Assembly: GCA_030427865.1 (NCBI GenBank)
Contig: JAUICK010000007.1
Location: 76,831 to 140,830, forward strand
Direction of reading: 5' to 3'
Length of the DNA stretch: 64,000 nt
DNA from: Bacteroidia bacterium
GTDB taxonomy: Bacteria; Bacteroidota; Bacteroidia; Flavobacteriales; Flavobacteriaceae
Shown here: positions 1-64,000 of the stretch, in pieces
Layout of the letters: the number at the start of each line of letters is the position of its first letter
Numbering within the stretch: the stretch's first letter is position 1
Made by a program: the position numbers and the translations under genes
Notes under the pieces: generated by a model
Told to the model about the DNA's origin: nothing
Database searches by the model: none
The model's input: the letters and a program-made list of their open reading frames with translations, nothing else

Positions 1-29
1 TTAAATAGATACATAAATAATATTTATCC

Positions 30-60
30 AAACCGTAATCTTTTCGATTACGGTTTTTTT
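30..60 (+). terminator. Intrinsic terminator of an upstream gene
   Basis: Hairpin AAACCGTAATC-ttttc-GATTACGGTTT followed by a T-run. Confidence 0.8.
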
Positions 61-71
61 ATTTTTACAGT

Positions 72-953
72 ATGGCAAAAATATTAATTACTGGCGGTAC
101 AGGTTTAGTGGGCAAACATCTTACACAATTATTACTTAAAAAAAATCATGAAGTAAGAATATTAACAAGAACTCCGAATAATAACAACGAGTTTAAGTGG
201 GATATTGCAAACAATTATGTAGATGAAAAAGCTTTTAAAAACATTGATTATATAGTTCATTTAGCTGGAGCTGGAATTGCAGATAAAAAATGGACTAATG
301 AAAGAAAAAAAGTGATTGTAAGTAGTAGAGTTGAATCTGCAAACTTAATATTTAGAAAAATTACTGAATTAAATGCAAATTTAAAAGGATTTATTTCTGC
401 ATCTGCAACAGGATATTACGGAGCCTTAACTTCTGACACTATTTTTACAGAAGATAACAATGCGGCAAATGATTTTTTAGGAAAGGTTTGTTTTGCTTGG
501 GAAAATGCAGCCCACCAATTTAAAACCATACAAATACCTGTAACCATTCTAAGAACAGGAATTGTGTTAACTAAAAAAGGTGGCGCTTTAGAAAAAATGA
601 AGACTCCCATAATATCTCCTTTAGGTTCTGGAAATCAATATATTTCTTGGATACATATTGATGATTTATGCAACTTATATCTTTTAGCTATAGAAAACAA
701 TTTAAAAGGAGTTTTTAATGCTGTTGCCCCAGAATTTCATACAAGTAAATCTTTTTCAAAAATTTTAGCAAAAGTGCTAAAACGTCCTTTTTTACCTCTT
801 AATGTTCCTTCTTTTTTATTAAAACTTTTTTTTGGAAATATGGCTATTATTTTACTCGAAGGCTCAAGAGTGTCATCAAAAAAAATCGAAAAGAATGGGA
901 GATATTCTTTTCGATTTTCTAAGCTAGAAAAAGCTTTAATCAATTTAAAATAA
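72..953 (+). CDS. TIGR01777 family NAD-dependent epimerase/oxidoreductase (YfcH-like)
   Basis: ILITGGTGLVG Rossmann motif, HLAGAGIA, SASATGYYG, WIHIDD, VNAVAP-like motif. Confidence 0.9.
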   Translation: MAKILITGGTGLVGKHLTQLLLKKNHEVRILTRTPNNNNEFKWDIANNYVDEKAFKNIDYIVHLAGAGIADKKWTNERKKVIVSSRVESANLIFRKITELNANLKGFISASATGYYGALTSDTIFTEDNNAANDFLGKVCFAWENAAHQFKTIQIPVTILRTGIVLTKKGGALEKMKTPIISPLGSGNQYISWIHIDDLCNLYLLAIENNLKGVFNAVAPEFHTSKSFSKILAKVLKRPFLPLNVPSFLLKLFFGNMAIILLEGSRVSSKKIEKNGRYSFRFSKLEKALINLK

Positions 954-955
954 AC

Positions 956-1405
956 CTATTTTAAATCGGTTTCTTTCATTTTTCCAAGCCAAGTTCTTCC
1001 TCCAAGTGTAGATTTATAATAAATATAATTTTTTTCTACTTTAGTAATTTCTATTTTCATCTTTGTGCCTCTTTTAAAAGGAAAATTTGGCAGATTAAAG
1101 TCTTCTATGGTAACATAAACTAAATCTTCTGCTACCCAGAAAAGTTTAGATTTTATAAAATGCTTTCTGTTATTATGAAACTCGTAATGTTCATTTCCTT
1201 TAAAAATAACATCTACATTTCCTCCATCATATTGATAACTATAGGTATTATCTTTTACCAAAGGCTGACCTTTAAATTCTTTTGCATCTTTATCTATAAA
1301 GTTTAAAGAGGTTGGGTTTAATGTCATTAAATAATCTTGAGCATTTACATAAATTGCAAATAATAAAATAAGTGTTAAGAATAATTTGTTTTTAAAATTT
1401 TTCAT
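956..1405 (-). CDS. Hypothetical secreted protein
   Basis: 149 aa ORF with N-terminal signal peptide ending VNA-Q. Confidence 0.7.
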   Translation of the reverse strand: MKNFKNKLFLTLILLFAIYVNAQDYLMTLNPTSLNFIDKDAKEFKGQPLVKDNTYSYQYDGGNVDVIFKGNEHYEFHNNRKHFIKSKLFWVAEDLVYVTIEDFNLPNFPFKRGTKMKIEITKVEKNYIYYKSTLGGRTWLGKMKETDLK

Positions 1406-1460
1406 GTTTTTAAAATTTAGGGGTTAATTTAATATTTAGGGAATTTTTATTTTTTGAAGA

Positions 1461-1631
1461 TTAAAAACCTTCACCTGGTTTTTCTAATGATGAAGCTTGA
1501 GCAGCCATAGGGCTTAAAAGAATAAATGTTCCTAAAGCAGTTAGTGCTGTATATTTGCCATAATTACCGATTTTTTTAAGAGCTTCTTTCCTTGAAATTT
1601 CGATCTCTTCTCTATTTATTTTTTGTTTCAT
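1461..1631 (-). CDS. Small 56-aa Tat-signal-like peptide (absent from the ORF track)
   Basis: Manual translation MKQKINREEIEISRKEALKKIGNYGKYTALTALGTFILLSPMAAQASSLEKPGEGF*; ATG at 1631, TAA at 1461-1463; fills the gap between two co-oriented genes. Confidence 0.75.
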   Translation of the reverse strand: MKQKINREEIEISRKEALKKIGNYGKYTALTALGTFILLSPMAAQASSLEKPGEGF

Positions 1632-1647
1632 TTTTTAAAGTTAAGGG

Positions 1648-4600
1648 TTACTCTAAAATTATTTTTTTTCTTATTTTTTTACTATCAGATTTAACTTCTA
1701 TAAAATAAACTCCTGATTTTAAGTTAGGCAGTTTAATTTCTTGTACTTGTTGTTCTAATAAGTTTTGATTAAAAACTACTTTTCCTAAAATTGATATTAC
1801 TTTTAAAGTAGCTTTTAAGGTATTAATACCAATTACTTTTACAGAGTTTTTTTCTGTTTTGTAAATTTTTATTGCAGTTTTATTTATAAAACTTTCTGAA
1901 GTTAGCGTTTCAGATGTTGTGTGGAGGTAAAATCGTTTACCATCTTCTATATCTTCTACAACTGTTATGCTATATGCAGAGTTGTTTTCATCAATTCTTA
2001 CAAAAACATTTTCTTCTTTATCTTCTAAGTATACTTTTATTCCGTTAGGAATATTTTTAAAATCTGCAGTAAAAGTAATTTCAGAATCTTTTTTTGCATT
2101 TACTCCAACAGGAACAACCATAGTATTAAAATTATTGTCTGGAAGTGCTTGTAAAGCATATTTAGTATCATCATCTCCAATTACTAAATGAGTATATAAA
2201 CTAAACGAAGAGCTATTTGCATTAAACAAACCTGCATCATAGCCCTCATCTAAGCCAATAGTAGTCCCAGTAATATATTTAATATCTGTACTTTTTTCAC
2301 TTGCTCCATTATTAACTTTTAGTTTAATTTCAAACCTATCTGAGTTTCCTCTTAAAAAATAATCTCCAGTTTGATGGCTCTGCATATTTTCATTTATTAC
2401 TACATTTCCATTAGAATTTACTTTAACAAAATAACCTTGACCTGGAGCTAAGTATTTTTCATCTGAAGCATTATTTATAGGTTTGTATGATTTTGATACT
2501 GTATCCCAGAAATAAATCGCTTTAAAACCAGATTGTAGAATAGAAAAATTTACATCTAAAATATTATTTACATTGTCTGCTAAGTCATTAACATTTATAA
2601 AATTAGGGTAAGGGTTACCTATTAAATTCCAACCATTAGAACCAATAGTAACATTTTTTGAAACATTATTTGTATTTACGCTTCCTGTAAAAGTGGTATT
2701 GTCTGCTGTAGATAATCTAATAGAATGTCCCATACCTGAAACAAAATTACCAGATGTAGTAGTTCCGTTTTGATAATATTCCCAACCTGGAGTAACATTA
2801 TTATATGTACCTAACCCTCTATTATTTCCAGAACCAACTGCTAAAGGATTTGCTGATGCAAAAGCATCGATATCTTGATTTTCAACAGGACTTGATATTA
2901 AATGCCAATTTGAATTGTCTTTAATATATCTATTATAAGTAATATTACCTGTTGAATTTCCTTGTACAATTAAAGAACCACTTTGTGTAGCATTAGAGTT
3001 AACATTAATAGCTCCTGTAGTAGTTAAATTGCCTGTAATTGTAATAGATTTCCCTGAACTAATATTTAAAGTTCCTGCTACAGAAACATTACTTACAGTA
3101 ATATTTTCCATATTTAAATTTGCTGTTTTTCCAGAAGGTATAGAAATATTATCTGTAGCCATTGGAAGTCTTCCTAAACTCCAATTAGATATAGTAGCCC
3201 AATTACCTGAATTAGCAGTAAAACTATTAGTTACAGGATCATTATTTATAGTTATAGAAACCTCTTTCTTATAATAATCTCCAACATTTAAAGCAACATA
3301 TGCAACTGTATAGGTACCTGTTGATGAAGCAGAAACGTCTATTTGCCCTGTTGATGAATTTATCGATAATCCAGAAGTGCTTGAAAAAGTTCCGCCAGAA
3401 ATTCCAGAAATTGTTGGTGTTGGGTCTATTCCAAAAGTTGAATAACTACTTGAATCATAAGTAAATTTTGAAAAATCATTATAATGCAACTCTATAAAAT
3501 TTTCTATAACCTTAGCATAATCTCTCGAAAAATAAGGTATAGTTGCACTTCTTGAGTCAGATCTACCATAAACAGAGGTATATGCAGATCCTAGATCTCT
3601 TACTCTTCTGTTTACCTCTGTCATAATACCATCTATGGTACCTCCTCCTCCATTTACAGAACCTCCTCCACCAACAACTGAGTTTGCTGTACCAATGTTT
3701 CCTGAACCATGTCTTATATTACTGTAATAATCACCTGCAAAGTAAGAGTTGTTTCCGGGGTTTGTGTCATCACAAGAACCTTGATCCGAGCCCGTTTTAA
3801 TATGACTCGGAACGGTTCTATACCCCACGCCTCTACTACATCCAGCATGCCCTAAAGCTGCATATTCTGTACCACCAGTGGTTTGCATTAATCCTCCAAA
3901 ACTTTCTGCACCTCTAATTAAGTCTTCGAATGTTAAGTTTTGGATGTTATTACTTATTAAATTTTTTATTGTAACTTTAGATAATTCTGATGCATTTGTA
4001 GCTGTATTATTTAAGTCTTCATCAAAAGAACTACTGCTTAAATTATAGCCTGCCTCTATTCTTGGAATAGAATGACTTTGTCCATGCAAATCTATATATA
4101 ACCCTTTTCCAAATTTACTTGTTACATCTGCGCTTGCTTGGTCTATAAACCCATGGTAAGCATCAAAATATGGTTCAGCAGAAGAGTTTCCACAAGTAGC
4201 TATACTTTTATTTCTATTTGGGTCTAATTTATTTCTTCTTAAATTATTGATTATTATATAGGGATATACTCCAAATTCATCATAACATTTCTTTTGAATT
4301 TCTCTAATTAGAACATCAGTATTGTCATCCATTTCTCCAGTTCCACAACCTCTTGTTGCAAGTTCGCTTCCTGTTAAAGTTCCTCCATGAGGTGCAGAAA
4401 TAATTACTGGCATTGTACCTGGTATGTATTCTATATATTTTTTTGATGCATTGTAATAAGTAGAAGCTACAATTCTAACAGTATATGTATATACTTTTGG
4501 GCAACTTCCGTTTGTTGTATAAGAAACTGTATAAAACCCTGGTGTAGAATCAGATACATCTATTAAACCAGTAGAAGCATTTATGCTTAAACCAGATGTT

Positions 4601-5358
4601 GATGAAAATATCCCGCTTTGACCTGTTGTTGTTGGAGATATATCTGTATCATTTTGAGTGGCAAAAGAAAAAGTATAAGCAAAAGTTGCAACGTCTCCAT
4701 CTGTAATAGATACATTTACTGTAGCACTATTTTGATCAGGAGCAGTTGTTGTATAAGTAACCACATAATTACCCAATGTAGAAGCTGAAAGGTCTATTTG
4801 TCCTGTAGTTGAATTTAACGCTAAACCAGATGTAGATGAAAATGTGCCTCCAGTTTCTCCTGTAATAGTTGGTGTAGGGTCTGATTCTGATTGGCAATAA
4901 CCAGATTTAGAATAACTAAAAGAGGCGTCATCTAATGAATCTATGGTTAATGAATAATCGAATGTAATTTCTGTATTTGCGCTTGCATTGTTTGAAAAAT
5001 CTCCATTAAAACTAAACTCTTCTGTTCCTTCTACAAATATTTTACCATAAGAACCTGTTCCATTCCAATCATCTCCGTAATTATCATAAACTCTAACTGT
5101 GTAGGTTCCGTTTGGAAGACTTACAGTATTTGAATTTTTATTTAAATAAGAAGTATTTGAACCGTTGCCATAATTGTGATCGATAGAGAGAACAACAGTA
5201 TTGGATGAGTTAATAATCTCCATTTTGTTCTCTCCAGAATAGTTTACCCAATTTACATTAATGTAAACATCTGATTGAGAAAATATTGAAAATGTTACCG
5301 AAAAAAATATTAAGACGATTGTTAATCTTAAAAAATTGTAGGGAAATTTTTTAATCAT
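1648..5358 (-). CDS. T9SS type-A sorting domain protein with an N-formylglutamate amidohydrolase-like domain and three Ser/Thr-rich repeats
   Basis: Signal peptide; PVIISAPHGG / LDPNR / IDLHG motifs; WHLISSPV and WNLIGNPY modules; C-terminal LPNLKSGVYFIEVK..KKIILE sorting domain. Confidence 0.85.
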   Translation of the reverse strand: MIKKFPYNFLRLTIVLIFFSVTFSIFSQSDVYINVNWVNYSGENKMEIINSSNTVVLSIDHNYGNGSNTSYLNKNSNTVSLPNGTYTVRVYDNYGDDWNGTGSYGKIFVEGTEEFSFNGDFSNNASANTEITFDYSLTIDSLDDASFSYSKSGYCQSESDPTPTITGETGGTFSSTSGLALNSTTGQIDLSASTLGNYVVTYTTTAPDQNSATVNVSITDGDVATFAYTFSFATQNDTDISPTTTGQSGIFSSTSGLSINASTGLIDVSDSTPGFYTVSYTTNGSCPKVYTYTVRIVASTYYNASKKYIEYIPGTMPVIISAPHGGTLTGSELATRGCGTGEMDDNTDVLIREIQKKCYDEFGVYPYIIINNLRRNKLDPNRNKSIATCGNSSAEPYFDAYHGFIDQASADVTSKFGKGLYIDLHGQSHSIPRIEAGYNLSSSSFDEDLNNTATNASELSKVTIKNLISNNIQNLTFEDLIRGAESFGGLMQTTGGTEYAALGHAGCSRGVGYRTVPSHIKTGSDQGSCDDTNPGNNSYFAGDYYSNIRHGSGNIGTANSVVGGGGSVNGGGGTIDGIMTEVNRRVRDLGSAYTSVYGRSDSRSATIPYFSRDYAKVIENFIELHYNDFSKFTYDSSSYSTFGIDPTPTISGISGGTFSSTSGLSINSSTGQIDVSASSTGTYTVAYVALNVGDYYKKEVSITINNDPVTNSFTANSGNWATISNWSLGRLPMATDNISIPSGKTANLNMENITVSNVSVAGTLNISSGKSITITGNLTTTGAINVNSNATQSGSLIVQGNSTGNITYNRYIKDNSNWHLISSPVENQDIDAFASANPLAVGSGNNRGLGTYNNVTPGWEYYQNGTTTSGNFVSGMGHSIRLSTADNTTFTGSVNTNNVSKNVTIGSNGWNLIGNPYPNFINVNDLADNVNNILDVNFSILQSGFKAIYFWDTVSKSYKPINNASDEKYLAPGQGYFVKVNSNGNVVINENMQSHQTGDYFLRGNSDRFEIKLKVNNGASEKSTDIKYITGTTIGLDEGYDAGLFNANSSSFSLYTHLVIGDDDTKYALQALPDNNFNTMVVPVGVNAKKDSEITFTADFKNIPNGIKVYLEDKEENVFVRIDENNSAYSITVVEDIEDGKRFYLHTTSETLTSESFINKTAIKIYKTEKNSVKVIGINTLKATLKVISILGKVVFNQNLLEQQVQEIKLPNLKSGVYFIEVKSDSKKIRKKIILE

Positions 5359-5434
5359 TAGTTTAGGGGCAAAAAGAGTATTTAATTAATACTTAACTTT
5401 TAAATTTTAGGGGTTAATTGATTATTAATTTTTC

Positions 5435-5442
5435 CAAATATA
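5435..5442 (-). promoter_or_regulatory. Bacteroidetes housekeeping-sigma -7 box of the T9SS gene
   Basis: TATATTTG on the minus strand matches TAnnTTTG, ~77 nt upstream of the ATG. Confidence 0.55.
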
Positions 5443-5479
5443 TATATTTTTTTTTAAATCAAATAAAAAAATAAAAAAA

Positions 5480-6109
5480 CTAAAAGATAGATTTAATATT
5501 TAATGCTACTTCACTCCAAGTTTTAGAAACACCGTCTGCTCCTTTATGTAAATCTTTACATACTGTATTTAAAGAGTTTAGAGCCTCTACTGCATTCCAT
5601 TTTGTAACATCCATAGTTGCATTCATCATAAAAGTATTTTTTTCTATTGTATAAGAAAAAGGTACTTTATTAGAAACTCCATTCATTTTAATATTGGTAT
5701 AACCTGTAGAATCGTTCTCTAAAACTAACTTACCAGATAACAGTTTTGTATTGTCCATAACTGCAAAAAAGAATTTTTTAATTTTAAAATCTCTGCTTGT
5801 ATCTTTTGTAAAGATACTACTAACTGGTATCGAAAATTCTGTATTATTTATTGCTTCTTTAATTGAATTTCCTTCTCCTCCAGAGTTAATATCGACTTTT
5901 TTAAACTGACCTCCAACTGGTATTTTCTCTGTAGTTTTATAAGCTGTAAAATTAATTTCATTTTTAGCTTTTTTTAATGAAAAAGCAGCTGTACTCTTAT
6001 TTTGATTAACTTTATTCTCTTTGCTATAATCGGGTTTTTTTTCTGATTTACATGCTGAAAAATTAAAAACTAATGCTGTTAGTACTGATAAGATGATTAC
6101 TTTTTTCAT
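5480..6109 (-). CDS. YceI-like lipoprotein
   Basis: Lipobox-like FSAC; FTAYKTTEKIPVGGQF and CKDLHKGADGVSKTWSEV motifs. Confidence 0.8.
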   Translation of the reverse strand: MKKVIILSVLTALVFNFSACKSEKKPDYSKENKVNQNKSTAAFSLKKAKNEINFTAYKTTEKIPVGGQFKKVDINSGGEGNSIKEAINNTEFSIPVSSIFTKDTSRDFKIKKFFFAVMDNTKLLSGKLVLENDSTGYTNIKMNGVSNKVPFSYTIEKNTFMMNATMDVTKWNAVEALNSLNTVCKDLHKGADGVSKTWSEVALNIKSIF

Positions 6110-6111
6110 AA

Positions 6112-6378
6112 TTAATCTGTGTTATTTAAAACTGTATTTGCTAATTTTATATATTCTTTTTTTGCTTCTTCAGATGACATACCATTTAGTTGCATCCAAG
6201 CATTAAATTTAAATGCACTTCTAACGTTTAAATTACTATTTAAAGTAAATTTATTCCCAAAATTAGCTTGTTTGTAATATGCATAAAATTTAAGCATTAC
6301 ATCTGGAGCAATGGCTTTTTTTAATTCTGATATTTTATCAAAAGCTTCGTTAAACTTCTTGTCTAAATCAGTATCCAT
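6112..6378 (-). CDS. Acyl-CoA-binding protein
   Basis: LKFYAYYKQA, KFNAW and EAKKEYI motifs of the ACBP family. Confidence 0.9.
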   Translation of the reverse strand: MDTDLDKKFNEAFDKISELKKAIAPDVMLKFYAYYKQANFGNKFTLNSNLNVRSAFKFNAWMQLNGMSSEEAKKEYIKLANTVLNNTD

Positions 6379-6383
6379 TACTA

Positions 6384-7040
6384 TTACTTTTGGGCAATAA
6401 CTTGTTCTCCTCCTTTTACCTTATCTCCTAAAGTAATATTTAATTTAGTTCCTAAAGGAAGAAATATATCTACTCTTGAGCCGAATTTTATAAACCCAGC
6501 ATCTGTTCCTTGTATAACTTTATCATTTACTTTAGCGTAGTTAACTATTCTTTTTGCTAAAGCTCCAGCTATTTGTCTGTATAAAATATCTCCAAAAGAT
6601 GTGTTATTAACAACAACTGTTGTTCTTTCGTTTTCTGTTGATGCTTTTGGATGCCAAGCAACCAAATATTTTCCAGGATGATATTTACTGTATTTTATGG
6701 TTCCGCTCATAGCGTACCTGGTAACATGTACATTAATTGGCGACATAAAAATTGACACCTGTAGTCTTTTATCTTTAAAATACTCTGGTTCTTCTACTTC
6801 TTCTATAACTACAACTTTACCATCTACAGGAGCAACTAAAACATTGTCATTTAAAGGAGCTACTCTTTTGGGGTTTCTGAAAAACTGTAAAATAATAATT
6901 AAAAAAACAATAATTGTAATTTGAATTGTTTTAACCAACCAAGGAATATCAATAAATTTTTCTGCTAAAATAACACCTACTAAAGATAAAATTAAAGCTG
7001 TAATTATTATTTTATATCCTTCTTTGTGAAAACCAATCAT
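6384..7040 (-). CDS. psd: Phosphatidylserine decarboxylase proenzyme
   Basis: FFRNP, APVDGKV, IFMSPINVH and the FGSRVD self-cleavage motif. Confidence 0.95.
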   Translation of the reverse strand: MIGFHKEGYKIIITALILSLVGVILAEKFIDIPWLVKTIQITIIVFLIIILQFFRNPKRVAPLNDNVLVAPVDGKVVVIEEVEEPEYFKDKRLQVSIFMSPINVHVTRYAMSGTIKYSKYHPGKYLVAWHPKASTENERTTVVVNNTSFGDILYRQIAGALAKRIVNYAKVNDKVIQGTDAGFIKFGSRVDIFLPLGTKLNITLGDKVKGGEQVIAQK

Positions 7041-7042
7041 AC

Positions 7043-7837
7043 TTAAATTATAAAATTAATATACAAATATACAAACGGAGCAACAAACAACAAACTATCT
7101 AATCTATCTAAAATTCCTCCATGACCTGGCATAATATTTCCACTGTCTTTAATATTTGCCTGCCTTTTAAACTTAGACTCTACTAAATCTCCAACAGTAC
7201 CCACAACACTTACTATAATGGCTATAATTAACCAATTTAAAACTGTAAATTCCGTATTAAACTTACTTATTGCAAATGCCGCTAATAAGGCAAAAACTAA
7301 GCCTCCAATAAAACCTTCAATAGTTTTTTTTGGTGATACAGAAACAAATAGTTTATTTTTTCCAAAGTTTTTTCCTACTAAAAATGCAAAACTATCATTA
7401 ACCCAAATCATCACTAAAATACTAATCATTAAATTAGGATGATATTTACCTTTATAGATTGGCAGCAATGCTAAAAATAACATAGAAAAAACAAGGTATC
7501 TGATTAACAAGCCCAATTTTGCTCTGTCGTTTGAGAAAGTAATTTCTTTTTTTGCAAAGAGTTGAAACATTAAATAAAATGAAGATAATAATGTAATTAT
7601 TAAAATTACTTTTATAGCATAGTTTTCTGGTCTTTTTAACATTAAAAATAATGCCAAGGCAAAAAATATATATCCAACAAAGCCTTTAAATTGTATTAGC
7701 TTACTAAATTCCCAAATGCATAAAAAACTAAATAGCGAAATTAAAATTACGTACGATTCTTTTGAAAAAAGAATAGCAGATAAAAATATTAAAACGTAAA
7801 TAATGCCTGAAAAACTCCTTCTTAAAAGGTTGCTCAT
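7043..7837 (-). CDS. cdsA: Phosphatidate cytidylyltransferase
   Basis: SPKKTIEG, GDLVESKFKR, KDSGNIMPGHGGILDRLDS. Confidence 0.95.
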   Translation of the reverse strand: MSNLLRRSFSGIIYVLIFLSAILFSKESYVILISLFSFLCIWEFSKLIQFKGFVGYIFFALALFLMLKRPENYAIKVILIITLLSSFYLMFQLFAKKEITFSNDRAKLGLLIRYLVFSMLFLALLPIYKGKYHPNLMISILVMIWVNDSFAFLVGKNFGKNKLFVSVSPKKTIEGFIGGLVFALLAAFAISKFNTEFTVLNWLIIAIIVSVVGTVGDLVESKFKRQANIKDSGNIMPGHGGILDRLDSLLFVAPFVYLYINFII

Positions 7838-7838
7838 A

Positions 7839-8423
7839 TTATAAATCTTCTAATAGCAGCAAATATAAGTTTTTTGAGTTACTGTTTCCGTAGTTTAAGA
7901 AATTATCGTCATTTTTATCAACTCCATAATTTTTTATGGCAGAGATATTGGTGGGTAATTTCTCTTTGTAATTTATTTTAATACCAGTTAATCCTTGCCC
8001 CATATCTTTAACCAACTGACTCGTAGTGGCATAGACTATAAAGTTTTCGGGCATTTCAGAAAGTTTTATGCTTTTTAACTGGTTTGAAGAAAATAGAATA
8101 TCTCCATTATCTGCAATTAAGTGTTCGCATGTTGTAAACACAGGAGTTGTAGCTTTAAAATCTTTAGATACTTTAAATTCTTTTTTATTTGAAAAAGCAA
8201 CTAAATTATCGTCTAAAAGTGTAACTTCTTTCCAGGAATTTTCAACTAAAATATTCTTTAAATTTTCAGATACTTCTTCATTTTTTAAACAATATAAAAA
8301 TTTACCTCCTTTTTCGACAAAATTATGCACAAAAAGATCATCTAAAGATAGATCTACTTCTTGCTTTTGAATTTCCTTATCCTCTTTTATAGGGATATTG
8401 AATAGTTTCTTAAAAAAATTCAT
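7839..8423 (-). CDS. LUD-domain protein
   Basis: FVEKGGKFLYC, TCEHLIADNG..LFSSNQ; usual position downstream of ftsH. Confidence 0.7.
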   Translation of the reverse strand: MNFFKKLFNIPIKEDKEIQKQEVDLSLDDLFVHNFVEKGGKFLYCLKNEEVSENLKNILVENSWKEVTLLDDNLVAFSNKKEFKVSKDFKATTPVFTTCEHLIADNGDILFSSNQLKSIKLSEMPENFIVYATTSQLVKDMGQGLTGIKINYKEKLPTNISAIKNYGVDKNDDNFLNYGNSNSKNLYLLLLEDL

Positions 8424-8437
8424 TCAATTAAAGATAT

Positions 8438-10420
8438 TTATAATTCTTCAGAATTCTGATTTATTGAGGGAATATCTTTTTTCTCTTCTATTATATTATC
8501 AATTTTTTCTTCAACTTCTTCAAAAGGTCTTTTTCCAAATATTTTTTCTAAATCGTCTTTAAAGATAACTTCTTTTTCTAATAATAGTTCAGCTAAAATA
8601 GTTAATTTCTCTTTATTTTTCTTTAATAGCTCAATTGCTCTTATATATTGAGCTTCTATCATCTTAGAAATTTCTTTATCAATTTTTTGTCCAGTTTCTT
8701 CGCTGTAAGGTTTCACAAAGGCATCATTTCCTGAAGAATCATAGTAAGTAATATTACCCACTTCTTCATTTAAACCATATACAGTAACCATAGCTCTCGC
8801 TTGTTTTGTTACTTTTTCTAAATCGCTTAAAGCCCCTGTAGAAATTTTATCAAAAATAATTTTCTCTGCAGCTCTACCTCCTAAAGTTGCACACATTTCA
8901 TCCAACATTTGTTCAGTTTGCACAATCATTCTTTCTGCTGGTAAATACCAAGCAGCACCTAAAGATTGCCCTCTTGGAACTATTGTTACTTTTACTAATG
9001 GAGCTGCGTGTTCTAACATCCAACTAACAGTTGCATGGCCCGCTTCATGAAAAGCAATTACTTTTTTCTCTTTTGGCGTAATTACCTTATTTTTCTTTTC
9101 TAAACCGCCTACAATTCTATCTACCGCATCTAAAAAATCTTGATGCTCTATCAATTTCTTACTATTTCTTGCCGCAATTAAGGCTGCTTCATTACACATA
9201 TTTGCAATATCAGCACCAGAAAAACCAGGTGTTTGTTGTGCTAAAAATTCTACATTTACATCATCACTTAATTTTAGAGGTTTAATATGTACTTCAAAAA
9301 TCTCTTGACGTTCTTTAATGTCTGGTAAGTCTACATATATTTGACGATCGAAACGTCCTGCACGCATTAAAGCTTTATCTAATACATCTGCTCTATTGGT
9401 TGCTGCAAGAACAATTACATTAGTATCTGTACCAAAACCATCCATCTCAGTAAGCAATTGATTTAATGTATTTTCTCGTTCATCATTACCTCCAGTCATA
9501 CTATTTTTACCACGAGCTCTACCAATAGCATCAATTTCATCAATAAATATTATTGAAGGTGATTTTTGCTGTGCTTGTTTAAATAAGTCTCTTACTCTTG
9601 AAGCTCCTACACCTACAAACATTTCTACAAAATCTGAACCAGATAAAGAGAAAAAAGGAACACCAGCTTCTCCTGCAACTGCCTTAGCCAGTAATGTTTT
9701 TCCAGTTCCTGGAGGACCAACTAATAAAGCTCCTTTCGGAATTTTACCTCCTAAAGAAGTATATTTTTCTGGGCTTTTTAAGAAATCTACAATTTCTTGC
9801 ACTTCTTCTTTTGCTCCTTCTAAACCTGCTACATTCTCGAAAGTAGTTTTAACTTTGGTATCTTTATCAAACAATTTTGCTTTAGATTTTCCAATGTTAA
9901 AAATTTGACCTCCGCCACCACCTCCAGCTCCGCCTCCAGACATTCTTCTCATAAAAAACAACCAAATGGCTATTAATATGATGAATGGAAGAAAACCTAA
10001 AATGGTTTCGAACATACTTGTACGTTCTATATTTTCTTTGTCAAAATCAAGATTTTTTTCTTGTTTTACCTTTTCTATATTGTTTTCAAAGTTTTGTAAA
10101 TCTCCAAAGTTATATTCGAACAAAGATGACCCTTTTGAATAAAAAGCAGAACTTACCATTTTCTTGTAACGTTCTTTACTTAGAGCTTCATCTTTAATAT
10201 AAATTTGTGCTAAATTGTTGTTAACTACCACAATTTTTTTTATGTCATTTTCTCTTAATATTTCATTAAACTCGTTTTTTGAAATATTTTTTGAAGCTAA
10301 ATCTCCACTATTAAAAAATTGAACTGCTATTATTGCAATAAAAATGGCTGCATAAATCCAGTACGCGTTAAACTTAAATTTAGGCATATTTGAATTATTA
10401 TCTTTCTTTGAATCGCTCAT
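8438..10420 (-). CDS. ftsH: ATP-dependent zinc metalloprotease FtsH
   Basis: Walker [19 protein letters not shown] region, HEAGH zinc motif, two N-terminal TM helices. Confidence 0.98.
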
Positions 10421-10439
10421 TTATCTTAAAATCAAAAAA

Positions 10440-10808
10440 TTAAACTGGATTTATTTCTGTTATTTTGGCATCTCCCCATAGACTCTCTATATCGTAAAAT
10501 TCTCGAACATGCTTTTGAAAAATATGCACTACAACGTGAACATAATCCATTAAAACCCATTCTGAATTTGACTGACCTTCTATATGCCAAGGTTTATCTT
10601 TCAGTTCTTTACTTACTATTTTCTGAACCGAACCAGAAATTGCATTTACTTGTGTATTAGAACCACCAGAGCAAATTATAAAATAATCGCAAACGGTATT
10701 CTCTATATCTCGTAAGTCTAATAATTGAATATCTTCTCCTTTAACTTCATCAATCCCTTTTATGATTGCTGCAATTAAATTGTCTTTACTTACTTGTGTT
10801 TTTGTCAT
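10440..10808 (-). CDS. rsfS: Ribosome silencing factor (start moved to MTKTQ)
   Basis: KGEDIQLLDL, DYFIICSG, WVLMDY, REFYDIESLW; -7 box TAACTTTG at 10830-10837 lies inside the longer track ORF. Confidence 0.93.
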   Translation of the reverse strand: MTKTQVSKDNLIAAIIKGIDEVKGEDIQLLDLRDIENTVCDYFIICSGGSNTQVNAISGSVQKIVSKELKDKPWHIEGQSNSEWVLMDYVHVVVHIFQKHVREFYDIESLWGDAKITEINPV

Positions 10809-10894
10809 TAACTTTTTTCTAATTAAACGCAAAGTTATTATTTTTTTGCGACTATTTTATGTAATATTACAGTAGTTTACACTTTATTTAACAG

Positions 10895-11626
10895 TTGAAA
10901 ATAATCAAACTTAGTGCCATTGATTCTACCAATTCTTTTTTGAAAGATTTGGCACAAAATTCTATATTAGAAAATTATACGGTTGTAGTTACTAAAAATC
11001 AAACTAAAGGCAGGGGGCAACAAGAAAATAAATGGGTTACAGAACCACTTAAAAACCTAACTTTCAGCATTTTTATAAAGTTTAACAGATTAAAAACTCA
11101 TCAAAAAAAATACTTAAACTTTGCCATTTCTTTAGCAATTTATGATGTGCTTTCGAATAAAAAAATCGATAAAGTTGCTATAAAATGGCCTAACGACATT
11201 CTGTCAGCAAATAAGAAAATTTGCGGTATTTTAATTGAAAATACTTTTATTGGAGATAGAATTAAAAATTCTGTAATTGGCATTGGTTTAAACGTAAATC
11301 AAGAAAAATTTTCAGATAATTTAAAAAATGTTACCTCATTAAAGTTAGTAACTTCTAAGCATTACAATTTAGATAATTTGCTAAACGATATTTTAAGTAA
11401 AATACAAGAAAAAATAGCATTGTTAGAAAACAATCAATTTGAAATCTTAGAGGAAAACTATTTGAAAGTTTTGTATAAAAAAAATATTCCGACAATGTTT
11501 AAAAACTGTCGGAATGAGATTTTTATAGGAATAATTACTGGAATTTCTACTGATGGCAAATTACAAATTCAATTAGAAGATACTTCTATTAAAGAATTTG
11601 GTATTAAAGAAGTTTCTTTTCTTTAA
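10895..11626 (+). CDS. birA: Biotin--acetyl-CoA-carboxylase ligase (no HTH domain)
   Basis: IDSTN, QTKGRGQ, KWPND, KICGILIE, GIGLNVN; TTG start. Confidence 0.93.
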   Translation: MKIIKLSAIDSTNSFLKDLAQNSILENYTVVVTKNQTKGRGQQENKWVTEPLKNLTFSIFIKFNRLKTHQKKYLNFAISLAIYDVLSNKKIDKVAIKWPNDILSANKKICGILIENTFIGDRIKNSVIGIGLNVNQEKFSDNLKNVTSLKLVTSKHYNLDNLLNDILSKIQEKIALLENNQFEILEENYLKVLYKKNIPTMFKNCRNEIFIGIITGISTDGKLQIQLEDTSIKEFGIKEVSFL

Positions 11627-12012
11627 AGTTTACCAATATTTTCTGTTAGTGTATCTACAAATTTAGTTAATGGTTTTTTAATCATCATTGCCATCATTGG
11701 GTTAAAATCGCCATTGAAGTTTAACTGAATTTCTGTTTTATTTTCTGCTATCTCATTGATATCTGCAGCTAAAGTAAATGGTAACTTACTACTTGCAGCA
11801 CCTAAAGTAATGTTAGAAAATTCTGTTTTTTCTTTTAAAACCAATCTAATTTCTGGCATTCCAGGTAAACCAAATAGAAAAGAATCTCCATCAACTTCAA
11901 ATTTCTGAATGTTCTCTGGCATTATTTCTTTAAAATTGTTTAAATCAGAAAAAAAAGTAAACACTTCTTTTGCAGGTTTTTCTACTGTAATCGTATTTCC
12001 GTTTATATTCAT
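11623..12012 (-). CDS. SRPBCC family protein
   Basis: Size and FFSDLNNFKEIMPE / FNPMMAMM pattern. Confidence 0.7.
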   Translation of the reverse strand: MNINGNTITVEKPAKEVFTFFSDLNNFKEIMPENIQKFEVDGDSFLFGLPGMPEIRLVLKEKTEFSNITLGAASSKLPFTLAADINEIAENKTEIQLNFNGDFNPMMAMMIKKPLTKFVDTLTENIGKL

Positions 12013-12021
12013 TCTCTTATA

Positions 12022-12663
12022 TTATTGATTCCATTTACTTGGATTTTTTCTCCAATCATTTAAAGTAACTAACTCTTTTTGAGTTACATAACTGCTATCT
12101 AAAGCTTGTTCTAACAAGTTTTCGTAATTACTTAAAGTAGTTAAACTTACATTTTCCTTTTCGAAATTTTTATCAGCTATATCAAATCCGTAAGAAAAAA
12201 TTGCTACCATACCTTTAACAACTGCTCCAGCTTCTTTTAAAGCTTCTACAGCATTTAAACTACTGTTTCCAGTACTAATTAAATCTTCGATAACTACAAC
12301 ATTCTGACCACTTTCTAAGTGCCCTTCTATTTGGTTTTTTCGACCGTGTTTTTTTGGTTCTGGTCTTACGTAAATAAACGGAACACCTAATTCTTGAGCC
12401 ACCAAAATTCCGATAGCGATTGCGCCTGTAGCAACACCAGCAATTACATCTGGCTTACCATATTCTAATTCAACAATTTTTGCAATTTCTTCTTTTAAAA
12501 AAACACGAACTGGAGGATAAGATAGCGTAACTCTGTTATCGCAATATATTGGCGATTTCCAGCCTGATGCCCAATTGAAAGGTTCATTTGGGCTCAACTT
12601 TATTGCTTTGATTTGCAATAAAAGTTCGGCTGTTTTTTTTGCCGTATCTTTGTTTAAAATCAT
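12022..12663 (-). CDS. pyrE: Orotate phosphoribosyltransferase (start moved to MILNKDTA)
   Basis: WASGWKSPIYCDNR and the VVVIEDLISTG PRPP-binding motif. Confidence 0.95.
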   Translation of the reverse strand: MILNKDTAKKTAELLLQIKAIKLSPNEPFNWASGWKSPIYCDNRVTLSYPPVRVFLKEEIAKIVELEYGKPDVIAGVATGAIAIGILVAQELGVPFIYVRPEPKKHGRKNQIEGHLESGQNVVVIEDLISTGNSSLNAVEALKEAGAVVKGMVAIFSYGFDIADKNFEKENVSLTTLSNYENLLEQALDSSYVTQKELVTLNDWRKNPSKWNQ

Positions 12664-12670
12664 ATCGCAA

Positions 12671-13267
12671 ATGTATAAAGTTTTTGTAAATGATGCCCTA
12701 ATAATTCTTACTTCTTCTTCACAAAAAGAAAATAATTTCCCTACACATTCTTTTAAAAACATTAGTTTTAATAAAATTCTTAAACAACTAAAAAGTAAAG
12801 AAATTAAAGGTATAAATTTATATTCTACTGATTTAGAGAAAGATTGGGAGTCTTTTTGCTCAAATTTAGAAGTAATTCCTGCAGCTGGTGGTTTGGTTTT
12901 AAACAAAAAAAAAGAGGCTTTATTTATTTATAGAAATAACGTTTGGGATTTGCCTAAAGGTTGGATTGAAAAAGGAGAAACCAAAGAAATAGCAGCGATT
13001 AGAGAAGTTGAAGAAGAGTGCGGAATATCAAATTTAAAATTGATAAAACCTTTATTAACAACACATCATATTTATTTTTATAAAGGTGTAAAATTAAAAG
13101 AAACATACTGGTTTTTAATGACTTCTAATTGTGTAAATAAATTAATCCCTCAAACTGAAGAAGGTATTACAGAGGTTGCTTTTAAAGATGAAACAGAAAT
13201 CTCTGAAATTTTACAAAACTCTTATGCAAATATCAAATTAGTTTACGATACTTATAAACAAGGATAG
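12671..13267 (+). CDS. NUDIX hydrolase (start moved to MYKVFVND)
   Basis: Nudix box GWIEKGETKEIAAIREVEEECG. Confidence 0.9.
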   Translation: MYKVFVNDALIILTSSSQKENNFPTHSFKNISFNKILKQLKSKEIKGINLYSTDLEKDWESFCSNLEVIPAAGGLVLNKKKEALFIYRNNVWDLPKGWIEKGETKEIAAIREVEEECGISNLKLIKPLLTTHHIYFYKGVKLKETYWFLMTSNCVNKLIPQTEEGITEVAFKDETEISEILQNSYANIKLVYDTYKQG

Positions 13268-13285
13268 TTTTCTCAAAAAACATTC

Positions 13286-13293
13286 TATCTTTG
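13286..13293 (+). promoter_or_regulatory. -7 box of the SulP gene
   Basis: TATCTTTG, 25 nt upstream of the ATG. Confidence 0.6.
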
Positions 13294-13318
13294 CCGACTT
13301 CTAAAAACAACCAAAATT

Positions 13319-14947
13319 ATGACCGAATTCATTACCAAACGTGTAAAAAACGTAAGAAACGATGTGTTATCTGGAATTACTGTTGCTTTAGCGTTAGTAC
13401 CAGAAGCTGTAGCATTTGCCTTTGTGGCAGGTGTTGATCCGCTTGTAGGATTATATGCAGCTTTTATGATTGGTTTAATAACCTCAATTTTTGGGGGTAG
13501 ACCAGGAATGATTTCTGGTGCAACAGGTGCATTAGCAGTAGTTATGGTTTCTTTAGTATCTGAAGGAAATACTATGGGAAATCCTGAAGAAAATTTAGGC
13601 TTATACTATCTTTTCTTAACGGTTATTTTGATGGGAATTATTCAGTTTTTAGCAGGAGTTTTAAAATTAGGAAAATTTGTACGTTTAATTCCACATCCAG
13701 TAATGATGGGGTTTGTAAACGGGTTGGCTATTGTAATTTTCTTATCTCAATTGGGTATGTTTAAACAAAGAGTTAATGGTGAAAAAGTTTGGTTAGAAGG
13801 CAACTCTCTATGGTATATGATTGCTTTAGTTGCATTAACAATGCTCATTATGTGGGGATTACCAAAAATAAAAGCTACAAAAAAACTACCAGAAGCATTA
13901 ATTGCTATTTTGGTAGTTTCAGCAATTGTAATTTTCTCTAATTTAGATGTGGCTACAGTTGGTTCTTTTATTAGAGATGGTGGTGGAGAGGGTTTAAAAG
14001 GTGGTTTTCCTGTTCCTGTTTTAGAGACTTTTACAAACATTCCATTAAATTGGGAAACGTTAAAATTTATCTTTCCTTATGCTTTAATTTTAGCAGCAAT
14101 TGGTTTAATTGAATCTTTAATGACCTTAAATTTAATTGACGATTTAACAGAAACTCGAGGAAATTCTAACCGCGAATGTATGGCACAAGGTGGCGCAAAT
14201 ATTATTACTGGTTTGTTTGGTGGAATGGGCGGTTGTGCAATGATTGGGCAATCTATTATAAATATAAAAGGTGGTGGACGTGGACGTTTGTCTGGAATTA
14301 CTGCTGCTGTTTTCTTATTAATGTTTATTCTATTTGCTTCATCTTACATAGAGCAAGTTCCTATTGCAGCTTTAGTTGGCGTAATGTTTATGGTAGTTAT
14401 TGGAACATTTGCGTGGTCTAGTTTTAGAGTTATAAATAAAATTCCAAAAACAGATGTTTTTGTATTAATATTAGTATCTTCTTTAACCGTAATTTTTGAT
14501 TTAGCAATTGCTGTAATTTCTGGAGTAATTGTATCTGCTTTGGTTTTTGCTTGGGAAAACGCAAAACGTATTAGAGCCAGAAAACGTTACAGAGAAGATG
14601 GTACTAAAGTTTACGAAATTTGGGGACCACTTTTCTTTGGAAGTATTGCTGCTTTTAATGATAAGTTTGATGTTAAAAACGACCCAGAAAATATAGAAAT
14701 TGATTTTGTTGAAGCCAGAGTTTCTGATCATTCTGCAATTGAAGCAATTTTTGCTTTGGTAGAAAAATATCACGCAGTTGGTAAGAAAATTACTTTAAAA
14801 CATTTGAGTGAAGATTGTAAATTATTACTATATAAATCGAGTCCAATTTTTACAGATATTATTGAAGAGGATATAGATGACCCTCGTTATCACTTAGCCG
14901 CAAATCCAGAAGATTTTCCTAAACCTTTGGGAGAGTATAAGTTTTAA
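13319..14947 (+). CDS. SulP family inorganic anion permease with STAS domain
   Basis: GITVALALVPEAVAF, GRPGMISGATG, GGMGGCAMIGQS, C-terminal GPLFFGS STAS domain. Confidence 0.93.
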   Translation: MTEFITKRVKNVRNDVLSGITVALALVPEAVAFAFVAGVDPLVGLYAAFMIGLITSIFGGRPGMISGATGALAVVMVSLVSEGNTMGNPEENLGLYYLFLTVILMGIIQFLAGVLKLGKFVRLIPHPVMMGFVNGLAIVIFLSQLGMFKQRVNGEKVWLEGNSLWYMIALVALTMLIMWGLPKIKATKKLPEALIAILVVSAIVIFSNLDVATVGSFIRDGGGEGLKGGFPVPVLETFTNIPLNWETLKFIFPYALILAAIGLIESLMTLNLIDDLTETRGNSNRECMAQGGANIITGLFGGMGGCAMIGQSIINIKGGGRGRLSGITAAVFLLMFILFASSYIEQVPIAALVGVMFMVVIGTFAWSSFRVINKIPKTDVFVLILVSSLTVIFDLAIAVISGVIVSALVFAWENAKRIRARKRYREDGTKVYEIWGPLFFGSIAAFNDKFDVKNDPENIEIDFVEARVSDHSAIEAIFALVEKYHAVGKKITLKHLSEDCKLLLYKSSPIFTDIIEEDIDDPRYHLAANPEDFPKPLGEYKF

Positions 14948-17157
14948 ACCATCCCTTCATCAATTAAAGGTAAACTCCTAACACGTTTACCAATAGCATT
15001 AAAAATAGCGTTACAAATTGCAGGTGCTATCACAGGTACCCCAGGTTCACCTACCCCAGTTGGCGGTTCATGCATTTTATCCATAATAGCAACATGAATC
15101 TTTGGAGCATCTTTTATTCTTGTCATTTGATAATCAAAGAAATTATTTTGCTCAACAGCACCTTCTTTTGTAGAAATTTTACCATATAAAGCTATTGACA
15201 TGCCAAAAATGGCTGCTCCTTCTAACTGGTTTCTAATATTATCTTTATTCAGTGCTAAACCACAATCTATGGTTGTCCAGACATTTTCTACTTTTACTTT
15301 TCCGTTATTTACAGAAACCTCAACAGCAGTTGCTACATAACTGTAAAAACTATAATGAATGGCAACTCCTATACCATGATTTTCTGGTAACGATTGCCCC
15401 CAATTCGACATTTTCGCAGTACTTTTTAACACTTCTTTCATTCGTTTAGAATCGTAGGGAAATTTTGATTTTCCTTTTACAACTCTATCTTTTCCAATTA
15501 AATTTAGATGTAACTGAACTGGATCTATTTTAGCAGTACTTGCCAATTCATCAACAAAAGAGTTATTTCCAAACCCACTATGAATATGAACCACAGAACG
15601 TAACCATCCAATTCTTAAATTCGACTCTGCTCTAATATTTTCTAATTGAAAATTAGAAATTTTATATGGATTATTGGTAAAACCTTGATTTAATTCTAAC
15701 CCAGAAGCATAATCTGACATCGGTTTAAAAGAAGATATAATAGATGGAAAACCAACTCTCTGTAACCAACCTAACACTTGTCCGTTATTATCTAATCCTC
15801 CTTTTAAATATTGCACACTTGTAGCATGATAAAAACTATGCTTAATATCATCTTCACGAGTCCAAACAACTTGAACTGGTGCATTTATTTTTTTTGATAA
15901 AGCCACAGCTTCCACCACAAAATCAGATTTTGATTTTCTACCAAAACCACCACCTAAAAAAGTAACGTTAACAGTAATACTTTTTATAGGAATTTCAAAA
16001 AAATGTGCTAATTCTGCTCTTGCCGTTTGCGGGTCTTGCAATGGTGCCCAAATCTCAATTTTATTTTCTTGAAACCAAGCTGTTGCATTAGGCACTTCCA
16101 TTGGTGCATGAACTAAAAAAGGAACTTGATAAGTAGCTTCTATAACTTTTTCTGATTTTGTAAACGCAGTGTTTATATTGCCTGAACTTCCTATAACTAA
16201 TTTTCCTTTTTGACGAACTCTTTTTCTTAATTTCTTTTGAAAATCTTCAGAATTAAATGCATGATTTTCTCCATAATTCCATTCAATGTTTAAATTTAGT
16301 TTTCCTTGAAAAGCAGACCAAGTATTGTTTGCAATTACTGCAACACCTCCTAAAGCACCAAAAAACTTGCCCACTGGCGGAACAATTCTGTCTAATTCTA
16401 TTACTTTTTCTACTCCTGCTGTCTTTTCAGCATCTGATGTATCTACAGCTTTGACTGTTCCAAAAGTAACTGGACATCTTGCTATTGCTGCAAATTTTAG
16501 ATTTGGTATTCTTACATCAATTCCATAAGTAGCTGTTCCGTGAGTAAAATCTTTTAAATCGACACTTTTTAAGGTTTTCCCAATGTATTTAAAATCTTTA
16601 ACTTTTTTTAGTTGAATAGTTTCTTCTAAAGGAACATCTATTTTTTTAGCTTCATCAACCAAATTGCCAAAAGAAATTTTATCATTAGTAAGCGTATTTA
16701 TAACAAAATGATTTTCTGCTTTACAATCTACTTTTTGGATATTCCACTTTTTGGCAGCTGCTGTAATTAACATCATTTTGGCAGCAGCTCCCATTTTACG
16801 CATTGGCTCTAAAATGGTTCTTACACTTCTTGAGCCATCAGTATTTTGATTGCCATATTTAGCATTTCCTGTGGCTTGTTTTACAGAAACGTATTTCCAA
16901 TCTGCTTCCATTTCATCAGCAATTGCAGAAGCCAAAGAAGTTCTGATTCCTTGCCCCATTTCTGAACGAGAAGCAATTAAAGTTACGTTTCCGTTTTTTT
17001 CTAAATGAATGAATAAATTGGGTGTAAAAACACCTTCTATTTGTGGAATAAACTCTTTTTTATCTGAAGACAAATTACATCCTAATAAAATACCACCAGA
17101 AGCTAAACCAAATAATTTTACAAAATCTCTGCGGTTTATTTGTTGAATTTTGCTCAT
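14944..17157 (-). CDS. Xanthine dehydrogenase family molybdopterin-binding subunit (IorB-like) with Tat signal
   Basis: NRRDFVK Tat motif, RSEMGQGIRT, TDGSRS, HAPME, LGGGFGR, GVGEPGVP. Confidence 0.92.
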   Translation of the reverse strand: MSKIQQINRRDFVKLFGLASGGILLGCNLSSDKKEFIPQIEGVFTPNLFIHLEKNGNVTLIASRSEMGQGIRTSLASAIADEMEADWKYVSVKQATGNAKYGNQNTDGSRSVRTILEPMRKMGAAAKMMLITAAAKKWNIQKVDCKAENHFVINTLTNDKISFGNLVDEAKKIDVPLEETIQLKKVKDFKYIGKTLKSVDLKDFTHGTATYGIDVRIPNLKFAAIARCPVTFGTVKAVDTSDAEKTAGVEKVIELDRIVPPVGKFFGALGGVAVIANNTWSAFQGKLNLNIEWNYGENHAFNSEDFQKKLRKRVRQKGKLVIGSSGNINTAFTKSEKVIEATYQVPFLVHAPMEVPNATAWFQENKIEIWAPLQDPQTARAELAHFFEIPIKSITVNVTFLGGGFGRKSKSDFVVEAVALSKKINAPVQVVWTREDDIKHSFYHATSVQYLKGGLDNNGQVLGWLQRVGFPSIISSFKPMSDYASGLELNQGFTNNPYKISNFQLENIRAESNLRIGWLRSVVHIHSGFGNNSFVDELASTAKIDPVQLHLNLIGKDRVVKGKSKFPYDSKRMKEVLKSTAKMSNWGQSLPENHGIGVAIHYSFYSYVATAVEVSVNNGKVKVENVWTTIDCGLALNKDNIRNQLEGAAIFGMSIALYGKISTKEGAVEQNNFFDYQMTRIKDAPKIHVAIMDKMHEPPTGVGEPGVPVIAPAICNAIFNAIGKRVRSLPLIDEGMV

Positions 17158-17618
17158 GTTGCTTGATTTTTAAGTTCAACCGCTTTGTAAATTGCTTTTC
17201 GAATTCTCGTGTACGTTCCACATCTACAAATATTACCACTCATTGCATCATTTATATCTTTATCTGTTGGATTTTGAACGGTATCTAACAAAGAAGTAGC
17301 TGCAATTAATTGCCCTGATTGACAATACCCACATTGCGGAACATTAACATCGTTCCAGGCTTGTCTTAAAAACTCTAAATTTTCTGAAGACCCTTCTATG
17401 GTAAATATTTCTTTTCCAACTGCATAAGAAACAGGCATACTGCAAGATTTTATCAGCTTTCCATCAATCAAGATAGAGCATGCTCCACATTGTGCTACTC
17501 CACAACCAAATTTAGTACCTGTTAAACCTATGATATCTCTAATTGCCCATAATAAAGGCATATCATCTTGTACATCAACCGTGTAAGATTTTCCGTTAAT
17601 TGATAAAATTTTGCTCAC
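17154..17618 (-). CDS. (2Fe-2S)-binding subunit (IorA-like)
   Basis: GTKFGCGVAQCGAC and QCGYCQSG...CRC; GTG start; ATGA overlap with the large subunit. Confidence 0.93.
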   Translation of the reverse strand: MSKILSINGKSYTVDVQDDMPLLWAIRDIIGLTGTKFGCGVAQCGACSILIDGKLIKSCSMPVSYAVGKEIFTIEGSSENLEFLRQAWNDVNVPQCGYCQSGQLIAATSLLDTVQNPTDKDINDAMSGNICRCGTYTRIRKAIYKAVELKNQAT

Positions 17619-17664
17619 TTGTAAATATTTTAGAGTTACAAGTTACATTTTTTCAATTAAAATA

Positions 17665-19353
17665 TTATTCTAAAATAACACTTTTAAATCCATCTTTAAG
17701 ATTGGTAGTTCTTAAACTCGGTACAATACTGTAATTTCTTTTTATAAATTGAATTTGTTTGTTATTAACCGTTGGTAATTCTCCATTACCAGATGTCCAG
17801 AAATAACTTTCTTCAGAAGGTGAATTGAATCTAAAATTGTTTACTGTATACTCTTTGAATTCTAAACTCATACTTGAGTTTGGGCTGGGTTTTACAATAT
17901 TAACAAGTTTTAAAATACTTGTTTTAGTATTTGTTTTTTTAATAGTTGTATAACTGCTTAATTTTAGTTCGGTAAAAAAAGGAACTAAACAAAAACAGAA
18001 GCCAAAATAGATTAATAAAACGATAATCTTTTCTTTTTTAATAAACCATACAAGAATTTGAATACTTAAAAACAACATAAAAAAGAAAAAGAACCTATAC
18101 TGAGGAGAAAACTTCCATGCTAAAATAAAGTGAAATAGAGCAAAACAATAAATTAAAAAAAGAGGTTTTTCTTTACTCTTAACATACCATAAAAAAGGAA
18201 ACAAACTTAATAAAGTTATAAAAAAAGCATTTATTAAACCGTTAATTTTAAAAGAGTTTAACCAAAGAATAAATAACTGAAAATTAGATAGATGTTTTAC
18301 TTCCTTGTAATCAAAAGCAGCACTATATGTACCATTTTTAAATAACGTAACTATTTCTGTTGGTACTTTCCAATCTACATCTACAATATCAAAAAATTCT
18401 AATGGATATAACAAATATCCAGTTAGAATAGTATTCTTTATTAAGAAAAGTAAGACTACAAGACATGATAATATTAGTGGTTTTATTAATTTATTTTTTA
18501 AGTTCTGATAATGCTTTATCAATAAAGTTAATGGTAATAAAATTAGAATACAGGTTGTGATTTTTATCACAAAAAGAAAAATTGTGAGTATTAAAATAAC
18601 TACAAATGTTGAAAAATCTATTTTTTTATAATTTTTTATAAAGAGATAAAAAAGAATCTGACTTATTAAAAATACTGGCAAATCTGGAGATGGCGCATTT
18701 ATAAAGAAAATTAAAAATGGTATAGAGATTAAAGTAGTTCCTATATACAGGTCATATAATTTTTTAGAGGTATTATAATTTTGCAATTTTTGAAAACAAA
18801 ACAAAGAAAATAGTACTAATAAGAATCCATTTAAATCGTTAAAATTAGTTTCAAAAAAAGGAAATGTAAAAGAAGCTTGCAGTATATGCCAACTTGAGGT
18901 TTGTGCAAAAAAGATGTGTAGATTTCCTAAACCTTTTACAAAGCCATACTCATTTAGCCACTTTATAGTTTGCAAGTAATAACTCTCATTATCAAAAATT
19001 GAGGGAACACTTGCAGACATTGTCAAAGAAGCTATAAAAACAATTGCAAGACCTAACTTATACTTCTTTTTAAATGAATTGAATGTATCCTTAAATTTAT
19101 AAAGAAGATTTTTAATTTTCTTTCTAAAAAAAAGTAAACTAAAAAAATTAATACTAAAAAAAACGATATAAAAAACAAAATTTAGTGGCAAAAAAAGTGC
19201 ATAAATCCAAGCAAAAACAGAAATTAAAAACAACCCTAAAACATGGTGAGTTGTAAAATTTTCATCATTTATTTTTACTATTTTTTTGACTATAAAACCA
19301 AAATTTAGTGAACTTATAAATATATATATCCAGTTTATTAATATTAGGAGCAT
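17665..19353 (-). CDS. Multi-pass membrane protein (LIC_10190-like, possible GT-C fold)
   Basis: Many hydrophobic helices; DNESYY..TIKW..EYG..KGLGNLH loop motif. Confidence 0.6.
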   Translation of the reverse strand: MLLILINWIYIFISSLNFGFIVKKIVKINDENFTTHHVLGLFLISVFAWIYALFLPLNFVFYIVFFSINFFSLLFFRKKIKNLLYKFKDTFNSFKKKYKLGLAIVFIASLTMSASVPSIFDNESYYLQTIKWLNEYGFVKGLGNLHIFFAQTSSWHILQASFTFPFFETNFNDLNGFLLVLFSLFCFQKLQNYNTSKKLYDLYIGTTLISIPFLIFFINAPSPDLPVFLISQILFYLFIKNYKKIDFSTFVVILILTIFLFVIKITTCILILLPLTLLIKHYQNLKNKLIKPLILSCLVVLLFLIKNTILTGYLLYPLEFFDIVDVDWKVPTEIVTLFKNGTYSAAFDYKEVKHLSNFQLFILWLNSFKINGLINAFFITLLSLFPFLWYVKSKEKPLFLIYCFALFHFILAWKFSPQYRFFFFFMLFLSIQILVWFIKKEKIIVLLIYFGFCFCLVPFFTELKLSSYTTIKKTNTKTSILKLVNIVKPSPNSSMSLEFKEYTVNNFRFNSPSEESYFWTSGNGELPTVNNKQIQFIKRNYSIVPSLRTTNLKDGFKSVILE

Positions 19354-19391
19354 AATTAAGTTTTATTTAGTGTAAGATAGAAATTTACTAT

Positions 19392-21137
19392 TTATAAAAC
19401 CTTAAAAACTGGTAATCGTAAATGCGCTTTTTCGTAATGAGAAGATTTCTTGTATAAAAAATTTAACTGCATTCTTGGGTTTTTAGCAAAATTTTTATCC
19501 GTTTTTAGTTTCTCTTCAAACGCTTCTTTTATTCGAGGATTTTTAGCTAAAATTTCTTCGGCAATATCTTCAAAAACATACGCAGAATAACCTTCTTTTT
19601 GCTGTAAAATGGTGTCGAAGAAATTCCAGTTAAAAAAAGAATCTGTTGCCTCTGGCTCTAAGGTTTCTAATAGATACCGAATTCCGTTCTGATTTGTTGG
19701 AATGTATAAATCTCCTTTTTTAAATTGAATGTTCTGAGTTACTGATTTTACAATTGTGTTATAATGTAAATAATGCCCTTCATAGGCAGAAGTTCTTGTT
19801 TTGTAATCTGCAATATGATTTACCTCAACAGTAATTGTTGTGTCTTTATCGAACCTTATAAACTCAATTTTGTTGTTTTTTAATCGTTCAATAATTCTAT
19901 GCCAACCTTGTTGTAAAATATAAGCTTTAGGTATTGCTATCTTTTTTGTTGCCGCAAAGTTATTAAAGTAATTTATTTGTTTTGTAAAAGGTTTTGTTTT
20001 ATCGTAAAACAACCTTTTTCCTGTTGTTACTTTACTTTTTATAATTTCTGCTTCAAATCCTTTAAATTGTAGTTCGGTTGAATTTTCTCTATCTACTTTA
20101 TAAGCTATAGGATAAGTTCTTTTATTTAAGATTTCGTCTACTGCTTTATTTCTTAACTTTTTAATTTGAGTAGATTTTTCTTCTGTAAAATCTAATGTAG
20201 AAAGCATTAATTCATAAGTTTGTTCTACTCTTACTTTGTAAGGTTTTAACATATGAGTTTCTACCATTAATCCTAAGGTATGAAACAGAGTTGTATAACC
20301 AGTAGAATATCTTGGTGAGTCAAAAAATTGAGAAAAACCTTGTTCTGGTGTTGTGCCCCAAACATTAACATAAGGTGTAATTTCTATGTTTTTTTCTTGC
20401 AATGATTTTTCTACATAAGGGAGCATTTCGGTTTCAAGAAACTTTCCTAAATTTCCACCTAACTTGTTATGTTGGGTAAATAAATGAGTAATTGCATATT
20501 GATAATCTGCACCATTACTTACATGATTATCAATAAAAACATCTGGATTAACTGTGTGAAAAATTTCTGCAAAGGCAGCAGCATTTTTAGTGTCTTGTTT
20601 AATAAAATCTCTATTTAAATCGTAATTTCTTGCATTTCCTCGAAAGCCATATTCTTTTGGCCCGTTTTGATTTGCTCTTGTATAAGAGTTTCTATTTAAA
20701 GCGCCGCCAACATTGTATACTGGAATAACACAAATAATAGTGTTTTTATATTTTTTTTGAAGAAAATCTTTCTGAATAATATCTCTAACTAATAACATAG
20801 ACGCATCTATACCATCTGACTCTCCTGGATGAATTCCATTATTTATGAGAATTCGATTTTTTGATGATTTTTTAATTTCATCGATATTATAAATTTCTTC
20901 TTGGCTATATACTACTAAATGTAAAGGTTTATTAGAATCTGTTTGCCCAAAAGAAAATAAAGAAACTCCAGAATATTCATCAGCTAAATCTTTATAAAAA
21001 GAAATAACATCTTTGTATTCTGGAGTTTCTGTTCCTTTTGTTTTTTCGAAAAGTGTTGTAAAATCTTTTTCTTTATTATCATTTTTATTGCACGCAACAA
21101 AAGTTAATATATAAAATAATACAACTATTTTTTTCAT
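19392..21137 (-). CDS. M14 zinc carboxypeptidase-like lipoprotein
   Basis: Lipobox FVAC; GIHPGE, DLNRDF, FIDNH motifs. Confidence 0.85.
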   Translation of the reverse strand: MKKIVVLFYILTFVACNKNDNKEKDFTTLFEKTKGTETPEYKDVISFYKDLADEYSGVSLFSFGQTDSNKPLHLVVYSQEEIYNIDEIKKSSKNRILINNGIHPGESDGIDASMLLVRDIIQKDFLQKKYKNTIICVIPVYNVGGALNRNSYTRANQNGPKEYGFRGNARNYDLNRDFIKQDTKNAAAFAEIFHTVNPDVFIDNHVSNGADYQYAITHLFTQHNKLGGNLGKFLETEMLPYVEKSLQEKNIEITPYVNVWGTTPEQGFSQFFDSPRYSTGYTTLFHTLGLMVETHMLKPYKVRVEQTYELMLSTLDFTEEKSTQIKKLRNKAVDEILNKRTYPIAYKVDRENSTELQFKGFEAEIIKSKVTTGKRLFYDKTKPFTKQINYFNNFAATKKIAIPKAYILQQGWHRIIERLKNNKIEFIRFDKDTTITVEVNHIADYKTRTSAYEGHYLHYNTIVKSVTQNIQFKKGDLYIPTNQNGIRYLLETLEPEATDSFFNWNFFDTILQQKEGYSAYVFEDIAEEILAKNPRIKEAFEEKLKTDKNFAKNPRMQLNFLYKKSSHYEKAHLRLPVFKVL

Positions 21138-21141
21138 ACAA

Positions 21142-22107
21142 TTATTCTGTAAAGCGTAGATTTAAAGAATACGTAGAATTGTATGGCTGACCTCTTTTTT
21201 GAGCTGGTGTCCATCCTTTCATTAAAGATAAAACTCTTTTTACTTCAGTATTGTAATCTACTGTAAGCCCTCTAACTACATTAACATTTCCAACAAGCCC
21301 CTCTTTGGTTACTAAAAAATTAACAAAAATATCTCCAGCAATTCCAGCTGTATTTGAATTAAAGTTTTTGTCTACATATTTTCTAACTGCGCTATTGTCT
21401 TTCTTTTTGTAATATGCTGGGCTACTAACTTCTTTATAGGAAAAACTTTCTCCTGCATCATTCCAACTTGTTCCTTTTGAAAGTTTTCCTTTTTTGTATG
21501 TTTCTTCATACTTTTTTACTTTACCTTTATAGGCGGTCCATATACCATGTTTAAGACCATCTTTATAGCTCCCTTTTTCTATTAACCCTTCTTCATTTAT
21601 AAATTCTGCAAAACCATCTCCATCTGTTACAGTTTGTTCTCCTTTTGTGTCCCAAAAGTTTATTATTAAATTTTTAGTTTTGTCACTAAAATAACTTCCT
21701 GAAGACATTTTTTCTTCAGAACGTTTTTTCCCGTTTTCATAATAATAGGTCCAAATTCCTCTCGCTTTTTTTCCGTTTACAGTTTTACCTTCAGAAGCTT
21801 TATTTCCGTTTTTATGATAAGAAATAAAGTCTCCATTTGCTTTTAAAAGCTGTAAACCATTGGTTGTAAATTTAGAGTCTAAAACATATTCGTTTTTAGA
21901 GTCATCTAATAGATATTTTTCTACGTTATAGACATTGCTATTTTTACCAACATTGGTTTCTTTTACAATTACTAATGTATTTGTCTTAACATAAGTAGCT
22001 CTATTATTAACGTAATATAATGTATCACCAACTTTATAGTAGGAATTTTGCGAAAAACCTACACCAACTACCATCATTAAAATTGCTGTAATTACAAATT
22101 TTTTCAT
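21142..22107 (-). CDS. MORN-variant repeat protein with C-terminal TonB domain
   Basis: YYENGKKRSE-type repeats; FLVTKEG..GNVNVVRG...WTPAQKRG TonB-C pattern. Confidence 0.75.
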   Translation of the reverse strand: MKKFVITAILMMVVGVGFSQNSYYKVGDTLYYVNNRATYVKTNTLVIVKETNVGKNSNVYNVEKYLLDDSKNEYVLDSKFTTNGLQLLKANGDFISYHKNGNKASEGKTVNGKKARGIWTYYYENGKKRSEEKMSSGSYFSDKTKNLIINFWDTKGEQTVTDGDGFAEFINEEGLIEKGSYKDGLKHGIWTAYKGKVKKYEETYKKGKLSKGTSWNDAGESFSYKEVSSPAYYKKKDNSAVRKYVDKNFNSNTAGIAGDIFVNFLVTKEGLVGNVNVVRGLTVDYNTEVKRVLSLMKGWTPAQKRGQPYNSTYSLNLRFTE

Positions 22108-22126
22108 TTTTTGTTCTATTTTTAAT

Positions 22127-22588
22127 TTATTGCTTTGATATTCTTACACTTTTTGGAACCAATTTGGTATAATCTCCATTATTTCTGATTACTTCTCTTA
22201 CAATTGACGAAGATATATAAGAGGTACTTGCAGCCGTTAATAAAAAAACAGTTTCTACTGGAGCTAAATCTCTATTAGTATGCGCAATAGCTTTTTCGAA
22301 TTCAAAATCGGCAGGATTTCTAAGGCCTCTTAAAATAAATTCTACATCATTTTCTTGACAAAAATCTACGGTTAAACCTTTGTAGGCAACCACTTTAATT
22401 TTTGGATTATCAGCAAAAGAATCTTCTATAAACTTTTTTCTTTCTTCTAAAGAAAACATGTATTTTTTATTAGAATTTACACCAATAGCAATAATAAGTT
22501 CATCAAATAATGTTACACCACGAGTAATAATATCGTAATGACCAGAAGTAATTGGATCAAAAGACCCTGGAAATATTGCTTTTTTCAT
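22127..22588 (-). CDS. coaD: Pantetheine-phosphate adenylyltransferase
   Basis: FPGSFDPITSGH, RGLR..DFEFE, ISSSIVRE; -7 box TATTTTTG at 22630-22637. Confidence 0.96.
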   Translation of the reverse strand: MKKAIFPGSFDPITSGHYDIITRGVTLFDELIIAIGVNSNKKYMFSLEERKKFIEDSFADNPKIKVVAYKGLTVDFCQENDVEFILRGLRNPADFEFEKAIAHTNRDLAPVETVFLLTAASTSYISSSIVREVIRNNGDYTKLVPKSVRISKQ

Positions 22589-22669
22589 GTACCCTCTTTT
22601 ATACTTTGAAGTATACTATTAAATAATGACAAAAATAGAAAAATAACTTAAACAAAGGGCTTACTTCCT

Positions 22670-23653
22670 TTATTTATAGCTATTGAGGGAACTCTCTATA
22701 GCATTGTCAAATAATTCTTTTAATGATATCCCTGCTGCTTGAGCTTGTTGAGGTAAAATACTCTCTTCTGTAAGCCCGGGAACAGTATTCATTTCTAAGA
22801 AATATGGTTCGCAATTTACTAAAATATATTCAGAACGAGAAAATCCAGACATATTTAAAACTGAATACACTTTTTTTGCTGTTTCTTCTACTTTTATTAG
22901 CGTTTCCTTAGAAATTCTTGCAGGTGTAATTTCTTGAGATTTTCCTTCATATTTCGCTTCATAATCAAAAAAATCGTTCTCAGAAACTATTTCTGTAATT
23001 GGTAAAACTTTAATTTTGCCTTTGTATTGAATTACGCCAACAGAAACCTCTACTCCATCTAAAAAAGATTCTATTAAAATTTCTGAATCTTCTTGATAGG
23101 CTTTTTCAATCGCTGGCATTATTTCATCTAAAGTATGTGCTTTAGAAATTCCATAACTAGAGCCTGCATTGTTTGGCTTTACAAAACAAGGTAACCCCAC
23201 TTTAGCTATAATTTTTTCAAGATTTATCTCATCACCTTTATTTAAATAAACAGAAACCGCAGTTTGTACACCATATTCTTTTACAACACTTAAAGTATCT
23301 CGTTTATTAAATGTTAAAGCCATTTGATAGAAAGGAGCTGAAGTGTGAGGTATATTTAATAATTCTAAGTAACTTAAAAAGATTCCGTTTTCTCCTGGAG
23401 CTCCATGAATGGCATTAAAAACGCAGCTAAAAACTACTTTTTTATTATTTAGAACAAAAGAAAAATCTTCTTTATAAATTGGATATTCGTTATTATTATC
23501 ATCTAAAACCACCCATTTTTCTCTAAAAATATGTACTCTAAACGGATTGTATTTTGCTTTATCTAAATGATTATAAACTACGTTTCCACTTTTTAAAGAA
23601 ATGTTTATTTCGGATGAATAACCACCCATAACAATTGCGATATTTTTCTTCAT
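22670..23653 (-). CDS. ddl: D-alanine--D-alanine ligase
   Basis: GGYSSE..ISLKSG, HGAPGENG, VKP..AGSS, DYEAKY, EMNTVPG; -7 box at 23673-23680. Confidence 0.95.
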   Translation of the reverse strand: MKKNIAIVMGGYSSEINISLKSGNVVYNHLDKAKYNPFRVHIFREKWVVLDDNNNEYPIYKEDFSFVLNNKKVVFSCVFNAIHGAPGENGIFLSYLELLNIPHTSAPFYQMALTFNKRDTLSVVKEYGVQTAVSVYLNKGDEINLEKIIAKVGLPCFVKPNNAGSSYGISKAHTLDEIMPAIEKAYQEDSEILIESFLDGVEVSVGVIQYKGKIKVLPITEIVSENDFFDYEAKYEGKSQEITPARISKETLIKVEETAKKVYSVLNMSGFSRSEYILVNCEPYFLEMNTVPGLTEESILPQQAQAAGISLKELFDNAIESSLNSYK

Positions 23654-23745
23654 TGATTGTAAAATAATAAAACAAATTTATCAAAATAATTATAGAAACG
23701 ACAACGTTTAGTTTTTATATATTTGTGTGTTCTAAAAATCAAAAA

Positions 23746-24303
23746 ATGAGTGTTTTTCAGTTTGTAAAAAGTAAATCCTTTTTTAAACAAGTTGCTTTGG
23801 CAATTACGGGTTTATTGGTGTTTGTTTTTATATTAAAATACTGGTTAGGAGTTACGACTAATCATAATCAAAAAATTCAGGTACCGAATTTGCAAAAAAT
23901 GTCTTTAACAGATGTAGATAAGAAGTTAAAAGAACTTCATTTACGTTTCGAAATTATTGATAGTGCAAGCTACAACCCAGATTATCCTAAAAAATCTGTT
24001 ATAGAACAGAGTCCTGAAGCTGGTGATTTTGTAAAAGAAAAGCGTAAAATTTACCTAACTTTAAACCCTTCTAAATATAGAGATGTTACCATACCAGATT
24101 TGAATGGAAGAACAAAAAGACAGGCAACTTCTCAGTTAAAAGCCAAAGGTTTAAATGTTGGCACCAATTTTACTTATGTACATGACATTGGTAAAGATGT
24201 TGTTCGTGGATTACGTTTTAAAGGAAAAATATTAAATCCTGGCGATAAATTACCTTTAAACTCTATTGTAGATTTAGTTTTAGGTGATGGTAGAGGAAAT
24301 TAA
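23746..24303 (+). CDS. PASTA domain protein (start moved to MSVFQF)
   Basis: N-terminal TM helix, VPNL and IPDL PASTA repeats; -7 box TATATTTG at 23718-23725. Confidence 0.85.
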   Translation: MSVFQFVKSKSFFKQVALAITGLLVFVFILKYWLGVTTNHNQKIQVPNLQKMSLTDVDKKLKELHLRFEIIDSASYNPDYPKKSVIEQSPEAGDFVKEKRKIYLTLNPSKYRDVTIPDLNGRTKRQATSQLKAKGLNVGTNFTYVHDIGKDVVRGLRFKGKILNPGDKLPLNSIVDLVLGDGRGN

Positions 24304-24347
24304 TGGTTAGTAGTTTATGGTTTCCAAAATTGAAAAATTCTAACAAC

Positions 24348-24375
24348 TGTCATTTCAAGCGAAGTCGAGAAATCT
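24348..24375 (+). repeat. REP-like palindromic repeat, intergenic copy
   Basis: TGTCATTTCAAGCGAAGTCGAGAAATCT is 26/28 identical to the copy inside kmo (51744-51771). Confidence 0.75.
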
Positions 24376-24398
24376 CAACTTTGAAACTATAGTAAAAA

Positions 24399-25436
24399 AT
24401 GCAAGAAAATCTACCACAAGATATAGAAAACGACGATTTATACGAACATCACAAGTTTGTAGCTAAACTAGGGCAAGAACCTTTAAGAGTTGATAAATTT
24501 TTGATGAATTTTGTACAAAATGCTACAAGAAATAAAATTCAACAAGCCGCAAAAGCGGGTAATGTTTTGGTAAATGATATGGTTGTAAAATCTAATCACA
24601 AAGTAAAACCAAACGATGTTGTAAGAGTTGTTTTAGCATATCCTCCTCACGAAAATTTATTAGTTGCAGAAGACATCCCAATAGATATTGTTTTTGAAGA
24701 TGATACAGTAATTGTAGTTAATAAACCTGCTGGTATGGTAGTTCATCCTGGACATGGAAATTATTCTGGAACTTTAGTAAACGGCTTAATTCATCATATA
24801 GAAAACTTACCTACAAACTCTAATGAAAGACCTGGTCTAGTGCATAGAATAGATAAAGATACAAGTGGATTATTAGTGGTTGCAAAAACAGAATTTGCAA
24901 TGGCACATTTATCGAAACAATTTTTTGATAGAACTACAGAGCGCTTATATTATGCATTGGTTTGGGGAAATATCGAGGAAGATGAAGGTACAATTGAAGG
25001 AAATATTGGTCGTAGCTTAAAAAACCGTTTGCAAATGGCTGTTTTTCCTGATGGTGATTTTGGAAAACATGCTGTTACGCATTTTAAAGTTCTTGAGCGA
25101 TTAACTTATGTTACTTTGGTGCAATGTAAGTTAGAAACTGGAAGAACACACCAAATTAGAGCACATTTTAAACATATTGGGCACACACTGTTTAATGATG
25201 AACGTTATGGTGGAAATGATATTTTAAAAGGAACTACATTTACCAAATACAAACAATTTGTGCACAACTGTTTTAAGGTATTGCCTAGACAAGCTCTACA
25301 TGCAAAAACATTAGGTTTTACACATCCAATAACTAAAGAATTTTTACAGTTTAATTCTAATATCCCAAAAGACATGTCTGATTGTTTAGAGAAATGGCGA
25401 ACTTATTCTGAAAATTCTAAAGAAGAAATTGAATAA
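24399..25436 (+). CDS. rluD: RluA-family 23S rRNA pseudouridine synthase with S4 domain
   Basis: RVDKFL S4 domain, NKPAGMVVHP, HRIDKDTSG, GRTHQIR, QALHA. Confidence 0.9.
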   Translation: MQENLPQDIENDDLYEHHKFVAKLGQEPLRVDKFLMNFVQNATRNKIQQAAKAGNVLVNDMVVKSNHKVKPNDVVRVVLAYPPHENLLVAEDIPIDIVFEDDTVIVVNKPAGMVVHPGHGNYSGTLVNGLIHHIENLPTNSNERPGLVHRIDKDTSGLLVVAKTEFAMAHLSKQFFDRTTERLYYALVWGNIEEDEGTIEGNIGRSLKNRLQMAVFPDGDFGKHAVTHFKVLERLTYVTLVQCKLETGRTHQIRAHFKHIGHTLFNDERYGGNDILKGTTFTKYKQFVHNCFKVLPRQALHAKTLGFTHPITKEFLQFNSNIPKDMSDCLEKWRTYSENSKEEIE

Positions 25437-25511
25437 ACGCTATTAACCACAATTATTAAACACCCTCTATTTCTCTACAACAGGTGTTTGTTTTTAAGCA
25501 AATGCTAAATT

Positions 25512-26230
25512 CTATTTATGCAAAATTGAATAACCAAATACAATAGATAATGTTTCATGATTAGATTTCCAAGAGATGAAATCTGATAATATATCTCTTT
25601 TATGATATTGCAACTCAACACCATATCTTTTAAACTTATAACCAATACCAAAGGCTAAATTGTTAGTACTAGAAACTTCTAATGAACTTATATTTGAGCC
25701 ATCATTTCTGGTAAAATCAATTGATGAATTCATAGGTAAACCAAATACTAAAGAAGTATTTAAAAAAAGCTTAGAATCTTTATTCAAAAAAAGGTAGTGT
25801 CTTAAAGTTACAGGAATTTCAATAGAACTGTAATTTATATTTGCTCTTAATTCACCTCCAACGACATTACCTGAATTTTTAATTTTTTCAACTTTGTAAT
25901 TTTGATAAGTTGGCTCTATTGCTATAGCCCATTTATTTTTGTTAAAAGGTAAAACAAACTCTGCTTCCAAACCAAAACCAATGCCAACTTTGTTACCAAA
26001 ATTTGTATTTCTTAGACTACTAACTGAGTTTTCTATTGACAAAGAAGAACTATTTATTCGAGGTCTAACATTCAAATTAAATAAGCCCTTTTTTTGTTTT
26101 TTTACATATTTTACAAATTCAGTATTACTACATTTATTGTAATTGATAAAAAGATTAACTAATTTACTTTTTTATATTCAAAGGAGTTAAATGCCCACAT
26201 TGTAAAACTTGAACATTTTAAATCATTACA
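25512..26230 (-). pseudogene. 5'-truncated, frameshifted outer-membrane beta-barrel protein
   Basis: Track ORF has no signal peptide; its frame stays open to 26171 and continues in another frame (NDLKC...FEYKK) across a 6-A run at 26168-26173, then stops at 26231. Confidence 0.65.
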
Positions 26231-26253
26231 TTATACTGATATCTGTCATAACT

Positions 26254-26721
26254 TTAACAACACTTAGAGCTTGGTTCGCAACAAGAGCTTTGTATATCAG
26301 AAATTTTAATTCTTGGTTTTTCAGTTGGAAGTCCACATGCTTTAAGAGCTAAACATGCAGTAACTTTAGAAGTTAACAAAAAGTTTTTACCATCAAAATC
26401 TAAATTGTATTTACCAATAGTTTCTTTGCCTTGGTATTCTATTTCTATTTCTAAATCATCAAACTTAAAAATCTTTTCAGACAATTCTAAGATGTACATT
26501 AATTTCTCTGGATGCAATCTGTGGTCGTAATCATTTTCTTCCCATAATTGGAAATTAATAACGGTTTCACTCCTTACTTTTCCTCCACAATCTATAAAGT
26601 CTTTTGTAATTTTCCCGACTTCTGTAACATGAAAATGAGATGGCACTAACTTTCCATTTGGTAGTTGAAAAGCAATAGTTTCTAAGTTTTTTAAATGGTT
26701 TTTAATCTCTGATAATTTCAT
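26254..26721 (-). CDS. DUF6428-like protein (ars-operon associated)
   Basis: PSHFHVTEVG, FIDCGG..R, QLW...DYDHRL, Cys-rich tail SSCCEPSSKCC. Confidence 0.75.
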   Translation of the reverse strand: MKLSEIKNHLKNLETIAFQLPNGKLVPSHFHVTEVGKITKDFIDCGGKVRSETVINFQLWEENDYDHRLHPEKLMYILELSEKIFKFDDLEIEIEYQGKETIGKYNLDFDGKNFLLTSKVTACLALKACGLPTEKPRIKISDIQSSCCEPSSKCC

Positions 26722-26731
26722 AATATTTATT

Positions 26732-27058
26732 TTAACAACAACTTCCTGTCGATTTTTTATTTAAAAATTTGCCTAAAAGGCTTTTTATGTCTTCCCAATT
26801 TTCTTCATGAATGCAATAACAAACACTTGTACCTTCTATTTTTCCTTTTATTACTCCAACATTTTTTAATTCTTTTAAATGTTGAGAAATTGTGGGTTGC
26901 GCCAAACCAATATCTTTTACTAAATCTCCACAAACACAGGATTTTAGTTTGATTAAAAATTCTAAAATGGCAATTCTTGCAGGATGACCTAATACTTTAG
27001 CTATTGCAGCTATTTTGTTTTGCTCTTCTGTAAAAATTTCTGATTTGGTTAACCCCAT
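26732..27058 (-). CDS. arsR: ArsR/SmtB family transcriptional repressor
   Basis: LGHPAR, CVCGDL metal site, LAQPTISQHLKELK HTH, C-terminal CC. Confidence 0.88.
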   Translation of the reverse strand: MGLTKSEIFTEEQNKIAAIAKVLGHPARIAILEFLIKLKSCVCGDLVKDIGLAQPTISQHLKELKNVGVIKGKIEGTSVCYCIHEENWEDIKSLLGKFLNKKSTGSCC

Positions 27059-27070
27059 ATTAATCTATTT

Positions 27071-27086
27071 ATTGCAATATTACGAT
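27071..27086. promoter_or_regulatory. Candidate ArsR operator overlapping a near-consensus -7 box
   Basis: Imperfect palindrome ATTGCAATATTACGAT (12/16) 13 nt upstream of the arsR ATG. Confidence 0.55.
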
Positions 27087-27114
27087 TAATAATTGAAATA
27101 AAAAATATTTTTTA

Positions 27115-28011
27115 TTATTTGCTTAAATCAAATAAATATCCAACAGATAAACTAAAAAATTTAGTAGTCGGCAAATTACTTTCATTTGCAACTGCATGAG
27201 GCAAATTTAGTGAGTAACCTAATTCGAAATCCCAAGATTTAGTTGTAAATGATAGTGGAATTAAAATTTGCGTATTTAAAAAACTAAAAACTTCTTCTGT
27301 TATTGTTCTTAAAAATGGAGATGTTCTAAAGCGCTGAAGATAGGTATATTCTTGTTTTGCTGCAATAAAACTCAATGTTGGTCTTAACCTTAAGGCAAAA
27401 GTAGAATTTCTTATTAAATTAATTCTTGCAAAAGAGTTAGATATAAATTGATATGATGTATCTGAACCAAATAAATAAGACACAGAAAATGTACTTCCCA
27501 AAGTTCTTTTTTTATTTCTAACACCCAAACTAAGGTCTATAGAATTCGTAAAATCATCAAAATCATCAGAATAAAAATACTTTGTGTACCCCAAATTATA
27601 AATAAATTTATTGTGCCCAAAAGTATTTAAATACCCCAAAGAAATACTCGTAAAATCCCATTGTGGAGAAAAATTTTGATAATAAACCCCAGAAATACTT
27701 GCATTAAAACCTGATGAATGGTAATACGAAATTTGAGGAATACTATTAAATTGATTTGTGCCAGAATCTCTTCCAGAAAAGTAGGTGTTACTATTATATG
27801 CTACTGAAGTATAGATAAAATTATACGAATTCCCTCCTTCTATTAATTCGTCTAAAAATTGTTTATCGTCAAAAAATAAATCATCTAAAATATTATCTAT
27901 ATCTTCATCACTACGTTCTTGTGCATACGAACAAAAAGAGGTTGCCATTGTTAACAATAGCAACCCAAAAACTTGTAATTTTGTTTTTATTTTTTGATAA
28001 AATTTAATCAT
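27115..28011 (-). CDS. Hypothetical outer-membrane beta-barrel-like protein
   Basis: Signal peptide (SYA-Q), alternating aromatic beta-strand pattern, YLFDL near the C-terminus. Confidence 0.6.
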   Translation of the reverse strand: MIKFYQKIKTKLQVFGLLLLTMATSFCSYAQERSDEDIDNILDDLFFDDKQFLDELIEGGNSYNFIYTSVAYNSNTYFSGRDSGTNQFNSIPQISYYHSSGFNASISGVYYQNFSPQWDFTSISLGYLNTFGHNKFIYNLGYTKYFYSDDFDDFTNSIDLSLGVRNKKRTLGSTFSVSYLFGSDTSYQFISNSFARINLIRNSTFALRLRPTLSFIAAKQEYTYLQRFRTSPFLRTITEEVFSFLNTQILIPLSFTTKSWDFELGYSLNLPHAVANESNLPTTKFFSLSVGYLFDLSK

Positions 28012-28020
28012 CTATCCATA

Positions 28021-28494
28021 TTAGTTCCTTTTTGGTCTTGCCTTTTTTCCGTTTGATTTTTTTTCTCTGGGACCATTTTTTAGCTCACCTCTATCTTTAG
28101 CTTTTCTAATTTTATCTATCCTTTCTTTAAGCATTTTTCTTTGCTCTCTGGTTAAGGTTTTTCTAAAACTTTCTCTGGTTTTTCTTAGACGTACTTGCTG
28201 ATTTTTTACCAATTCTTTTTGGGTTTTGGTAAACGTTTTCATTAAGCGTTGCCTAACTTCGTTTCTCGAAATTGTTTTATCTTTTAAAATAGCCAATTGC
28301 TCTTTAGTTAGTGTTGCTTTAAAGGCCTCTCTATTGGCTTTCATAACTTCACGTTCTTTTTGCAATAAGGTCTTTTGTTCTTTCGTAAGTTCTTTGGTTA
28401 TTAACTTGTAATTAGAATCTTGAGCAAAGGTAGAATTGCCAAACATCAATAAACCCAAAAAGCTAATTTGTAATATGATGATTTTCATTTTCAT
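28021..28494 (-). CDS. Periplasmic helical protein, Spy/CpxP-like
   Basis: Signal peptide plus four LTxEQ/LTxxQ motifs; very basic. Confidence 0.6.
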   Translation of the reverse strand: MKMKIIILQISFLGLLMFGNSTFAQDSNYKLITKELTKEQKTLLQKEREVMKANREAFKATLTKEQLAILKDKTISRNEVRQRLMKTFTKTQKELVKNQQVRLRKTRESFRKTLTREQRKMLKERIDKIRKAKDRGELKNGPREKKSNGKKARPKRN

Positions 28495-28540
28495 TTTCTT
28501 GTTATTTTGCTCAATAGCATCTAAAAGTACTAAATTTTAT

Positions 28541-29416
28541 TTAGTTTTTACAACTTTCTTTGGCAGCTTTCATTTCATCTGCATCATTAATTGTAGCAGT
28601 TGATCCGTCTTTATAAGTAATATCTACTGGGTAATTTAAAGCTCCTTTTTCATCTACGTCTGGGTTTGCTTTATGCCATCTTCTTAATTGTCTAAAATCT
28701 GCTCTTTGATTAACTGTAATAAGGGTTGCATCTGGCATTGTAAAACTAACTGGCAAGACTAATCTAAAACATTTTCTTTTGTCTTTTCCTCTTTTACAAG
28801 AATCTTTAATTGTTTTTAATTCGTCTCTATCTAATAAAGTTTGTACAGTATCATCTTCTAAAGTAACATCTACAGGGAAAACTAATTCTGGACGTTCAGT
28901 AACATCTATATTTGCAGTATACCAATCTCTTATTAATGTCCAATCGTCTTTGCTGTTTAATGTAATTGATGAGTTATCTGGCATAATAAAATCGATAGGA
29001 AATACAAATTGAAAACACTTATGCCTTCTCTTTTTTCTTTTTTCATTTGTATTTTCTAATTGTCTTCCTTGAGTCGTAAAAAAAATAGCACTACTAATTT
29101 CTGCTCTAGACACATTATCTGTAATAGCTGTTATTTTATAACCTAAACCTACAGCTAATTCTGCAGTTTCTATAAAACTATCTGCTAAATCTCCATTAAA
29201 TGCAGTTACTATAGCAGATGGTAGACTGCTTTCTTCTACAACTATTGTAGATGCAGCTTCTATTTGCGCTATTAAAGCATCATCACTTGCAGCAGTTTCT
29301 AGTCCATCTGAATCTGAACACGAAGTAAATAATAATGCTGATAAAATAAATGCGGTAATTGAGAAAAATAAAATACTCGATTTTAAAATACTTTCTCTTG
29401 AAATTGTAGTTCTCAT
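28541..29416 (-). CDS. Hypothetical lipoprotein with two tandem Cys-bounded domains
   Basis: Lipobox FTSC; two ~75-aa repeats KCF..V.P..F.MPD...PVD.T..D.....SC. Confidence 0.7.
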   Translation of the reverse strand: MRTTISRESILKSSILFFSITAFILSALLFTSCSDSDGLETAASDDALIAQIEAASTIVVEESSLPSAIVTAFNGDLADSFIETAELAVGLGYKITAITDNVSRAEISSAIFFTTQGRQLENTNEKRKKRRHKCFQFVFPIDFIMPDNSSITLNSKDDWTLIRDWYTANIDVTERPELVFPVDVTLEDDTVQTLLDRDELKTIKDSCKRGKDKRKCFRLVLPVSFTMPDATLITVNQRADFRQLRRWHKANPDVDEKGALNYPVDITYKDGSTATINDADEMKAAKESCKN

Positions 29417-29452
29417 AATTGGTAAATTTTAATTATTAATTGTTTCTATTTC

Positions 29453-29480
29453 TTAGAACCACGTTTATTTAAATAGTTTG
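29453..29480 (-). promoter_or_regulatory. ECF sigma-type promoter of the lipoprotein gene
   Basis: CAAACT-N16-TTCTAA, same geometry as the other two copies. Confidence 0.65.
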
Positions 29481-29486
29481 AAAAAA

Positions 29487-30146
29487 TTATAAAATTATTG
29501 TTTCTATGAATTTATCTTCTGATAATGAATCATCTAAAATCATAGAATCTAAAATTAAATCGTCCATTTTTTGTTCAGAAAGTTCTGCTTTAATAACAAT
29601 TTCATTGATTAAAGTATTATTTGCATAAGCTTCTAACTCATCATCTTCTAAAAACAAAGAGTTAATTAGCACATCATCATTAAAAGACAACAATTCTACG
29701 TTGTTCTCCTCTACTCTATTATTATCAGCATTTTGTAACCAAATGGTTAAACTTAATATAAAAACTACAGATGCAGCTGCTATATATCTAAATTGAGGTT
29801 GCAACCAAAACACTTTTTGTTTTTTTATGGCTACAGGAGTTTCTGCAATCACCTCTTCTTTTTGTATTTTATCTAAAATAGAAAGTTTAGATTTAGCAAA
29901 ATAACCCTCTGGAATATCAGTTCCTAAATACCCTTTATGATGTTGAGTAACATCTGAAATCTTTTCTTTTAAAAAGGTGTTATCAGTACTTTCTTCTTTT
30001 ATTTTTTTTAGGATAGACAACTTAGATTTCGCAAAATAATCATCAGGAAGATCTGTTCCTAAATACTCTTTGTGGTGTTTAGAAACATCTGTAAAACCTT
30101 CTTTTAAAAAGTTTTTGTTGTTTTTATTTGTAGATTTTTCCATCAT
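29487..30146 (-). CDS. Putative membrane-anchored anti-sigma factor with duplicated N-terminal motif
   Basis: Follows the ECF sigma; LGTD.P..YF motif twice; single TM helix YIAAASVVFILSLTIWL. Confidence 0.7.
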   Translation of the reverse strand: MMEKSTNKNNKNFLKEGFTDVSKHHKEYLGTDLPDDYFAKSKLSILKKIKEESTDNTFLKEKISDVTQHHKGYLGTDIPEGYFAKSKLSILDKIQKEEVIAETPVAIKKQKVFWLQPQFRYIAAASVVFILSLTIWLQNADNNRVEENNVELLSFNDDVLINSLFLEDDELEAYANNTLINEIVIKAELSEQKMDDLILDSMILDDSLSEDKFIETIIL

Positions 30147-30154
30147 TATATTAG

Positions 30155-30182
30155 TTAGACCCTAACTTTTTAAAATAGTTTG
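30155..30182 (-). promoter_or_regulatory. ECF sigma-type promoter of the anti-sigma gene
   Basis: CAAACT-N16-GTCTAA within the 39-nt gap between sigma and anti-sigma. Confidence 0.7.
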
Positions 30183-30185
30183 GAT

Positions 30186-30725
30186 TTATATAAATATTTT
30201 TTCTTCAATAATTTTTACTGCTGTATAATAGGTAGATTTTAATGTGCTCTCAGAAACATTCAAAATTTCTGATATCTGCCTAAAACTCAAATCATCAAAG
30301 TATTTCATTTGAAAAACTCTTTTTTGTTTTTCTTTAAAACCATCAATTATTGTATGGAGTTTTCTTTGAATTTCATTGCCATCAAAATATGCATCTTCAA
30401 ATAAAACTTCTAAATGAGAACTTGAAATATCATCAATATTATCAAAAGATTTTTTATTATTTTTCTCTAAAAGACGCATAGATTCATTGTAGGCAATTCT
30501 ATACATCCAAGTATGTAAAGAGCTTTTTCCTTCAAATTTACCAATGCTTTTATACACTCTAATAAATGTATTTTGCAAAACATCATCAGCGTTTTCATGC
30601 GTAGTAACTAATTTTCTAATATGCCAATACAAACGTTCTTGATACGCATCAAGCAACTCACTAAAAGCTTTGTCTTTTAATGTAGTATCTTTTAACTTTC
30701 TTACAAGTTCTTGGTCTTTACTCAA
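30186..30725 (-). CDS. ECF RNA polymerase sigma factor
   Basis: DVLQNTFIRV, TWMYRIAYNE region 2 and region 4 HTH LSFRQISEIL; TTG start. Confidence 0.93.
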   Translation of the reverse strand: MSKDQELVRKLKDTTLKDKAFSELLDAYQERLYWHIRKLVTTHENADDVLQNTFIRVYKSIGKFEGKSSLHTWMYRIAYNESMRLLEKNNKKSFDNIDDISSSHLEVLFEDAYFDGNEIQRKLHTIIDGFKEKQKRVFQMKYFDDLSFRQISEILNVSESTLKSTYYTAVKIIEEKIFI

Positions 30726-30751
30726 ATAATGGGTTTGTTAGTTGTTACTCT

Positions 30752-30779
30752 TTTGACCTTGATACATCAAAATAGTTTG
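30752..30779 (-). promoter_or_regulatory. ECF sigma autoregulatory promoter
   Basis: CAAACT-N16-GTCAAA, 26 nt upstream of the TTG start. Confidence 0.65.
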
Positions 30780-30920
30780 ATGAATTTATAAAATATTTTT
30801 TGATTTACACGAATTCTATAAATTTTACAAATAGTTTTATCGATATAAATTTGATTTATAATTCAACTATTTTTAAAATCATTTGTATTTTTATGATGTA
30901 TTAAAAGCACTATATTTCTT

Positions 30921-31679
30921 ATGAAAATCATTATATCTCCAGCAAAATCCTTAGATTTTGAAAGTACAGTACCCACAAGTTTACATACACAACCTTTGTT
31001 TTTAGAACAATCGGAAAAATTGAATAAAAAATTAAAAACACTTTCTAAAAAGAAATTATCAGACTTGATGTCTATTTCTGATGATTTGGCAAGGTTGAAC
31101 TACGAAAGAAATCAAGAATGGAAAACACCTTTTACGCCAGAAAATTCTAAACAAGCCATATATGCATTTACGGGTGAAGTTTTTAGAGGTATTGATGTAA
31201 ATACTTTAGCTGAAGAAAAGTTGCCTCTTTTGCAAGAACGCTTACGAATTTTATCAGGTTTATATGGTTTGTTAAAACCTCTGGATTTAATTCAGCCATA
31301 CAGATTAGAAATGGGAACGCGTTTAAAAGTAGGTAGAAGAGATAATTTGTATAAATTTTGGGATGACACTGTTGCCAAAGCTTTAAATGATGAAATGACT
31401 GATGATGAATTACTCATCAATTTAGCGAGTTCAGAGTATTTTAAAGTGATTCCAAAAAAGGTTTTAAAAGTACCAATGATAACCCCAGTATTTAAAGATT
31501 TTAAAAACGGACAATACAAAACCATAATGACATTTGCCAAAAAAGCTCGTGGATTAATGGTACGTTATATTATTGATAACAACATAAAAACCATCGAAAA
31601 TTTAAAAGGTTTTGATGTTGAAAATTATCGTTTTTCTGAAGAAATGTCTGAAGGAAATAATTTGGTTTTTACAAGGTAA
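30921..31679 (+). CDS. yaaA: Peroxide stress protein YaaA
   Basis: ISPAKSL, ILSGLYGLL.PLD.IQPYRLEMG, NLASSEY, AKKARG. Confidence 0.93.
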   Translation: MKIIISPAKSLDFESTVPTSLHTQPLFLEQSEKLNKKLKTLSKKKLSDLMSISDDLARLNYERNQEWKTPFTPENSKQAIYAFTGEVFRGIDVNTLAEEKLPLLQERLRILSGLYGLLKPLDLIQPYRLEMGTRLKVGRRDNLYKFWDDTVAKALNDEMTDDELLINLASSEYFKVIPKKVLKVPMITPVFKDFKNGQYKTIMTFAKKARGLMVRYIIDNNIKTIENLKGFDVENYRFSEEMSEGNNLVFTR

Positions 31680-32318
31680 ATGAAAAAGAAAACTTTTTTA
31701 AAAGCTTTTTTCTACCTTATTATTCTCTGTGTTTTAAGTATTTATTTGTCAAACTATGCCATTGAGAAAAATGCGCAAGAAAAAGTTTTTTCAGAAACTA
31801 CAAAAGTACCAAAGAATAAAGTAGGCTTAGTTTTAGGAACTTCTAAACATTTAAGAGATGGAAGAATAAACCTTTATTACAAGTATAGGTTGGAGGCTGC
31901 TATACAATTATTTAAATCTAATAAAATAGAATTTATTGTAATTAGTGGAGACAATAGCACAAAGAGTTATGATGAACCAACAAATTTTAAAGAAGATTTA
32001 ATAAAAGCTGGAATTCCAAAAAATAAAATCTATTTAGACTATGCAGGTTTTAGAACTTTAGATTCTGTGGTTAGAATAAAAGAAATTTTTGGACAAACTT
32101 CTGTAACAATAATATCTCAAGAATTTCATATTGAAAGAGCCATTTATTTAGCAGAACATTTCAATATAAAAACAATTGGTTTTAATGCAAAAGATATCTC
32201 AGGTAAATATGGTTTAAAAGTAAAATTAAGAGAATATTTAGCAAGAGTAAAGGTCTTTGTAGATATTATTTTTAAAGTAGAACCAAAGTTTTTAGGTAAA
32301 AAGATTGAAATTGAATAA
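31680..32318 (+). CDS. sanA: SanA/YdcF (DUF218) family protein
   Basis: GLVLGTSK, ISGDN, DYAGFRTLDS, SQEFH.ERA, REYLARVK. Confidence 0.88.
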   Translation: MKKKTFLKAFFYLIILCVLSIYLSNYAIEKNAQEKVFSETTKVPKNKVGLVLGTSKHLRDGRINLYYKYRLEAAIQLFKSNKIEFIVISGDNSTKSYDEPTNFKEDLIKAGIPKNKIYLDYAGFRTLDSVVRIKEIFGQTSVTIISQEFHIERAIYLAEHFNIKTIGFNAKDISGKYGLKVKLREYLARVKVFVDIIFKVEPKFLGKKIEIE

Positions 32319-32325
32319 CTTTTCC

Positions 32326-32368
32326 AACTTTGAGACTTTGAGACTTTGAGACTTTGAGACTTTGAGAC
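32326..32368 (+). repeat. Octamer tandem repeat (ACTTTGAG)x5.4
   Basis: Five exact units plus a partial unit, between the convergent sanA and sdaA stops. Confidence 0.95.
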
Positions 32369-32376
32369 TAAAAAAA

Positions 32377-33801
32377 TCAACAATCTGCTAAACCTACATT
32401 AATTGCTAAACCACCTTCAGAAGTTTCTTTGTAGTTTTTATGCATATCTTTTGCTGTTTCCCACATGGTGTCAATAACCTTATCTAAAGGTACTTTTACC
32501 TCTTTGGGATCCGTTTCTAACGCCATTTCTGCTGCATTAATCGCTTTTATGGCACCCATAGAATTACGCTCAATACAGGGTACTTGTACCAAACCTCCAA
32601 TTGGATCGCATGTTAAACCCAAATGGTGCTCCATAGCAATTTCTGCTGCCACTAAACATTGTGCTGGTGTACCTCCTAATAATTCTGTCAAAGCAGCTGC
32701 AGCCATTGCAGAAGAAACACCTATTTCTGCTTGACAACCACCCATTGCTGCAGAAATTGTGGCATTTTTCTTAAAAATACTACCTATTTCTCCAGCCGTT
32801 AATAAAAATTGTTTGATGTGTTTAAAATCTGCTTCGTGATTTTCTATCACCAAATAATACATTAATACAGCAGGAATTACACCTGCGCTTCCGTTTGTTG
32901 GTGCAGTTACAACTCTACCTAAAGATGCATTAACTTCATTTACAGAAAGCGCAAAACAGCTTACCCATTTTAAAATTTCTCTAAACTTAACCTCTGTATT
33001 TCTAATGGCAGTAATCCATTCTTTTTGATTGGAATACACCCCATCTTTTATCAATCTTTGATGCGTATTGTATGCACGTCTTTTTACGTTTAATCCTCCT
33101 GGAAGTATGCCTTCTGTATGACAACCTATGTACATACATTCTAACATGGTTTCCCAAATTCTTGATAATTCAGCATCTATTTTTTCTGCTGAATTTATTT
33201 CTAACTCATTTCTTAAAACAATATCAGAAATTAGCAAATCATTTTTTTCACAATATTCTTCTAATTGTTTTGCTCTATTTATTGGATACGGAAAATTTTG
33301 TTTGTTGATTTCTATTTCCTCTTCTAAACTATCATTTTCTTGCACAATAAAACCTCCTCCAATAGAATAATAAGTCTCTGTTGATATTTCTTGCCCTTTA
33401 GAAAATCCTCTAAACGTAACACCATTAGAATGAAATGGTAAAAAATTGCGATTAAAAACAATTGAATTCTTTAAAAAAGGAATTTTTTTTCCGCCTTTAA
33501 AATGGATTTCTTCTTGTTCGTTAATTCTGTCAACAATAATAAAAATATCTTCAATGGGAATATATTCTGGGTCAGCTTCACTTAACCCCAACAAAATAGC
33601 TAAATCTGTAGCATGCCCTTTTCCTGTTAAAGATAAAGAGCCATACAAATCTACTTTTACAGCATCAATTTCATCAAAAACATGGGTATTTCTAATTTTT
33701 TGAATCCATTCTTGAGCAGCTCTCCAAGGACCTAATGTATGCGAACTTGATGGACCTACACCAATTTTAAGCATATCAAAAACACTAATAAATTGCGACA
33801 T
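32377..33801 (-). CDS. sdaA: L-serine ammonia-lyase (Fe-S dependent, single chain)
   Basis: KIGVGPSSSHT.GP, APTNGSAG, GGCQAEIG, GLTCDP..GLVQVPCIERN. Confidence 0.96.
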   Translation of the reverse strand: MSQFISVFDMLKIGVGPSSSHTLGPWRAAQEWIQKIRNTHVFDEIDAVKVDLYGSLSLTGKGHATDLAILLGLSEADPEYIPIEDIFIIVDRINEQEEIHFKGGKKIPFLKNSIVFNRNFLPFHSNGVTFRGFSKGQEISTETYYSIGGGFIVQENDSLEEEIEINKQNFPYPINRAKQLEEYCEKNDLLISDIVLRNELEINSAEKIDAELSRIWETMLECMYIGCHTEGILPGGLNVKRRAYNTHQRLIKDGVYSNQKEWITAIRNTEVKFREILKWVSCFALSVNEVNASLGRVVTAPTNGSAGVIPAVLMYYLVIENHEADFKHIKQFLLTAGEIGSIFKKNATISAAMGGCQAEIGVSSAMAAAALTELLGGTPAQCLVAAEIAMEHHLGLTCDPIGGLVQVPCIERNSMGAIKAINAAEMALETDPKEVKVPLDKVIDTMWETAKDMHKNYKETSEGGLAINVGLADC

Positions 33802-33836
33802 TCGTAAAAATGATTAAAAAATATGCTGTAAATGTA

Positions 33837-33866
33837 AAAAATCCAACTCAAATGAGTTGGATTTTT
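33837..33866. terminator. Intrinsic terminator downstream of the DUF2853 gene
   Basis: 14-bp inverted repeat AAAAATCCAACTCA / TGAGTTGGATTTTT. Confidence 0.85.
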
Positions 33867-33890
33867 ATAGTTTATTAAAACGGTAAGATT

Positions 33891-34232
33891 TTAGAAACCA
33901 TAAACAGATTCTTTATCAAACTTCTTTACTAACATATAGTAAACACAAGCTCTATATTTGTTTCTTTCAGATTTTCCAATTCTTTCCATCACTTCTTCAA
34001 TCCCTTCGTCTAACTCTTTGCTATCAGTTAAACCTAATTTTTTAATTAAGAAATTGTTTTTTACCGTAGCTAACTCTTTTGGGTCAGAACCAGAAACCGT
34101 TTCTGCATCAGCTTTGTAAATAGAAGGACCTAAGCCTTTAGTTACTGCTGCTAATAATTCTGTATTTGAACGTAGATTTCTATCGTCCATAAATTTTTTG
34201 TACAAAGCAACTTTTTCGTCGAATTTACTCAT
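33891..34232 (-). CDS. DUF2853 family protein
   Basis: LGPSIY..DAETVSGSD..EL..VK.NFL.KKLG, KYRA..YY motif. Confidence 0.8.
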   Translation of the reverse strand: MSKFDEKVALYKKFMDDRNLRSNTELLAAVTKGLGPSIYKADAETVSGSDPKELATVKNNFLIKKLGLTDSKELDEGIEEVMERIGKSERNKYRACVYYMLVKKFDKESVYGF

Positions 34233-34281
34233 AATCTTGTGTTTAATGTATTAAGTTTTATTTCATTTTTATTGAACAATC

Positions 34282-34311
34282 CAAATATAAGAAAATAATA
34301 ATTGTATTCAA
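34282..34311 (-). promoter_or_regulatory. Complete Bacteroidetes housekeeping promoter of the DUF2853 gene
   Basis: TTG-N19-TATATTTG on the minus strand. Confidence 0.7.
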
Positions 34312-34412
34312 ATTGGATTTGTTTCTAATACTTAGATACATTTTGTGTCAATATGTCACATCATTTTTAAATATTTTTTAAAAAAACTGACATTTTTCAG
34401 TCAAAAAGTGGT

Positions 34413-34427
34413 TGGCATACCATTTGA
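34413..34427 (+). promoter_or_regulatory. Candidate sigma-54-type (-24/-12) promoter of dnaK
   Basis: TGGCATACCATTTGA: GG-N10-GA versus consensus TGGCAC-N5-TTGC. Confidence 0.45.
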
Positions 34428-34478
34428 CTAATAGAAAATGTAAAATTGAAAAACGAATTTTAATACAAAATAAATATT

Positions 34479-36386
34479 ATGAGTAAAATTATAGGAATAG
34501 ATTTAGGAACAACCAATTCGTGTGTTTCTGTAATGGAAGGTAATGAGCCAGTTGTAATTCCTAATGCTGAAGGAAAAAGAACTACACCATCTATTGTTGC
34601 CTTTGTAGAAGGAGGAGAACGTAAGATTGGTGATCCAGCAAAAAGACAAGCAGTAACAAACCCAACTAAAACGGTTTATTCGATTAAGCGTTTTATGGGG
34701 AATAAATTCTCTGAATCTTCTAAAGAAGTAAACAGAGTACCTTATAAAGTAGTAAAAGGAGATAATGATACACCAAGAGTAGATATTGACGGTCGTTTAT
34801 ACACACCTCAAGAAATTTCTGCAATGGTATTGCAAAAAATGAAAAAAACGGCAGAAGATTATTTAGGTACTGATGTATCTGCTGCTGTAATTACTGTACC
34901 TGCATACTTTAATGATGCACAAAGACAAGCTACTAAAGAAGCTGGTGAAATTGCTGGTTTAAAAGTAGAAAGAATTATTAACGAGCCTACTGCTGCAGCT
35001 TTAGCTTACGGTTTAGACAAAGCAAACGACGATAAAAAAATTGTGGTTTTTGACTTTGGTGGTGGTACACATGACGTTTCTATCTTAGAATTAGGAGATG
35101 GTGTTTTTGAAGTATTAGCTACTGATGGAGATACACATTTAGGGGGTGATGATGTTGATGAAAAAATTATCAATTGGTTAGCTGATGAGTTTCAAGCTGA
35201 TGAAAATATGGATTTAAGAAAAGATCCAATGGCTTTACAACGTTTAAAAGAAGCTGCAGAAAAAGCAAAAATTGAATTATCAAGTTCTACATCTACAGAA
35301 ATAAACTTACCTTATGTTACTGCTACAGCAAGTGGTCCAAAACACTTGGTAAGAACTTTAAGTAGAGCAAAATTTGAGCAATTAATTGACGATTTAATCA
35401 AAAGAACCATAGAACCATGTAAAACAGCTTTAAAAAATGCTGATTTATCTACTTCTGATATTGATGAAATTATCTTAGTAGGTGGTTCTACAAGAATTCC
35501 TGCCATTCAAGAAGCTGTTGAAAAATTCTTTGGTAAAGCACCAAGTAAAGGGGTAAACCCAGATGAAGTAGTTTCTTTAGGAGCTGCAATTCAAGGTGGT
35601 GTTTTAACTGGTGATGTAAAAGATGTGCTGTTATTAGACGTAACACCTTTATCATTAGGAATCGAAACAATGGGGAATGTTTTCACAAAATTAATTGATG
35701 CAAACACAACCATTCCAACTAAAAAATCGCAAGTTTTCTCAACTGCTGTAGACAATCAACCTTCTGTAGAAATCCACGTTTTACAAGGAGAAAGAGCTAT
35801 GGCTGCTGACAACAAAACTATTGGACGCTTCCATTTAGATGGTATTCCACCAGCAGGAAGAGGAATTCCTCAGATTGAAGTAACTTTCGATATTGATGCC
35901 AATGGTATTATTAAAGTTTCTGCAACAGATAAAGCAACCAATAAAACGCAAGACATTAGAATTGAAGCTTCTTCTGGATTAACTGAAGAAGAAATCGAAA
36001 AAATGCGTCAAGAAGCAGAAGCAAATGCAGATGCTGATAAATTAGCGAAAGAAACTGCTGAAAAAATCAACGGAGCTGACTCTATGATTTTCCAAACAGA
36101 AAAACAATTAAAAGAATTTGGGGATAAATTATCTGCAGAGAAAAAAGAGCCAATAGAAGCTGCTTTAACAGAATTAAAAGCTGCTCACGAGTCTAAAGAT
36201 TTAGCTCAAATTGATGCTGCTATGGAAAAGATTAATGAAGCCTGGAAAGCTGCTTCAGAAGAAATGTATGCTGCTCAACAACAAGCAGGTGGTGCAGATG
36301 CTGGAGCACAACAAGGTCAGCCAGAAGCGAATAATACAGAGCAAGGAGACAATGTAGAAGATGTTGACTTTGAAGAAGTAAAGTAA
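34479..36386 (+). CDS. dnaK: Molecular chaperone DnaK
   Basis: [42 protein letters not shown]. Confidence 0.99.
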
Positions 36387-36426
36387 GCAGAGAACCAAAA
36401 TTTCCATAGAAATTTTGTGTGAATCG

Positions 36427-36452
36427 CTTATTCCGTTGAAAAACGGAATCTA
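36427..36452 (+). repeat. Degenerate REP-like hairpin
   Basis: ATTCCGTT-gaa-AAACGGAATCTA; resembles the element at 47038. Confidence 0.5.
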
Positions 36453-36501
36453 TTCAAGGCAATCCTTCTAAACAAAATTAGTTTAGAGTCTATATATATC
36501 T

Positions 36502-36531
36502 AAAACGCAATCATTTTTGGTTGCGTTTTTT
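36502..36531 (+). terminator. Intrinsic terminator of dnaK
   Basis: AAAACGCAATC-attttt-GGTTGCGTTTT plus T-run. Confidence 0.8.
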
Positions 36532-36537
36532 ATATTT

Positions 36538-36602
36538 CAATGCGAGAAACAAAGCAATCTCTTTGCGATAAATTCAGATTGCTTCATTACATTCGCAATG
36601 AC
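36538..36602. repeat. Inverted pair of REP-like units
   Basis: TGCGAG..AAGCAATCT ... AGATTGCTT..TTCGCAATGAC. Confidence 0.65.
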
Positions 36603-36618
36603 GTTTTAAATTCCAATT

Positions 36619-37143
36619 TTGAAAACCTACGACCAAAAAAACTTTTTCAAACATACTTTTTGTGAATTCAAACAAGTAGAGTGTTTTAATTTCCCAGAAA
36701 ACACCAATTACAAAAGTAAATCTGAAAGTGTGTATTTTTATACTGAAAAAGGTGTGTATAGAAAATCCAATCATTGGGGAAGAGTTGCCAATTGTAGATG
36801 GAAGCTAATTTCAAATGAAAACTATAAAACCCAAAACACTGTAATTGGTTTTGCAAAATGGAGGGATTTCTACCCTATCAATTCAACAGAAAAACAATTT
36901 TTTATAGAAGTCAATTTTGAAAAAAAGTCAGCAAAACTTAAACCAAAAAAAAACAATTCTACTACATTTTTATTTTCATTTTCTGAAGCTCAAAAGAAAA
37001 CTCGACAAATTAATCATTTATTAAAAAATGATAATTGGGCACAACATTTTGATATTCCATTAGAAGATTTGCAGCAAAAAATTATTACGAAGTTTATCAA
37101 TTCTAACAAAACTCTCCAAGAAATAAAAAGAAGTTTCAAATAA
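36619..37143 (+). CDS. Hypothetical protein
   Basis: 174 aa; SESVYFYT..GVYRKSNHWGRVANCRW looks like a conserved family motif. Confidence 0.7.
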   Translation: MKTYDQKNFFKHTFCEFKQVECFNFPENTNYKSKSESVYFYTEKGVYRKSNHWGRVANCRWKLISNENYKTQNTVIGFAKWRDFYPINSTEKQFFIEVNFEKKSAKLKPKKNNSTTFLFSFSEAQKKTRQINHLLKNDNWAQHFDIPLEDLQQKIITKFINSNKTLQEIKRSFK

Positions 37144-37209
37144 GAAATCAGCACTTTTCAGTAAATTTGTTTTTTAAATTCTAAATAGCTAACAATCCAA
37201 AAATCTAAT

Positions 37210-38502
37210 ATGAATATTCCACAAACAAGTTTTCCAAGAGTAGTAATTATTGGAGGAGGATTTGCAGGTTTAGCTGCTGCTAAAGGTTTAGAAGAACAAG
37301 AATTACAAGTTGTTTTAATAGATAAACATAACTATCATACGTTTCAACCACTACTTTATCAAGTAGCAACTGGAGGTTTAGAGCCAGATTCTATTGCTTT
37401 TCCTTTGAGAAAACGTTTTAATGATGTTGAGAATTTCTATTTTAGATTAGCAGAAGTAGTTAAAATTCACCCTAAGAAAAACACACTAGAAACTACTATT
37501 GGTAATTTAGATTACGATCAATTAATTATAGCAACTGGTTCTACTACCAACTTTTTTGGAAATACTAACATCCAAAAGTTTGCTATGGAAATGAAATCTA
37601 TTCCACAATCTTTAAACATCAGAAGTTTAATTTTAGAAAATTTTGAAGAAGCTTTGTTAACTTCTAATATAGATGAAAGAAATGCCTTAATGAATTTTGT
37701 AATTGTTGGTGGTGGACCAACTGGTGTAGAATTGGCAGGTGCTTTGGCAGAAATGAAAAAGGCAATTTTACCAAAAGATTACCCAGATTTAGACATCAGA
37801 CAAATGCAAATTAATTTGATACAAAGTTCTGACTGTTTATTGAAAGGAATGAGTGCAAAAGCATCTGAAAAAGCAGAAGATTTTTTAATTGGCTTAGGCG
37901 TAAATGTTTGGAAAAACTTACGTGTTTTAGATTATGATGGAAAAACTGTTAAAACCAATGGAATAGATCATTTTAGAGCAGAAACCGTTATTTGGGCGGC
38001 AGGAGTAAAAGGAGAAACTATTAATGGTATAGAAGCAGAATGTATTGTTGAGAGAGCTAAAAGAATTAAAGTAAATGAATTCAATCAAGTTATACATTAT
38101 ACCAATATTTATGCTGTGGGAGATGTGGCTTGTATGTCAACAAAAGAAAACCCTTATGGACACCCAATGATGGCACAACCTGCTATTCAACAAGGAAAAT
38201 TAGTCGCTAAAAATATCTTATCAAAATTAAAAAACAAACAGCAAAAAGCGTTTGTTTATAATGATAAAGGAGCTATGGCTACTATTGGAAGAAATAAAGC
38301 GGTTGTAGATTTACCCAAATGGAAATTTCAAGGCGTTTTTGCTTGGTTTGTTTGGATGTTTGTACATCTATTTTCTCTTATCGGGTTCAGAAATAAAGCC
38401 ATTGTTTTTCTTAATTGGGTATATAATTACATTCGATTTGACAGAGAAACGCGCTTAATTATTCGACCTTATAAAAAGAAAAACAAGCAGATTAATTTCT
38501 AA
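37210..38502 (+). CDS. ndh: Type II NADH dehydrogenase-like FAD/NAD oxidoreductase
   Basis: IIGGGFAG, FQPLLYQVATG, VGGGPTGVELAG, AVGD, AQPAIQQG; -7 box TAAATTTG at 37162-37169. Confidence 0.88.
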   Translation: MNIPQTSFPRVVIIGGGFAGLAAAKGLEEQELQVVLIDKHNYHTFQPLLYQVATGGLEPDSIAFPLRKRFNDVENFYFRLAEVVKIHPKKNTLETTIGNLDYDQLIIATGSTTNFFGNTNIQKFAMEMKSIPQSLNIRSLILENFEEALLTSNIDERNALMNFVIVGGGPTGVELAGALAEMKKAILPKDYPDLDIRQMQINLIQSSDCLLKGMSAKASEKAEDFLIGLGVNVWKNLRVLDYDGKTVKTNGIDHFRAETVIWAAGVKGETINGIEAECIVERAKRIKVNEFNQVIHYTNIYAVGDVACMSTKENPYGHPMMAQPAIQQGKLVAKNILSKLKNKQQKAFVYNDKGAMATIGRNKAVVDLPKWKFQGVFAWFVWMFVHLFSLIGFRNKAIVFLNWVYNYIRFDRETRLIIRPYKKKNKQINF

Positions 38503-38807
38503 TGGGTACAAAGATTATAAAATGTTCTGAGTGTGCTACAATTAATAAAAATACAGACTATTGCACATTCTGCAATTCTCTGATATCTGATGCTAAAAAA
38601 AGAGAACAAAAAGCAGCTAAAGTAAAACAAGCAGAAATTGATAAAGCTGTTAAAAAGTTAGAAAACCCGAGTTTAGCAGAACGTTTAAAAAAACATCCTT
38701 ACTTTTTGTATAAAATTTTAGGTTGGATTTTATATTCTGCAATTATGATAGTGAGTGCAATTGGTGCAGGTTTAGCATGGTTTATTGCAATGATAGCAGC
38801 AGGTTAA
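38502..38807 (+). CDS. Small zinc-ribbon membrane protein
   Basis: CSEC..CTFC plus C-terminal TM helix; overlaps the ndh stop by 1 nt. Confidence 0.7.
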   Translation: MGTKIIKCSECATINKNTDYCTFCNSLISDAKKREQKAAKVKQAEIDKAVKKLENPSLAERLKKHPYFLYKILGWILYSAIMIVSAIGAGLAWFIAMIAAG

Positions 38808-39163
38808 TGAAAATATCTATTCTTTTTTTCTACATCTTAATTTCATTTTTTATTGGAACCTTCATTTATGCATCCAAGTATTTTGATATTCATTTACCAA
38901 GAATTATTCGGCATTATGTTAATGATTTTTTAATTATACCCATTGTACTCTTTATAAGTTTACAAATCTTACAATGGTTAAAAAATGATAAAAACTATAC
39001 CATAAGTATAGGAATAATTATCTATTTATGCTTACTATACAGCATTCTTTTTGAGTTTGTATTCCCAAAATATTTAGCAAGATATACAAAAGACTATATA
39101 GATATAATTTTATACTTTGCAAGCGGATTTCTGTTCTATCAATTGCAAAAAACAGAGAAATAA
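38807..39163 (+). CDS. Hypothetical membrane protein (start moved to MKISIL)
   Basis: Four hydrophobic segments; TAATG overlap with the upstream gene. Confidence 0.7.
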   Translation: MKISILFFYILISFFIGTFIYASKYFDIHLPRIIRHYVNDFLIIPIVLFISLQILQWLKNDKNYTISIGIIIYLCLLYSILFEFVFPKYLARYTKDYIDIILYFASGFLFYQLQKTEK

Positions 39164-39169
39164 TTTTTT

Positions 39170-39240
39170 ACAATTCATCATTCAAAATTTACAACTCGGT
39201 AGTTCTTTTTATTTAAAAGGATAAAACTCGTACATCTTTG
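39170..39240 (+). promoter_or_regulatory. Direct-repeat-regulated promoter of the TonB-dependent receptor
   Basis: ACAATTCA and ACAACTCGGT with 21-nt period, then CATCTTTG. Confidence 0.6.
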
Positions 39241-39262
39241 TATCATCAAAAAAACAAAACTG

Positions 39263-41419
39263 ATGAAACGCATTTTATTTTTACTTTTTACCATAAATCA
39301 ACTTTCAATAGTTGCACAAATTACCATTTCTGGTAAAGTTACAGATACCAAAAACAACCCTATTGTTGGGGCAAACGTATACTTAGATGGTACTTACGAT
39401 GGTGGTACAACTAATGACAAAGGAGAATTTTTATTTAAAACCGATGAAAAAGGAAAGCAAACATTAGTCGTTTCTTTTGTTTCTTTTGAGCCTTTTGTTA
39501 AAATAGACGATGTTTCTAAACTTAAAAATTTAGTCATAAAACTAAGAGATGATATAAATTCTTTAGATGCCGTAACTATAAATGCAGGAACATTTAGAGC
39601 TGGTGATAAAGCCAAAGTTACCGTTTTAAAACCTTTAGATATTGTTACCACAGCAAGTGCTGTTGGAGATGTTTTAGGTGCATTACAAACACTTCCTGGA
39701 ACTGCTGCTGCTGCAGAAGATGGTCGTTTATTTGTAAGAGGTGGAGATGCAGAAGAAACTCAAATTTTTATTGATGGTGTTCGTGTTTTTACACCTTATA
39801 GCCCATCTCCAAACAACGCTCCAACTCGTGGACGCTATTCTCCATTTCTATTCAAAGGAATTACCTTTTCTACTGGAGGATATTCAGCGGAATATGGACA
39901 AGCTTTATCTGGTGTATTAGATTTAACAACAACTGATAAACCTGACCAAGAAAAGACCGATATTTCTTTAATGACAGTAGGTGTAGGTGTTGGAAACACT
40001 CAAATTTGGGATAACAATTCGTTTAGTATCAATACGTCTTACATCAATTTACAACCCTATACAGAATTGTTTCCAGACAGAAATACTTGGTTAAGCCCTT
40101 ATCAATCTGCAAGTGGAGAAATGGTATATAGACATAGTTTTAAAGACGATTCTATGTTAAAAGTTTATGGAGCTTTTAGTTATACAGATTTAGATGTAAT
40201 TCAAGATGATATTAATTTTGATGATGGTTTTCGTTTCGGATTAGAAAACAGAAATTTATACATTAATAGTACTTACAAAAATAAATTTGGTAACAATTGG
40301 AAAATAGAAACAGGGATGAGTTTTACCAATGACCATTCTACTGTAAAAATAATTGACGATTTAATTAACAACAGTGAAAATTCAGCACATTTTAAGTTGA
40401 AATTCAAAAAACTATTCTCAAGTAGATTTAGAGTTGCATTTGGTTCTGAATATTTTATCACAAAGTTTGATGAAACTTACAACCCAATCAATACCTCCTC
40501 ATTTGATTACGGTTTTAACAACAACTTGTTCGCTTCTTTTGCAGAAACTGATATTTTCTTTTCTAAAAATTTAGCTGCTAAAATTGGGGTTAGAGCAGAA
40601 CACTCCAGTTTTTCTAACGAATTCTCCATTTCACCAAGAACTTCATTATCATATAAAACAGGAACAAATTCTCAATTTTCACTGGCATATGGTACGTTTT
40701 ATCAAAACCCAAGTAATAACTATTTAAAATTCGATCAAAATTTAAGAGCAGAAAATGCATCACATTTAATTGCCAACTTTCAACATACCCAAAAAAATCA
40801 AATCTTTAGAATAGAAGCGTATTATAAAGATTATCAAAATTTGGTAAAATTCGATTCTCAAATGCCAAATTTCTCATCAACCTTTTCAAATGATGGAAAT
40901 GCTTTTGCTAAAGGAATTGATGTTTTCTGGAGGCAAAATGGAAAAATAAAAAATACAGACTACTGGGTTTCATATTCATATTTAGACACAGAAAGAGATT
41001 TTAGAAATTACCCAACCAAAGCAACACCCAATTTTGCTTCAACTCATAATTTTTCTTTTGTTGCTAAACATTGGGTAGAAGACTGGAAAAGTCAGTTAGG
41101 GATTACTTATAATTTTGCTTCAGGCAGAACCTATACTAACCCTAATGAATCTGGTTTTTTAAATAACAAAACCAAACCTTACAACTCTGTAAGTTTAAAT
41201 TGGGCATATCTAATAGACCAACAAAAAATACTATATCTCTCTGTAAACAACGCTTTAGGCACCAGAAATGTTTTTGGCTACAATTACAAAAACACACCAA
41301 ATATGAACGGAAAATTTGATAGACAAGCAATTGTACCTAATACAGATAGCTTCTTTTTTGTAGGTTTCTTTTGGACGATTAGTGATGATAAAAAATCGAA
41401 TCAATTAGATAATTTATAA
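39263..41419 (+). CDS. TonB-dependent receptor / outer-membrane beta-barrel with carboxypeptidase-regulatory-like N-domain
   Basis: ISGKVTD..NNPI.GANV; plug DV.GALQTLPG...FVRGG; YSAEYGQALSG. Confidence 0.9.
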   Translation: MKRILFLLFTINQLSIVAQITISGKVTDTKNNPIVGANVYLDGTYDGGTTNDKGEFLFKTDEKGKQTLVVSFVSFEPFVKIDDVSKLKNLVIKLRDDINSLDAVTINAGTFRAGDKAKVTVLKPLDIVTTASAVGDVLGALQTLPGTAAAAEDGRLFVRGGDAEETQIFIDGVRVFTPYSPSPNNAPTRGRYSPFLFKGITFSTGGYSAEYGQALSGVLDLTTTDKPDQEKTDISLMTVGVGVGNTQIWDNNSFSINTSYINLQPYTELFPDRNTWLSPYQSASGEMVYRHSFKDDSMLKVYGAFSYTDLDVIQDDINFDDGFRFGLENRNLYINSTYKNKFGNNWKIETGMSFTNDHSTVKIIDDLINNSENSAHFKLKFKKLFSSRFRVAFGSEYFITKFDETYNPINTSSFDYGFNNNLFASFAETDIFFSKNLAAKIGVRAEHSSFSNEFSISPRTSLSYKTGTNSQFSLAYGTFYQNPSNNYLKFDQNLRAENASHLIANFQHTQKNQIFRIEAYYKDYQNLVKFDSQMPNFSSTFSNDGNAFAKGIDVFWRQNGKIKNTDYWVSYSYLDTERDFRNYPTKATPNFASTHNFSFVAKHWVEDWKSQLGITYNFASGRTYTNPNESGFLNNKTKPYNSVSLNWAYLIDQQKILYLSVNNALGTRNVFGYNYKNTPNMNGKFDRQAIVPNTDSFFFVGFFWTISDDKKSNQLDNL

Positions 41420-41420
41420 T

Positions 41421-41557
41421 GTTTTTAGAAGCCATTTCCAGCTTTCGCTACTCGCTTTTTTTAGTTTGTTCTCGATACAAATTTGTTCATTCTTCTCAAA
41501 TTCACTCGAACAGACACTAAAAAAGAGCTCAAACAGACCGCTCAATCTGGGCTAAAC
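41421..41557 (-). repeat. Structured interspersed repeat (possible Flavo-1 RNA), copy 1, with nested REP at 41468-41515
   Basis: Arms match the copies at 46163 and 51259; the central loop is expanded to ~60 nt. Confidence 0.8.
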
Positions 41558-41598
41558 ATATTTGCCAATACATAGAATAAATTTAAAAAGTCATTTCA

Positions 41599-41677
41599 AC
41601 TTTGAAACTTTGAAACTTTAAAACTTTAAAACTTTAAAACTTTAAAACTTTAAAACTTTAAAACTTTAAAACTTTAA
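41599..41677 (+). repeat. Octamer tandem repeat (ACTTTGAA)x2 + (ACTTTAAA)x~8
   Basis: About 10 units counted directly. Confidence 0.95.
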
Positions 41678-41685
41678 TAAAAACA

Positions 41686-41756
41686 ACAATTCAGAAACAA
41701 AAAACAACAATTCGGTATTATTCTTGTGTAAACTTCAAGAAAACATTAGATATTTG
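41686..41756 (+). promoter_or_regulatory. Direct-repeat-regulated promoter of the DUF2141 operon
   Basis: ACAATTCA and ACAATTCGGT with 21-nt period, then GATATTTG; same spacing as at 39170. Confidence 0.6.
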
Positions 41757-41777
41757 AATCATCAAAACAACAATACA

Positions 41778-42206
41778 ATGAAAAAATTATTTTTAACAGT
41801 AGCAATTATTTTTAGCGGAATTTTATCCTTACAAGCACAAGAAGAAACTTTCGATTTAACCATAGAAATTTCTGGAATGGATACAGACAAAGGAAAAGTC
41901 TTTATAGCCTTATACAATAGTAAAGAAAACTTTTTAAAGTCGAGTAAAGACAACAAAGGCACCAGTGCTATTGTTAAAAATAAAAAAGCAGTCGCTTATT
42001 TTAAAGGATTAAAAAAAGGTGAATATGCAATTTCATTATTTCATGATGAAAATGACAATAAAAAAATGGATACCAAGATTTTTGGAATTCCAAAAGAACC
42101 TTACGGATTTTCAAATAACGCAACAGGTTTTATGGGGCCTCCAAAATATAAAGATGCTAAATTTAGCTTAGATTCAAACAAAACAATTTCAATCTCTGTA
42201 GACTAA
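41778..42206 (+). CDS. DUF2141 family protein (start moved to MKKLFL)
   Basis: GEYAISLFHDENDN.KMD..FGIPKE.YGFSNN. Confidence 0.88.
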   Translation: MKKLFLTVAIIFSGILSLQAQEETFDLTIEISGMDTDKGKVFIALYNSKENFLKSSKDNKGTSAIVKNKKAVAYFKGLKKGEYAISLFHDENDNKKMDTKIFGIPKEPYGFSNNATGFMGPPKYKDAKFSLDSNKTISISVD

Positions 42207-42829
42207 TGTTAGCTCGAAAAATTTCATATTATGTTTTAGCTATTTGCTGCATTGCAATAGGATTATACCCAGCTATCTATTTTGTAATTGATAGAAAATT
42301 CGGATTGTTGGCAAGTAAAACAGATGCTCTTTTAGCTAATACATTATGGAATACAATGTTTTATACACACATTATTCTTGGAGGAATTGCCTTATTAATT
42401 GGATGGTTACAATTTAATAAAAAACTGAGAGTAAAAAACATACAACTACACAGAAAAATTGGAAAGATATATATCATTTCTTGTTTATTAAGTGGTATTG
42501 CAGGGTTCTATATTGCTCTATATGCAACAGGTGGAATTAGCCCTAAATTAGGATTTACTTCTATGGCTTTGGTTTGGTTTTTTACAACACTTTTTGGATT
42601 TAGAGCTATCAAAAACGGCAATATTATCAAACATCAAAAATTAATGATTTATAGTTATGCAGCTTGTTTTTCTGCTGTAACTCTTAGAATTTGGTTACCC
42701 ATTTTGTCTACTATTTTTGGCGGATTCTTACCTGCCTACAGAATTGTAGCTTGGTTATCTTGGATACCAAACCTTATAGTCGCTTACTTAATTATTACCT
42801 ATCAATTTAAACTACAAACTAAACACTAA
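42206..42829 (+). CDS. DUF2306 family membrane protein
   Basis: FYTHI..G, HR.IG.IY, H.K.MI.SYA...AVTLR.W. Confidence 0.85.
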   Translation: MLARKISYYVLAICCIAIGLYPAIYFVIDRKFGLLASKTDALLANTLWNTMFYTHIILGGIALLIGWLQFNKKLRVKNIQLHRKIGKIYIISCLLSGIAGFYIALYATGGISPKLGFTSMALVWFFTTLFGFRAIKNGNIIKHQKLMIYSYAACFSAVTLRIWLPILSTIFGGFLPAYRIVAWLSWIPNLIVAYLIITYQFKLQTKH

Positions 42830-42833
42830 CATT

Positions 42834-43457
42834 ATGAGAAAAGTATTATTTATTATCGCAATTTTCATTGCGACTGGGATTTCTGCGCAATCAAAGTATC
42901 AAAAAGGAATGCAAAAAGCTTTTCAACATTGGGAAAAAGGAGAAATGACTCAGGCTTCTCAATTATTTGAAAGAATCTCAAAAGCAGAACCTACCAACTG
43001 GTTACCAGCTTATTATGCTGCAACTGTAGAGATTTTAGGAAGCTTTGGAATGAAAGACGAGGCAAAACTTACCGCAAAATTAAATAAAGCACAAGAATTT
43101 TTAGATGTTGCTAAATCAAATTCTGAAAACAACCCAGAAGTTATTATTACACAAGCTTTATTAAACTTAGCTTATATTGCTTTTGACGGACAAAAATATG
43201 GAATGACATTATCTGGCAAAAACAATATGCTATATGCAAAAGCATTAAAAATAGCGCCTAATAATCCAAGAGTTATTTTAGGAAAAGCAGAATGGGAAAT
43301 GGGGGCAGCAAAATTCTTTGGAAAATCTACAAAGCCTTATTGCGAACAAATAAAACAGGCGATAGCATTGGGTAAAAAAGAAAAAATTGAAATTGAATTT
43401 TATCCTAAATTTCAAGTAAAAAGAGCAGAACAAGTTTTAAAACAATGCCAAGGATAG
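42834..43457 (+). CDS. Secreted TPR-like helical protein
   Basis: Signal peptide; WLPAYY, ALKIAPNNPRV. Confidence 0.7.
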   Translation: MRKVLFIIAIFIATGISAQSKYQKGMQKAFQHWEKGEMTQASQLFERISKAEPTNWLPAYYAATVEILGSFGMKDEAKLTAKLNKAQEFLDVAKSNSENNPEVIITQALLNLAYIAFDGQKYGMTLSGKNNMLYAKALKIAPNNPRVILGKAEWEMGAAKFFGKSTKPYCEQIKQAIALGKKEKIEIEFYPKFQVKRAEQVLKQCQG

Positions 43458-43459
43458 TA

Positions 43460-44152
43460 TTAACTTTTTTGAATTAAATCTATCATTAACTTAAAAGAAT
43501 CTTCATTTTTTATCCATTTATTAAATGGTAAATTTTGAAGATTTTTCTTTGGATATAAATAATAAAACATGGTTAAAGCTGCTAAAAAACTCCCAGCTTT
43601 AGAAGGATGAAACCCATCAAAACTATATAAATCTTCTTTATTTTTTTTGTTATTATAAGCTTTCCAAATTTTGCCAACAGGAAACAACAAAGCATTGTTT
43701 TTTTGAGCAGCAATTGTATGATTTTCAATGACCAAATCAAAAGTATAATACCATCTTTTAGATGTCCAAACCATAAAATAAACCAATTTTATATTGAACT
43801 TATCACACAACTTTTTAAGTTTGGCTCCATCTTCAATCAACATTTTTTTTCCTTCTAACTGACTTGAAGGTCCTTGCTGAACAACTAAATAATCGAATTT
43901 ATTTTTTTGCAATAGCTTTTGCAACTTACCTTCATTTAAATGATCTATTATAGCATAATTTGGTGCACATAAACTTTTAGTTTTAATTGACTCATTAAAC
44001 TCTTTTGCAATTTCTTCCAACATTTTAGGTAAATTATTGGAATAGGTTAAACTGTTGCCCACAAATAATATTTTTTGGGCATTTGATTGTAAGCCAATCA
44101 GTAAAATCCATAGAAAAAAAACAGTTTTCAGTTTACAAGAAAATTTCATCAA
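43460..44152 (-). CDS. SGNH/GDSL-like hydrolase
   Basis: ILFVGNSLT, VVQQ, DGFHPS..GS. Confidence 0.8.
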   Translation of the reverse strand: MMKFSCKLKTVFFLWILLIGLQSNAQKILFVGNSLTYSNNLPKMLEEIAKEFNESIKTKSLCAPNYAIIDHLNEGKLQKLLQKNKFDYLVVQQGPSSQLEGKKMLIEDGAKLKKLCDKFNIKLVYFMVWTSKRWYYTFDLVIENHTIAAQKNNALLFPVGKIWKAYNNKKNKEDLYSFDGFHPSKAGSFLAALTMFYYLYPKKNLQNLPFNKWIKNEDSFKLMIDLIQKS

Positions 44153-45234
44153 CCCAAAATTTTATTTACCAAATTTTGTTTTGCTTTTTCATCATTACCA
44201 AATAGCCATTGTAAGACGTTATCTTCCCAGATTTCTCCTTTTTCGGTTTCAGAAATGATGTTTTTTTCAATCGCTAAATCTAAAATTTTACCAGGATAAG
44301 AAGATTGTTTGTCACTTTCCATTTCGCCTAAAGGATAAGGGTCATCCAAACCCATTAAAACTTGTTTTGTACCCTGTCTTTCGAACATTAATTTTAATGA
44401 ATCTGTATCGTGCACTAAAGTGTCAAAGAAAATATTTGGATGCCCAACTGCTTTTCTTGGATGCGTTTTTCCTTCAAACAAATCTGGTCTTCCATCAAAA
44501 CCTTGTATTCTTCTTCCCAAATTCATTTGTGCTAATTGACCTCCGTGCGCAAAACAAGTTCTGATATTTGGAAAACGTTCTTGCATTCCGTTTAAGGTAT
44601 AAAAATGATAGGCATCTCCACATTGCGCCAACATCCAAATTAAGTGAAAACGCCAATTGGTGTTTTCTAATTTTATCATTTTATCTCCATCATAAGGATG
44701 AATTTCTATGGCTAATTTGTATTTGTCTGCGAGTTCAAAAATTCGATCATTTTCTTCATCAAAAACACAGCGCCATTGCCCAATAGAATCCATAAAATGC
44801 GTGGGCAAACACAAAACTTTTAATTCTAATTCGTTTATACAACGTTCCATTTCATATAGCGCACCATAAATAAAACCAGGATGCACTACAAAACCACAGG
44901 TAAATTTATCTGGATGATTGTGTTGCACTTTTGCATTAAAATCGTTCTGAAAACGGAGCGCTTTTTTCATTTCTTCTAAGCGCAAACCATTACCATACAA
45001 TTGAGAAAGATTTAGCACTACTGCATGATCTATTTTGTTTTTTTCCATCCATAACAATTTCTCATTAAGAAAAAAACTGGAATCTGTTACAGGTCGTTTC
45101 CAACCTTTTTGCAACATATGTTTACGCTCATTATCTACCCAGAAAATTTCTTTTTCCTTCATAAATTGAGGGATTTCTTCTGGATAAGGCAATAAATGTG
45201 AATGTCCGTTTATACGTAGTTTTCTTCGTGTCAT
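44149..45234 (-). CDS. nbaD: Amidohydrolase family; likely 2-amino-3-carboxymuconate-6-semialdehyde decarboxylase (ACMSD)
   Basis: HSH metal motif, IHPYD, AHGG, FDTLVHD, GLDDPYPLG; position in the kynurenine cluster. Confidence 0.82.
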   Translation of the reverse strand: MTRRKLRINGHSHLLPYPEEIPQFMKEKEIFWVDNERKHMLQKGWKRPVTDSSFFLNEKLLWMEKNKIDHAVVLNLSQLYGNGLRLEEMKKALRFQNDFNAKVQHNHPDKFTCGFVVHPGFIYGALYEMERCINELELKVLCLPTHFMDSIGQWRCVFDEENDRIFELADKYKLAIEIHPYDGDKMIKLENTNWRFHLIWMLAQCGDAYHFYTLNGMQERFPNIRTCFAHGGQLAQMNLGRRIQGFDGRPDLFEGKTHPRKAVGHPNIFFDTLVHDTDSLKLMFERQGTKQVLMGLDDPYPLGEMESDKQSSYPGKILDLAIEKNIISETEKGEIWEDNVLQWLFGNDEKAKQNLVNKILG

Positions 45235-45245
45235 ATTTTCTTAAT

Positions 45246-45512
45246 TTATGAAAACCAAAATATATTCATTTGATCTAAAAACTCTTTGTCATTAATTGGT
45301 AATTCAGAACTTAATACTGAATCAATTCCGCATCTTGGGCAACATGCAGTTTCTCCACCCTTTGGCTCTAAAATCCATTCTTTTATTTCTTTTGATTCAA
45401 ATAGGTTTTCACAATAAAAACATCCACAAAATTTATTCCGAATAATTTCTTCTTTATGAGAAGAACTTCTATCATGGGCTTCAATAAGATATTTTTCTGT
45501 AAACTTTTTCAA
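45246..45512 (-). CDS. Small Cys-rich putative zinc-binding protein
   Basis: CGCFYC...CCPRCGIDSVL; TTG start. Confidence 0.75.
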   Translation of the reverse strand: MKKFTEKYLIEAHDRSSSHKEEIIRNKFCGCFYCENLFESKEIKEWILEPKGGETACCPRCGIDSVLSSELPINDKEFLDQMNIFWFS

Positions 45513-45513
45513 T

Positions 45514-46044
45514 TTATTTAACTTTATTTGGTGGTTGCATTACAGTTCCACAATTATTGCAAGTACATTTTTCTATATCAGAATAATATTTATCGAAAAT
45601 TATTGGCATATCTGTTTCGATATTATCCAATTTAAATTTCTTTCTGTACAATTGATTTCCACAGTTTTCGCAATACCATTCTAAGGCATCTTTCATTTTC
45701 TTTTTGCGTGGATACTCAATAACCAAACCTACTGTATTTGCTTTTCTTTGAGGTGAATGTGGCACTTTTGCGGGCAATAAATAAATATCGCCTTCTTTGA
45801 TTTCTACATCTATCATTTTGCCTTTATCGTCTATGATTTTTAAAATCATGTCTCCTTCTACTTGGTAGAAAAACTCTGGAGTTTCATTGTAATGATAATC
45901 TTTTCTGTTATTGGGGCCACCAACAACCATCACAATATACTCACCATTATCCCAAACGCATTTGTTGCCCACAGGTGGTTTTAATAAATGACGATGTTCA
46001 TCAATCCATTTTTTAAAATTTAAAGGTTGTACTAAATTGCTCAT
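45514..46044 (-). CDS. nbaC: 3-hydroxyanthranilate 3,4-dioxygenase
   Basis: LKPPVGNK, VGGPN.RKDYH...EFF, PHSPQR, two CxxC rubredoxin-like pairs. Confidence 0.96.
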   Translation of the reverse strand: MSNLVQPLNFKKWIDEHRHLLKPPVGNKCVWDNGEYIVMVVGGPNNRKDYHYNETPEFFYQVEGDMILKIIDDKGKMIDVEIKEGDIYLLPAKVPHSPQRKANTVGLVIEYPRKKKMKDALEWYCENCGNQLYRKKFKLDNIETDMPIIFDKYYSDIEKCTCNNCGTVMQPPNKVK

Positions 46045-46162
46045 TTCTTTTAGATTTTTAGATTGTTGGATATTGAGATTGTTAGACTTTAAAATTACTA
46101 ATTTTAAATGGCTTTTTAAAAAACTCTTTTTGTTGGCTTTTAATTACTAAATTCTGCAAACA

Positions 46163-46250
46163 GGTTTAGCCCTGATTGAAGCAATTGTTTGAGCTCTTTT
46201 TGAGGAACGAAAAAAAGCGAGTGCGAAAAGCAGGAAATAGCTTCTAAAAA
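46163..46250 (+). repeat. Structured interspersed repeat (possible Flavo-1 RNA), copy 2
   Basis: GGTTTAGCCCTGATTGAAGC...GAGCTCTTTTT-loop-AAAAAAAGCGAGTGCGAAAAGCAGG; abuts the SDR stop codon. Confidence 0.85.
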
Positions 46251-46252
46251 AA

Positions 46253-47032
46253 TTACAAACTTTTTGTTCTTCCGCCATCTACAGGAATATTAATTCCGTT
46301 AATATAACTTGCTTGCTCGCTTGCTAAAAACACAATTGCTGCTGCCACTTCTTCTGGCTTTGCAAATCGTTTTGCGGGTGCTGCATTTTTCATAGCTTCT
46401 GCAACTTCATTAAAAGATTTTTCTGTTTTTTGAGCTTTGTTATTAATGATTTCTTTTAGACGTTCTGTACTTGTTGCACCTGGCAACACATTGTTAACGG
46501 TGATGCCGAATTCGCCCAACTCGTTTGCTAAGGTTTTAGACCAATTGGCAACTGCGCCACGTATGGTATTGCTTACACCTAAACCATCTAAAGGTTGTTT
46601 TACGGAAGTTGAAATGACGTTGATAATTCGCCCAAAACATTGGCTTTTCATAAACGGAACCAACGTTTGAACCAAAATGTGATTGCATTTTAAATGTTGG
46701 GTAAATGCATTTTCGAACTCTTCTATTGTTGCATTAAAAATAGGACCTCCTGCTGGACCTCCTGTATTATTTACAAGAATATGGAACTGTAAATCTGACT
46801 TTTCTAATACTTTTTTTAACTCATTGGGTTTAGAGAAATCTGCAATAAGATAGCTATGACATTGTTTGCCATTATGCTTCATTTCAGACAAAGCAGCTTT
46901 TAACTTTTCTTGGTTTCTAGCTAAAAGTGTTACGTTTGCTCCTTCTTCTGCTAATAGTATAGCAGCTGCTTTACCAATACCTTGTGTACTACCACAAACT
47001 AATGCGTTTTTGTTTTTTATGTTTAAATTCAT
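46253..47032 (-). CDS. SDR family oxidoreductase
   Basis: CGSTQGIG, NNTGGP, SNTIR, NNVLPG, IPVDGG; atypical active site lacking YxxxK. Confidence 0.9.
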   Translation of the reverse strand: MNLNIKNKNALVCGSTQGIGKAAAILLAEEGANVTLLARNQEKLKAALSEMKHNGKQCHSYLIADFSKPNELKKVLEKSDLQFHILVNNTGGPAGGPIFNATIEEFENAFTQHLKCNHILVQTLVPFMKSQCFGRIINVISTSVKQPLDGLGVSNTIRGAVANWSKTLANELGEFGITVNNVLPGATSTERLKEIINNKAQKTEKSFNEVAEAMKNAAPAKRFAKPEEVAAAIVFLASEQASYINGINIPVDGGRTKSL

Positions 47033-47037
47033 ATTTC

Positions 47038-47112
47038 TGCCATTCCTGTGTAAACAGGAATCTATTTTTATTTGGTTATTCTGCTATGGATTCCTGCCTG
47101 CTCAGGAACGAT
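47038..47112. repeat. Inverted pair of REP-like hairpins
   Basis: CATTCCTGTGTAAACAGGAATCTA ... TGGATTCCTGCCTGCTCAGGAACGA. Confidence 0.7.
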
Positions 47113-47116
47113 AAGA

Positions 47117-47335
47117 CTATTTATTTTCAATAATCATTTTCTTAATCTTAACCGCTTTTTCAAAATGATCTAATAGATGTGTTTCAATCCACCAAGTGGC
47201 AACTTCCATTAACAAATTTGGGTTGTCATTTTTGTTCTTAAAAAATGCGTAGAATGATACACCTACATTTTCTCATTTTTTTAAAATTTTCTCATCACAA
47301 ATTAGAATGATTTTTTCTCTGATTTCTTTAATCAT
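47117..47335 (-). pseudogene. DUF6500-like small protein interrupted by an in-frame TGA
   Basis: MIKEIREKIILICDEKILKK*ENVGVSFYAFFKNKNDNPNLLMEVATWWIETHLLDHFEKAVKIKKMIIENK*; TGA at 47273-47275. Confidence 0.75.
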
Positions 47336-48773
47336 ATTTTATACAAACATTTTTAGGTTCAGTAAAAAAACGTAAAGCTTCAAAACCACCTTCTCTACCT
47401 ACTCCACTTTCTTTTGCGCCTCCAAAAGGGGTTCTTAAATCACGTAACATCCAAGTGTTTACCCAAACAATTCCAGTTTGTAGTTGTTTAGAAAACTGCA
47501 TGGTTCTATTTAGATTGTTTGTCCATAAAGTTGTTGATAAACCATATTTAACTCCGTTTGCTAAAGTTAATGCTTCTTCATCAGTCTTAAATGACATTAA
47601 GGTTACTACTGGTCCAAATATTTCTTCTTGATTCAATCTACAATTGTTGTCTTGAACTTCTATAATTGTGGGTTGTAAATAATACCCATTTTCATTTCCT
47701 GAGACCACTACTTTATTTCCTCCAAACAAGATTTTTCCTCCTTCATTTTCTGAAATATCAATATAAGATTTTACTTTTTCTAAATGCTGTTTAGATACTA
47801 ATGCTCCAATATCTGTGGTATTTTCTGATGGATTTCCAACCTTTAATTCAGAAACTTTTTTGATAAAGTCTTCTTTAAATTTTTCATAAATAGTTTCTTC
47901 TACCAAAATACGACTTCCACACAAACAAATTTGACCTTGGTTGGCAAAGGAAGAACGCACAGTGGTTTGCAACATATCATCATAATCGCAATCTGCAAAA
48001 ATGATATTTGGGTTTTTTCCTCCTAATTCTAATGATAGCTTTTTAAACATTGGAGCTGCAACTTTGGCAATATGTGCGCCTGTTTTTGTACCTCCTGTAA
48101 AACTAATCGCTTTTATATTTGGATGCTCAACAATTGCCTGACCAGTGGTAGTTCCTAATCCGTGAACAATATTTAAAACTCCTTTTGGCAAACCTGCTTC
48201 GTTACAAATTTCGCCTAAAAAATAGGCTGTTATTGGTGTAATTTCACTTGGTTTAGCAACAACGCAATTTCCTGATGCAATTGCAGGTGCAATTTTCCAA
48301 GTGAAGAGATACAAAGGCAAATTCCAAGGAGAAATACAACCTACAACCCCAAGTGGTTGACGTAAAGTAAAATTAACAGCATTTAAACCCACACTTTCGT
48401 GAGCTTCTGATGAAAACTGGGTAATTGCATTTGCAAAAAACTGAAAGTTGCTTGCTGCTCTTGGAATATCTACTGCTTTTGCTAAACTAATAGGCTTTCC
48501 ATTGTCTTTGGATTCGGCAGCTGCTAAAACATCTATTTTTTCTATAATTAAATTGGCAATTTTTGATAGTATTTTACTTCTTTCATCTAAAGTAGTATTG
48601 CTCCAAGCTGGAAAAGCATCTGCTGCAGCTTGGTATGCTTTTTCTACATCTTCTTTTGAAGAATTTGGAATTTGTCCGTAGATTTCTCCTATTGATGGAT
48701 TGTAGTTATCAATATATACTCCATGTATTGGATTTTCGAATTTTCCGTTAATATAGTTTTGGATTTTATTCAT
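47328..48773 (-). CDS. nbaE: Aldehyde dehydrogenase; likely 2-aminomuconate-semialdehyde dehydrogenase
   Basis: ISPWNLP, FTGGT, LELGGKNP, NQGQICLCGSR, EEIFGPV, DLRTPFGG; context. Confidence 0.85.
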   Translation of the reverse strand: MNKIQNYINGKFENPIHGVYIDNYNPSIGEIYGQIPNSSKEDVEKAYQAAADAFPAWSNTTLDERSKILSKIANLIIEKIDVLAAAESKDNGKPISLAKAVDIPRAASNFQFFANAITQFSSEAHESVGLNAVNFTLRQPLGVVGCISPWNLPLYLFTWKIAPAIASGNCVVAKPSEITPITAYFLGEICNEAGLPKGVLNIVHGLGTTTGQAIVEHPNIKAISFTGGTKTGAHIAKVAAPMFKKLSLELGGKNPNIIFADCDYDDMLQTTVRSSFANQGQICLCGSRILVEETIYEKFKEDFIKKVSELKVGNPSENTTDIGALVSKQHLEKVKSYIDISENEGGKILFGGNKVVVSGNENGYYLQPTIIEVQDNNCRLNQEEIFGPVVTLMSFKTDEEALTLANGVKYGLSTTLWTNNLNRTMQFSKQLQTGIVWVNTWMLRDLRTPFGGAKESGVGREGGFEALRFFTEPKNVCIKYD

Positions 48774-50279
48774 TTATAAATCTGTATTTAAAATTGATAA
48801 ACAAATTTTAATTCCTTGTCTAATATTTCCAATTCTAATATTTTCATTTGGATTGTGTTGATTGTTATCCATATTAACCATTGGTACAATAATAGCAGGA
48901 ATACTTAATTCATTAATTGCTGGGATAATAGGTACTGTGCCTCCCATAGTTCTAATGCTCACAGGTTTTTGTTGAAACGCACTAGTTAAAGCGTTTCTTA
49001 GTTTTTGTCCAAAAGGTGAATTTAACGGAGTTCTAAATGCATTTACACCTGAGTTTCCTTTAAAAGTAACAATTTTGGGGTTTTCTAACCTTTCTTTATC
49101 TGTTGGCTCTCTGTCTAAAACTAAAAAACCCTGTTCTCTTATATGTGTTTTTATTTTTTCTAATTGTTTTGCTCCATCAGTTTCTACCACTAAACGAACA
49201 TCTATGTGCGCAGTTGCATATTCTGGAATAATGGTTTTTAAACCTTTTCCTTTCCATGAAGTTCCTATTTGCCTCACATTTAAAGTTGGATACTGTAATG
49301 CCTCTTGATAGTTCTTACCAACTGCTTCAGGCTTGAAAATAAACAGTGAGTTATTTATTTTTTCTGTGTTATCTGGAACAGAATTTAGAATATTAGCAAC
49401 TTCTTTATCAATTGTAATTCCTTTATAATACTCTTTAATCAAAACTTTTCCTTCTTCAGATTTCATAGAAGATAATAACCTCGAAAGGCTAAATACAGGG
49501 TTCTGAACATAGTTGCCATAATGCCCACTGTGCTGAGGAAGTTTAGAACCATAGGTTGTAATACTACATCTTGCAATTCCTCTACACCCAAAAGTTAATG
49601 TTGGTTGATTCGAATTGTGTGCAGGACCATCCATTATAATCATATAATCTGATTGATATTGGTTCTTGTATTTTTTTAATGTTGATAAAAATCCTTTTGA
49701 ACCATATTCTTCTTCTAAATCGAAAATAATTTTAATGTTGAATTTTGGAGTTTTGTTTTGTTTTTGCATCAATTCTAAGGCTGATAAAAACATTACAACT
49801 GGTGCTTTATCATCGGCAGCTGCTCTTGCAAAAATCCGCCAATCGTCATTAATTTTTTCTTGTAAACTCGACCATGCTATAGATTTCCATCCTCCATCTG
49901 TGTTTTTTTCTTTTAAAACCGGACGAAATGGGTCTTTTTGATTCCACATTTTCGTGTTTACAGCTTGTCCGTCTAAATGAAAGTAAAACAAAACTGTTTT
50001 AAATGAAGGGTTTACAATTCTTTCTGCAAATAAAACTGGTAAGGTAGAAGATTCAAGGTTTTTTAATTGAAAGCCTACTTTTCTGTATTTTTCTTTAACC
50101 CAACTTATGTTTTCATACATTTTCTTGATATTCGAAGGCAGGTTAGGTATGCTTACAAATGTTTTATGATTCATTATAACTTCATAAAGTTTCGAGTCTA
50201 TTTTCGTATCCCAATTTTCTTGGGCATTCAAAAAACAGAACGAAAATAAAACTGTAAATAATACTATTATTTTTTTCAT
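48774..50279 (-). CDS. Secreted M20/M25/M40 metallohydrolase
   Basis: Signal peptide; HLDGQ, RAAADDK, EEEYGS-like motif, DGP, HNPNEN. Confidence 0.85.
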
Positions 50280-50683
50280 GATTGTTTCTTATAAGCAATT
50301 ACTTTAATTTCTACTACCAAATCTGGATGTGGCAATTGATGTACTGCAACTGTGGTTCTTGTTGGGCCTGTTGCTGTATTAAAAAACTCTGCATAAGCTC
50401 TATTATAATCTGCAAAATCATTCATATTTACTAAGAAAGAAGAAACATCTACCACATCTTTTAAACTTGCACCAACTGTGTTTAAGTTTTGATTAATGTT
50501 TTGTAAAACTTCTTTGGTTTGTGTATATGCATCTAATTTTTTAGTTCCCATTTCATCAATAATAACCACTCCTGCAATGGTATTATCTGCTCTTCTTGAG
50601 CTGGTTCCTGAAACAAAAATAAAATCGCCCACTACTTTTACATGTGGATATGCGCCTCTTGGTGTTACTTTTTTTTCTGACAT
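50276..50683 (-). CDS. nbaF: RidA-family protein; likely 2-aminomuconate deaminase
   Basis: [36 protein letters not shown]. Confidence 0.85.
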
Positions 50684-50685
50684 AA

Positions 50686-51206
50686 TTATTTTGTTGCTAA
50701 TTCTAATAATTTTAGAGTTGTATTATAATTTCTTGTGGTTGCTGTTACATTCAATTTTCTTTCAAATAAATTATTAGAAAGTTTGGTTTTCGCAAAGGTT
50801 GATGGACAATAGAGATAAATCAAATCATCAACTATTTTATATGCGTCATCTCCAACATTTTTTATTTCTATTTTTGTATTTGTGGGTATATTGTCTAAAA
50901 AAATAAATGCTACTATTTTCTCGTTTTCTATTGAAAAAGGATAATTCTCAATCGCTTTTTTCCATTCTAAAATTGTTTTAGCAATCACTGGAACAGTATA
51001 TCCAAATCTATTTAAAATTTCTTGTTTTATTTTCTTACAAATTACTGATTTACTTTCCTCAGCATCTAAAATGATATTCCCACTTTGAATATAAGTTTGT
51101 ACATTTTGAAAACCCAAATTGTATAATAAACTACGTAAATCTGCCATAGGTAATTTGTTTTCCCAGAGACATTTATGCCACGTAATAAAACAATGTATTT
51201 TCTCAT
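50686..51206 (-). pseudogene. DUF1697 family gene with a 1-nt frameshift
   Basis: MRKYIVLLRGINVSGK from the ATG at 51206 is out of frame with NKLPMADLRS..YIQSGN; one A missing at 51158-51161. Confidence 0.8.
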
Positions 51207-51258
51207 TTATTTAAACTTTCTATTTCTTATTTAATAAATTAATGGTTTTTATAAATAA

Positions 51259-51348
51259 GGTTTAGCCCTGATTGAAGCATTTGTTTGAGCTCTTTTTTCT
51301 TTTCAGAAAAAAAGCGAGTGCGGAAAGCAGGATTAGCTTCAAAAAAAA
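51259..51348 (+). repeat. Structured interspersed repeat (possible Flavo-1 RNA), copy 3
   Basis: Near-identical arms to copy 2 with a different 8-nt loop; abuts the kmo stop codon. Confidence 0.85.
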
Positions 51349-52773
51349 TTACAATCCAGCTATTTTATCTTCCCTTAAAATATCTTCTGTTTCTTCTTTT
51401 ACTTTGTTCAAAACAATTTTTAGTTCTTTTTTGGTCATTTCTAATGATGTTGAAATGTCTTTATCAGCAATTAAATTCAACAACGCTTTGTCTTGGGCTC
51501 TACCTCTTTTCATTGCTTCATTATACCCTATTTCTTCATTAAAAGTGACTAATGAATATTTTGAAAAATACTGATTTGGAAAATGCTTTTCTAAATCCAT
51601 TTCAAGTTGCCTTTTTTCTTTAAACAAAGGATTTGCAACGTGATCTCGCATTTCGTAAAAATTATCAATTGCCAAATCTGCAATGGCGTCAGTGTCTTTT
51701 TTTCTTGCTTTTTCATAAGCTTTAAAAACAGTTTCCCAATCAAAGATTTCTCGACTGCGCTCGAAATGACACAAAACCTCATCAAAAACTACTACATCTT
51801 CAAAAGAAGCATTCATTCCTTGTCCGTAAAAAGGAACAATGGCGTGAGCAGCATCTCCCATTAACAAGGTTTTCTTTTGATAAGACCAAGGACTGCATTT
51901 TACAGTTCCTAAAGCTCCAGTTGGATTGTTGGTAAACTCTTCTTTTATATTAGGAATCAATGCCAAAGCATCTGGAAATTCTTTCTCGAAAAACTCGGTT
52001 ATTTTTTCTTCGGATGTTAAATTTTCGAAATTAAATTCGCCTTCATCATAACTCAAAAAGAGTGTTACTGTAAAACTTCCATCTATATTTGGTAAAGCAA
52101 TTAGCATAAAATCGCCACGAGGCCAAATGTGTAAATGGTCTTTACTTATTTGATGATTTCCATTTTTATCTGCTGGAATTTCCAGCTCTTTATATCCGTG
52201 ATTTAAATAATTTTGAGCATAACTAAATAAGAATTTACGTTCTGAAATATAACTTTTACGTAACGATGAACCTGCTCCATCTGTTCCGAAAATAACATCT
52301 GCTTTTACTTTAAATTTCTTACCAGTTTCATAACTTTTAAAATGAGCTACTTTGTTTTCTATGTCTACTTTTTTACATCCACTATTAAAATGAATGTTTA
52401 CATTTTTGTGCTTTTCTGCCTCATCTAATAAAATGGCATTTAAATTGCCTCTTGAAATGGAATTGATATATTCTCCTGTTCTACCTGAATAGTTCGAAGC
52501 AAATGTATTTCCTACTCTGTCATGCATTAATCTTCCATACATGGGTATGCAGATTTCTCTGACTTTTTCTTCCACTCCACATAAACGCAAGGCTTTTAAA
52601 CCTCTATCTGACAATGCTAAATTGATGCTTCTTCCAGCAGAAATATCTACTTTACGTAAATCGGGTCTGCTTTCATATACCTCTACTTTATAACCTCTTT
52701 GTGCTAAACGTAAAGCTAAAAGCGAACCACAAAGTCCAGCTCCAATGATTACTATTTTATCGTTTTTATTCAT
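51349..52773 (-). CDS. kmo: Kynurenine 3-monooxygenase
   Basis: IIGAGLCG, GRSINLALSDRG, HIWPRG..MLIALPN.DGSFT, GDAAHAIVPFYGQGMN. Confidence 0.96.
   Translation of the reverse strand: MNKNDKIVIIGAGLCGSLLALRLAQRGYKVEVYESRPDLRKVDISAGRSINLALSDRGLKALRLCGVEEKVREICIPMYGRLMHDRVGNTFASNYSGRTGEYINSISRGNLNAILLDEAEKHKNVNIHFNSGCKKVDIENKVAHFKSYETGKKFKVKADVIFGTDGAGSSLRKSYISERKFLFSYAQNYLNHGYKELEIPADKNGNHQISKDHLHIWPRGDFMLIALPNIDGSFTVTLFLSYDEGEFNFENLTSEEKITEFFEKEFPDALALIPNIKEEFTNNPTGALGTVKCSPWSYQKKTLLMGDAAHAIVPFYGQGMNASFEDVVVFDEVLCHFERSREIFDWETVFKAYEKARKKDTDAIADLAIDNFYEMRDHVANPLFKEKRQLEMDLEKHFPNQYFSKYSLVTFNEEIGYNEAMKRGRAQDKALLNLIADKDISTSLEMTKKELKIVLNKVKEETEDILREDKIAGL
51744..51771 (-). repeat. REP-like repeat translated in-frame inside kmo (CHFERSREI)
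   Basis: TGTCATTTCGAGCGCAGTCGAGAAATCT, codons 335-343; 26/28 identical to 24348-24375. Confidence 0.8.
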
Positions 52774-52789
52774 TTTTTATTATTTGAAA

Positions 52790-52822
52790 AGACCTCAAAG
52801 GTTTTAAAAACCTTTGAGGTCT
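52790..52822. repeat. Perfect palindrome between kynU and kmo
   Basis: AGACCTCAAAGGTTTT-A-AAAACCTTTGAGGTCT, 16-bp arms. Confidence 0.9.
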
Positions 52823-54080
52823 AAACTAACGTTTTTAAGACTTTTACCATTCTAAACACATCCTCAAAAGAATTATACATTGGCACAGGAGCACAACGTA
52901 TAACATCTGGCTCTCTCCAATCTGTAATCACATTGTTTTGGGTTAGTTTTTTGTGTAAATTTTTGTCGGCATTTTTTACTTGAATGGATAATTGGCAACC
53001 TCTTTCTTTTGGATTTTTTGGTGTGATGATTTTGATGTCATTAGAACCAATTTCGTTGATTAAAAACTCAAAATAACCCGTTAGTTTTTCTGATTTTTCT
53101 CTTAAAGCTTCCATACCAACCTCATCAAATAAATCTAAAGCCGCTTTAATAGCTGCCATAGATAATATTGGTGGATTAGACAGTTGCCAACCTTCTGCAC
53201 CTTGCATAACATCAAAAGGTTGTCTCATATTAAAACGTGTTTCTTTATTATGATTCCACCAACCTGCAAAACGTGGTAAGTCTTTATTTTTTGAATGTTT
53301 TTCGTGCACAAATAATCCTGCCAAACTTCCTGGACCAGAATTGAGATATTTGTAGGTACACCAAGCAGCAAAATCTACACCAGATTCATGTAAATTAGGT
53401 TGAATATTTCCTGCTCCATGAGCCAAATCTATTCCAACTACACAATTTTTTGAATGCCCGATTTCTGCAATCCTTTTTAAATCTAAAAACTGACCTGTAT
53501 AATAATTTACACCGCCAATTAGCAACAATGCAATTTCATCTCCTTGTTCTTCAACAATGACTTCTAAATCTTTTATATTCAGTAATTCTTCTCCTTTTCT
53601 TGGTTTCCACTCAATGACATCATCCTCAGAAAAACCATGAAATTTTAGTTGTGATTGTACTGCATATCTATCTGAAGGAAAAGCATCCGACTCAATAACT
53701 ATTTTATATTTGGTTTTGGTTGGTCTGTAAAAACTTACCATTAACAAATGTAAATTTGTGGTGAGCGTATTCATTACCACAACTTCAATTGGTTTTGCAC
53801 CTACTATTTTTGCCATTTTATCGGTTAAATACTCGTGGTAATTTACCCAAGGATTTTTTGCTTCAAAATGACCTTCTACACCAAAATTTGCCCAATCTTC
53901 TAATTCTTGATGGATATACTCTTTAGTTGATTTTGGTTGTAAACCCAGAGAATTCCCTGTAAAATATAACCAGTCTTTTCCATTTTTATCTTTTGGAATA
54001 AGAAATCGATTTCGTAAATGAGAAAGTTTATCTGCTGCGTCTAACTGTTTGGCGAATGTTAACGAATTTTGATATTGCAT
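52821..54080 (-). CDS. kynU: Kynureninase
   Basis: YFTGNSLGLQP, MNTLTTNLH, DLAHGAGN, WCTYKYLNSGPG PLP lysine, WQLSNPP; -7 box TATCTTTG at 54104-54111. Confidence 0.97.
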   Translation of the reverse strand: MQYQNSLTFAKQLDAADKLSHLRNRFLIPKDKNGKDWLYFTGNSLGLQPKSTKEYIHQELEDWANFGVEGHFEAKNPWVNYHEYLTDKMAKIVGAKPIEVVVMNTLTTNLHLLMVSFYRPTKTKYKIVIESDAFPSDRYAVQSQLKFHGFSEDDVIEWKPRKGEELLNIKDLEVIVEEQGDEIALLLIGGVNYYTGQFLDLKRIAEIGHSKNCVVGIDLAHGAGNIQPNLHESGVDFAAWCTYKYLNSGPGSLAGLFVHEKHSKNKDLPRFAGWWNHNKETRFNMRQPFDVMQGAEGWQLSNPPILSMAAIKAALDLFDEVGMEALREKSEKLTGYFEFLINEIGSNDIKIITPKNPKERGCQLSIQVKNADKNLHKKLTQNNVITDWREPDVIRCAPVPMYNSFEDVFRMVKVLKTLV

Positions 54081-54189
54081 TAATTTGAAAAAAATGATTT
54101 TCTCAAAGATAAAACAATTGATTTTTAGAATGAATTATTTGACATCAAAAATTCCTATCTTTATTTTTTTAAAACTTAAAAAACGATTT

Positions 54190-55371
54190 ATGAAATTGTT
54201 GAAATGCATGTTACTTTTATGCTTTGCAACTTTCTATTCTTGTGATAACCACTCTACAATAGAATTACGCTTAAAGGGTATTAATAAAAGTATAAAAGAA
54301 GAATTTGCTCCTGATAAAAGAGTTGCTATTTACGATGTTAAAATTGATAATTCTAATAATAAAATTCTACTTTCTGGAGAAACAAATTTAGAGTTTGCTT
54401 ATCAAAAATTATTAGATAGTTTAAAAAGTATTGATATAGATTTTACTACAAAAGTAAGAGTTTTACCAGATTCTGCTATTGGTGATTTAAAGTATGCTGT
54501 AGCCAGAAATTCTGTAATTAACATTCGTTCTAAGCCAAAACATTCTGCTGAATTAGGGACACAAGGTTTGTTGGGAATGCCACTAAAAGTATTGGATAAA
54601 AAAGGAGATTTCTACAGAATTCAAACTCCAGATAAGTATATTTCTTGGGTAGATAAAGGTGGAATTATTAGAATGAATAAAACTGATTTTGACAAATGGA
54701 ATAATCGTAAAAAAATAATTTACACTAAAAATTTTGGTTATGTATATGCAGACATAAGTGAAAACGCTGAGATTGTTTCTGATATTACCTTAGGTGGAGT
54801 TTTAAGTTTTAAAGGATTAGATTTTAATTTTTTTGAAGTTGAATATCCAGACAAAAGAAAAGGATTTGTAAAAAGAGAAGAAGCTGTTTATTACGACACT
54901 TGGATTTATAATTTAGAAGTAACTCAAGACAACATCGAAAGAATTGCAAAATCTATGGATGGTTTTCCTTATTTATGGGGAGGAACTTCTAGTAAAGGAA
55001 TGGATTGTAGTGGTTTTACCAAAATGGTGTATTTTATGAACGGTTTTATCATCCCAAGAGATGCATCTCAACAAATACATGCTGGAAAAATAGTGGATAA
55101 AAATCTCGATTTTTCTGATTTACAAAAAGGAGATTTACTATTCTTTGGATCAAAAGCAACTAAAAACAAGAAACAAAGAGTGGTTCATGTAGGTATTTGG
55201 TTAGGAAATGACAAAATGGAATTTATTCATGCTTCTGGAAATGTGCATATTTCTTCTATGGATGCTACTCAACCCCATTATGATGAATTTAACAAAAAAC
55301 GATATTTAGGTAGTAGGCGTTATTTAGGTGTAAAAGATAAAATGATTGTTGATTTGAAAAAAAATCAATAA
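54190..55371 (+). CDS. NlpC/P60 (C40) peptidase lipoprotein with SH3 domain, YkfC-like (start moved to MKLLKC)
   Basis: Lipobox FYSC; PYLWGGTS.KGMDCSG, PRDASQQ, HVGIW, FIHAS. Confidence 0.9.
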   Translation: MKLLKCMLLLCFATFYSCDNHSTIELRLKGINKSIKEEFAPDKRVAIYDVKIDNSNNKILLSGETNLEFAYQKLLDSLKSIDIDFTTKVRVLPDSAIGDLKYAVARNSVINIRSKPKHSAELGTQGLLGMPLKVLDKKGDFYRIQTPDKYISWVDKGGIIRMNKTDFDKWNNRKKIIYTKNFGYVYADISENAEIVSDITLGGVLSFKGLDFNFFEVEYPDKRKGFVKREEAVYYDTWIYNLEVTQDNIERIAKSMDGFPYLWGGTSSKGMDCSGFTKMVYFMNGFIIPRDASQQIHAGKIVDKNLDFSDLQKGDLLFFGSKATKNKKQRVVHVGIWLGNDKMEFIHASGNVHISSMDATQPHYDEFNKKRYLGSRRYLGVKDKMIVDLKKNQ

Positions 55372-55420
55372 GTATTATCGAAAAAAAATCAAGTTTTTTT
55401 TAATGTTTATATTCTTAAAA

Positions 55421-57313
55421 TTAATACAAAACTCTAAACTTAATAGTACCTTCTACTTTTCTTAGTTTTTCAATAACTTCTTTGTTGTATTCTTTGTCTA
55501 AATCTGTAATTACGTATCCTACTTTTGGGTCTGTTGATAAATATTGACCTGTAATATTCAAATCGTATTTTGCTAAAATTTTATTGATTTTTGCCATTAC
55601 ACCTGGTACATTTTTATGGATATGTAAAAAACGATGTGCATTGGTTTGTCTTGGCAAACGAATGTTTGGAAAATTTACTGCATCTACTGTATTTCCAGAA
55701 TTAATATACGCCATAATTTTACTTGGTACAAAATCTGCAATATCTCTTTGCGCTTCTTCTGTACTTCCACCAACATGTGGTGTTAAAATTACGTTTGGTA
55801 ATCCTTTTAATTCTGTATAAAATTCTCCGTTTTTTCTTGGTTCAGAAGGATATACATCAACTGCGGCTCCAGCTATTTTACCACTTCTTAAAGCATGTGT
55901 TAACGCATTAATATCTACTACAAAACCACGAGAAAGGTTTACTAAGTAAGCCCCATCTTTCATCTGAGTAATTTCTTTTTCTCCAAAGAAATTTTTATTG
56001 GCAGCATTGTCATCAACGTGTAAAGTTACTACATCAGAAATTTTTAACAATTCTTCTAATGTACTCATCTTTGTAGCATTTCCTAAGGCTAATTTATCTT
56101 CAACATCATAATAACAAACATCCATACCTAATGCCTCTGCTAATACTGATAATTGCTTACCAATATTACCATAACCTACAATACCTAATTTTTTACCGCG
56201 AACTTCTCTTGACCCTTCAGCAGTTTTATTCCACTGACCATTGTGAATTTCTGTACTTCTTTGAAACACAGAACGCATTAACATGATAATTTCTCCAATT
56301 GCTAATTCTACCACAGAACGCGTATTACTGTAAGGCGCATTAAAAACTACAATACCTTTTTCTTTACAGGCTTCTAAATCTATTTGTTTTGTACCAATAC
56401 AAAACGCACTTACTACCATAAGTTTTTCTGCTGCTTCTACAACTTTTTGCGTAACATTTGTTTTAGAACGAATACCTAAAACGTGTACGTCTTTAATTTT
56501 TTCTATCAATTCATCTTCAGACAAACTTTTAGACACTGTTTCTACCGAAAATCCATCTGTAGATAATTTTGCAAAAGCATCTGGATGTACATTTTCTAAT
56601 AATAAAATCTTAATTCTATTCTTTGGGTAACTTATATTTCTTGGCAACTTGTTAACGTATAAAAATTCATCTAAATTTGGGGCTATATGGTCTGCGTTTT
56701 CTGTTGTTTTATCACGAGATACATTTTCTGTATAAGCAAAAAATTTATCGGCTACACCAGCTTTACGAGTTACATAATCGCTATAACCATCACCAATCAC
56801 TTGTATTTCTCCTTCAAGGTTCATGTCTTTTAAACACTTAATTTTTCCATTGTGTTGAGAAAGCGGATTGCTGCTATCAAAGCTAACAATTTTTCCAGTT
56901 TCATCATACTCAAAAGTATTCGCATAAACTCTTTCTGAAGGAATATTGTATGCAGCTACAATAGGATCTATAAATTCTTTAAACCCGCAAGAAATTACAT
57001 AAATATCGTTTGCAAATTCTTCGAAAAATTCTTTATTACTTTCTATAGATTTAGATACTTGCTTTTTTAAAGCTATAACTAAAGCCTCTAAATCAGTTTT
57101 ATTTGCTTCTAATAATCGAATTCTTCTTTCTAAAGATTCTGTAAAAGAAATTTCGCCATCGATACCTAAATTTGTGATATCTATTATTTCTTGAATAATT
57201 TCATCTTTTTTAGGATTTTTCTCTAATGTAATTTCTGCTAATACATCTAACGCTTCAACGCGCGTTAGCGTGCTGTCAAAATCGAAAATATAATTTCTTT
57301 TTGTGGTAATCAT
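55421..57313 (-). CDS. serA: D-3-phosphoglycerate dehydrogenase fused to an N-terminal HAD phosphoserine-phosphatase-like domain
   Basis: FDFDSTL and GDGYSD HAD motifs; GIRSKT, GYGNIG, TPHVGGSTEEAQ, ACT domain; -7 box at 57352-57359. Confidence 0.93.
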   Translation of the reverse strand: MITTKRNYIFDFDSTLTRVEALDVLAEITLEKNPKKDEIIQEIIDITNLGIDGEISFTESLERRIRLLEANKTDLEALVIALKKQVSKSIESNKEFFEEFANDIYVISCGFKEFIDPIVAAYNIPSERVYANTFEYDETGKIVSFDSSNPLSQHNGKIKCLKDMNLEGEIQVIGDGYSDYVTRKAGVADKFFAYTENVSRDKTTENADHIAPNLDEFLYVNKLPRNISYPKNRIKILLLENVHPDAFAKLSTDGFSVETVSKSLSEDELIEKIKDVHVLGIRSKTNVTQKVVEAAEKLMVVSAFCIGTKQIDLEACKEKGIVVFNAPYSNTRSVVELAIGEIIMLMRSVFQRSTEIHNGQWNKTAEGSREVRGKKLGIVGYGNIGKQLSVLAEALGMDVCYYDVEDKLALGNATKMSTLEELLKISDVVTLHVDDNAANKNFFGEKEITQMKDGAYLVNLSRGFVVDINALTHALRSGKIAGAAVDVYPSEPRKNGEFYTELKGLPNVILTPHVGGSTEEAQRDIADFVPSKIMAYINSGNTVDAVNFPNIRLPRQTNAHRFLHIHKNVPGVMAKINKILAKYDLNITGQYLSTDPKVGYVITDLDKEYNKEVIEKLRKVEGTIKFRVLY

Positions 57314-57462
57314 TACTTTAAAATCTTGGTTGATTTAAGTGTGTAAATCTACAAATATAGTAGGGATTTATAAAGTAAACTCGCAGTTTTGTGATATCCG
57401 TTTTATTTACTACTGTTAATAAAAAATAGCGTAAAAAAAGTTATTTTTAACCTTAAAAATTA

Positions 57463-58275
57463 TCAAAATCCTAAAAGAAGCAACCACCAAACAATTGGTA
57501 ACAGCTCTACCCAAAAAGAGCTGTAGTATTTAGATTGGTCTATTTTTGCTCGCATCAGAAAAATAATAACAAGAAAAAAGAAAATCATAAAAGGAGTTTT
57601 TACTTCATTTGATGTTGAAGAAAGATATTCTAAAACCAATGAAAAAACCATTAGTATTAATCCTAATTTTTTAGTTTTTTCAATCCCTATTCTCTTGGGA
57701 ATTGTTTGCAAGGAAATGGCATCATATTTTACATCCCTTATATCAAAAGGCAAAATTAAAACCACTACAATAAAAAAACGTTGCAGCATTAACAAAACAA
57801 TGTTATAAGAAATGTCCTTGCTGGCATCAATTAAAGGAATCAAAACTGTAAAACCTGCCCACACTAAAGCAACTACAATAATTTTTAAATAACTAATTTG
57901 TCTTAAATTTTTTTCAAAACCACTTAAAAAAGGAACTGCATACAATATGGTTAATAAACAAAAAGGCATTACATAACATAGAGTTGTTAAAGAAATTTGA
58001 TAGGCATAATAACAAAGCGCTAAAAAACAAAAAAGAGAGAATATTTGAATAACTTTTAAATCGTTTGTTAAACTTCTATGATGCAATTTGGCAACGCCTG
58101 CATACTTAACAAAATTATAACCTGTAATTGTGCCAAAAAAAACAAAATAATTTAGGTTTTCGTTGTATGGTAAATCAAAATAAATTTCAGTAATTCTAAT
58201 AAATGCATATACAGATAATGCTACAAGAATGCTTGCATTAATACAAAAATTAAAAATCAGCCTTACAATCTTCAT
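57463..58275 (-). CDS. UbiA-like prenyltransferase family membrane protein
   Basis: Multi-TM; LPFDIRDVKYD aspartate-rich motif. Confidence 0.6.
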   Translation of the reverse strand: MKIVRLIFNFCINASILVALSVYAFIRITEIYFDLPYNENLNYFVFFGTITGYNFVKYAGVAKLHHRSLTNDLKVIQIFSLFCFLALCYYAYQISLTTLCYVMPFCLLTILYAVPFLSGFEKNLRQISYLKIIVVALVWAGFTVLIPLIDASKDISYNIVLLMLQRFFIVVVLILPFDIRDVKYDAISLQTIPKRIGIEKTKKLGLILMVFSLVLEYLSSTSNEVKTPFMIFFFLVIIFLMRAKIDQSKYYSSFWVELLPIVWWLLLLGF

Positions 58276-58451
58276 ATTACAAAAATAGGCTTTCTGTTCA
58301 TAACATTCTTTTTTAGTTAATAATTAACATTGATTTACCCAAAAAGTAATAGTACTTATTTTATTAATTCCTTATTTTTGTTGCGCTAAATTTTAATTGT
58401 TTTAAAAACCAACTAAATCGATTGAAATAAGCCCTAACTAAACTTTATTTA

Positions 58452-61289
58452 ATGAATACAAATTCGTTTCAACTTAGACATATTGGTCCTAATAAAGAGG
58501 AGCAAGAAAAAATGTTAGCTGCAATTAAGGCTGATAGTTTAGAGCAATTAATTACAGAAACTGTACCCGATAATATTCGTTTAAAAGACGATTTAGATTT
58601 AGCTCCTGCAATGAGCGAATATGAATACTTGGCTCACATTAAAGAACTTTCTGAGAAAAATAAAGTTTTTAAAAGCTACATTGGCTTAGGATATCATGAA
58701 GCCATTGTTCCCAGTGTAATACAACGTAACATTTTAGAAAACTCAGGTTGGTATACTGCCTACACACCATACCAAGCAGAAATTGCACAAGGTCGTTTAG
58801 AAGCCTTATTAAATTACCAAACTATGGTTTGTGATTTAACAGGAATGGAGTTGGCAAATGCCTCTTTATTAGACGAATCTACTGCTGCTGCAGAAGCAAT
58901 GGCGTTGTTGTTTGATGTAAGAGAAAGAACACAAAAAAAAGCAGGAGTAAACAAGTTTTTTGTGTCTTCAGCAATTTTACCGCAAACTTTATCAGTTTTA
59001 CAGACTCGTTCTACTCCTATTGGAATTGAATTGGTTGTAGGTAATCATCAAGAATTTAATTTTTCTGATGATTTTTTTGGTGCTATTTTACAATACCCAG
59101 GAAAACACGGTCAAGTTTATGATTACACAGAATTTGTTGCTAAAGCCAACAAAAACAATATAAAAGTAGCCGTTGCTGCGGATATTTTATCATTAGTAAA
59201 ACTAAAAGCTCCAGCAGAATTTGGTGTTGATGTTGTTGTTGGAACCACCCAACGTTTTGGAATTCCTTTAGGTTATGGAGGACCACATGCAGGTTATTTT
59301 GCTACCAAAGAAAAATACAAAAGAAGCATTCCAGGTCGTATTATTGGAGTTACCAAAGACAAAAACGGCAAGCGTGCTTTACGTATGGCATTACAAACGC
59401 GTGAGCAACACATTAAACGCGAAAAAGCAACCTCAAACATCTGTACGGCACAAGTTTTATTGGCTGTTATGGCTGGTATGTATGCTGTTTATCATGGTAA
59501 AGATGGCTTAAAATATATTGCTGATGGTATTCATAAATACACAAAAACCTTAGCTATTATTTTAAAAGATTTAGGTTTTAAGCAACTGAATTCTTCTTAC
59601 TTTGATACTATTTTGGTTGAAGTTGATGCCAAAACATTACAACCTGTTGCAGAAGCAAATCATATTAACTTTAATTATGTTGATGATCATCATGTTTCTA
59701 TTTCTATTAACGAAACTGTTGGATTAAAAGAGTTAAAAGCAATTGTAAATTGTTTTGAAGAAGCTTTTAATCTTAAAAGTGGAGCATTACCTCTTCCTAT
59801 TAAAGTTATCCCAGAAAACCTGCAAAGAAATACACCGTTTTTAGAAAACGAAATTTTTAACACGTATCAATCCGAAACCGAAATGATGCGTTATATCAAA
59901 AAATTAGAACGTAAAGATTTGGCATTAAATCATTCAATGATTTCTTTAGGGTCTTGTACCATGAAATTAAATGCAGCTTCTGAAATGTTGCCTTTAAGCA
60001 ATCCACAATGGGGTAATATTCATCCCTTTGTTCCTTTAGATCAAGCAAAAGGATACCAAGAAGTTTTAGAAAGATTAGAACATCAATTAAACGTTATTAC
60101 TGGTTTTGCAGGCACTTCTTTACAACCCAATTCTGGTGCTCAAGGTGAGTTTGCTGGGTTAATGACTATTAGAGCTTATCATCAATCAAGAAATGATGAG
60201 CATAGAAATATTTGTTTGATTCCTGCTTCTGCTCACGGAACAAATCCTGCTTCTGCGGTTATGGCTGGAATGAAAGTTGTAGTAACCAAAACTGCTGAAA
60301 ACGGTAATATAGATGTAGAAGATTTACGTGCAAAAGCAGAATTACATAAAGACAATTTAGCTGCATTAATGGTAACATATCCTTCTACGCATGGAGTTTA
60401 CGAAAAAGAGATCAAAGAAATAACACAAATTATTCATGATAATGGCGGACAAGTTTATATGGATGGTGCAAATATGAATGCACAGGTTGGTTTGACAAAT
60501 CCTGCCACTATTGGTGCTGATGTTTGCCACTTAAACCTACACAAAACATTTGCCATTCCTCATGGTGGTGGTGGCCCAGGAGTTGGCCCTATTTGTGTGG
60601 CTCCTCAATTAGTTCCTTTTTTACCAACGAATCCTGTAATTGCTACAGGTGGAGAAAAAGCTATTACTGCAATTTCAGCTGCGCCTTGGGGTTCTGCTTT
60701 GGCATGTTTAATTTCTTACGGATACATTACTATGTTAGGTGCTGATGGCTTAACTGCTTCTACAAAAAATGCCATTTTAAACGCTAACTATATAAAAGAA
60801 CGTTTACATGGTTATTATGAAACTTTATATTCTGGTGAATTGAATAGAGCTGCACATGAAATGATTATTGACTGTCGTGATTTTAAACAAAACGGAATTG
60901 AAGTTGTAGACATTGCAAAACGTTTGATGGATTATGGTTTTCACGCACCTACAGTTTCTTTTCCTGTTGGAGGAACTATGATGATAGAACCTACAGAATC
61001 TGAAAGTTTAGCTGAATTAGATCGTTTTTGTGATGCAATGATTTCTATTCGTGAAGAAATTAAAAATGCAACTAAAGAAGATGCTAGCAATCCTTTAAAA
61101 AACGCGCCACATACGCAAGAAATGTTAACAGCAGATGAATGGGATTTACCTTACACCAGAAAACAAGCTGCTTTTCCTTTAGCATATATTGCAGAAAATA
61201 AATTTTGGCCTTCTGTAAGAAGAGTTGATGATGCTTTTGGAGACAGAAACTTAATTTGTTCTTGTAACCCAATTGAAAATTATATGTAA
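58452..61289 (+). CDS. gcvP: Glycine dehydrogenase (decarboxylating), P protein
   Basis: [49 protein letters not shown]; -7 box TATTTTTG at 58373-58380. Confidence 0.98.
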
Positions 61290-61313
61290 ACGTATAGCGT
61301 TTTTTAATATTTT

Positions 61314-61342
61314 AAACCGTTTCTTTTGAAACGGTTTTTTTG
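61314..61342 (+). terminator. Intrinsic terminator of gcvP
   Basis: AAACCGTTTC-tttt-GAAACGGTTT plus T-run. Confidence 0.88.
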
Positions 61343-61417
61343 TTTAAAATAAATACAATTCTTCTTTTTTATAATTGATTTTTTTAATGTTTATTTGCCA
61401 AAAATTTAAAAAAAATT

Positions 61418-62026
61418 ATGATGAAGAAATTATTTTTTATAACTATTTTATTTTCAGCTACTTTTACTTTTACGCAACAAAACAATACTTGGGTATTTAG
61501 TGGTGAACTTGGTTTGAGATACGATAAATTACATTATACACAAAACAATTTACCTGATAACAATACAAAACAATTACAAATTTTAGGAAGAGTGGGGTAT
61601 ATTTTTACCAATTCAAATTTTGAAATTGGCCTTGGTATAGGTTTTGGAAGCAGCGAAAGCACCTCTATATTTTCTAATACAAAAGACAAGTACAAGAATA
61701 TAAGTTTTAGACCTTATGCTAAACAATATTTTACAATTAACGATAAATTTGCTTTTCATTTAATTGGAGAATTGGGCTTTAGTAAAGTCTATTTAGACAA
61801 TACTAATGGAAATGATGAAATTGATATCCAAGAGCTTGGAATTGTCTTTAGACCCGGTTTTGTTTATTTTGTAACCAAACATTTTGCATTGACCGCAAAC
61901 TTAGGCTCACTTGGATACATTAGTACTACATCTAAATACAAATTTTTAGATGACAGAAAAAATGAATCTTTTGGTTTTAATTTTAATGGTTCTAACATAT
62001 TGTTTGGTGTTGCTTATTACCTATAA
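61418..62026 (+). CDS. Outer-membrane beta-barrel protein
   Basis: Signal peptide, amphipathic strands, terminal GVAYYL. Confidence 0.8.
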   Translation: MMKKLFFITILFSATFTFTQQNNTWVFSGELGLRYDKLHYTQNNLPDNNTKQLQILGRVGYIFTNSNFEIGLGIGFGSSESTSIFSNTKDKYKNISFRPYAKQYFTINDKFAFHLIGELGFSKVYLDNTNGNDEIDIQELGIVFRPGFVYFVTKHFALTANLGSLGYISTTSKYKFLDDRKNESFGFNFNGSNILFGVAYYL

Positions 62027-62073
62027 ACAAATACAATAAATAGTAAAAACCAGATATTAATCGTTAGCAAAAA

Positions 62074-63579
62074 CTAATAATAAACCTCTTCTAAACTAAC
62101 AATTTTATCTTCTTTTGTGCGTCTAAATATTTGGTTTGGCTTTATCTCTGAGATTGAGTTTTCTCCCATAGCTGCAGTCATTTCTTTAACAGCTTGTATG
62201 GTTTTTTTATGATAATTTTTTACACGTACATTTTTCTTTTCTACAACCAAAGCTTTTACCAAATCTTCATCTTGAGTAGCCACTCCAACAGGGCAAGTAT
62301 CTAAATTACATTCTCTGGCTTGTATGCATCCTAAACTTAACATAAAACTACGTGCCATACCTACTGCATCTGCTCCTAAAGCTAAATATTTTACAATATC
62401 AAAAGCATCAATGGCTTTACCAGAAGCTATTATTTTTATTTGGTTCTTTAATTTGTATTGCATTAAAAGTTTGTTTACAAATACCAATCCTTCAATTAAA
62501 GGTGTTCCAATATAATTAGTAAATTCCATTGGAGCTGCACCTGTACCACCTTCTCCTCCATCTACAGAAATAAAATCAGGATAATTTTTAGCTTTTGCAA
62601 AAGCAGCTATCATTTGTTCAATTTCGTGATTATTTCCTACACATAACTTTATTCCTACAGGTTTTCCTTCGGATAAATCTCTTATTTTTTGAATAAAAGC
62701 AATCATTTCTTCAAAATTAGAAAATGCAGAATGGCTTGGTGGCGAATCTACTTGAGTCCCTACTTCTACTTTTCTAATAGCAGCAATTTCAGGTGTGTTT
62801 TTCTTTGCTGGTAAAATTCCTCCATGACCAGGTTTTGCCCCTTGTGAAAATTTTATTTCAATCATTTTTACTTCTGGTCGAATTGCGTTTTCTTTAAAAA
62901 CTACATCATCAAAAGTCCGTTTTCCGTTTACAGATTTTCCTGCTCCAAAATATCCTGTACCTACTTGGAAAATTAAATCGCCTCCTTGCAGATGATAAGG
63001 TGATATTCCTCCTTCGCCTGTATTATGTGCAAAATTATCCATTTTTGCGCCCTGATTTAATGCCATAATTGCATTTTTACTTAAAGAACCAAAAGACATT
63101 GCAGAAATATTTATAATAGAGCTTTCATATTTTTGAATACATTTGTCTGAGCCAAAAACAACTCTTTCTCCTTTTATTTTGTGATGATCTTTTGGAAATA
63201 AGGAATGTTTTACAAACTCATATCCTTTGGCATATACATTATGCTGTGTCCCAAAAGGTACTGTATCTTTTTCTAATTTTGCGCGCTGATACACCACACT
63301 TCTTTTTTCTCTGTTAATAGGTGTTCCGTTTAAATTATCTTCTATAAAATACTGTTGAATTTTATCTCTTTCTTCTTCAAAAAACCATCGTAAACGAGCT
63401 ACTAATGGAAATGCTCTTAACAAAGAGTGTGAAGATTGAAAGCTATCGTAAAATGCAATTATTGTTAGTGTTGCAGAAATTGATAACAAAATTATGGTGC
63501 CAATTTGCGGAATAAAATATACAAATGCTCCGCATAAAACTGTACTGGCAATTAAAACTGAAAGTATGGTGTTTCTCAT
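62074..63579 (-). CDS. FMN-binding glutamate synthase family protein
   Basis: ISAMSFGSLS, NTGEGG, EIKFSQGAKPG.GG, VDGGEGGTGAAP, CIQAREC...CP.G. Confidence 0.93.
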   Translation of the reverse strand: MRNTILSVLIASTVLCGAFVYFIPQIGTIILLSISATLTIIAFYDSFQSSHSLLRAFPLVARLRWFFEEERDKIQQYFIEDNLNGTPINREKRSVVYQRAKLEKDTVPFGTQHNVYAKGYEFVKHSLFPKDHHKIKGERVVFGSDKCIQKYESSIINISAMSFGSLSKNAIMALNQGAKMDNFAHNTGEGGISPYHLQGGDLIFQVGTGYFGAGKSVNGKRTFDDVVFKENAIRPEVKMIEIKFSQGAKPGHGGILPAKKNTPEIAAIRKVEVGTQVDSPPSHSAFSNFEEMIAFIQKIRDLSEGKPVGIKLCVGNNHEIEQMIAAFAKAKNYPDFISVDGGEGGTGAAPMEFTNYIGTPLIEGLVFVNKLLMQYKLKNQIKIIASGKAIDAFDIVKYLALGADAVGMARSFMLSLGCIQARECNLDTCPVGVATQDEDLVKALVVEKKNVRVKNYHKKTIQAVKEMTAAMGENSISEIKPNQIFRRTKEDKIVSLEEVYY

Positions 63580-63655
63580 TATGTGCTAAACTTTTAAAAG
63601 AATTTAAAAATACACTTTTAGCTGGATATTAAACATTAAAGCTTATAAATATGTT

Positions 63656-63808
63656 GCGTTAAGGATTGAAATGGAAATCCTTTTTATGCTGAATTTGATT
63701 GTACATCTCTTAAACTAAATTCACTTCCTATTAAAAAAAACAAAAGAGTTAAAATAATTTTTTGCATAAAAAGATTGTAATGGAAAGCCTGACCTGAAAG
63801 GTAACGCC
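63656..63808 (+). repeat. Related structured repeat variant (possible Flavo-1 RNA), copy 4
   Basis: GCGTTA..GATTGAAATGGAAATCCTTTTTATGC-loop-GCATAAAAAGATTGTAATGGAAAGCC..TAACGC. Confidence 0.65.
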
Positions 63809-63813
63809 ATAAA

Positions 63814-63843
63814 AAAACTCCAACAAATACATGTTGGAGTTTT
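63814..63843 (-). terminator. Intrinsic terminator of rpmE
   Basis: 12-bp arms AAAACTCCAACA / TGTTGGAGTTTT with T-run on the minus strand. Confidence 0.85.
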
Positions 63844-63867
63844 AAATATGTTGAAAATTTTAAAGAA

Positions 63868-64000
63868 TTACTTCTTGAATTTTGCGTATTTGTTTTTAAA
63901 CTTGTCAATACGTCCAGCTGTATCAACCAATTTAGATTTACCAGTGTAAAATGGATGAGATGTTCTTGAAATCTCTAATTTTACTAAAGGATACTCAACA
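63868..64000 (-). CDS. rpmE2: 50S ribosomal protein L31 type B, 3' part (runs off the window; absent from the ORF track)
   Basis: ...[43 protein letters not shown]. Confidence 0.95.

Follow-up and report, generated by a model that had tools for sequence, protein, structure and literature searches.

The open reading frame at positions 1461-1631 on the minus strand of the window (the whole stretch of 64,000 nt analysed here) is probably the precursor of a RiPP of the linear phosphorylated peptide type, like the linear polyphosphorylated peptides (LPPs) of Bacillota. The conserved N-terminal ~45 residues would be a leader that is docked by the RRE/PqqD-like N-terminal domain of a ~380-aa cytoplasmic HprK-like serine kinase, and the kinase would phosphorylate a near-invariant Ser two residues past an AxA motif (Ser48 here). 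A PF14907 nucleotidyltransferase may then add further decoration to the phosphate. General export machinery and a single LepB-type signal peptidase I would export and cut the peptide, releasing a short modified peptide into the envelope, which would be x-pSer-LEKPGEGF in the case of the window copy. One enzyme set would serve many scattered precursor genes, each presumably sharing its transcript with a member of one T9SS cargo family, such that precursor supply would follow cargo supply. The features of the region are as follows.

956-1405, minus strand: 149-aa protein with a signal peptide, downstream of the peptide gene and co-oriented with it
1461-1631, minus strand: peptide ORF, 56 codons, ATG to TAA, product MKQKINREEIEISRKEALKKIGNYGKYTALTALGTFILLSPMAAQASSLEKPGEGF; stop codon at 1461-1463
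1464..1493, minus strand: putative core SSLEKPGEGF, residues 47-56; family consensus x-S-P-E-x-P-G-x-G-F
1488..1490, minus strand: codon of Ser48, candidate phosphorylation site from its conservation and by analogy with core Ser3 of the LPPs
1494..1631, minus strand: leader, residues 1-46, delimited from the alignment of the family
1632..1647, minus strand: 16-nt spacer separating the stop codon of the cargo gene from the peptide ATG
1648-5358, minus strand: T9SS cargo gene, 1236 aa, with a Sec signal peptide, a variable N-terminal part, a conserved C-terminal module and a variant CTD
1651..1905, minus strand: type-A-like T9SS CTD without YPNP, matching TIGR04183 over positions 8-71 only
1906..3330 (limits approximate), minus strand: conserved module of ~470 aa common to the peptide-linked cargoes, recognised by eye in 10 cargoes and scored with an HMM

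The peptide has no match in Pfam or NCBIfam. A word-indexed search returned 909 homologues at E<=0.1, all of them 50-85 aa long, contrary to the lack of homologues that the initial annotation had allowed for, and a profile searched against 1.8 billion cluster representatives gave 296 clusters at 50% identity, with small proteins throughout. The homologues that carry a name are labelled 'hypothetical' and come mostly from Polaribacter and Tenacibaculum. Hundreds of such mini-genes are either unannotated or bear that same label. The source genome of the window has 10 paralogs, which are spread over 8 contigs.

The peptide gene is real, and its protein is under strong purifying selection. Entropy at the first, second and third codon positions is 0.40, 0.18 and 1.15, respectively (80 copies), and dN/dS, which the initial annotation had wanted compared with a value near 1, is 0.085 among the 10 paralogs of the source genome (dS 1.16) and 0.081 across the 80 copies, with dS >1. 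The reading frame is unbroken in 10/10 paralogs and in hundreds of homologues. Since dN/dS is ~0.08 while dS exceeds 1, the paralogs are old, and selection on the protein has kept each of them independently. As a source of the likeness among the paralogs, recent duplication or gene conversion was considered and ruled out by their dS of ~1.2. An alternative is that the stretch is not a gene at all, being instead a chance ORF or an element conserved as RNA or DNA at the 3' ends of cargo genes, as might be suggested by the shortness of the ORF, the AT-rich DNA and the empty Pfam and NCBIfam searches. This alternative is refuted by third codon positions that are near saturation while first and second positions are near fixed, by the dN/dS of 0.08 and by the intact frame, and the probability that we attach to it is negligible.

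The leader runs from a variable basic N-terminus through the conserved ISRKEALKKIGNYGKY and the weakly hydrophobic TALTALGTFILL to SPMAAQA, which places a Pro at -6 and an AxA at -3/-1. The ISRKEALKK motif, the hydrophobic stretch and the AQA site that the initial annotation had described are all found in the ORF. Across the family, the consensus is ..E-I-[ST]-R-K-E-A-[IL]-K-K-I-G-N-Y-G-K-Y-[AT]-A-L-T-A-L-G-T-Y-x-I-L-N-P-x-K-A-Q-A-x-S-P-E-x-P-G-x-G-F, and the alignment has 27 invariant columns, mostly within the leader, with the helix, or hydrophobic segment, as the most conserved part of the peptide. A Ser lies two residues past the AxA (A-Q-x) in 209/214 family members. The consensus x-S-P-E-x-P-G-x-G-F for the core holds in Polaribacter and Tenacibaculum; in other genera the tails are variable, being Pro/Gly-rich, Cys-rich, Gly/Asn/Ser-rich or long. 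The tail past AQA thus ranges from ~8 to ~100 residues over a family of 40-166 aa in total length, while the N-terminal ~45 aa are conserved. It had been proposed that cleavage leaves a product of 10 aa. A cut after AQA would indeed leave SSLEKPGEGF, but the conserved part of the peptide is the leader plus one Ser, and the tail is variable. Taken together, the conservation of the leader, the variability of the core, the single fixed Ser and the sharing of one enzyme set give the peptide the anatomy of a RiPP precursor. Neither an ordinary signal peptide nor a partner co-evolving with each cargo is built in this way.

How the leader relates to known export signals bears on both the route of the peptide and its identity. 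Elements of a Sec/SPase I signal are conserved in the leader (basic n-region, h-region, Pro at -6 and AxA), but its h-region is far less hydrophobic than those of the genome's own Sec signals, as the best 11-residue hydropathy window scores 1.7-2.2 in the peptide leaders versus 2.4-3.4 in the Sec signal peptides of neighbouring genes. With Tat signals the leader shares a long n-region, the sequence S/T-R-K-x-A-L-K-K, a weak h-region, an AxA and, mostly, a basic residue in the c-region, which is a Lys in most family members. Unlike Tat signals, it has no conserved twin arginine, an Ala in place of Phe and almost no passenger. Judged by its residues, the leader is Tat-like in style, without conservation of the twin arginine. 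Its motif across the family is [ST]-R-x-[ED]-A-[IL]-K-K, with Ala at the position of the Tat Phe; the second basic residue is usually K and, in remote members, G, T, A, Q, N or, rarely, R. No match of TIGR01409 to the peptide was found at E<=1. A canonical Tat signal was ruled out because the twin arginine varies across the family, and the Tat reading of the initial annotation is not supported as it was given, in view of the same variation and of the replacement of Phe by Ala.

One possibility is that the product is an unmodified exported signalling peptide of ~10 aa that leaves the cytoplasm on a Tat- or Sec-type signal, while the kinase and the nucleotidyltransferase act on other targets. 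The peptide has a signal-like anatomy with an AxA site, and the genome encodes TatC as well as one LepB; however, ordinary signal peptides are less conserved than this leader, and the supposed product varies in both length and composition. The hydropathy of the h-region equals that of the genome's RR-bearing N-termini (1.9 vs 1.85; adjacent Sec signals have 2.9), and S/T-R-K-x-A-L-K-K resembles the S-R-R-x-F-L-K of Tat signals, yet the second basic residue varies (RG, RT, RA, RQ and RN occur) and the Tat Phe is replaced by Ala. An unmodified peptide would also leave the invariant Ser without a role, and it sits poorly with a kinase that has an RRE-like domain and whose gene comes directly behind that of the peptide in at least 19 sampled genomes. 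We regard this possibility as unlikely.

For a modified peptide of the LPP type, we infer that export relies on the general machinery and on LepB, given that the leader resembles an export signal and that neither a dedicated peptidase nor a dedicated exporter was found. The source genome has a single bacterial-type LepB and no match to the SipW-like signal peptidase model TIGR02228, and no ABC exporter was seen among the ORFs of the loci inspected. A Tat route would need a twin arginine, and we know of no precedent for the passage through Sec of a phosphorylated or glycosylated Ser beside the cleavage site. A further option, which we think improbable, is that the RRE-kinase retains the Tat-like leader until modification is complete, as Tat proofreading chaperones do. 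With regard to the site of cleavage, a cut before Gln is the pattern at the ends of the genome's own signal peptides and is an alternative to a cut after A-Q-A.

The neighbours of the peptide gene had been described as a T9SS hydrolase on one side and a small, co-oriented secreted protein on the other. The latter is borne out by the 149-aa protein with a signal peptide that is encoded at 956-1405 on the minus strand. The former is correct with regard to secretion, as the sorting domain scores 34.5 bits with TIGR04183 (cut-off 23) and 31.2 bits with PF18962 (cut-off 27), values that place it in type A. The designation as a hydrolase goes back only to a sub-threshold match to FGase (21.8 vs 28.9 bits). 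All of the 10 peptide-linked cargoes of the source genome differ in their N-terminal parts. An immunity-protein function for the peptide was ruled out, since the N-terminal parts of the cargoes differ whereas the peptides are alike.

The C-terminal regions of the linked cargoes set them apart from the other T9SS cargoes of the genome. The genome has ~60 type-A CTDs, among which the 10 linked ones form a separate subclass: YPNP occurs in 40/50 of the unlinked CTDs and in 0/10 of the linked ones, and the linked CTDs match TIGR04183 only from position 8 on. The CTD of the window cargo scores 106 bits on an HMM of linked CTDs versus 44 on an HMM of the other CTDs of the genome. Likewise, YPNP is missing from 76/76 linked CTDs of other genomes, 73 of which score higher on the linked-CTD HMM. 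AlphaFold2 (AF2) models a homologous CTD as a 7-strand sandwich with a pLDDT of ~88. The linked cargoes also share the ~470-aa module, which is marked by the motifs NWHLISSPV, W.LIGNPYPS, PGQG[FY]FV, FLED...F.R[IL]D and GRFYLHT. An HMM of the module gives 574 bits on the window cargo, matches the upstream cargo in 18/20 loci of other genera and has 12 strong matches in the source genome, namely the 10 linked proteins and two that lack a peptide gene (C61 and C63). No relative of the module was found in Pfam or the PDB at the sequence level.

The linkage of peptide gene and cargo gene, seen in marine Flavobacteriaceae, is real. In 10/10 paralogs of the source genome, the peptide ATG lies 13-29 nt past the stop codon of a large co-oriented cargo gene, and at most of these loci a hairpin and a T-run directly follow the peptide gene. 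Elsewhere (78 loci of other genomes), 76/79 peptide genes lie behind a co-oriented ORF of at least 100 aa with a spacing of 2-64 nt. The tie to T9SS cargo genes is therefore stronger than could be seen from the single locus on which the initial annotation based its suggestion. Our search of the literature on small peptides linked to the T9SS found no account of one, and no such partner for a type-A-like cargo. That T9SS cargo genes in particular should be the partners is a choice for which nothing in the LPP-like model accounts.

That the peptide gene strictly follows cargo genes of one family, which has a CTD subclass to itself, raises the possibility that the peptide is a small bitopic inner-membrane protein, oriented N-in/C-out and left uncleaved, that acts as an accessory or anchoring factor for its cognate T9SS cargo, while the kinase regulates it or is unrelated. 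Such an arrangement would parallel the PorP/SprF-like proteins that are encoded beside type-B CTD cargo; SprB of Flavobacterium johnsoniae, for example, is a type-B CTD cargo whose cognate PorP/SprF-like partner, SprF, is an outer-membrane beta-barrel of ~300 aa. In both cases a subclass of T9SS cargo is set by its C-terminal region and followed by a small dedicated partner gene. The partner here, however, is a leader-bearing peptide of 55 aa, and the CTD is of type A (TIGR04183). The helix or hydrophobic segment is the best conserved part of the peptide, the positive charges are gathered on its N-terminal side, and AF2 predicts one continuous helix of ~25 residues for the peptide, with low confidence. 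The putative hydrophobic core has only 12-13 residues, though, and with a hydropathy of 1.7-2.2 it is short and weak for a stable span, and the conserved Pro(-6) and AxA resemble a cleavage site.

A dedicated partner might also be expected to diverge along with its cargo. The 10 peptides of the source genome have a mean distance of 0.07-0.17 (7-17%) versus ~0.5 (~50%) for the CTDs of their cargoes, and that the peptides are far more constrained than the CTDs fits one shared enzyme set. The window copy is the outlier among the paralogs, being 29% different and lacking the Lys of the c-region, and the CTD of its cargo likewise diverges most among the ten. For this reason, co-evolution between peptide and CTD was rejected: the Mantel correlation (r 0.64, p 0.04) is driven by the window copy alone, and without that copy r is 0.09. 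Near-identical paralogs facing CTDs that diverge by ~50%, without co-variation if the window copy is excluded, thus count against a membrane-bound accessory factor. Direct contact was modelled with AF2 as single chains, in which neighbouring genes were fused in frame and stop codons were read as Gly. The CTD-stop-peptide fusion, run with an alignment of 24 rows, gave a complete 7-strand CTD and the peptide as an undocked, low-confidence helix, so the AF2 models hold no contact between peptide and CTD. The idea that the peptide completes the variant CTD by donating a strand, or otherwise binds it, is unsupported, as the helix remains undocked. In the peptide-stop-kinase fusion, which is a weak test because its 60 rows were mostly unpaired and it included junk linker residues, the kinase is well folded, and the peptide has a pLDDT <50 and is undocked. 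Since an anchoring factor would leave the near-perfect co-occurrence of the peptide with the kinase and the nucleotidyltransferase unexplained, we consider it rather unlikely, although it deserves some weight.

A phosphorylated RiPP precursor, on the other hand, calls for modifying enzymes, and in distant genera two conserved genes lie behind that of the peptide, one for a kinase of ~380 aa and one for a PF14907 nucleotidyltransferase. The kinase matches TIGR04352 (HprK-related kinase A) with E values of 1e-14 to 1e-21; its 60-74 bits are far under the cut-off of 200, and the kinase belongs to a family related to TIGR04352 and not to that equivalog. Its residues H198, K219, D236 and D237 are invariant and match the His-Lys-Asp-Asp motif of lasso-tailoring kinases, for which the motif has been reported as essential (PMC9266682). 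The AF2 model of the kinase has a pLDDT of ~90, and Foldseek matches it to PEPCK and HprK/P. Its first ~80 residues are modelled as beta-beta-beta-alpha-alpha-alpha. The best PDB profile match of this N-terminal domain is the lasso RRE TfuB1 (weak, E 0.2), a comparison with Pfam PqqD is likewise weak (E 0.19), and one kinase homologue is named 'PqqD family protein' at NCBI; every assignment of the domain as an RRE is weak at the sequence level (best E 0.19-0.2), and we refer to the domain as RRE-like in this sense. The nucleotidyltransferase scores 93-122 bits with PF14907 (cut-off 31).

The peptide co-occurs almost perfectly with the kinase and the nucleotidyltransferase. In a sample of 301 Flavobacteriaceae genomes from 300 genera, which are related genomes, so that the counts are not independent events, the peptide was found in 26, the kinase in 24, the nucleotidyltransferase in 23, and peptide and kinase together in 23. 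The three genomes with the peptide only are 84-94% complete; the single genome with the kinase only is 82% complete, and its kinase lies at the start of a contig. The kinase gene is directly 3' of the peptide gene, with a gap of ~50-270 nt, in at least 19 of the 301 sampled genomes, and the same order of peptide and kinase recurs in 13 loci of Polaribacter and Tenacibaculum. In most genera, the PF14907 gene comes directly after the kinase. The source genome has one kinase only (C20:97307-98440), which directly follows the peptide copy on that contig with a hairpin in between, and one nucleotidyltransferase, which adjoins Wzc/Wza-like capsule genes and has no peptide gene beside it. Among the options that the initial annotation had offered, the co-occurrence of the peptide with an RRE-fused HprK-like kinase and a PF14907 nucleotidyltransferase, which usually adjoin it, favours the RiPP-like peptide.

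The closest known parallel is with the LPPs, which are encoded by lppA-K-B-S-D-N clusters in Bacillota (Popov et al., Nat Commun 2026, PMC13381572). LPP precursors are 35-200 aa long, conserved at the N-terminus and variable at the C-terminus. Their core Ser3 receives up to four phosphates from an HprK-like kinase (LppK), the RRE (LppB) is a discrete protein, and a SipW-like (archaeal-type) signal peptidase I (LppS) cuts the leader (PMC13381572). The clusters further encode an MsbA-like exporter (LppD) and an NTP transferase (LppN) with a product that is unknown; they lie in capsule loci, have an unknown function and are stated to be restricted to Bacillota (PMC13381572). The LPP leader motif is YxxPxVLxHQxIxFETxxS, in which [Y/W]xxP is the RRE-binding element of both lasso peptides and LPPs (PMC13381572).

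The peptides described here likewise have a conserved N-terminus and a variable C-terminus (40-166 aa versus 35-200) and go together with an HprK-like kinase and a putative RRE, with no lasso cyclase. Both systems have an NTP transferase, LppN there and the PF14907 protein here, which are likened by their descriptions, and both have a Ser near a signal-peptidase-type site, namely core Ser3 there and the Ser at +2 after the AxA here. A link to the capsule is also common to them, given here by the nucleotidyltransferase of the source genome that lies beside Wzc/Wza-like genes. The differences are equally clear. The present system is found in Bacteroidota, a phylum outside the stated range of the LPPs, its RRE-like domain forms the N-terminal part of the kinase whereas LppB is discrete, and the leader alignment has no YxxP, the nearest sequence being Y-x-x-x-x-P. 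The source genome has no SipW-like peptidase, and the leader itself resembles an export signal. Finally, the 10 precursor genes are scattered, each behind a T9SS cargo gene.

Phosphorylated lasso peptides offer a second comparison. For paeninodin (PadeK/ThcoK) and pseudomycoidin (PsmK/PsmN), an HprK-like kinase with the His-Lys-Asp-Asp residues acts on the precursor, as proposed here, and in lasso peptides that are phosphorylated and glycosylated, the phosphate is extended by a nucleotidyltransferase homologue and the leader is recruited by an RRE (PMC9266682; PMC6993621). In these lasso peptides the target Ser is C-terminal, while the peptides described here usually end in Phe and have their conserved Ser near the start of the core. 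The B2 protease PF13471 is absent from the source genome, and no cyclase or protease genes were found in the loci inspected. A lasso peptide was ruled out on the absence of that B2 protease. In its genetics, the system resembles the prochlorosin type, in which one modifying enzyme serves many scattered precursor genes. Both have one enzyme set and dispersed precursors with near-identical leaders; the chemistry is different, however, and here the cores are near-identical as well, and every precursor has its cargo gene.

What the modified peptide might do for its cargo is suggested by a more specific proposal, although we think it quite improbable. The processed peptide may be a consumable linker for attachment of its cargo to the cell surface. 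Upon removal of the variant CTD, a PorU-type T9SS sortase would join the new C-terminus of the cargo to the free N-terminal amine of the peptide (+1), and the adjacent phospho-Ser, which the nucleotidyltransferase would have activated, would link the peptide to a glycan or lipid of the surface. Veith and colleagues are said to have reported in 2020 that cargo of Porphyromonas gingivalis is joined to a seryl amino group on the linking sugar of A-LPS. A linker would explain why there is one peptide gene per cargo gene on one transcript, why the linked cargoes have a CTD subclass of their own and why an invariant Ser lies beside the cleavage site. It would also explain the pairing of kinase and nucleotidyltransferase, which follows the logic of an activation pathway, and the position of the nucleotidyltransferase next to capsule genes.

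If the peptide is indeed a precursor of the LPP type, a RiPP class that was first described in 2026 and stated to be confined to Bacillota would extend to Bacteroidota. The solution there would be different, in that kinase and RRE-like domain form one protein, the system has neither a peptidase nor an exporter of its own, and the leader also serves as an export signal. A modified peptide would moreover be tied to type IX secretion, and the system makes it testable how Flavobacteriia hold T9SS cargo on the surface without A-LPS. There is also value for annotation, as the 470-aa cargo module has no family model and hundreds of the mini-genes lack a proper annotation. The four-gene unit of cargo, peptide, kinase and nucleotidyltransferase occurs in ~8% of the sampled Flavobacteriaceae genera. 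The pair of cargo and peptide genes has multiplied to ~10 copies per genome in Polaribacter and in Tenacibaculum, the latter a genus with fish pathogens among its members.

Outside the window, contig C34 of the same genome (32774-35344, loci L002/L003) carries two pairs of T9SS cargo gene and adjoining peptide gene in tandem. The two peptides have the same protein sequence, and a third large T9SS protein comes after them. This arrangement suggests that the cargo and peptide genes duplicate together as a cassette. Tandem peptide genes are also found at L067 (4001-4700), a peptide locus where two of them precede the gene for the RRE-like/HprK-like kinase. The first encodes an 83-aa peptide with a 27-residue acidic extension beyond PGTDF, and this long form is also present at L030 and L055. 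On contig C48 of the window's genome (1538-3600, L007), a 428-aa ORF resembling an rve-type transposase comes after the peptide gene, whose upstream cargo gene is truncated by the contig end.

The module-bearing cargo also occurs by itself. Two large proteins encoded in the same genome (C61:659-6517 and C63:216445-220746) combine the 470-aa module with a CTD lacking YPNP, and neither gene has a peptide gene behind it; at C61, about 130 nt and a terminator occupy the place where the peptide gene would stand.

One further gene lies next to the window peptide gene:
956-1405, minus strand, downstream of the peptide gene; encodes a secreted protein of 149 aa

This protein matched no family, and none of the ORFs listed as following the nine other paralog loci was a counterpart of it. 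A terminator-like hairpin, present after most other copies, was not seen by eye 3' of the window peptide gene, and thus, judging from the sequence, the 149-aa gene may be co-transcribed with it.

In three distant genera, the PF14907 nucleotidyltransferase gene is followed by one for a small outer-membrane beta-barrel protein of ~165-190 aa (L095:6483-7055, L098:1-493 and L099:1-503) with a weak match to PF13505; this protein may belong to the cargo-peptide-kinase-nucleotidyltransferase unit as its fifth component. In the window's genome the sole PF14907 gene lies within C28:72663-77617, with a gene resembling PHP-type phosphatases on one side and capsule export genes of Wzc/Wza type on the other, a setting reminiscent of the capsule loci that house the clusters for linear polyphosphorylated peptides in Bacilli.

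Five peptide-family members (P0175, P0177, P0188, P0194 and P0216) carry the motif LSRGEAIKKIGGY, with RG in place of RK, and Cys/Pro/Asp-rich tails of 60-90 residues. These members appear to form a subfamily of their own, whose core would be folded and rich in disulfides. RK variants of the Tat-like motif may be in use in the window's genome, where three proteins (C5:31877, C11:25969 and C12:75262) start with M-[DN]-R-K-x-F-L, a Tat-like motif with RK replacing RR, followed by a hydrophobic stretch.

Follow-up and report, generated by a model that had tools for sequence, protein, structure and literature searches.

Bacteroidota possess many ECF sigma factors, very few of which, to our knowledge, have a known promoter or regulon. 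The locus considered here lies within a 64,000-nt stretch of a Flavobacteriaceae genome (assembly GCA_030427865.1, contig JAUICK010000007.1), referred to below as the window. It raises the question of whether a motif that recurs in front of the genes for an ECF sigma factor, a putative anti-sigma factor and a set of exported proteins is the promoter read by that sigma factor, and whether the regulon ends at the borders of the locus. Comparison of sequences across genomes makes it very likely that we are dealing with an autoregulated Polaribacter ECF (group IV) sigma/anti-sigma module, which reads three local promoters and probably at least two unlinked units.

The sigma/anti-sigma pair and its candidate promoters

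The sigma gene (30186..30725, minus strand) has a TTG start and encodes 179 amino acids with matches to Sigma70_r2 and Sigma70_r4_2 (PF04542, PF08281), i.e. region 2 and region 4 only, and a score of 102.8 bits against TIGR02937 (cutoff 42.9). By these profile matches the protein is an ECF (group IV) sigma-70 factor. Its closest solved structures are those of SigW, AlgU and RpoE, sigma factors with promoters of the AAC/GTC type; the NCBIfam equivalogs of RpoE, SigW and SigX were, however, not reached, the best scores being 66-91 bits against cutoffs of 190-260. A look through the literature for an ECF group brought no direct match. The adjacent gene (29487..30146, minus strand) codes for a predicted anti-sigma factor of 219 amino acids, a single-pass membrane protein (transmembrane helix at residues 119-137) that is co-conserved with the sigma factor. 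Its cytoplasmic part contains two copies of a Cys-free module of about 40 amino acids, HHKxYLGTxxPxxYFxKSKxSIL, and its periplasmic tail is acidic (82 amino acids, charge -18). Profile searches of the protein returned no Pfam or NCBIfam match and no class I anti-sigma domain (ASDI / zinc-binding).

An earlier sequence-only reading had placed three strong copies of a motif of fixed spacing ahead of the sigma, anti-sigma and lipoprotein genes and had proposed scanning the genome for it. The positions proved exact, all on the minus strand, and the scan, once run, returned these three as the only exact copies of CAAACTATTT-N11-G(G/T)TC(T/A)AA in the whole 3.34-Mb genome. All of them fall inside one 1.33-kb stretch, and each occupies the intergenic space ahead of a gene. 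With up to two mismatches allowed, the window held three matches against 0.31 expected, a number reached in one of 100 shuffles.

The first site, P1 (30752..30779; CAAACTATTT-N11-GGTCAAA), is predicted to be the ECF promoter from which the sigma factor drives its own gene. P2 (30155..30182; CAAACTATTT-N11-GGTCTAA) extends from 3 nt past the sigma stop codon to 8 nt short of the anti-sigma ATG, with 11 nt from its GTC to the first ATG, and would thus be a promoter of the anti-sigma gene alone. P3 (29453..29480; CAAACTATTT-N11-GTTCTAA), located about 40 nt from the lipoprotein ATG, is the predicted promoter of a lipoprotein-Spy-like-barrel operon. Neither Rfam nor sigma-70 scans found anything above chance in the region.

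A weak fourth copy, AAAACT-N16-TTTTAG (28521-28548, minus strand), had also been suggested ahead of the Spy-like gene. It is present as letters, and we rejected it as an ECF promoter: in a matrix built from orthologous sites it scored -2.9, as compared with 22-34 for real sites, its AAAC runs into the stop codon of the lipoprotein gene, and relatives lack this AAAC, so that the copy does no better than chance. Upstream of the Spy-like gene, 15 of 21 genomes carry a housekeeping-type TAnnTTTG box, although the present genome does not. In the genome scan, matrix scores below about 20 were indistinguishable from the reversed-sequence null; one further match, at C26:33138, falls inside coding sequence and was put down to chance.

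Conservation of the sites across Polaribacter

A search of 150 Polaribacter genomes located the module in 43 of them, and it was also found in one other genus. About 20 Polaribacter genomes keep P1, P2 and P3 at the same position, spacing and start-codon distance, with spacer sequences that vary; of 20 syntenic loci, all retain P3, 18 retain P1 and at least 16 retain P2. Alignment of the orthologous sites gave an information content of 1-2.3 bits in the two boxes versus 0.2-0.6 bits in the spacer. Across the genus the distance from GTC to the start codon is 25-29 nt at P1, 10-14 nt at P2 and 36-44 nt at P3, and the -10 box of P3 is GTTCTAA throughout. In two genomes P1 is lost and P2 and P3 are kept; positive autoregulation is thus not universal. 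The number of motifs per genome follows the locus, being 2.95 (0.95 in the reversed control) in 39 genomes with the anti-sigma gene and 0.48 (0.62 in the reversed control) in 107 genomes without it, and these co-occurrence statistics are inflated by the non-independence of related genomes. Together with the fixed spacing of an AAC-type -35 and a GTC-type -10, these data bear out the ECF promoter pattern recognised earlier, and P1 has, comparatively, the placement and boxes of an autoregulatory promoter.

Conservation restricted to two boxes with differing spacers is hard to reconcile with the sites being functionless relics of a local duplication or of a small mobile repeat, as might be thought from three copies within 1.33 kb and from the repeated intergenic elements of this genome (e.g., the 75-nt element at C1:12080-12160). 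Moreover, the sites stay in place across genomes whose anti-sigma factors are just 37-67% identical, and copies of the motif are also found at orthologous genes unlinked to the locus; we regard such an origin as scarcely credible.

Alignment of 18 yaaA-sigma intergenic regions revealed a conserved block at 30816..30846 (minus strand; genus consensus ATTGATAAAACTATTTATAAAATTGATA), which could represent either a regulator site or, with TAAAATTG differing from TAnnTTTG in a single position, a promoter of the housekeeping type. The same alignment shows, in addition to the promoter motif itself, a conserved block with a 21-nt direct repeat upstream of P1. This repeat, as well as the bipartite nature of the conserved site, which could accommodate a dimeric regulator, would suit a view of the 28-mer as an operator of a DNA-binding regulator and no promoter. 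Nevertheless, its half-sites are dissimilar and form neither a palindrome nor a direct repeat, the orientation of the site strictly follows that of the gene downstream, its distance from the start codon is of the size usual for a promoter, and its boxes agree with the AAC/GTC pattern known for the nearest relatives of the sigma factor, all of which renders the operator very improbable. In the promoter interpretation, which we retain, the conserved element AATAGAAAC (29442..29450, minus strand), situated just 3' of the P3 -10 box and found at P1 as well in most relatives, is probably at the 5' end of the P3 transcript.

A core paralogue and sites outside the locus

A related ECF sigma factor belongs to the core of the family, being encoded in 89 of 100 Flavobacteriaceae genera. 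In the present genome (G000) its gene is at C6:38113-38658, within a sigma-anti-sigma-Spy-like module (C6:38113-39688), and the sigma factor of the window is, by sequence comparison, a lineage-specific paralogue of it. The two sigma factors are about 48% identical, and both modules have promoters before the sigma gene and between the sigma and anti-sigma genes with identical spacing, an anti-sigma factor with the PxxYF..SIL motif and an acidic periplasmic tail, and a basic Spy-like protein. The core module differs from the much more restricted module of the window in its -35 element, AAAC(C/T)TTT and not AAACTATTT, and in the lack of lipoprotein or barrel genes. In 30 genera, the core promoter was found before the sigma gene in 28 and between the sigma stop codon and the anti-sigma ATG in 27. 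The separate anti-sigma promoter proposed from the window alone is therefore, on comparative evidence, real: the genus retains it, and it appears ancient in the paralogous core module.

The description of the regulon as self-contained did not hold, as near-perfect sites conserved in sigma-bearing relatives also precede two unlinked units, an operon for a YHYH lipoprotein, a MORN lipoprotein and SCO1/SenC, and the gene of a Cys-type sulfatase lipoprotein. The site upstream of YHYH was present in 7 of the 10 genomes that carry the sigma factor and in 1 of 15 without it (that one being 76% complete), some of the sites in the carriers having the form AAACTT or AAACCT (G172, G232). Upstream of the sulfatase gene, 10 of 11 sigma-bearing genomes have a strong site, in every case AAACTA. 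From these sites, the adjacent sigma factor probably also drives the YHYH-MORN-SCO1/SenC operon and the sulfatase lipoprotein gene.

An ECF-dependent small RNA at C1:12080-12201 (motif, approximately 90 nt, terminator) was considered as well and was weakened by comparison across genomes: the 75-nt element mentioned above repeats across the genus in genomes with and without the sigma factor, and the promoter in most genomes is of the core-sigma form and stands ahead of the gene of a Spy-like paralogue.

The similarity of the two codes raises the question of whether the sites are ECF promoters read mainly, or equally, by the core sigma factor. Its own promoters, AAAC(C/T)TTT-N11/12-(A/G)GTC(A/T)AA, have the same 17-nt spacing and very few -35 differences, so that some cross-recognition may occur; in genomes without the sigma factor of the window the sulfatase-YHYH operon has the core form (upstream of the sulfatase AAAC(C/T)T in 9 of 11, AAACTA in 2), and the C1:12174 site switches between the core and AAACTATTT forms among genomes. 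On the other hand, the AAACTATTT form hardly occurs outside sigma-bearing genomes and is strictly kept at P1-P3, whereas the core promoters in the same genome keep AAACC. This restriction to carriers, combined with AAACC at core promoters, points to two separate specificities, and we consider reading by the core sigma factor unlikely.

With the adjacent sigma factor as the preferred reader, a more specific history can be put forward tentatively, and we hold it to be possible rather than probable. The module would be a recent, now orthogonal duplicate of the core switch, in which the -35 element changed from AAAC(C/T)T to AAACTA, essentially at one position; the sulfatase-YHYH-SCO1 operon, once a part of the ancestral regulon, would have been split and rewired to the new sigma factor, and the duplicate joined to a lipoprotein/Spy-like/periplasmic-sensor set that in other genera is run by an unrelated ECF sigma factor. 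Both anti-sigma factors would be made from sigma-dependent leaderless mRNA, which, if this history is true, would be a conserved built-in brake.

Predicted target proteins and the proposed circuit

The first gene of the P3 operon (28541..29416, minus strand) encodes a lipoprotein of 291 amino acids with the lipobox LFTSC, in which an acidic N-terminal half is followed by two Cys-bracketed alpha/beta repeats of about 85 amino acids, each preceded by a basic stretch. The fold matches of its model (pLDDT 83), to Bacteroides periplasmic proteins of the DUF2874 type, were all weak, and the repeat domain is widespread in Flavobacteriaceae proteins of about 600 amino acids. The second product (28021..28494, minus strand) is a Spy/CpxP-like periplasmic protein of 157 amino acids with a signal peptide, a mature charge of +27 and four or five LTxxQ-type motifs, which are invariant in 21 orthologues. 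Against the Pfam LTXXQ profile (PF07813) it reached E 0.029 and 15.5 bits, as opposed to a gathering score of 24.3, over profile positions 15-98 of 100; a PDB profile search gave no match, and its paralogues had no Pfam match. The third gene (27115..28011, minus strand) codes for 298 amino acids, in which 14 strands are predicted (residues 64-295) besides a signal peptide and an acidic segment at the N-terminus. Although the pLDDT of the model is only 60.7, Foldseek returned 75 matches at E <= 0.001, all those listed being outer-membrane barrels, with NanC the best (1.3e-6) and KdgM, Tsx, FapF, OmpG and autotransporter barrels also among the top matches; its homologues are all unnamed Polaribacter proteins without a Pfam family. 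With a signal peptide and a modelled closed barrel of at least eight strands, it is predicted to be an outer-membrane beta-barrel. None of the three proteins belongs to a Pfam family, and sequence-level PDB searches gave nothing meaningful for them; the labels initially attached to them (lipoprotein, Spy/CpxP-like, outer-membrane barrel) are nonetheless reasonable in the light of the profile and model evidence, and exported targets make an envelope-stress role plausible.

In the circuit that we propose, the holoenzyme would recognise AAACTATTT as -35 and G(G/T)TC(T/A)AA as -10, with 17 nt from AAAC to GTC; that the neighbouring sigma factor reads these sites, and where transcription starts, we infer from their conservation and placement. 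P1 would drive the sigma gene, probably with read-through into the anti-sigma gene, and so provide positive feedback. From P2, in the 40-nt gap 3' of the sigma stop codon, the anti-sigma gene alone would be transcribed, and the 9-14 nt between GTC and ATG predict a leaderless or nearly leaderless mRNA; the outcome would be a negative feedback that depends on the sigma factor, and a fast shut-off. P3 would supply the lipoprotein, the basic LTxxQ protein and the outer-membrane barrel. An envelope signal would release the membrane anti-sigma factor, and the +27 Spy-like protein might bind the -18 anti-sigma tail and act as a co-regulator, much as RseB or CpxP does.

Similarly to the E. coli RpoE-RseA-RseB system and other RpoE/AlgU/SigW-type modules, the locus combines a two-domain ECF sigma factor, a putative anti-sigma factor, single-pass in the membrane and encoded directly downstream, a periplasmic partner gene after it, exported envelope targets and a putative autoregulatory promoter with AAC-type -35 and GTC(A/T)AA-type -10. 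It differs in a sigma factor far below all NCBIfam equivalog cutoffs (RpoE, SigW, SigX and others), an anti-sigma factor built of one or two short PxxYF..SIL modules in place of a class I domain, a partner that is a basic LTxxQ protein and not of the RseB type, and a second predicted sigma-type promoter for the anti-sigma gene alone. The placement of P2 is that of the SigH/RshA type of circuit: in Corynebacterium glutamicum, a sigma-dependent promoter of the anti-sigma gene alone is an experimental precedent, and quick shut-down was proposed for it (PMC3489674). There, however, sigH is on housekeeping promoters and RshA is cytoplasmic and redox-sensing (PMC3489674), while the sigma factor of the window has a predicted ECF-type promoter of its own, a membrane anti-sigma factor and a predicted leaderless anti-sigma transcript.

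The Spy-like protein, in turn, resembles the LTXXQ proteins CpxP, Spy and ZraP in being small, helical and periplasmic, with repeated LTxxQ motifs and (here predicted) induction by an envelope-stress regulator, and departs from them in the absence of His or Cys metal ligands and in a far higher positive charge. CpxP feeds back on CpxA, and by analogy the Spy-like protein could feed back on its sensor.

The switch is thus of an ordinary kind in an unusually legible form: its promoter code is readable in the genome sequence itself and open to comparative checks, which yields a testable regulon. The two closely related sigma factors, with slight differences in their -35 codes, form a natural pair of value both for the study and for the design of orthogonal ECF switches, and the predicted sigma-dependent, probably leaderless anti-sigma transcript is a conserved circuit feature in most Flavobacteriaceae genera. 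Polaribacter are abundant marine degraders of algal polysaccharides, and the targets represent uncharacterised envelope protein families of these organisms; the connection with a sulfatase and with YHYH/SCO1 proteins hints at a physiological role.

The gene cluster and its promoter-like sites

Five co-oriented minus-strand genes form a cluster. The first encodes an ECF sigma factor (30725..30186) and the second its presumed anti-sigma, a membrane protein with a single TM span (30146..29487); genes for a lipoprotein (29416..28541), a Spy-like protein (28494..28021) and a predicted outer-membrane barrel protein (28011..27115) follow. It is flanked by the divergent yaaA upstream and by arsR and a DUF6428 gene downstream, in a genome of 3.34 Mb and 30% G+C, of which the window is C17:76831-140830. 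The order yaaA, sigma, anti-sigma, lipoprotein, Spy-like, barrel and arsR was retained in the 20 extended loci, and the anti-sigma gene was present in 43 of 150 genomes sampled across Polaribacter, the genus to which the names of homologous proteins point. In the barrel-arsR spacer (27060-27100), a strongly conserved TTAATCGTAATATTGCAATAAA enclosing the palindrome ATTGCAAT lies just 5' of the ArsR/SmtB gene and is probably the ArsR operator/promoter. A 12-bp hairpin with a T-run (27939-27966, minus strand) falls where the barrel gene encodes its signal peptide and may be there by chance, as a by-product of the coding sequence.

The three strong motif copies reported by the sequence-only reading were found exactly where it had placed them: CAAACTATTT-N11-G(G/T)TC(T/A)AA occurs before the sigma (P1, 30752-30779), anti-sigma (P2, 30155-30182) and lipoprotein genes (P3, 29453-29480). 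With up to two mismatches, the window held three matches against 0.31 expected, and the genome-wide scan which that reading had proposed returned only three perfect copies, every one in this cluster. The motif was present at the same three places in 30 loci; among the extended loci P1 was retained in 18/20, P2 in at least 16/20 and P3 in 20/20. The boxes carried 1-2.3 bits per position and the variable spacers 0.2-0.6 bits. The -10 box always reads GTTCTAA at P3 and GGTC(A/T)AA at P1 and P2, with 25-29 (P1), 10-14 (P2) and 36-44 (P3) bases from GTC to the start codon. The relaxed pattern AAACTATTT-N12-KTCWAA occurred 2.95 times per genome with the locus (n=39; reversed control 0.95) versus 0.48 without it (n=107; control 0.62), counts to which the cluster itself contributes and which come from related, non-independent genomes.

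Alignment of the yaaA-sigma spacer revealed only three conserved blocks, one of them P1. Another conserved block in this spacer, at 30816-30846 (genus consensus ATTGATAAAACTATTTATAAAATTGATA), contains ATTGATA as a 21-nt direct repeat, with AAAACTATTT embedded in the block; this may represent a housekeeping promoter (TAAAATTG) or, alternatively, a site for a regulator, shared with the peroxide-stress gene yaaA. Furthermore, an A(A/T)TAGAAAC or GAAGAAAC element was seen 4-8 nt past the -10 box of P1 and P3 in most loci (29442-29450 in the window) and at sulfatase sites in loci L182-L199; several target transcripts are predicted to begin at this element.

A weak fourth copy of the motif, AAAACT-N16-TTTTAG at 28521-28548 before the Spy-like gene, had also been noted and was rejected as an ECF promoter: it scored -2.9 with a matrix trained on orthologous sites, and its AAAC, which runs into the stop codon of the lipoprotein gene, lacks conservation. 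Most genomes have another box there: 15/21 carry an exact match to the Bacteroidota housekeeping -7 box, TAnnTTTG, some 40-46 nt ahead of the start codon. The source genome and its closest relatives lack this box in the spacer. A scan of the region revealed no terminator-like site between the genes. Since the fourth copy fails and the source genome lacks TAnnTTTG, its Spy-like and barrel genes would most simply be expressed by read-through from P3.

Unlinked sites and the core paralogue

The cluster had been described as a self-contained regulon, a view at odds with two unlinked sites ranking within the top five of the genome-wide matrix scan. One (C6:72354-72381, score 24.6) lies 22 nt before a gene for a YHYH-domain lipoprotein, followed by genes for a MORN-repeat lipoprotein and a SCO1/SenC protein; the other (C63:41802-41829, score 22.3) lies 16 nt before the gene of a 435-aa Cys-type sulfatase lipoprotein. 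The site precedes YHYH orthologues in 7/10 genomes with the sigma locus versus 1/15 without, the one sigma-less genome that has the site being only 76% complete. A strong site precedes sulfatase orthologues in 10 of 11 sigma-bearing genomes (AAACTA in 10/10), and more copies in the genus precede genes for YHYH paralogues, for additional sulfatases and for further exported proteins. At least 17 Polaribacter genomes that lack the window sigma have the sulfatase and YHYH genes side by side in one operon (e.g. G294:C7:108717-110794), headed, where the upstream region was read, by AAAC(C/T)TTT...GGTCT(A/T)A. In sigma-bearing genomes the two genes are unlinked, with an AAACTA-type site before each; discrimination between the window and core sigmas comes down to one or two -35 positions, with exceptions.

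This second motif form, AAAC(C/T)TTT, is explained by a paralogous "core" module (C6:38113-39688, plus strand) encoding a sigma of 182 aa, an anti-sigma of 180 aa and a Spy-like protein of 149 aa. Its sigma (C6:38113-38658) is the nearest paralogue in the source genome (phmmer E 2.7e-47, about 48% identity), and AAACC-type promoters are predicted before its gene and again in the gap separating that gene from the anti-sigma gene. Of 100 Flavobacteriaceae genera, 89 had an orthologue of the core sigma, whose module is conserved in them; a second, window-type match was found only in the source genome and one other genus. AAAC-N16-18-GTC occurs 5' of the core sigma in 28/30 genera; in 27/30 it also follows the sigma stop codon directly, ahead of the anti-sigma ATG, with consensus ATTAAACCTTT-N11-(A/G)GTC(A/T)AA and GTC and ATG mostly 9-11 nt apart. 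Together with the retention of P2, this agrees with the separate anti-sigma promoter site proposed earlier, and argues that a predicted sigma-type promoter dedicated to the anti-sigma is old and general in this ECF clade and has passed to the window module by inheritance.

In E. coli sigmaE, GTC lies at about -12 to -10. With 9-14 nt to the ATG, such placing would leave an anti-sigma 5' leader of about 0-4 nt, and the mRNA is, by this analogy, probably leaderless or nearly so. In Flavobacterium psychrophilum, a minority of mRNAs (5.5%) lack a leader (PMC9723704).

An orphan AAACTATTT...GAGTCAAA site (C1:12080-12201, minus strand), after which come about 90 nt and then an intrinsic terminator, lies upstream of the gene for a Spy-like paralogue (C1:11977..11525), itself preceded by an AAACC-type site. 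The 75 nt downstream of the orphan site constitute a repeated element found genus-wide; in most genomes this first site takes the core form and stands before a second Spy-like gene.

Protein features and proposed mechanism

The sigma contains no domains beyond regions 2 and 4. It scores above the threshold of the ECF superfamily model and of none of the equivalog models, and its closest solved relatives are SigW, AlgU and RpoE. Profile searches found no known domain in the anti-sigma. Its cytoplasmic module of about 40 aa (HHKxYLGTxIPxxYFxKSKxSIL), single in most orthologues, is tandemly duplicated at the N-terminus (29853-30110) in the source genome and four relatives (loci L032, L033, L035 and L036) and single in 12 others; two PxxYF motifs also occur in the core anti-sigma (C6:38695-39237). 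The anti-sigma periplasmic tail (82 aa) has a charge of -18, against +27 for the Spy-like protein in its mature form, and the core module has the same complementarity (-17.6 versus +16.8). LTxxQ-type motifs are invariant in the Spy-like protein, with a sub-threshold Pfam LTXXQ match. The low-confidence barrel model (pLDDT 60.7) has 14 strands and matches outer-membrane barrels only. The lipoprotein gave a good model (pLDDT 83), comprising an acidic N-terminal domain and two Cys-bracketed alpha/beta repeats; the sole fold matches, all weak, were to Bacteroides DUF2874-type periplasmic proteins.

In three other genera (L133, L136 and L137 in genomes G129, G335 and G107, respectively), homologues of the lipoprotein, the anti-sigma membrane/periplasmic part and the Spy-like protein (tblastn E about 1e-5) cluster instead around an ECF sigma unrelated to this one (24% identity), and the lipoprotein gene is preceded by another promoter-like sequence, the conserved GTAGGGG(T/A)TTGATTTTT..CGGTATAT. 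This grouping weakly suggests that the sigma and the sensor/target set have recombined.

From the observed sites, their conservation and the protein features, we infer every step of the following mechanism. At rest, the sigma would be held at the membrane by the anti-sigma via its PxxYF module(s). An envelope signal would free it, probably through anti-sigma proteolysis, as with other single-pass anti-sigmas; free sigma would then amplify itself from P1 and switch on the P3 operon together with the YHYH/SCO1 and sulfatase units, while concurrent extra anti-sigma from P2 would limit and then end the response. A feedback role is conceivable for the Spy-like protein, which is basic and may bind the anti-sigma's acidic tail.

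The window module is of a well-known, RpoE-like ECF kind. A sigma-dependent promoter for the anti-sigma alone has been demonstrated experimentally in C. glutamicum SigH/RshA (PMC3489674). Large-scale regulon predictions (e.g. PMC7776599) may already include these sites. As far as the literature found shows, several elements are new: the readable promoter code of this ECF clade, a predicted anti-sigma promoter that recurs across the family and probably gives a leaderless mRNA, an anti-sigma with a short PxxYF module, targets that are uncharacterised, and a -35 code that appears to have diverged between the paralogues, together with a rewired operon.

Follow-up and report, generated by a model that had tools for sequence, protein, structure and literature searches.

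The kynurenine gene cluster found in the window (the whole stretch of 64,000 nt that was analysed) carried, between the genes for an aldehyde dehydrogenase and 3-HAO, a gene for an atypical SDR (nt 46253–47032, minus strand), which from its sequence and neighbourhood is a candidate, and a fairly probable one, for an NADPH-dependent 2-oxohex-3-enedioate reductase forming 2-oxoadipate. This would make it a strong candidate for the step, so far without a gene, that leads from the opened tryptophan ring to 2-oxoadipate; in the literature searched, neither a gene for the long-assumed route from 2-aminomuconate to 2-oxoadipate nor a paper assigning this SDR was found. With slightly more reserve, we favour the wider proposal that SDRs with a His/Asn/Arg site, a clade widespread in bacteria, are 4-oxalocrotonate reductases, and that tryptophan catabolism has a reductive ending directed to glutaryl-CoA, dominant in aerobic Bacteroidota and present in other phyla, for which dmpEFGH is the interchangeable cassette. 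The original prediction, in which the SDR was suggested to reduce the enoate to 2-oxoadipate, was partly supported.

The host genome, that of a Polaribacter-like marine flavobacterium (99.99% complete), possessed a single cluster holding kynU and the genes for KMO, 2-aminomuconate deaminase, AMSDH, 3-HAO, ACMSD and the SDR, all on the minus strand and at the positions noted beforehand. The kynureninase KynU (nt 52821–54080) scored 459 bits with TIGR01814 against a cut-off of 246; the gene adjoining kynU, an arrangement kept in related loci, was assigned to kynurenine 3-monooxygenase (KMO; nt 51349–52773) by its FAD-monooxygenase fold (FAD_binding_3) and its position. The predicted 2-aminomuconate deaminase of the NbaF/AmnE type (nt 50276–50683), a Rid family protein found in 72/80 related loci, matched AmnE (PDB 6izh) with an E value of 1e-47 versus 4e-17 for the second-best PDB match. 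The aldehyde dehydrogenase (nt 47328–48773) was predicted to be the 2-aminomuconate-6-semialdehyde dehydrogenase (AMSDH) of the NbaE/AmnC type, its leading PDB matches being AMSDHs (E value 2e-128) and its best NCBIfam model TIGR03216, with a score under the cut-off. The 3-hydroxyanthranilate 3,4-dioxygenase NbaC (3-HAO; nt 45514–46044) exceeded the cut-offs of TIGR03037 and PRK13264, and the ACMS decarboxylase NbaD (ACMSD; nt 44149–45234), of a divergent subfamily, had exclusively ACMSDs as PDB matches, the best being the human enzyme (3e-25). Three further genes were interspersed or adjacent: that for an M20 peptidase (nt 48774–50279; PF01546), considered a passenger because it was near in only 7/80 related loci; that for a DUF1697 protein (nt 50686–51147; PF08002), a probable passenger; and that for a DUF4886-like protein (nt 43460–44152; a weak PF16227 match, under cut-off), which probably lies outside the kynurenine pathway. 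Neither of the latter two is known to contribute to kynurenine degradation. The upper 2-aminomuconate meta-cleavage set (3-HAO, ACMSD, AMSDH and deaminase) was complete in the genome, and a cluster for NAD synthesis only (3-HAO plus nadC, without AMSDH and deaminase) was ruled out, as nadA, AMSDH and deaminase were present.

The same four enzymes lead to 4-oxalocrotonate in the amn (Pseudomonas AP-3) and nba clusters and in the tryptophan cluster of Burkholderia cenocepacia, whereas the ending of those routes, consisting of decarboxylase, hydratase, aldolase, and acetaldehyde dehydrogenase, was not found here, the SDR being in the cluster instead. Genome-wide profile and tblastn searches of the host genome detected none of the four: PF07836 and TIGR03218 gave 0 matches, TIGR03217 gave nothing above cut-off, and tblastn with dmpH/E/F queries gave 0 matches. 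Two weak matches to the aldolase model were far under cut-off and, judged by size, probably represent isopropylmalate/citramalate synthases, and the two proteins with the FAA-hydrolase fold were a fumarylacetoacetase and a YcgM/PRK10691-like protein. The lack of lower meta genes noted for the window held for the whole genome as well, where a lower meta pathway encoded elsewhere had been named as the finding that would count against the proposal. The absence of the 4-oxalocrotonate tautomerase (PF01361, 0 matches genome-wide) carries little weight, as a tautomerase is also missing from the amn route of Pseudomonas AP-3 (PMC6742747).

By homology, the cluster enzymes would convert kynurenine via 3-hydroxyanthranilate to 2-aminomuconate, from which the Rid deaminase would produce 2-oxohex-3-enedioate (4-oxalocrotonate). 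With this 2-oxo-3-enoate as substrate, the SDR may then deliver hydride to C4, NADPH being the donor, with the enolate held at a non-classical site formed by H113, S141, N155 and R158, the substrate carboxylates bound by K145, R191 and R255, and the proton supplied by His or water; the product of this step would be 2-oxoadipate. The 2-oxoglutarate dehydrogenase complex would presumably convert 2-oxoadipate to glutaryl-CoA, and glutaryl-CoA dehydrogenase would convert the latter to crotonyl-CoA, a single reductase thus substituting for the decarboxylase-hydratase-aldolase-acetaldehyde dehydrogenase ending. Sink genes for glutaryl-CoA dehydrogenase and SucA were present in the host genome; HglS was not found there, and a route through it was rejected. 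All 54 genomes tested for it, SDR-bearing and SDR-free alike, possessed glutaryl-CoA dehydrogenase, which is therefore uninformative as a marker.

The 259-residue protein belonged to the SDR superfamily, with PF13561 and PF00106 above cut-off and G14, G18 and G20 invariant, but the YxxxK motif was replaced by S154-N-T-I-R158, as noted beforehand, and H113, S141, S154 and R158 stood in place of the classical SDR/FabG tetrad Asn-Ser-Tyr-Lys. Residues H113, S141-T-S143, S154, N155, R158, R191 and R39 were invariant in 160/160 loci, while no conserved Tyr was observed at any position in the alignment of the 160 loci. S15 and R39, with a small residue at position 38, constituted an NADPH signature, and K145 and R255 were further site residues, the conserved basic residues being K145, R191 and R255. 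A quick tree recovered the clade with an SH-aLRT of 95. Its members are now often labelled 3-oxoacyl-ACP reductase; for the window SDR, the FabG annotation was rejected, as the score fell under every FabG cut-off.

The nearest characterised relatives were AerF of Microcystis aeruginosa (6jh7/6jha/6jhb) and BacG/YwfH of Bacillus subtilis (3u49/3u4c), both C=C reductases sharing about 30% identity with the window SDR and, like it, possessing an NADPH-binding SDR fold without YxxxK (S154/R158 here) and a K-[EQ]-P motif. The structure model of clade member P0129 (pLDDT 96), 54% identical to the window SDR, matched the BacG/AerF structures with TM of 0.91–0.94. The BacG reaction is a hydride addition at C4 of a 2-oxo-3-enoate, and the BacG residues K113/Y117/S155/N158, which we take to be its catalytic tetrad, aligned to H113/N117/N155/R158. 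The residue set of BacG and AerF (Lys113-Tyr117-Ser155-Asn158) was therefore not present in the window SDR: Tyr117 of BacG was Asn, and Ser141 was kept here and is Gly in BacG and AerF, two differences that count against the proposed reaction. The contexts differ as well, BacG and AerF acting in the biosynthesis of prephenate-derived peptides and the window SDR lying in a catabolic cluster. Thus, the SDR would at best work like BacG without being a BacG family member, and conjugate reduction of the 2-oxo-3-enoate is a proposal, to which relatedness to SDRs that reduce C=C bonds lends chemical plausibility. Counting against it as well, the top PDB sequence matches were uncharacterised proteins, the S-N-x-x-R SDRs TM1169 (1o5i), APE0912 (2z1n) and Burkholderia 5va8/5vps/5idx, which share the S-N-x-x-R replacement and a GGP loop with the window SDR but, in the alignments shown, differ from it in having no His113. 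Generic SDRs of this type taken from databases branched outside the kynurenine clade in a tree built without the PDB entries themselves. Other PDB matches included sorbose reductase, a carbonyl reductase, and noroxomaritidine/norcraugsodine reductase, an SDR acting on enones and imines.

The clade delimited by this SDR goes with the catabolic branch of the kynurenine pathway. Near the SDR gene in 80 Flavobacteriaceae loci were AMSDH (76/80), 3-HAO (76/80) and ACMSD (77/80); 43/54 metagenome loci of at least 5 kb carried a kynurenine gene, and the link was also seen in Planctomycetota and Gemmatimonadota. In a phylogenetic profile of 201 Bacteroidota genomes, co-occurrence with nbaC-F held as had been anticipated, the SDR being present in 28 of the 31 AMSDH-bearing genomes versus 1/12 of those positive for 3-HAO and negative for AMSDH. 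The deaminase accompanied AMSDH in all of these genomes, and the SDR was thus placed after deamination. Counting against the terminal-reductase reading, 7/35 SDR-bearing genomes were without AMSDH and deaminase, the five tested being also without KMO; the SDR copies in these seven had an intact motif and evolved about 1.3–1.7 times faster.

The expected absence of dmp-like genes where the SDR is present was likewise borne out: two of the three AMSDH genomes without the SDR carried a dmpH/E-like pair plus DmpG above cut-off, as compared with 0/28 of those with SDR and AMSDH. In family f9 (101 genomes), the sole two with a dmpH/E-like pair were both without the SDR. In the order of genome G048, dmpH was found in 14/20 3-HAO loci, none of which had the SDR, and several were arranged aldh-rid-dmpE-F-G-H-hao-acmsd-kynU-kmo. 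A limit of the exclusion is that it stands on two independent lineages with dmpH/E/F/G-like genes and without the SDR, one of which has them within the same cluster backbone; the Fisher test (p 0.006) was not relied on, kin not being independent. Genome G111 possessed a full cluster but had no member of the SDR clade and no dmp genes, which counts against the terminal-reductase reading.

Several other readings of the SDR were weighed. That it is a broader ene-reductase clearing a reactive enone near kynureninase, such as spontaneously deaminated kynurenine, instead of catalysing a terminal step, is unlikely: in G062 and G138, as well as in part of the metagenome loci, the SDR adjoined kynU with the lower genes missing, and it kept its motif in genomes without KMO or AMSDH, but such adjacency is the remnant expected from deletion within sdr-aldh-rid-hao-acmsd-kynU, the orphan copies evolve faster, AMSDH-negative genomes with 3-HAO face the same metabolites and mostly lack the SDR, and the swap with dmp genes is left unexplained. 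Reduction of the C2 carbonyl to 2-hydroxyhex-3-enedioate, with excretion of this product or its use in some further route, would explain all genomic evidence equally well and would fit the invariant classical catalytic Ser141 and the match to sorbose reductase; with Tyr absent at 154 and none conserved elsewhere, the nearest characterised Tyr-less relatives acting on C=C bonds, and no additional conserved gene for 2-hydroxyhex-3-enedioate seen in the clusters examined, we regard it as quite improbable.

Similarly low is the probability given to direct reduction of 2-aminomuconate or its imine tautomer, in the manner of ASPDH, to 2-aminohex-3-enedioate or 2-aminoadipate. The match to noroxomaritidine/norcraugsodine reductase would suit such a reaction, and NAD(P)H reduction of 2-aminomuconate is known in animals, but here an AmnE-type deaminase, which would use up that substrate, accompanies the SDR, whereas ASPDH-type reductase and deaminase are mutually exclusive in eukaryotes (bioRxiv 10.64898/2026.06.05.730449). 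Very unlikely is a passenger or non-catalytic NADP(H)-binding protein, with the pathway stopping at oxalocrotonate or picolinate; the missing classical Tyr/Lys pair and the G111 cluster would agree with this, but the active-site positions are invariant, the SDR was kept in 96/101 f9 genomes, many of them small, even where unlinked from AMSDH, and genuine passengers, the M20 peptidase among them, show fast turnover.

Like metazoan ASPDH, the proposed 2-oxohex-3-enedioate reductase would be an NAD(P)H-dependent enzyme of the kynurenine pathway placed directly behind AMSDH, but ASPDH is of an unrelated family and acts without deamination (bioRxiv 10.64898/2026.06.05.730449); the window protein is neither of the aspartate-dehydrogenase family nor free of a co-clustered deaminase. 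The label "eukaryote-like" given to the predicted route is too loose, animal reduction of 2-aminomuconate being assigned to ASPDH with L-2-aminohex-3-enedioate, not 2-oxoadipate, as product; in the same report no step after the deaminase is given for fungi, and the animal 2-oxoadipate step is left open (bioRxiv 10.64898/2026.06.05.730449). An SDR is also drawn next to 3-hydroxyanthranilate clusters of Aspergillus (PMC7842363, Fig. 5 legend). The small SDR of the window opens the route from 2-aminomuconate to 2-oxoadipate to direct test using a published enzyme cascade. If the proposal is true, a large clade often labelled 3-oxoacyl-ACP reductase would need re-annotation, tryptophan catabolism would be completed for abundant marine Bacteroidota, and a Tyr-free ene-reductase mechanism would be added to the SDRs.

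Two features were tried as further functional clues and rejected: a fused form of 428 aa (P0141), the N-terminal part of which had no Pfam match, and long open frames flanking the SDR in GC-rich f9 genomes, which had no match to pathway genes. Directly past the SDR stop codon lay a dispersed repeat of about 90 bp (nt 46156–46245), with a second copy at nt 51258–51340 and 21 matches of at least 60 bp genome-wide.

The window (G000:C17:76831-140830) belongs to a 3.34-Mb genome, 99.99% complete, whose host is Polaribacter-like, since its atypical short-chain reductase (SDR; nt 46253-47032, minus strand) shared 93% identity with that of Polaribacter aquimarinus. The minus strand encoded kynU, KMO, a DUF1697 protein, a Rid protein, an M20 peptidase, an ALDH, the SDR, 3-HAO (NbaC), an amidohydrolase and a DUF4886-like ORF. 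In PDB searches, the ALDH matched 2-aminomuconate-semialdehyde dehydrogenases (AMSDH), the Rid protein the deaminase AmnE, and the amidohydrolase ACMSD; gene calls and these assignments show that the predicted grouping of kynurenine-degradation genes with an SDR is real. TDO, a cyclase-family (KynB-like) protein, nadC and nadA were encoded in G000 away from the cluster, and NAD supply alone is therefore insufficient to explain it. The original prediction also held that lower meta-cleavage genes were missing from the window and that their presence elsewhere in the genome would speak against a role for the SDR. Their absence was borne out and extends to the whole G000 genome, in which no homologs of 4-oxalocrotonate tautomerase, the DmpG communication domain, DmpH, DmpE or DmpF were found. 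Of the two G000 proteins with an FAA-hydrolase fold, one was fumarylacetoacetase and the other was YcgM-like. The amn pathway of AP-3 needs no tautomerase after the deaminase (PMC6742747).

The SDR tracks the catabolic branch and is part of the kynurenine pathway. Among 201 Bacteroidota genomes, 3-HAO was present in 43, an AMSDH ortholog in 31 and an SDR ortholog in 35, with AMSDH and SDR together in 28, 27 of which possessed His113 (G116 was borderline); the SDR occurred in 1 of 12 genomes with 3-HAO but without AMSDH, 10 of these 12 being from one family. At 80 Flavobacteriaceae loci, the SDR neighbours included AMSDH (76), 3-HAO (76), ACMSD (77) and the deaminase (72), and the M20 peptidase in 7. 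The anticipated co-occurrence with nbaC-F thus held, both at these loci and in 28 of the 31 AMSDH genomes. Of 54 metagenome SDR loci (length at least 5 kb, GC 30-72%), 43 had a kynurenine gene, with many different arrangements; a Phycisphaerales locus read SDR-ALDH-x-Rid with kynB, KMO, kynU, ACMSD and 3-HAO nearby, and in a Gemmatimonadota locus the SDR adjoined kynB and kynU. An intact SDR was also present in seven genomes with neither AMSDH nor the deaminase, the five tested also lacking KMO. All seven orphans had more unique substitutions than their in-pathway kin (mean about 1.3-1.7-fold), which is compatible with relaxed constraint but also with a second role.

Three AMSDH genomes, G106, G048 and G111, lacked the SDR. 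Among 40 genomes tested, a dmpH/E-like pair plus DmpG over the cut-off occurred only in G106 and G048, as expected if dmp-like genes are absent where the SDR is present; G106 had DmpF over the cut-off too, and the DmpH/E-like proteins scored below curated cut-offs. In the family of G106, 96 of 101 genomes possessed the SDR. The five that lacked it comprised both genomes of one genus, each with a dmpH/E-like pair, and three fragmented assemblies from genera in which other members carry the SDR. In the order of G048, dmpH was found in 14 of 20 loci around 3-HAO and the SDR in none of the 20, with genome-wide absence checked in G048 and other genomes judged by their 3-HAO loci. Several loci of this order were arranged as aldh-rid-dmpE-dmpF-dmpG-dmpH-hao-acmsd-kynU-kmo, versus sdr-aldh-rid-hao-acmsd-kynU-kmo in other Bacteroidota, indicating a single backbone with two endings; the exclusion comes from two independent lineages and is not a large statistic. 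G111 possessed the full aldh-rid-hao-acmsd-kynU-kmo cluster (L091, G111:C11:103000-121000), and neither a His113 SDR nor dmp genes were found in its genome; its pathway may finish in yet another way or lead nowhere. In another genome, G221, a dmpE-like hydratase (L206:1993-2784) adjoined a conserved block of three genes. Relatives have the SDR and one more gene upstream of this block, and the hydratase is possibly a replacement in place.

The classical tetrad positions of the SDR were occupied by H113, S141, S154 and R158, which, together with N155, T142, S143, R191 and R39, were invariant in 160 SDR loci; K145 and R255 were nearly invariant, and no conserved Tyr was found across these loci. 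His113 divided kynurenine-clade SDRs from generic S-N-x-x-R SDRs. In SDRs, an Arg at the R39-type position following a small residue marks NADPH preference, and the invariant R39 follows such a residue, which points to NADPH as the likely cofactor. The top PDB matches were uncharacterised proteins, and the nearest characterised relatives, by sequence and by fold of a clade-member model, were AerF and BacG/YwfH, both C=C reductases without YxxxK. BacG delivers hydride to a 2-oxo-3-enoate at C4, using residues K113/Y117/S155/N158, which align with H113/N117/N155/R158 of the SDR; the same reactive group occurs in 2-oxohex-3-enedioate, which yields 2-oxoadipate on reduction. However, Tyr117 of BacG is missing and the classical Ser141 is kept, so that the SDR might instead be a carbonyl reductase. 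With conjugate reduction as the preferred reading, the steps to 2-oxohex-3-enedioate, taken from homology, would be followed by reduction to 2-oxoadipate by the SDR and conversion to glutaryl-CoA, presumably via the single SucA complex of G000. Glutaryl-CoA dehydrogenase was present in G000, and a search of this genome for HglS found none. The deaminated acid is a more likely SDR substrate than 2-aminomuconate, because the AmnE-type deaminase travels with AMSDH and the SDR. The cluster represents a new form of the 2-aminomuconate pathway, and the balance of these comparisons leans somewhat towards the SDR, a well-supported candidate enzyme, being its 2-oxohex-3-enedioate reductase.

A June 2026 preprint assigned the animal step to ASPDH, with L-2-aminohex-3-enedioate as product, and gave fungi a deaminase, leaving the link to 2-oxoadipate open; SDRs and Bacteroidota go unmentioned (bioRxiv 10.64898/2026.06.05.730449). 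A literature search, with most subscription journals outside its coverage, found no published function for the SDR clade.

Several further features were observed. Glutaryl-CoA dehydrogenase was encoded a few genes from the kynurenine cluster at four loci of two other families (L236, L237, L088 and L241) and adjoined TDO in G170. P0141, from a Phycisphaerales cluster, was an SDR of 428 aa, with about 170 additional N-terminal residues without Pfam match; the members of that cluster were mostly 260 aa. G000 can reach quinolinate by nadA as well as by the kynurenine route, and has a single nadC (C18:290001 and C6:177509). The ACMSD at nt 44149-45234 was of a divergent subfamily, sharing about 25-34% identity with the form that most other Bacteroidota have; by E-value, it was nearer to human than to Pseudomonas ACMSD. 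The SDR gene and the KMO gene were each followed, after the stop codon, by a dispersed repeat of about 90 bp (nt 46156-46245 and 51258-51340), which had a partial copy near nt 41517-41565 and 21 matches of at least 60 bp in the genome. A single 630-aa ORF (nt 55421-57313) appeared, as judged by eye, to join a SerA-like dehydrogenase to an N-terminal HAD phosphatase-like domain.

Follow-up and report, generated by a model that had tools for sequence, protein, structure and literature searches.

Flavo-1 repeats behind stop codons in a Polaribacter genome: candidate REP/MITE-like DNA elements with a fold antisense to the upstream gene

Anatomy and family of the repeats

Repeats that stand immediately behind stop codons in a fixed orientation raise the question of what they are and what places them there. 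We addressed this in a 64,000-nt stretch of a Polaribacter genome (GCA_030427865.1, contig JAUICK010000007.1, positions 76,831 to 140,830; hereafter the window), in which a first-pass annotation had placed three repeats at 41421-41557, 46163-46250, and 51259-51348, each within 0-2 nt of a TAA. All three were present at these sites, and the reading of conserved arms around a variable loop was borne out. Each repeat began at the first base after TAA, and the stop-to-GAAGC distance, filled by a T-rich leader, was exactly 8 nt in 3/3 copies. The left edge of the element lay at -8 in the information profile, and the element exceeded the coordinates given above by this 8-nt leader and by a 12-23-nt trailer (TTGTTTGCnAAC TTTTAGAA in the mRNA sense). 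A fourth copy had the same orientation to its minus-strand upstream gene as copies 1-3; it was located 59 nt from the stop, past a terminator-like hairpin, and was the sole window copy above the Rfam gathering score. The features are as follows.

39263..41419, plus strand: TonB-dependent receptor gene, TAA stop followed directly by copy 1
41420..41581, minus strand (Rfam and fold-favoured strand; upstream gene on plus): copy 1, outer type 1, inner type a; cmscan Flavo-1 26.4 bits, E 0.051, minus strand
41420-41427: copy 1 leader TGTTTTTA, directly after the receptor stop TAA at 41417-41419 (plus)
41428-41557: copy 1 core, GAAGCC..GGGCTAAAC
To about 41581: copy 1 trailer ATATTTGCCAATACATAGAA
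41463..41518, no strand given: 56-nt nested insert in the apical loop of copy 1, from another hairpin family, GTTCTCGA...TCGAACAGAC
46145..46252, plus strand: copy 2, type 1a; 34.6 bits, E 2.8e-4, plus strand; abuts the SDR stop at 46253-46255
Copy 2, minus-strand reading: TAA 46255-46253, leader TTTTTTTA 46252-46245, GAAGC from 46244 to GGGCTAAAC at 46164
Copy 2, Rfam sense: 5' extension (trailer) 46145-46163, core GTTTAGCC..GCTTC 46164-46244, A-run (leader complement) 46245-46252
46253..47032, minus strand: SDR gene, native TAA stop followed directly by copy 2
51243..51348, plus strand: copy 3, type 1a; 40.0 bits, E 9.1e-6; abuts the kmo-like stop at 51349-51351
Copy 3, minus-strand reading: TAA 51351-51349, leader TTTTTTTT 51348-51341, GAAGC from 51340 down to 51260
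Copy 3, Rfam sense: weak trailer 51243-51259, core 51260-51340, A-run 51341-51348
51349..52773, minus strand: FAD monooxygenase (kmo-like) gene, native stop followed directly by copy 3
63645..63808, plus strand: copy 4, outer type 2, inner type b, 67-nt loop insert; 47.3 bits

Flavo-1 has been listed in Rfam since 2010 with neither a function nor a known orientation rule, and its Rfam type is Gene; sRNA. The resemblance to this family, proposed in the first-pass annotation, was confirmed by cmscan (E-values of 9e-6 to 0.05), by the same architecture, and by outer arms, GUUUAGCCCUGAUUGAA...AAAGCAGGAAAUAGCUUC, that are common to the three copies and to copies of this genome scoring 68-71 bits. 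The three copies scored 26.4, 34.6, and 40.0 bits against a gathering threshold of 42 bits, and in each the matched strand was the one opposite to the "mRNA sense" in which they had been described. The copies share hairpin architecture, taxon, and high copy number per genome with the Flavo-1 RNA motif (RF01705; Weinberg et al. 2010, PMC2864571). The common architecture consists of a basal helix covarying between CCUG/CAGG and GGG/CCC, a UU/AA pair step, GAA/GAA purine loops, a covarying helix of 2-4 bp, a U-run/A-run stem, and an apex of variable length. Copies of this genome with "inner module b" scored 47-71 bits, whereas the three window copies carry "inner module a" (..GCAUUUGUUUGAGCUC..GCGAGUGC..) and stay below the gathering score; they belong to a diverged subfamily of the Flavo-1 repeat family. 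The RF01705 description does not mention abutment to stop codons, orientation to genes, a leader or trailer, mosaic modules, or gain and loss.

A search of the genome with RF01705 returned 28 matches, 14 of them above the gathering score, while iterated nhmmer collected about 48 copies in 3.34 Mb, all 48 with a single profile. Only 14 of about 48 copies reach the gathering score, so about two thirds of the family in this Polaribacter genome go undetected by the Rfam model, indicating that annotation pipelines under-report the family and assign its matches to the strand complementary to the surrounding message. The element as found here is a non-coding unit of roughly 100-110 nt: the T-rich leader of 8 nt is followed by a single long, imperfect hairpin and a short trailer, and the hairpin has conserved purine-rich internal loops and an apex that is free to vary. 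The 48 copies are mosaics: two outer types (1 and 2), two inner types (a and b), and loops that recur are found in all combinations. An exact 18-nt arm was found in records of Polaribacter, Tenacibaculum, Flavobacterium, Tamlana, Lacinutrix, Algibacter, and Chryseobacterium.

Position relative to genes and the strand of the fold

The bias in position and orientation seen in the window holds genome-wide and in other Flavobacteriaceae; the copies are not randomly oriented and positioned. Between same-direction genes the orientation was skewed 27:6 in this genome (p = 3e-4), and the Rfam 3' end faced a stop in 38/48 copies. The GCTTC/GCCC end lay at most 6 nt from a stop codon in 15/48 copies versus 2.9 expected when each copy was relocated inside the intergenic region that it occupies, with position and orientation both drawn at random, and 0/200,000 simulations reached 15. 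Same-direction spacers (40% of which measure 20 nt or less) held 33 of the 48 copies, convergent spacers 11, and divergent spacers, with 25% of intergenic bases, 4. Replication direction explained less (29:15 overall; 6:6 where gene direction was uninformative), and it is the gene, not replication, that sets the orientation of the element. In public genomes of other Flavobacteriaceae, canonical and flipped orientations stood at 35:9 among 64 copies (p = 1e-4). The two peaks of the stop-to-GAAGC distance there, exactly 8 nt and -1, comprised 10 and 9 copies, and 35/79 copies lay within 12 nt of a stop. The upstream genes were functionally unrelated, among them the TonB receptor, SDR, kmo, and murA-like and clpX-like loci.

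The fold was assessed on an alignment of 19 "inner a" copies. An 18-pair structure left 90.5% of cells paired, compared with 80.4% in shuffles, five pairs were changed on both sides, and the covariation score was 0.231 versus 0.066 in shuffled alignments (0/500 shuffles reached 0.231; slide controls were at most 0.08). G-U outnumbered A-C by 10:1, which favours the Rfam strand, and the Rfam strand was the more stable one in 29 copies versus 10 (mean -20.2 versus -17.1 kcal/mol). The covarying fold therefore favours the strand antisense to the upstream gene, so that co-transcription would place the reverse complement of the Rfam model in a 3' UTR or an intercistronic region. For Flavobacterium psychrophilum, Flavo-1 matches were reported to lie "indistinctly" sense or antisense to transcripts (PMC9723704).

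These results bear on the role in processing, stability, or termination within the 3' UTR that the first-pass annotation had suggested from position and orientation. Both features are strict and speak for such a role; a sequence-specific RNA role is weakened, because the Rfam model and the better covarying fold are antisense to the upstream mRNA; and termination found no support, as neither strand had a terminator-like site overlapping the copies. In the mRNA sense the U-run comes before the hairpin, and in the Rfam sense the A-run follows it. At the kmo|DUF1697 junction the genes abut directly (TAG|ATG) in most relatives, implying that the element cannot be a strong terminator there. A plain 3'-UTR hairpin affecting processing, stability, or translation is possible.

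Filled and empty junctions and exchange between copies

An insertion preference for TAA followed by a T-tract had also been considered; the orthologous empty sites contradict it. They have the native stop, followed at kmo by ATG (TAG|ATG) and at the SDR gene by ATTGAT... (TAA|ATTGAT...), and they lack a T-tract, indicating that the T-run belongs to the element and arrives with it. TAA or TAG as a plain DNA target likewise fails to account for the placement: 13 of the 17 copies with a leader-adjacent TAA/TAG have true stop codons there. The SDR|3-HAO junction was filled in this genome (G000) and in G002, G011, G022, and G008; in G024 and G009 it was empty, with a spacer of 21-41 nt, and in G016, G023, G001, and G008 it was occupied by a type-2 element of opposite orientation. 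At kmo|DUF1697, type 1 was present in G000, G059, G066, G071, G073, and G070, and TAG|ATG was found in many species; the whole 141-nt spacer 51208-51348 is absent where the kmo TAG abuts the DUF1697 ATG. Seven further canonical copies occur at this junction in metagenome relatives, five of them with the exact 8-nt leader. Loci 2, 3, 7, 8, 9, and 11 were likewise variable between species, and the same junctions were occupied in other species by homing-endonuclease genes (GIY-YIG, HNH), RAYT/REP units, or other repeats. Three genes of this genome end in the element's own TAG, with an altered C-terminus at locus 1.

At the clpX-type locus 9 and at locus 4, the element has kept its site in species between which the flanking genes share only 80-87% identity, and its own conservation equals that of the coding flanks. 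No recent insertion was observed at strain level; the sole other same-species record ends inside the element.

Copies within the genome were up to 98% identical, compared with 47-92% to positional orthologues, and same-genome copies were the closer ones at 8/10 loci. Copy 2 was 98% and 95% identical to two other copies of this genome (98% to C17:60826) and 72-82% to its positional orthologues. At a fixed site, inner modules and loops were swapped between copies.

Origin and possible role

We consider it moderately likely that Flavo-1 is a REP/MITE-like structured repeated DNA element that is co-transcribed behind genes. Such behaviour follows from the dispersal of about 48 copies, their gain and loss at orthologous junctions, their mosaic build, the nested inserts, and the homogenisation within the genome. 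Gene 3' ends are where the element would land or survive, typically with no base between it and the native stop, and some enzyme would move or copy it as DNA, probably through a single-stranded hairpin. With the hairpin base at most 8 nt behind the stop, it might hinder the terminating ribosome in the manner of REPs and so alter expression or stability of the upstream message; such an RNA effect would rest on the weaker, less consistent fold, as the favoured strand is absent from the upstream mRNA. A REP at less than 16 nt from a stop reduces translation in E. coli (Liang et al. 2015, summarised in PMC12306157). If the stop-proximal hairpin acts likewise on termination or mRNA decay, it would tune dozens of genes in each flavobacterial genome; were it nothing but selfish DNA, its scarless insertion abutting a stop would still need a mechanism.

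In Enterobacteria, REP/BIME sequences are dispersed intergenic hairpins concentrated at gene 3' ends and between cistrons; many stand no more than 15 nt from a stop, and they are co-transcribed, are long-lived at orthologous sites, and have a proposed effect on the terminating ribosome or mRNA decay (PMC12306157). The Flavo-1 copies here are likewise short extragenic multicopy palindromes at gene 3' ends. They are longer than REPs, however, with conserved internal loops, swappable modules, and a better-folding strand antisense to the mRNA. REPINs are REP-based elements associated with RAYT transposases. Two weak Y1_Tnp (RAYT-like) genes were found in this genome (23.7 and 22.1 bits in one search, 19.4 and 20.9 in another), but both are flanked by a different, simpler hairpin, CCTnnAAGGTTT..AAACCTTnnAGG, with at least 43 copies in this genome, and the nearest Flavo-1 copy lies 1.3 kb off with two genes between; no RAYT gene flanked by Flavo-1 was found in this genome, nor any other mobilising enzyme for it. 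With bacterial MITEs (Correia/CREE, ERIC/IRU, RUP, Rickettsia RPE) the element shares being small, non-autonomous, structured, multicopy, and co-transcribed, presence or absence at orthologous sites, and insertion at or into gene ends with recoded C-termini (the three genes and locus 1 above). It differs from them in having no terminal inverted repeats apart from the hairpin itself, no identified cognate IS, and no target-site duplication (best left/right 8-mer match 5.88 within a copy versus 5.94 with flanks permuted between copies).

Several observations count against the REP/MITE-like reading, among them that no mobilising enzyme, target-site duplication, or recent strain-level insertion was found, the strand of the favoured fold, and the indistinct orientation in F. 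psychrophilum. In addition, the long retention at loci 9 and 4 could mean host-level selection, and exact abutment to true stops is hard to obtain from a DNA-level mechanism alone. The retention leads to a cis-acting 3'-UTR or intercistronic RNA element selected by the host, for which mobility is a mere route of arrival and which would act as a 3' exonuclease stabiliser, a processing site, or a modulator of termination or translational coupling. Strict orientation to the upstream gene, the fixed 8-nt stop spacing, a hairpin kept at orthologous sites through compensatory or module changes, operon insertions without loss of the downstream gene, and the E. coli REP precedent (PMC12306157) all agree with this account. 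We regard it as rather unlikely, since the covarying fold, G-U pairs, and conserved purine loops are on the mRNA-complementary strand, the upstream genes have no function in common, many relatives lack the element at the same junction, copies are homogenised within the genome rather than tuned per gene, and the terminator signature is absent.

The exact abutment could instead be explained by a placing mechanism that senses gene ends and not a DNA word. The element might integrate into DNA that becomes accessible once translation and transcription lose their coupling just past the stop, or it might recombine as a single template strand, much as attC does. By either route the insertion would leave no scar, would begin directly behind the stop, and would take its orientation from the gene; gene ends of Flavobacteriaceae would then also become points of exchange shared with homing-endonuclease and RAYT units. 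This proposal appears unlikely at present. An attC-like site for single-strand recombination or landing, whose bottom-strand hairpin is recognised after the stop by a recombinase or HUH enzyme and which marks gene ends as places of exchange for short mobile genes and other repeats, is quite unlikely. Integron attC sites are imperfect hairpins with a conserved base and a variable apex, located after the stop of the preceding ORF in fixed orientation, and their bottom-strand fold is the functional one. Flavo-1 resembles them in post-stop placement, in its conserved base and variable apex, and in a favoured fold on the bottom strand of the upstream ORF, and both the GIY-YIG, HNH, and RAYT genes or other repeats at the same junctions and the exchange of inner modules and loops at a fixed site fit such a site. 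It lacks, in contrast, the RYYYAAC...GTTRRRY box pair in attC order and cassette arrays, no integrase or attI was noticed, and no enzyme candidate was found; co-location with mobile DNA may only reflect the few tolerated stop-proximal sites in tight operons. Identity with integron attC itself finds no support: a single GTTTAGC/GTTAGGG-like box occurs, at the end opposite to that of attC, and the copies are dispersed behind core genes.

An independent sRNA gene in the Rfam sense, convergent to the upstream gene and yielding an antisense or protein-binding RNA, would agree with the strand of the fold, G-U pairs, and conserved loops and with the Rfam type. This is very unlikely. The Bacteroidetes -7 box TAnnTTTG was neither enriched nor positioned upstream of the Rfam-sense start (8 versus 12.8 expected, scattered), no terminator lies downstream, where the A-run follows the hairpin, and about 48 mosaic copies with nested 50-100-nt loop inserts do not suit such a gene; the F. 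psychrophilum transcriptome, moreover, has no consistent expression (PMC9723704). The "sRNA gene" label thus receives no support from this analysis, which offers instead a testable description of Flavo-1: a post-stop start, an orientation set by the gene, an antisense fold, module exchange, and junctions shared with homing-endonuclease and RAYT units.

Retroposition of a Rfam-sense RNA with an A-rich 3' tail, copied into DNA from a stop-codon primer, is hardly credible: it would account for the T-run on the gene sense strand and the RNA-type fold, the topology fits target-primed reverse transcription (hairpin + TAAAAAAA + TTA on the Rfam strand), and fixed-sequence target duplications are lacking, but no ORF with reverse-transcriptase motifs was found in the genome by two crude motif screens, the RNA has no promoter, and we know of no bacterial system that retroposes RNA from a stop-codon primer.

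The hairpin family of the insert in the apical loop of copy 1 was also found inside Flavo-1 loops in other species and beside GIY-YIG genes, and a similar loop insert is carried by copy C17:63855.

Flavo-1 copies in the window and in the genome

The first-pass annotation had placed three structured repeats (41421-41557, 46163-46250, and 51259-51348) directly behind stop codons, and reading of the sequence confirmed all three. The genes upstream of them are the following:

39263-41419, + strand: TonB-dependent receptor, upstream of copy 1
46253-47032, - strand: short-chain dehydrogenase (SDR), upstream of copy 2
51349-52773, - strand: FAD monooxygenase of the kmo type, upstream of copy 3

The downstream neighbour is 3-hydroxyanthranilate dioxygenase (3-HAO) for copy 2 and a DUF1697 protein for copy 3. 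In the sense of the upstream gene, the copies share one layout, namely TAA, an 8-nt T-rich leader (TGTTTTTA, TTTTTTTA, or TTTTTTTT), and GAAGC...CCWGCUUU...CUCGC-U-run-loop-A-run-GAGCUCAAAC...CAAUCWGGGCUAAAC. The only match in the window to Flavo-1 (Rfam RF01705) at gathering thresholds was detected by cmscan at 63653-63798 (47.3 bits), within a fourth copy. With E-value reporting, copies 3, 2, and 1 matched Flavo-1 alone, scoring 40.0, 34.6, and 26.4 bits, respectively, where the threshold is 42. Each of the four copies was matched on the strand opposite the upstream gene. The likeness to Flavo-1 noted in the first-pass annotation was thus upheld, but what it read as the mRNA sense is complementary to the Rfam RNA and runs in reverse.

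The window spans 76831-140830 of contig C17, and a pattern scan of public genomes assigned its genome to Polaribacter. A search of this genome (3.34 Mb, 63 contigs) with RF01705 returned 28 places, 14 of them above threshold, and an nhmmer profile iterated to convergence gave 48 copies. The outer arms were of type 1 (GUUUAGCCCUG...CAGGAAAUAGCUUC) or type 2 (GCGUUAGGG...CCCGUUAAAACGCCC), the inner module was a (GAAGCAUUUGUUUGAGCUC...GCGAGUGCGAAAAGC) or b (GAAACGGCAUCC...GAUAUAGUGGAAAGC), and the apex held a recurrent loop (GAGGAACG or GAAGAAUG), a private stem extension, or a nested insert of 50-100 nt. The copies were mosaics, with all four combinations of outer and inner parts found. Copies 1-3 belong to type 1a, and their lowered Rfam scores are due to inner module a. 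In an information profile of 64 copies from other genomes, the element extended on the left to 8 nt ahead of GAAGC and on the right to 12-23 nt past GGGCUAAAC (UUGUUUGCnAAC UUUUAGAA).

The loop of copy 1 holds a 56-nt insert (41463-41518). This insert belongs to a hairpin family, GTTCTCGA...TCGAAC(A/T)GAC, that was recurrently nested in Flavo-1 apical loops (also at C17:63855 of the same genome and in extracted loci L008, L027, and L039) and that also adjoined GIY-YIG genes, indicating that another element uses the Flavo-1 loop as a landing site. Tandem arrays of 8-nt units were also seen upstream of genes in the window, at 41590-41693, just downstream of copy 1, and at 32318-32381 (AACTTTAA/AACTTTGA; GACTTTGA).

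Fold and strand

An 18-pair structure was put by hand on 19 copies with inner module a; RNAalifold on a plain MAFFT alignment recovered the basal helix only. In this structure, 90.5% of the paired cells could pair, versus 80.4% in column shuffles. Both-sided changes occurred in five pairs, among them two of the basal helix (CG/GC/AU and UA/GC/CG/AU) and one of the next helix (GC/CG/UA). The covariation score was 0.231, compared with 0.066 after shuffling, and was reached in none of 500 shuffles, while sliding the partners gave at most 0.08. Read in the Rfam sense, these pairs contained G-U ten times and A-C once. The Rfam-sense strand had the lower minimum free energy in 29 copies versus 10 (mean, -20.2 versus -17.1 kcal/mol), and the same nested fold recurred on it, whereas the complementary strand gave assorted folds. 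The selected fold therefore lies antisense to the upstream gene. A closing helix between leader and trailer was rejected, as the mRNA-sense folds were inconsistent and the canonical fold recurred in the Rfam sense.

This strand assignment argues against a sequence-specific 3'-UTR RNA and favours a role either at the level of (single-strand) DNA or as antisense. Weinberg et al. (2010, PMC2864571) gave only the taxonomic range of Flavo-1 and classed it as a probable RNA without a cis-regulatory role. In the Flavobacterium psychrophilum transcriptome (PMC9723704), Flavo-1 matches were reported to be "indistinctly" sense or antisense relative to transcripts, with many falling outside them.

Position and orientation relative to genes

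The gene calls for the window's genome (G000; 2,974 genes, 89.5% coding) are our own and were based on ORFs and codon usage. The Rfam 3' end faced a stop codon in 38 of the 48 copies. Between same-direction genes, canonical copies, with the Rfam 3' end facing the upstream gene's stop, outnumbered flipped ones 27:6 (p = 3e-4). Eleven copies occupied convergent spacers and four occupied divergent ones; divergent spacers account for 25% of intergenic bases but 8% of copies. Fifteen copies ended within 6 nt of a stop, compared with 2.9 expected from random placement and orientation in the same spacers, and this number was reached in none of 200,000 simulations. Among the type 1 copies of G000, five had GAAGC exactly 8 nt from the stop, two had it at 9 nt, and three used the element's own TAG as the stop (U-UAG-AAGC). 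Type 2 likewise abutted stops, which were followed by 5 or 8 nt and GGGCGUU. A replication-strand cause of the IS200/IS605-like kind was rejected: gene-strand-corrected GC skew split the copies 29:15, and 6:6 in convergent/divergent contexts, in which gene direction carries no information, against 27:6 for gene direction.

The bias extended beyond this genome. The exact 18-mer GAAGCTATTTCCTGCTTT was present in at least 120 public contig stretches, mostly of Polaribacter and, among the matches listed, also of Tenacibaculum, Flavobacterium, Tamlana, Lacinutrix, Algibacter, and Chryseobacterium, although orthologous copies inflate such counts across genomes. Five related complete genomes carried 12 to 55 type 1 arms each. 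In the 80 loci among the matches listed, a long same-sense ORF ended 8 nt before GAAGC in ten copies, at -1 in nine, and at 5-7 nt in nine; the ORF end lay within 12 nt of GAAGC in 35 of 79, and the upstream neighbour showed its stop to the element in 50 of 64. Canonical copies again prevailed over flipped ones in these listed matches (35:9, p = 1e-4), with p-values that overstate independence because some sites are orthologous to each other. The position and orientation reported in the first-pass annotation are therefore a real feature of the family, in G000 (27:6, and 15 versus 2.9) as well as in the public loci listed.

Ribosome spacing as the cause of the 8 nt was weakened by the nine listed copies in which the stop is the element's TAG (-1) and by orthologue pairs at loci 1 and 7 of G000, in which a 9-nt deletion had turned the 8-nt arrangement into the TAG arrangement. 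The deletion at locus 1 alters the last residues of the protein. A TAA/TAG trinucleotide as DNA target leaves the pattern unexplained, since 13 of 17 leader-adjacent TAA/TAG were real stops. TTGTAA as target was rejected because the TTG last codon, seemingly enriched at four loci, was not upheld in the public set.

The exact 18-nt arm was also seen in metagenome-assembled contigs labelled Pseudanabaena, Melainabacteria, and Syntrophomonadaceae (L095, L139, and L171), which may be attributed to binning contamination or transfer. A metagenome-assembled Flavobacterium contig (L123) carries the arm with a flank identical to that of L095.

Occupied and empty sites, homogenisation, and the search for a mobiliser

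At the SDR/3-HAO junction, the element followed the native stop in G000 and three relatives (G002, G011, and G022), and in G008 it lay further from the stop, behind a type 2 element. The site was empty in G024 and G009, where spacers of 21 and 41 nt follow the same stop and the T-run is missing. In six other species, the spacer was unrelated and 64-122 nt long. A type 2 element in the opposite orientation, also beginning right at the stop, occupied the junction in G016, G023, G001, and G008. At the kmo/DUF1697 junction, the stop was followed directly by ATG in four genomes (G002, G076, G049, and G068), as suggested for about five more species from HSP coordinates only, not sequence. A type 1 element began at the next base after the stop in six (G000, G059, G066, G071, G073, and G070), half of these species having inner module a and the other half b. 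What other species had at this spot was a GIY-YIG endonuclease gene accompanied by GTCTCCTCGAGCGCAGTCGAGAGGT hairpins, a RAYT gene between REP hairpins, a lone REP, or other repeats including CCCATCCCAACCTTCCC...GGAGAGG. Eighty metagenome relatives added seven canonical type 1 copies (five with stop plus 8 nt). The junction was empty in eight of them, and none had a type 1 element in flipped orientation there. The junction between the kmo stop and the next start is an insertion hot spot across Polaribacter (loci L029-L048 and L213-L292), and the downstream gene varied by species (DUF1697 or RidA-like).

Twelve further G000 loci were compared with five complete genomes. Gain or loss of Flavo-1 was seen at loci 2, 3, 7, 8, 9, and 11. 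At locus 2, behind a murA-like gene, three species had an HNH-type endonuclease gene where G000 had Flavo-1. This free-standing ORF of about 190 aa lay between the murA-like stop and its terminator in G002, G059, and G066 (L057, L060, and L061), orthologues that lack the G000 copy at C63:232039. At loci 4 and 9, the element was kept in nearly all sampled species (five of six at locus 9), with conservation equal to that of the coding flanks. In every case examined, the native stop kept its position and the empty sites lacked a T-run, which contradicts the insertion preference for TAA plus T-tracts proposed in the first-pass annotation. Because the relatives compared are different species, with flanks 70-93% identical, no insertion was caught fresh; an exact-protein look-up for same-species strains gave one contig, ending inside the element, and the metagenome relatives were at most 88% identical.

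G000 copies were 84-98% identical, loop included, to G000 copies elsewhere versus 47-92% to their positional orthologues, at eight of ten loci. Copy 2, for example, was 98% identical to C17:60826 and 95% to C60:41775 in its own genome, versus 82% (G002), 79% (G011), and 72% (G022) for copies at the same junction. This homogenisation reflects either copy-to-copy conversion or re-use of occupied sites.

Being multicopy, mosaic, nested, gained and lost, and homogenised, Flavo-1 behaves as repeated DNA of the REP or MITE type, and gene-relative orientation and stop abutment are genuine features of the family. These features can be explained partly by tolerance, since 40% of same-direction spacers in G000 are no longer than 20 nt and no other insertion point would be viable at the kmo junction. 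It is not the whole story, because the SDR junction offered 21-41 nt and two convergent spacers had more than 200 free bases, and the element still lay at the stop. In E. coli, REPs less than 16 nt from a stop lower translation (Liang et al. 2015, as summarised in PMC12306157), and by analogy a generic hairpin 8 nt behind a stop could act like such stop-proximal REPs.

No target-site duplication was found; TTTTAGAA at both ends is element consensus. The Bacteroidetes -7 box TAnnTTTG was neither enriched nor at a fixed position upstream of the Rfam-sense start, and an own promoter was accordingly rejected. By eye, a sigma-54-like TGGC-N7-TTGC was seen in only two to three of the 48 copies, of type 2, and is probably due to chance; the 5' extension TGGCAAACAAGTTGC of type 2 copies (C12:133079 and C17:63855) gives a good -24/-12 match pointing into the hairpin. 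A terminator function was dismissed, as no terminator-like site lay over the copies, and phage or plasmid carriage likewise, as blastn gave no match in phage or plasmid collections. A crude screen of the genome found no ORF with reverse transcriptase motifs.

RAYT as mobiliser was rejected because both RAYT-like Y1 transposase genes are flanked by another hairpin family, CCTnnAAGGTTT..AAACCTTnnAGG / CCTnnAAGGTTTnnAAAACCTTnnAGG. The stems of this family covary, and the genome contains at least 43 copies of it. The CCTnnAAGGTTTnnAAAACCTTnnAGG hairpins lie on both sides of a RAYT-like gene in the region of C34:53560 and C34:54200 (L022:1405-1440 and 2060-2095), the classical arrangement of REP/RAYT systems. 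They are often followed by a T-run, as in terminators, and one copy lies at 52793-52819 in the window, between the kmo start and the next gene. At C42:72924-74486 (L021:1429-2991), a RAYT-like N-terminal domain and a complete coproporphyrinogen III oxidase share a single open frame of 520 aa, which may represent either a fusion or two genes that lack a stop between them.
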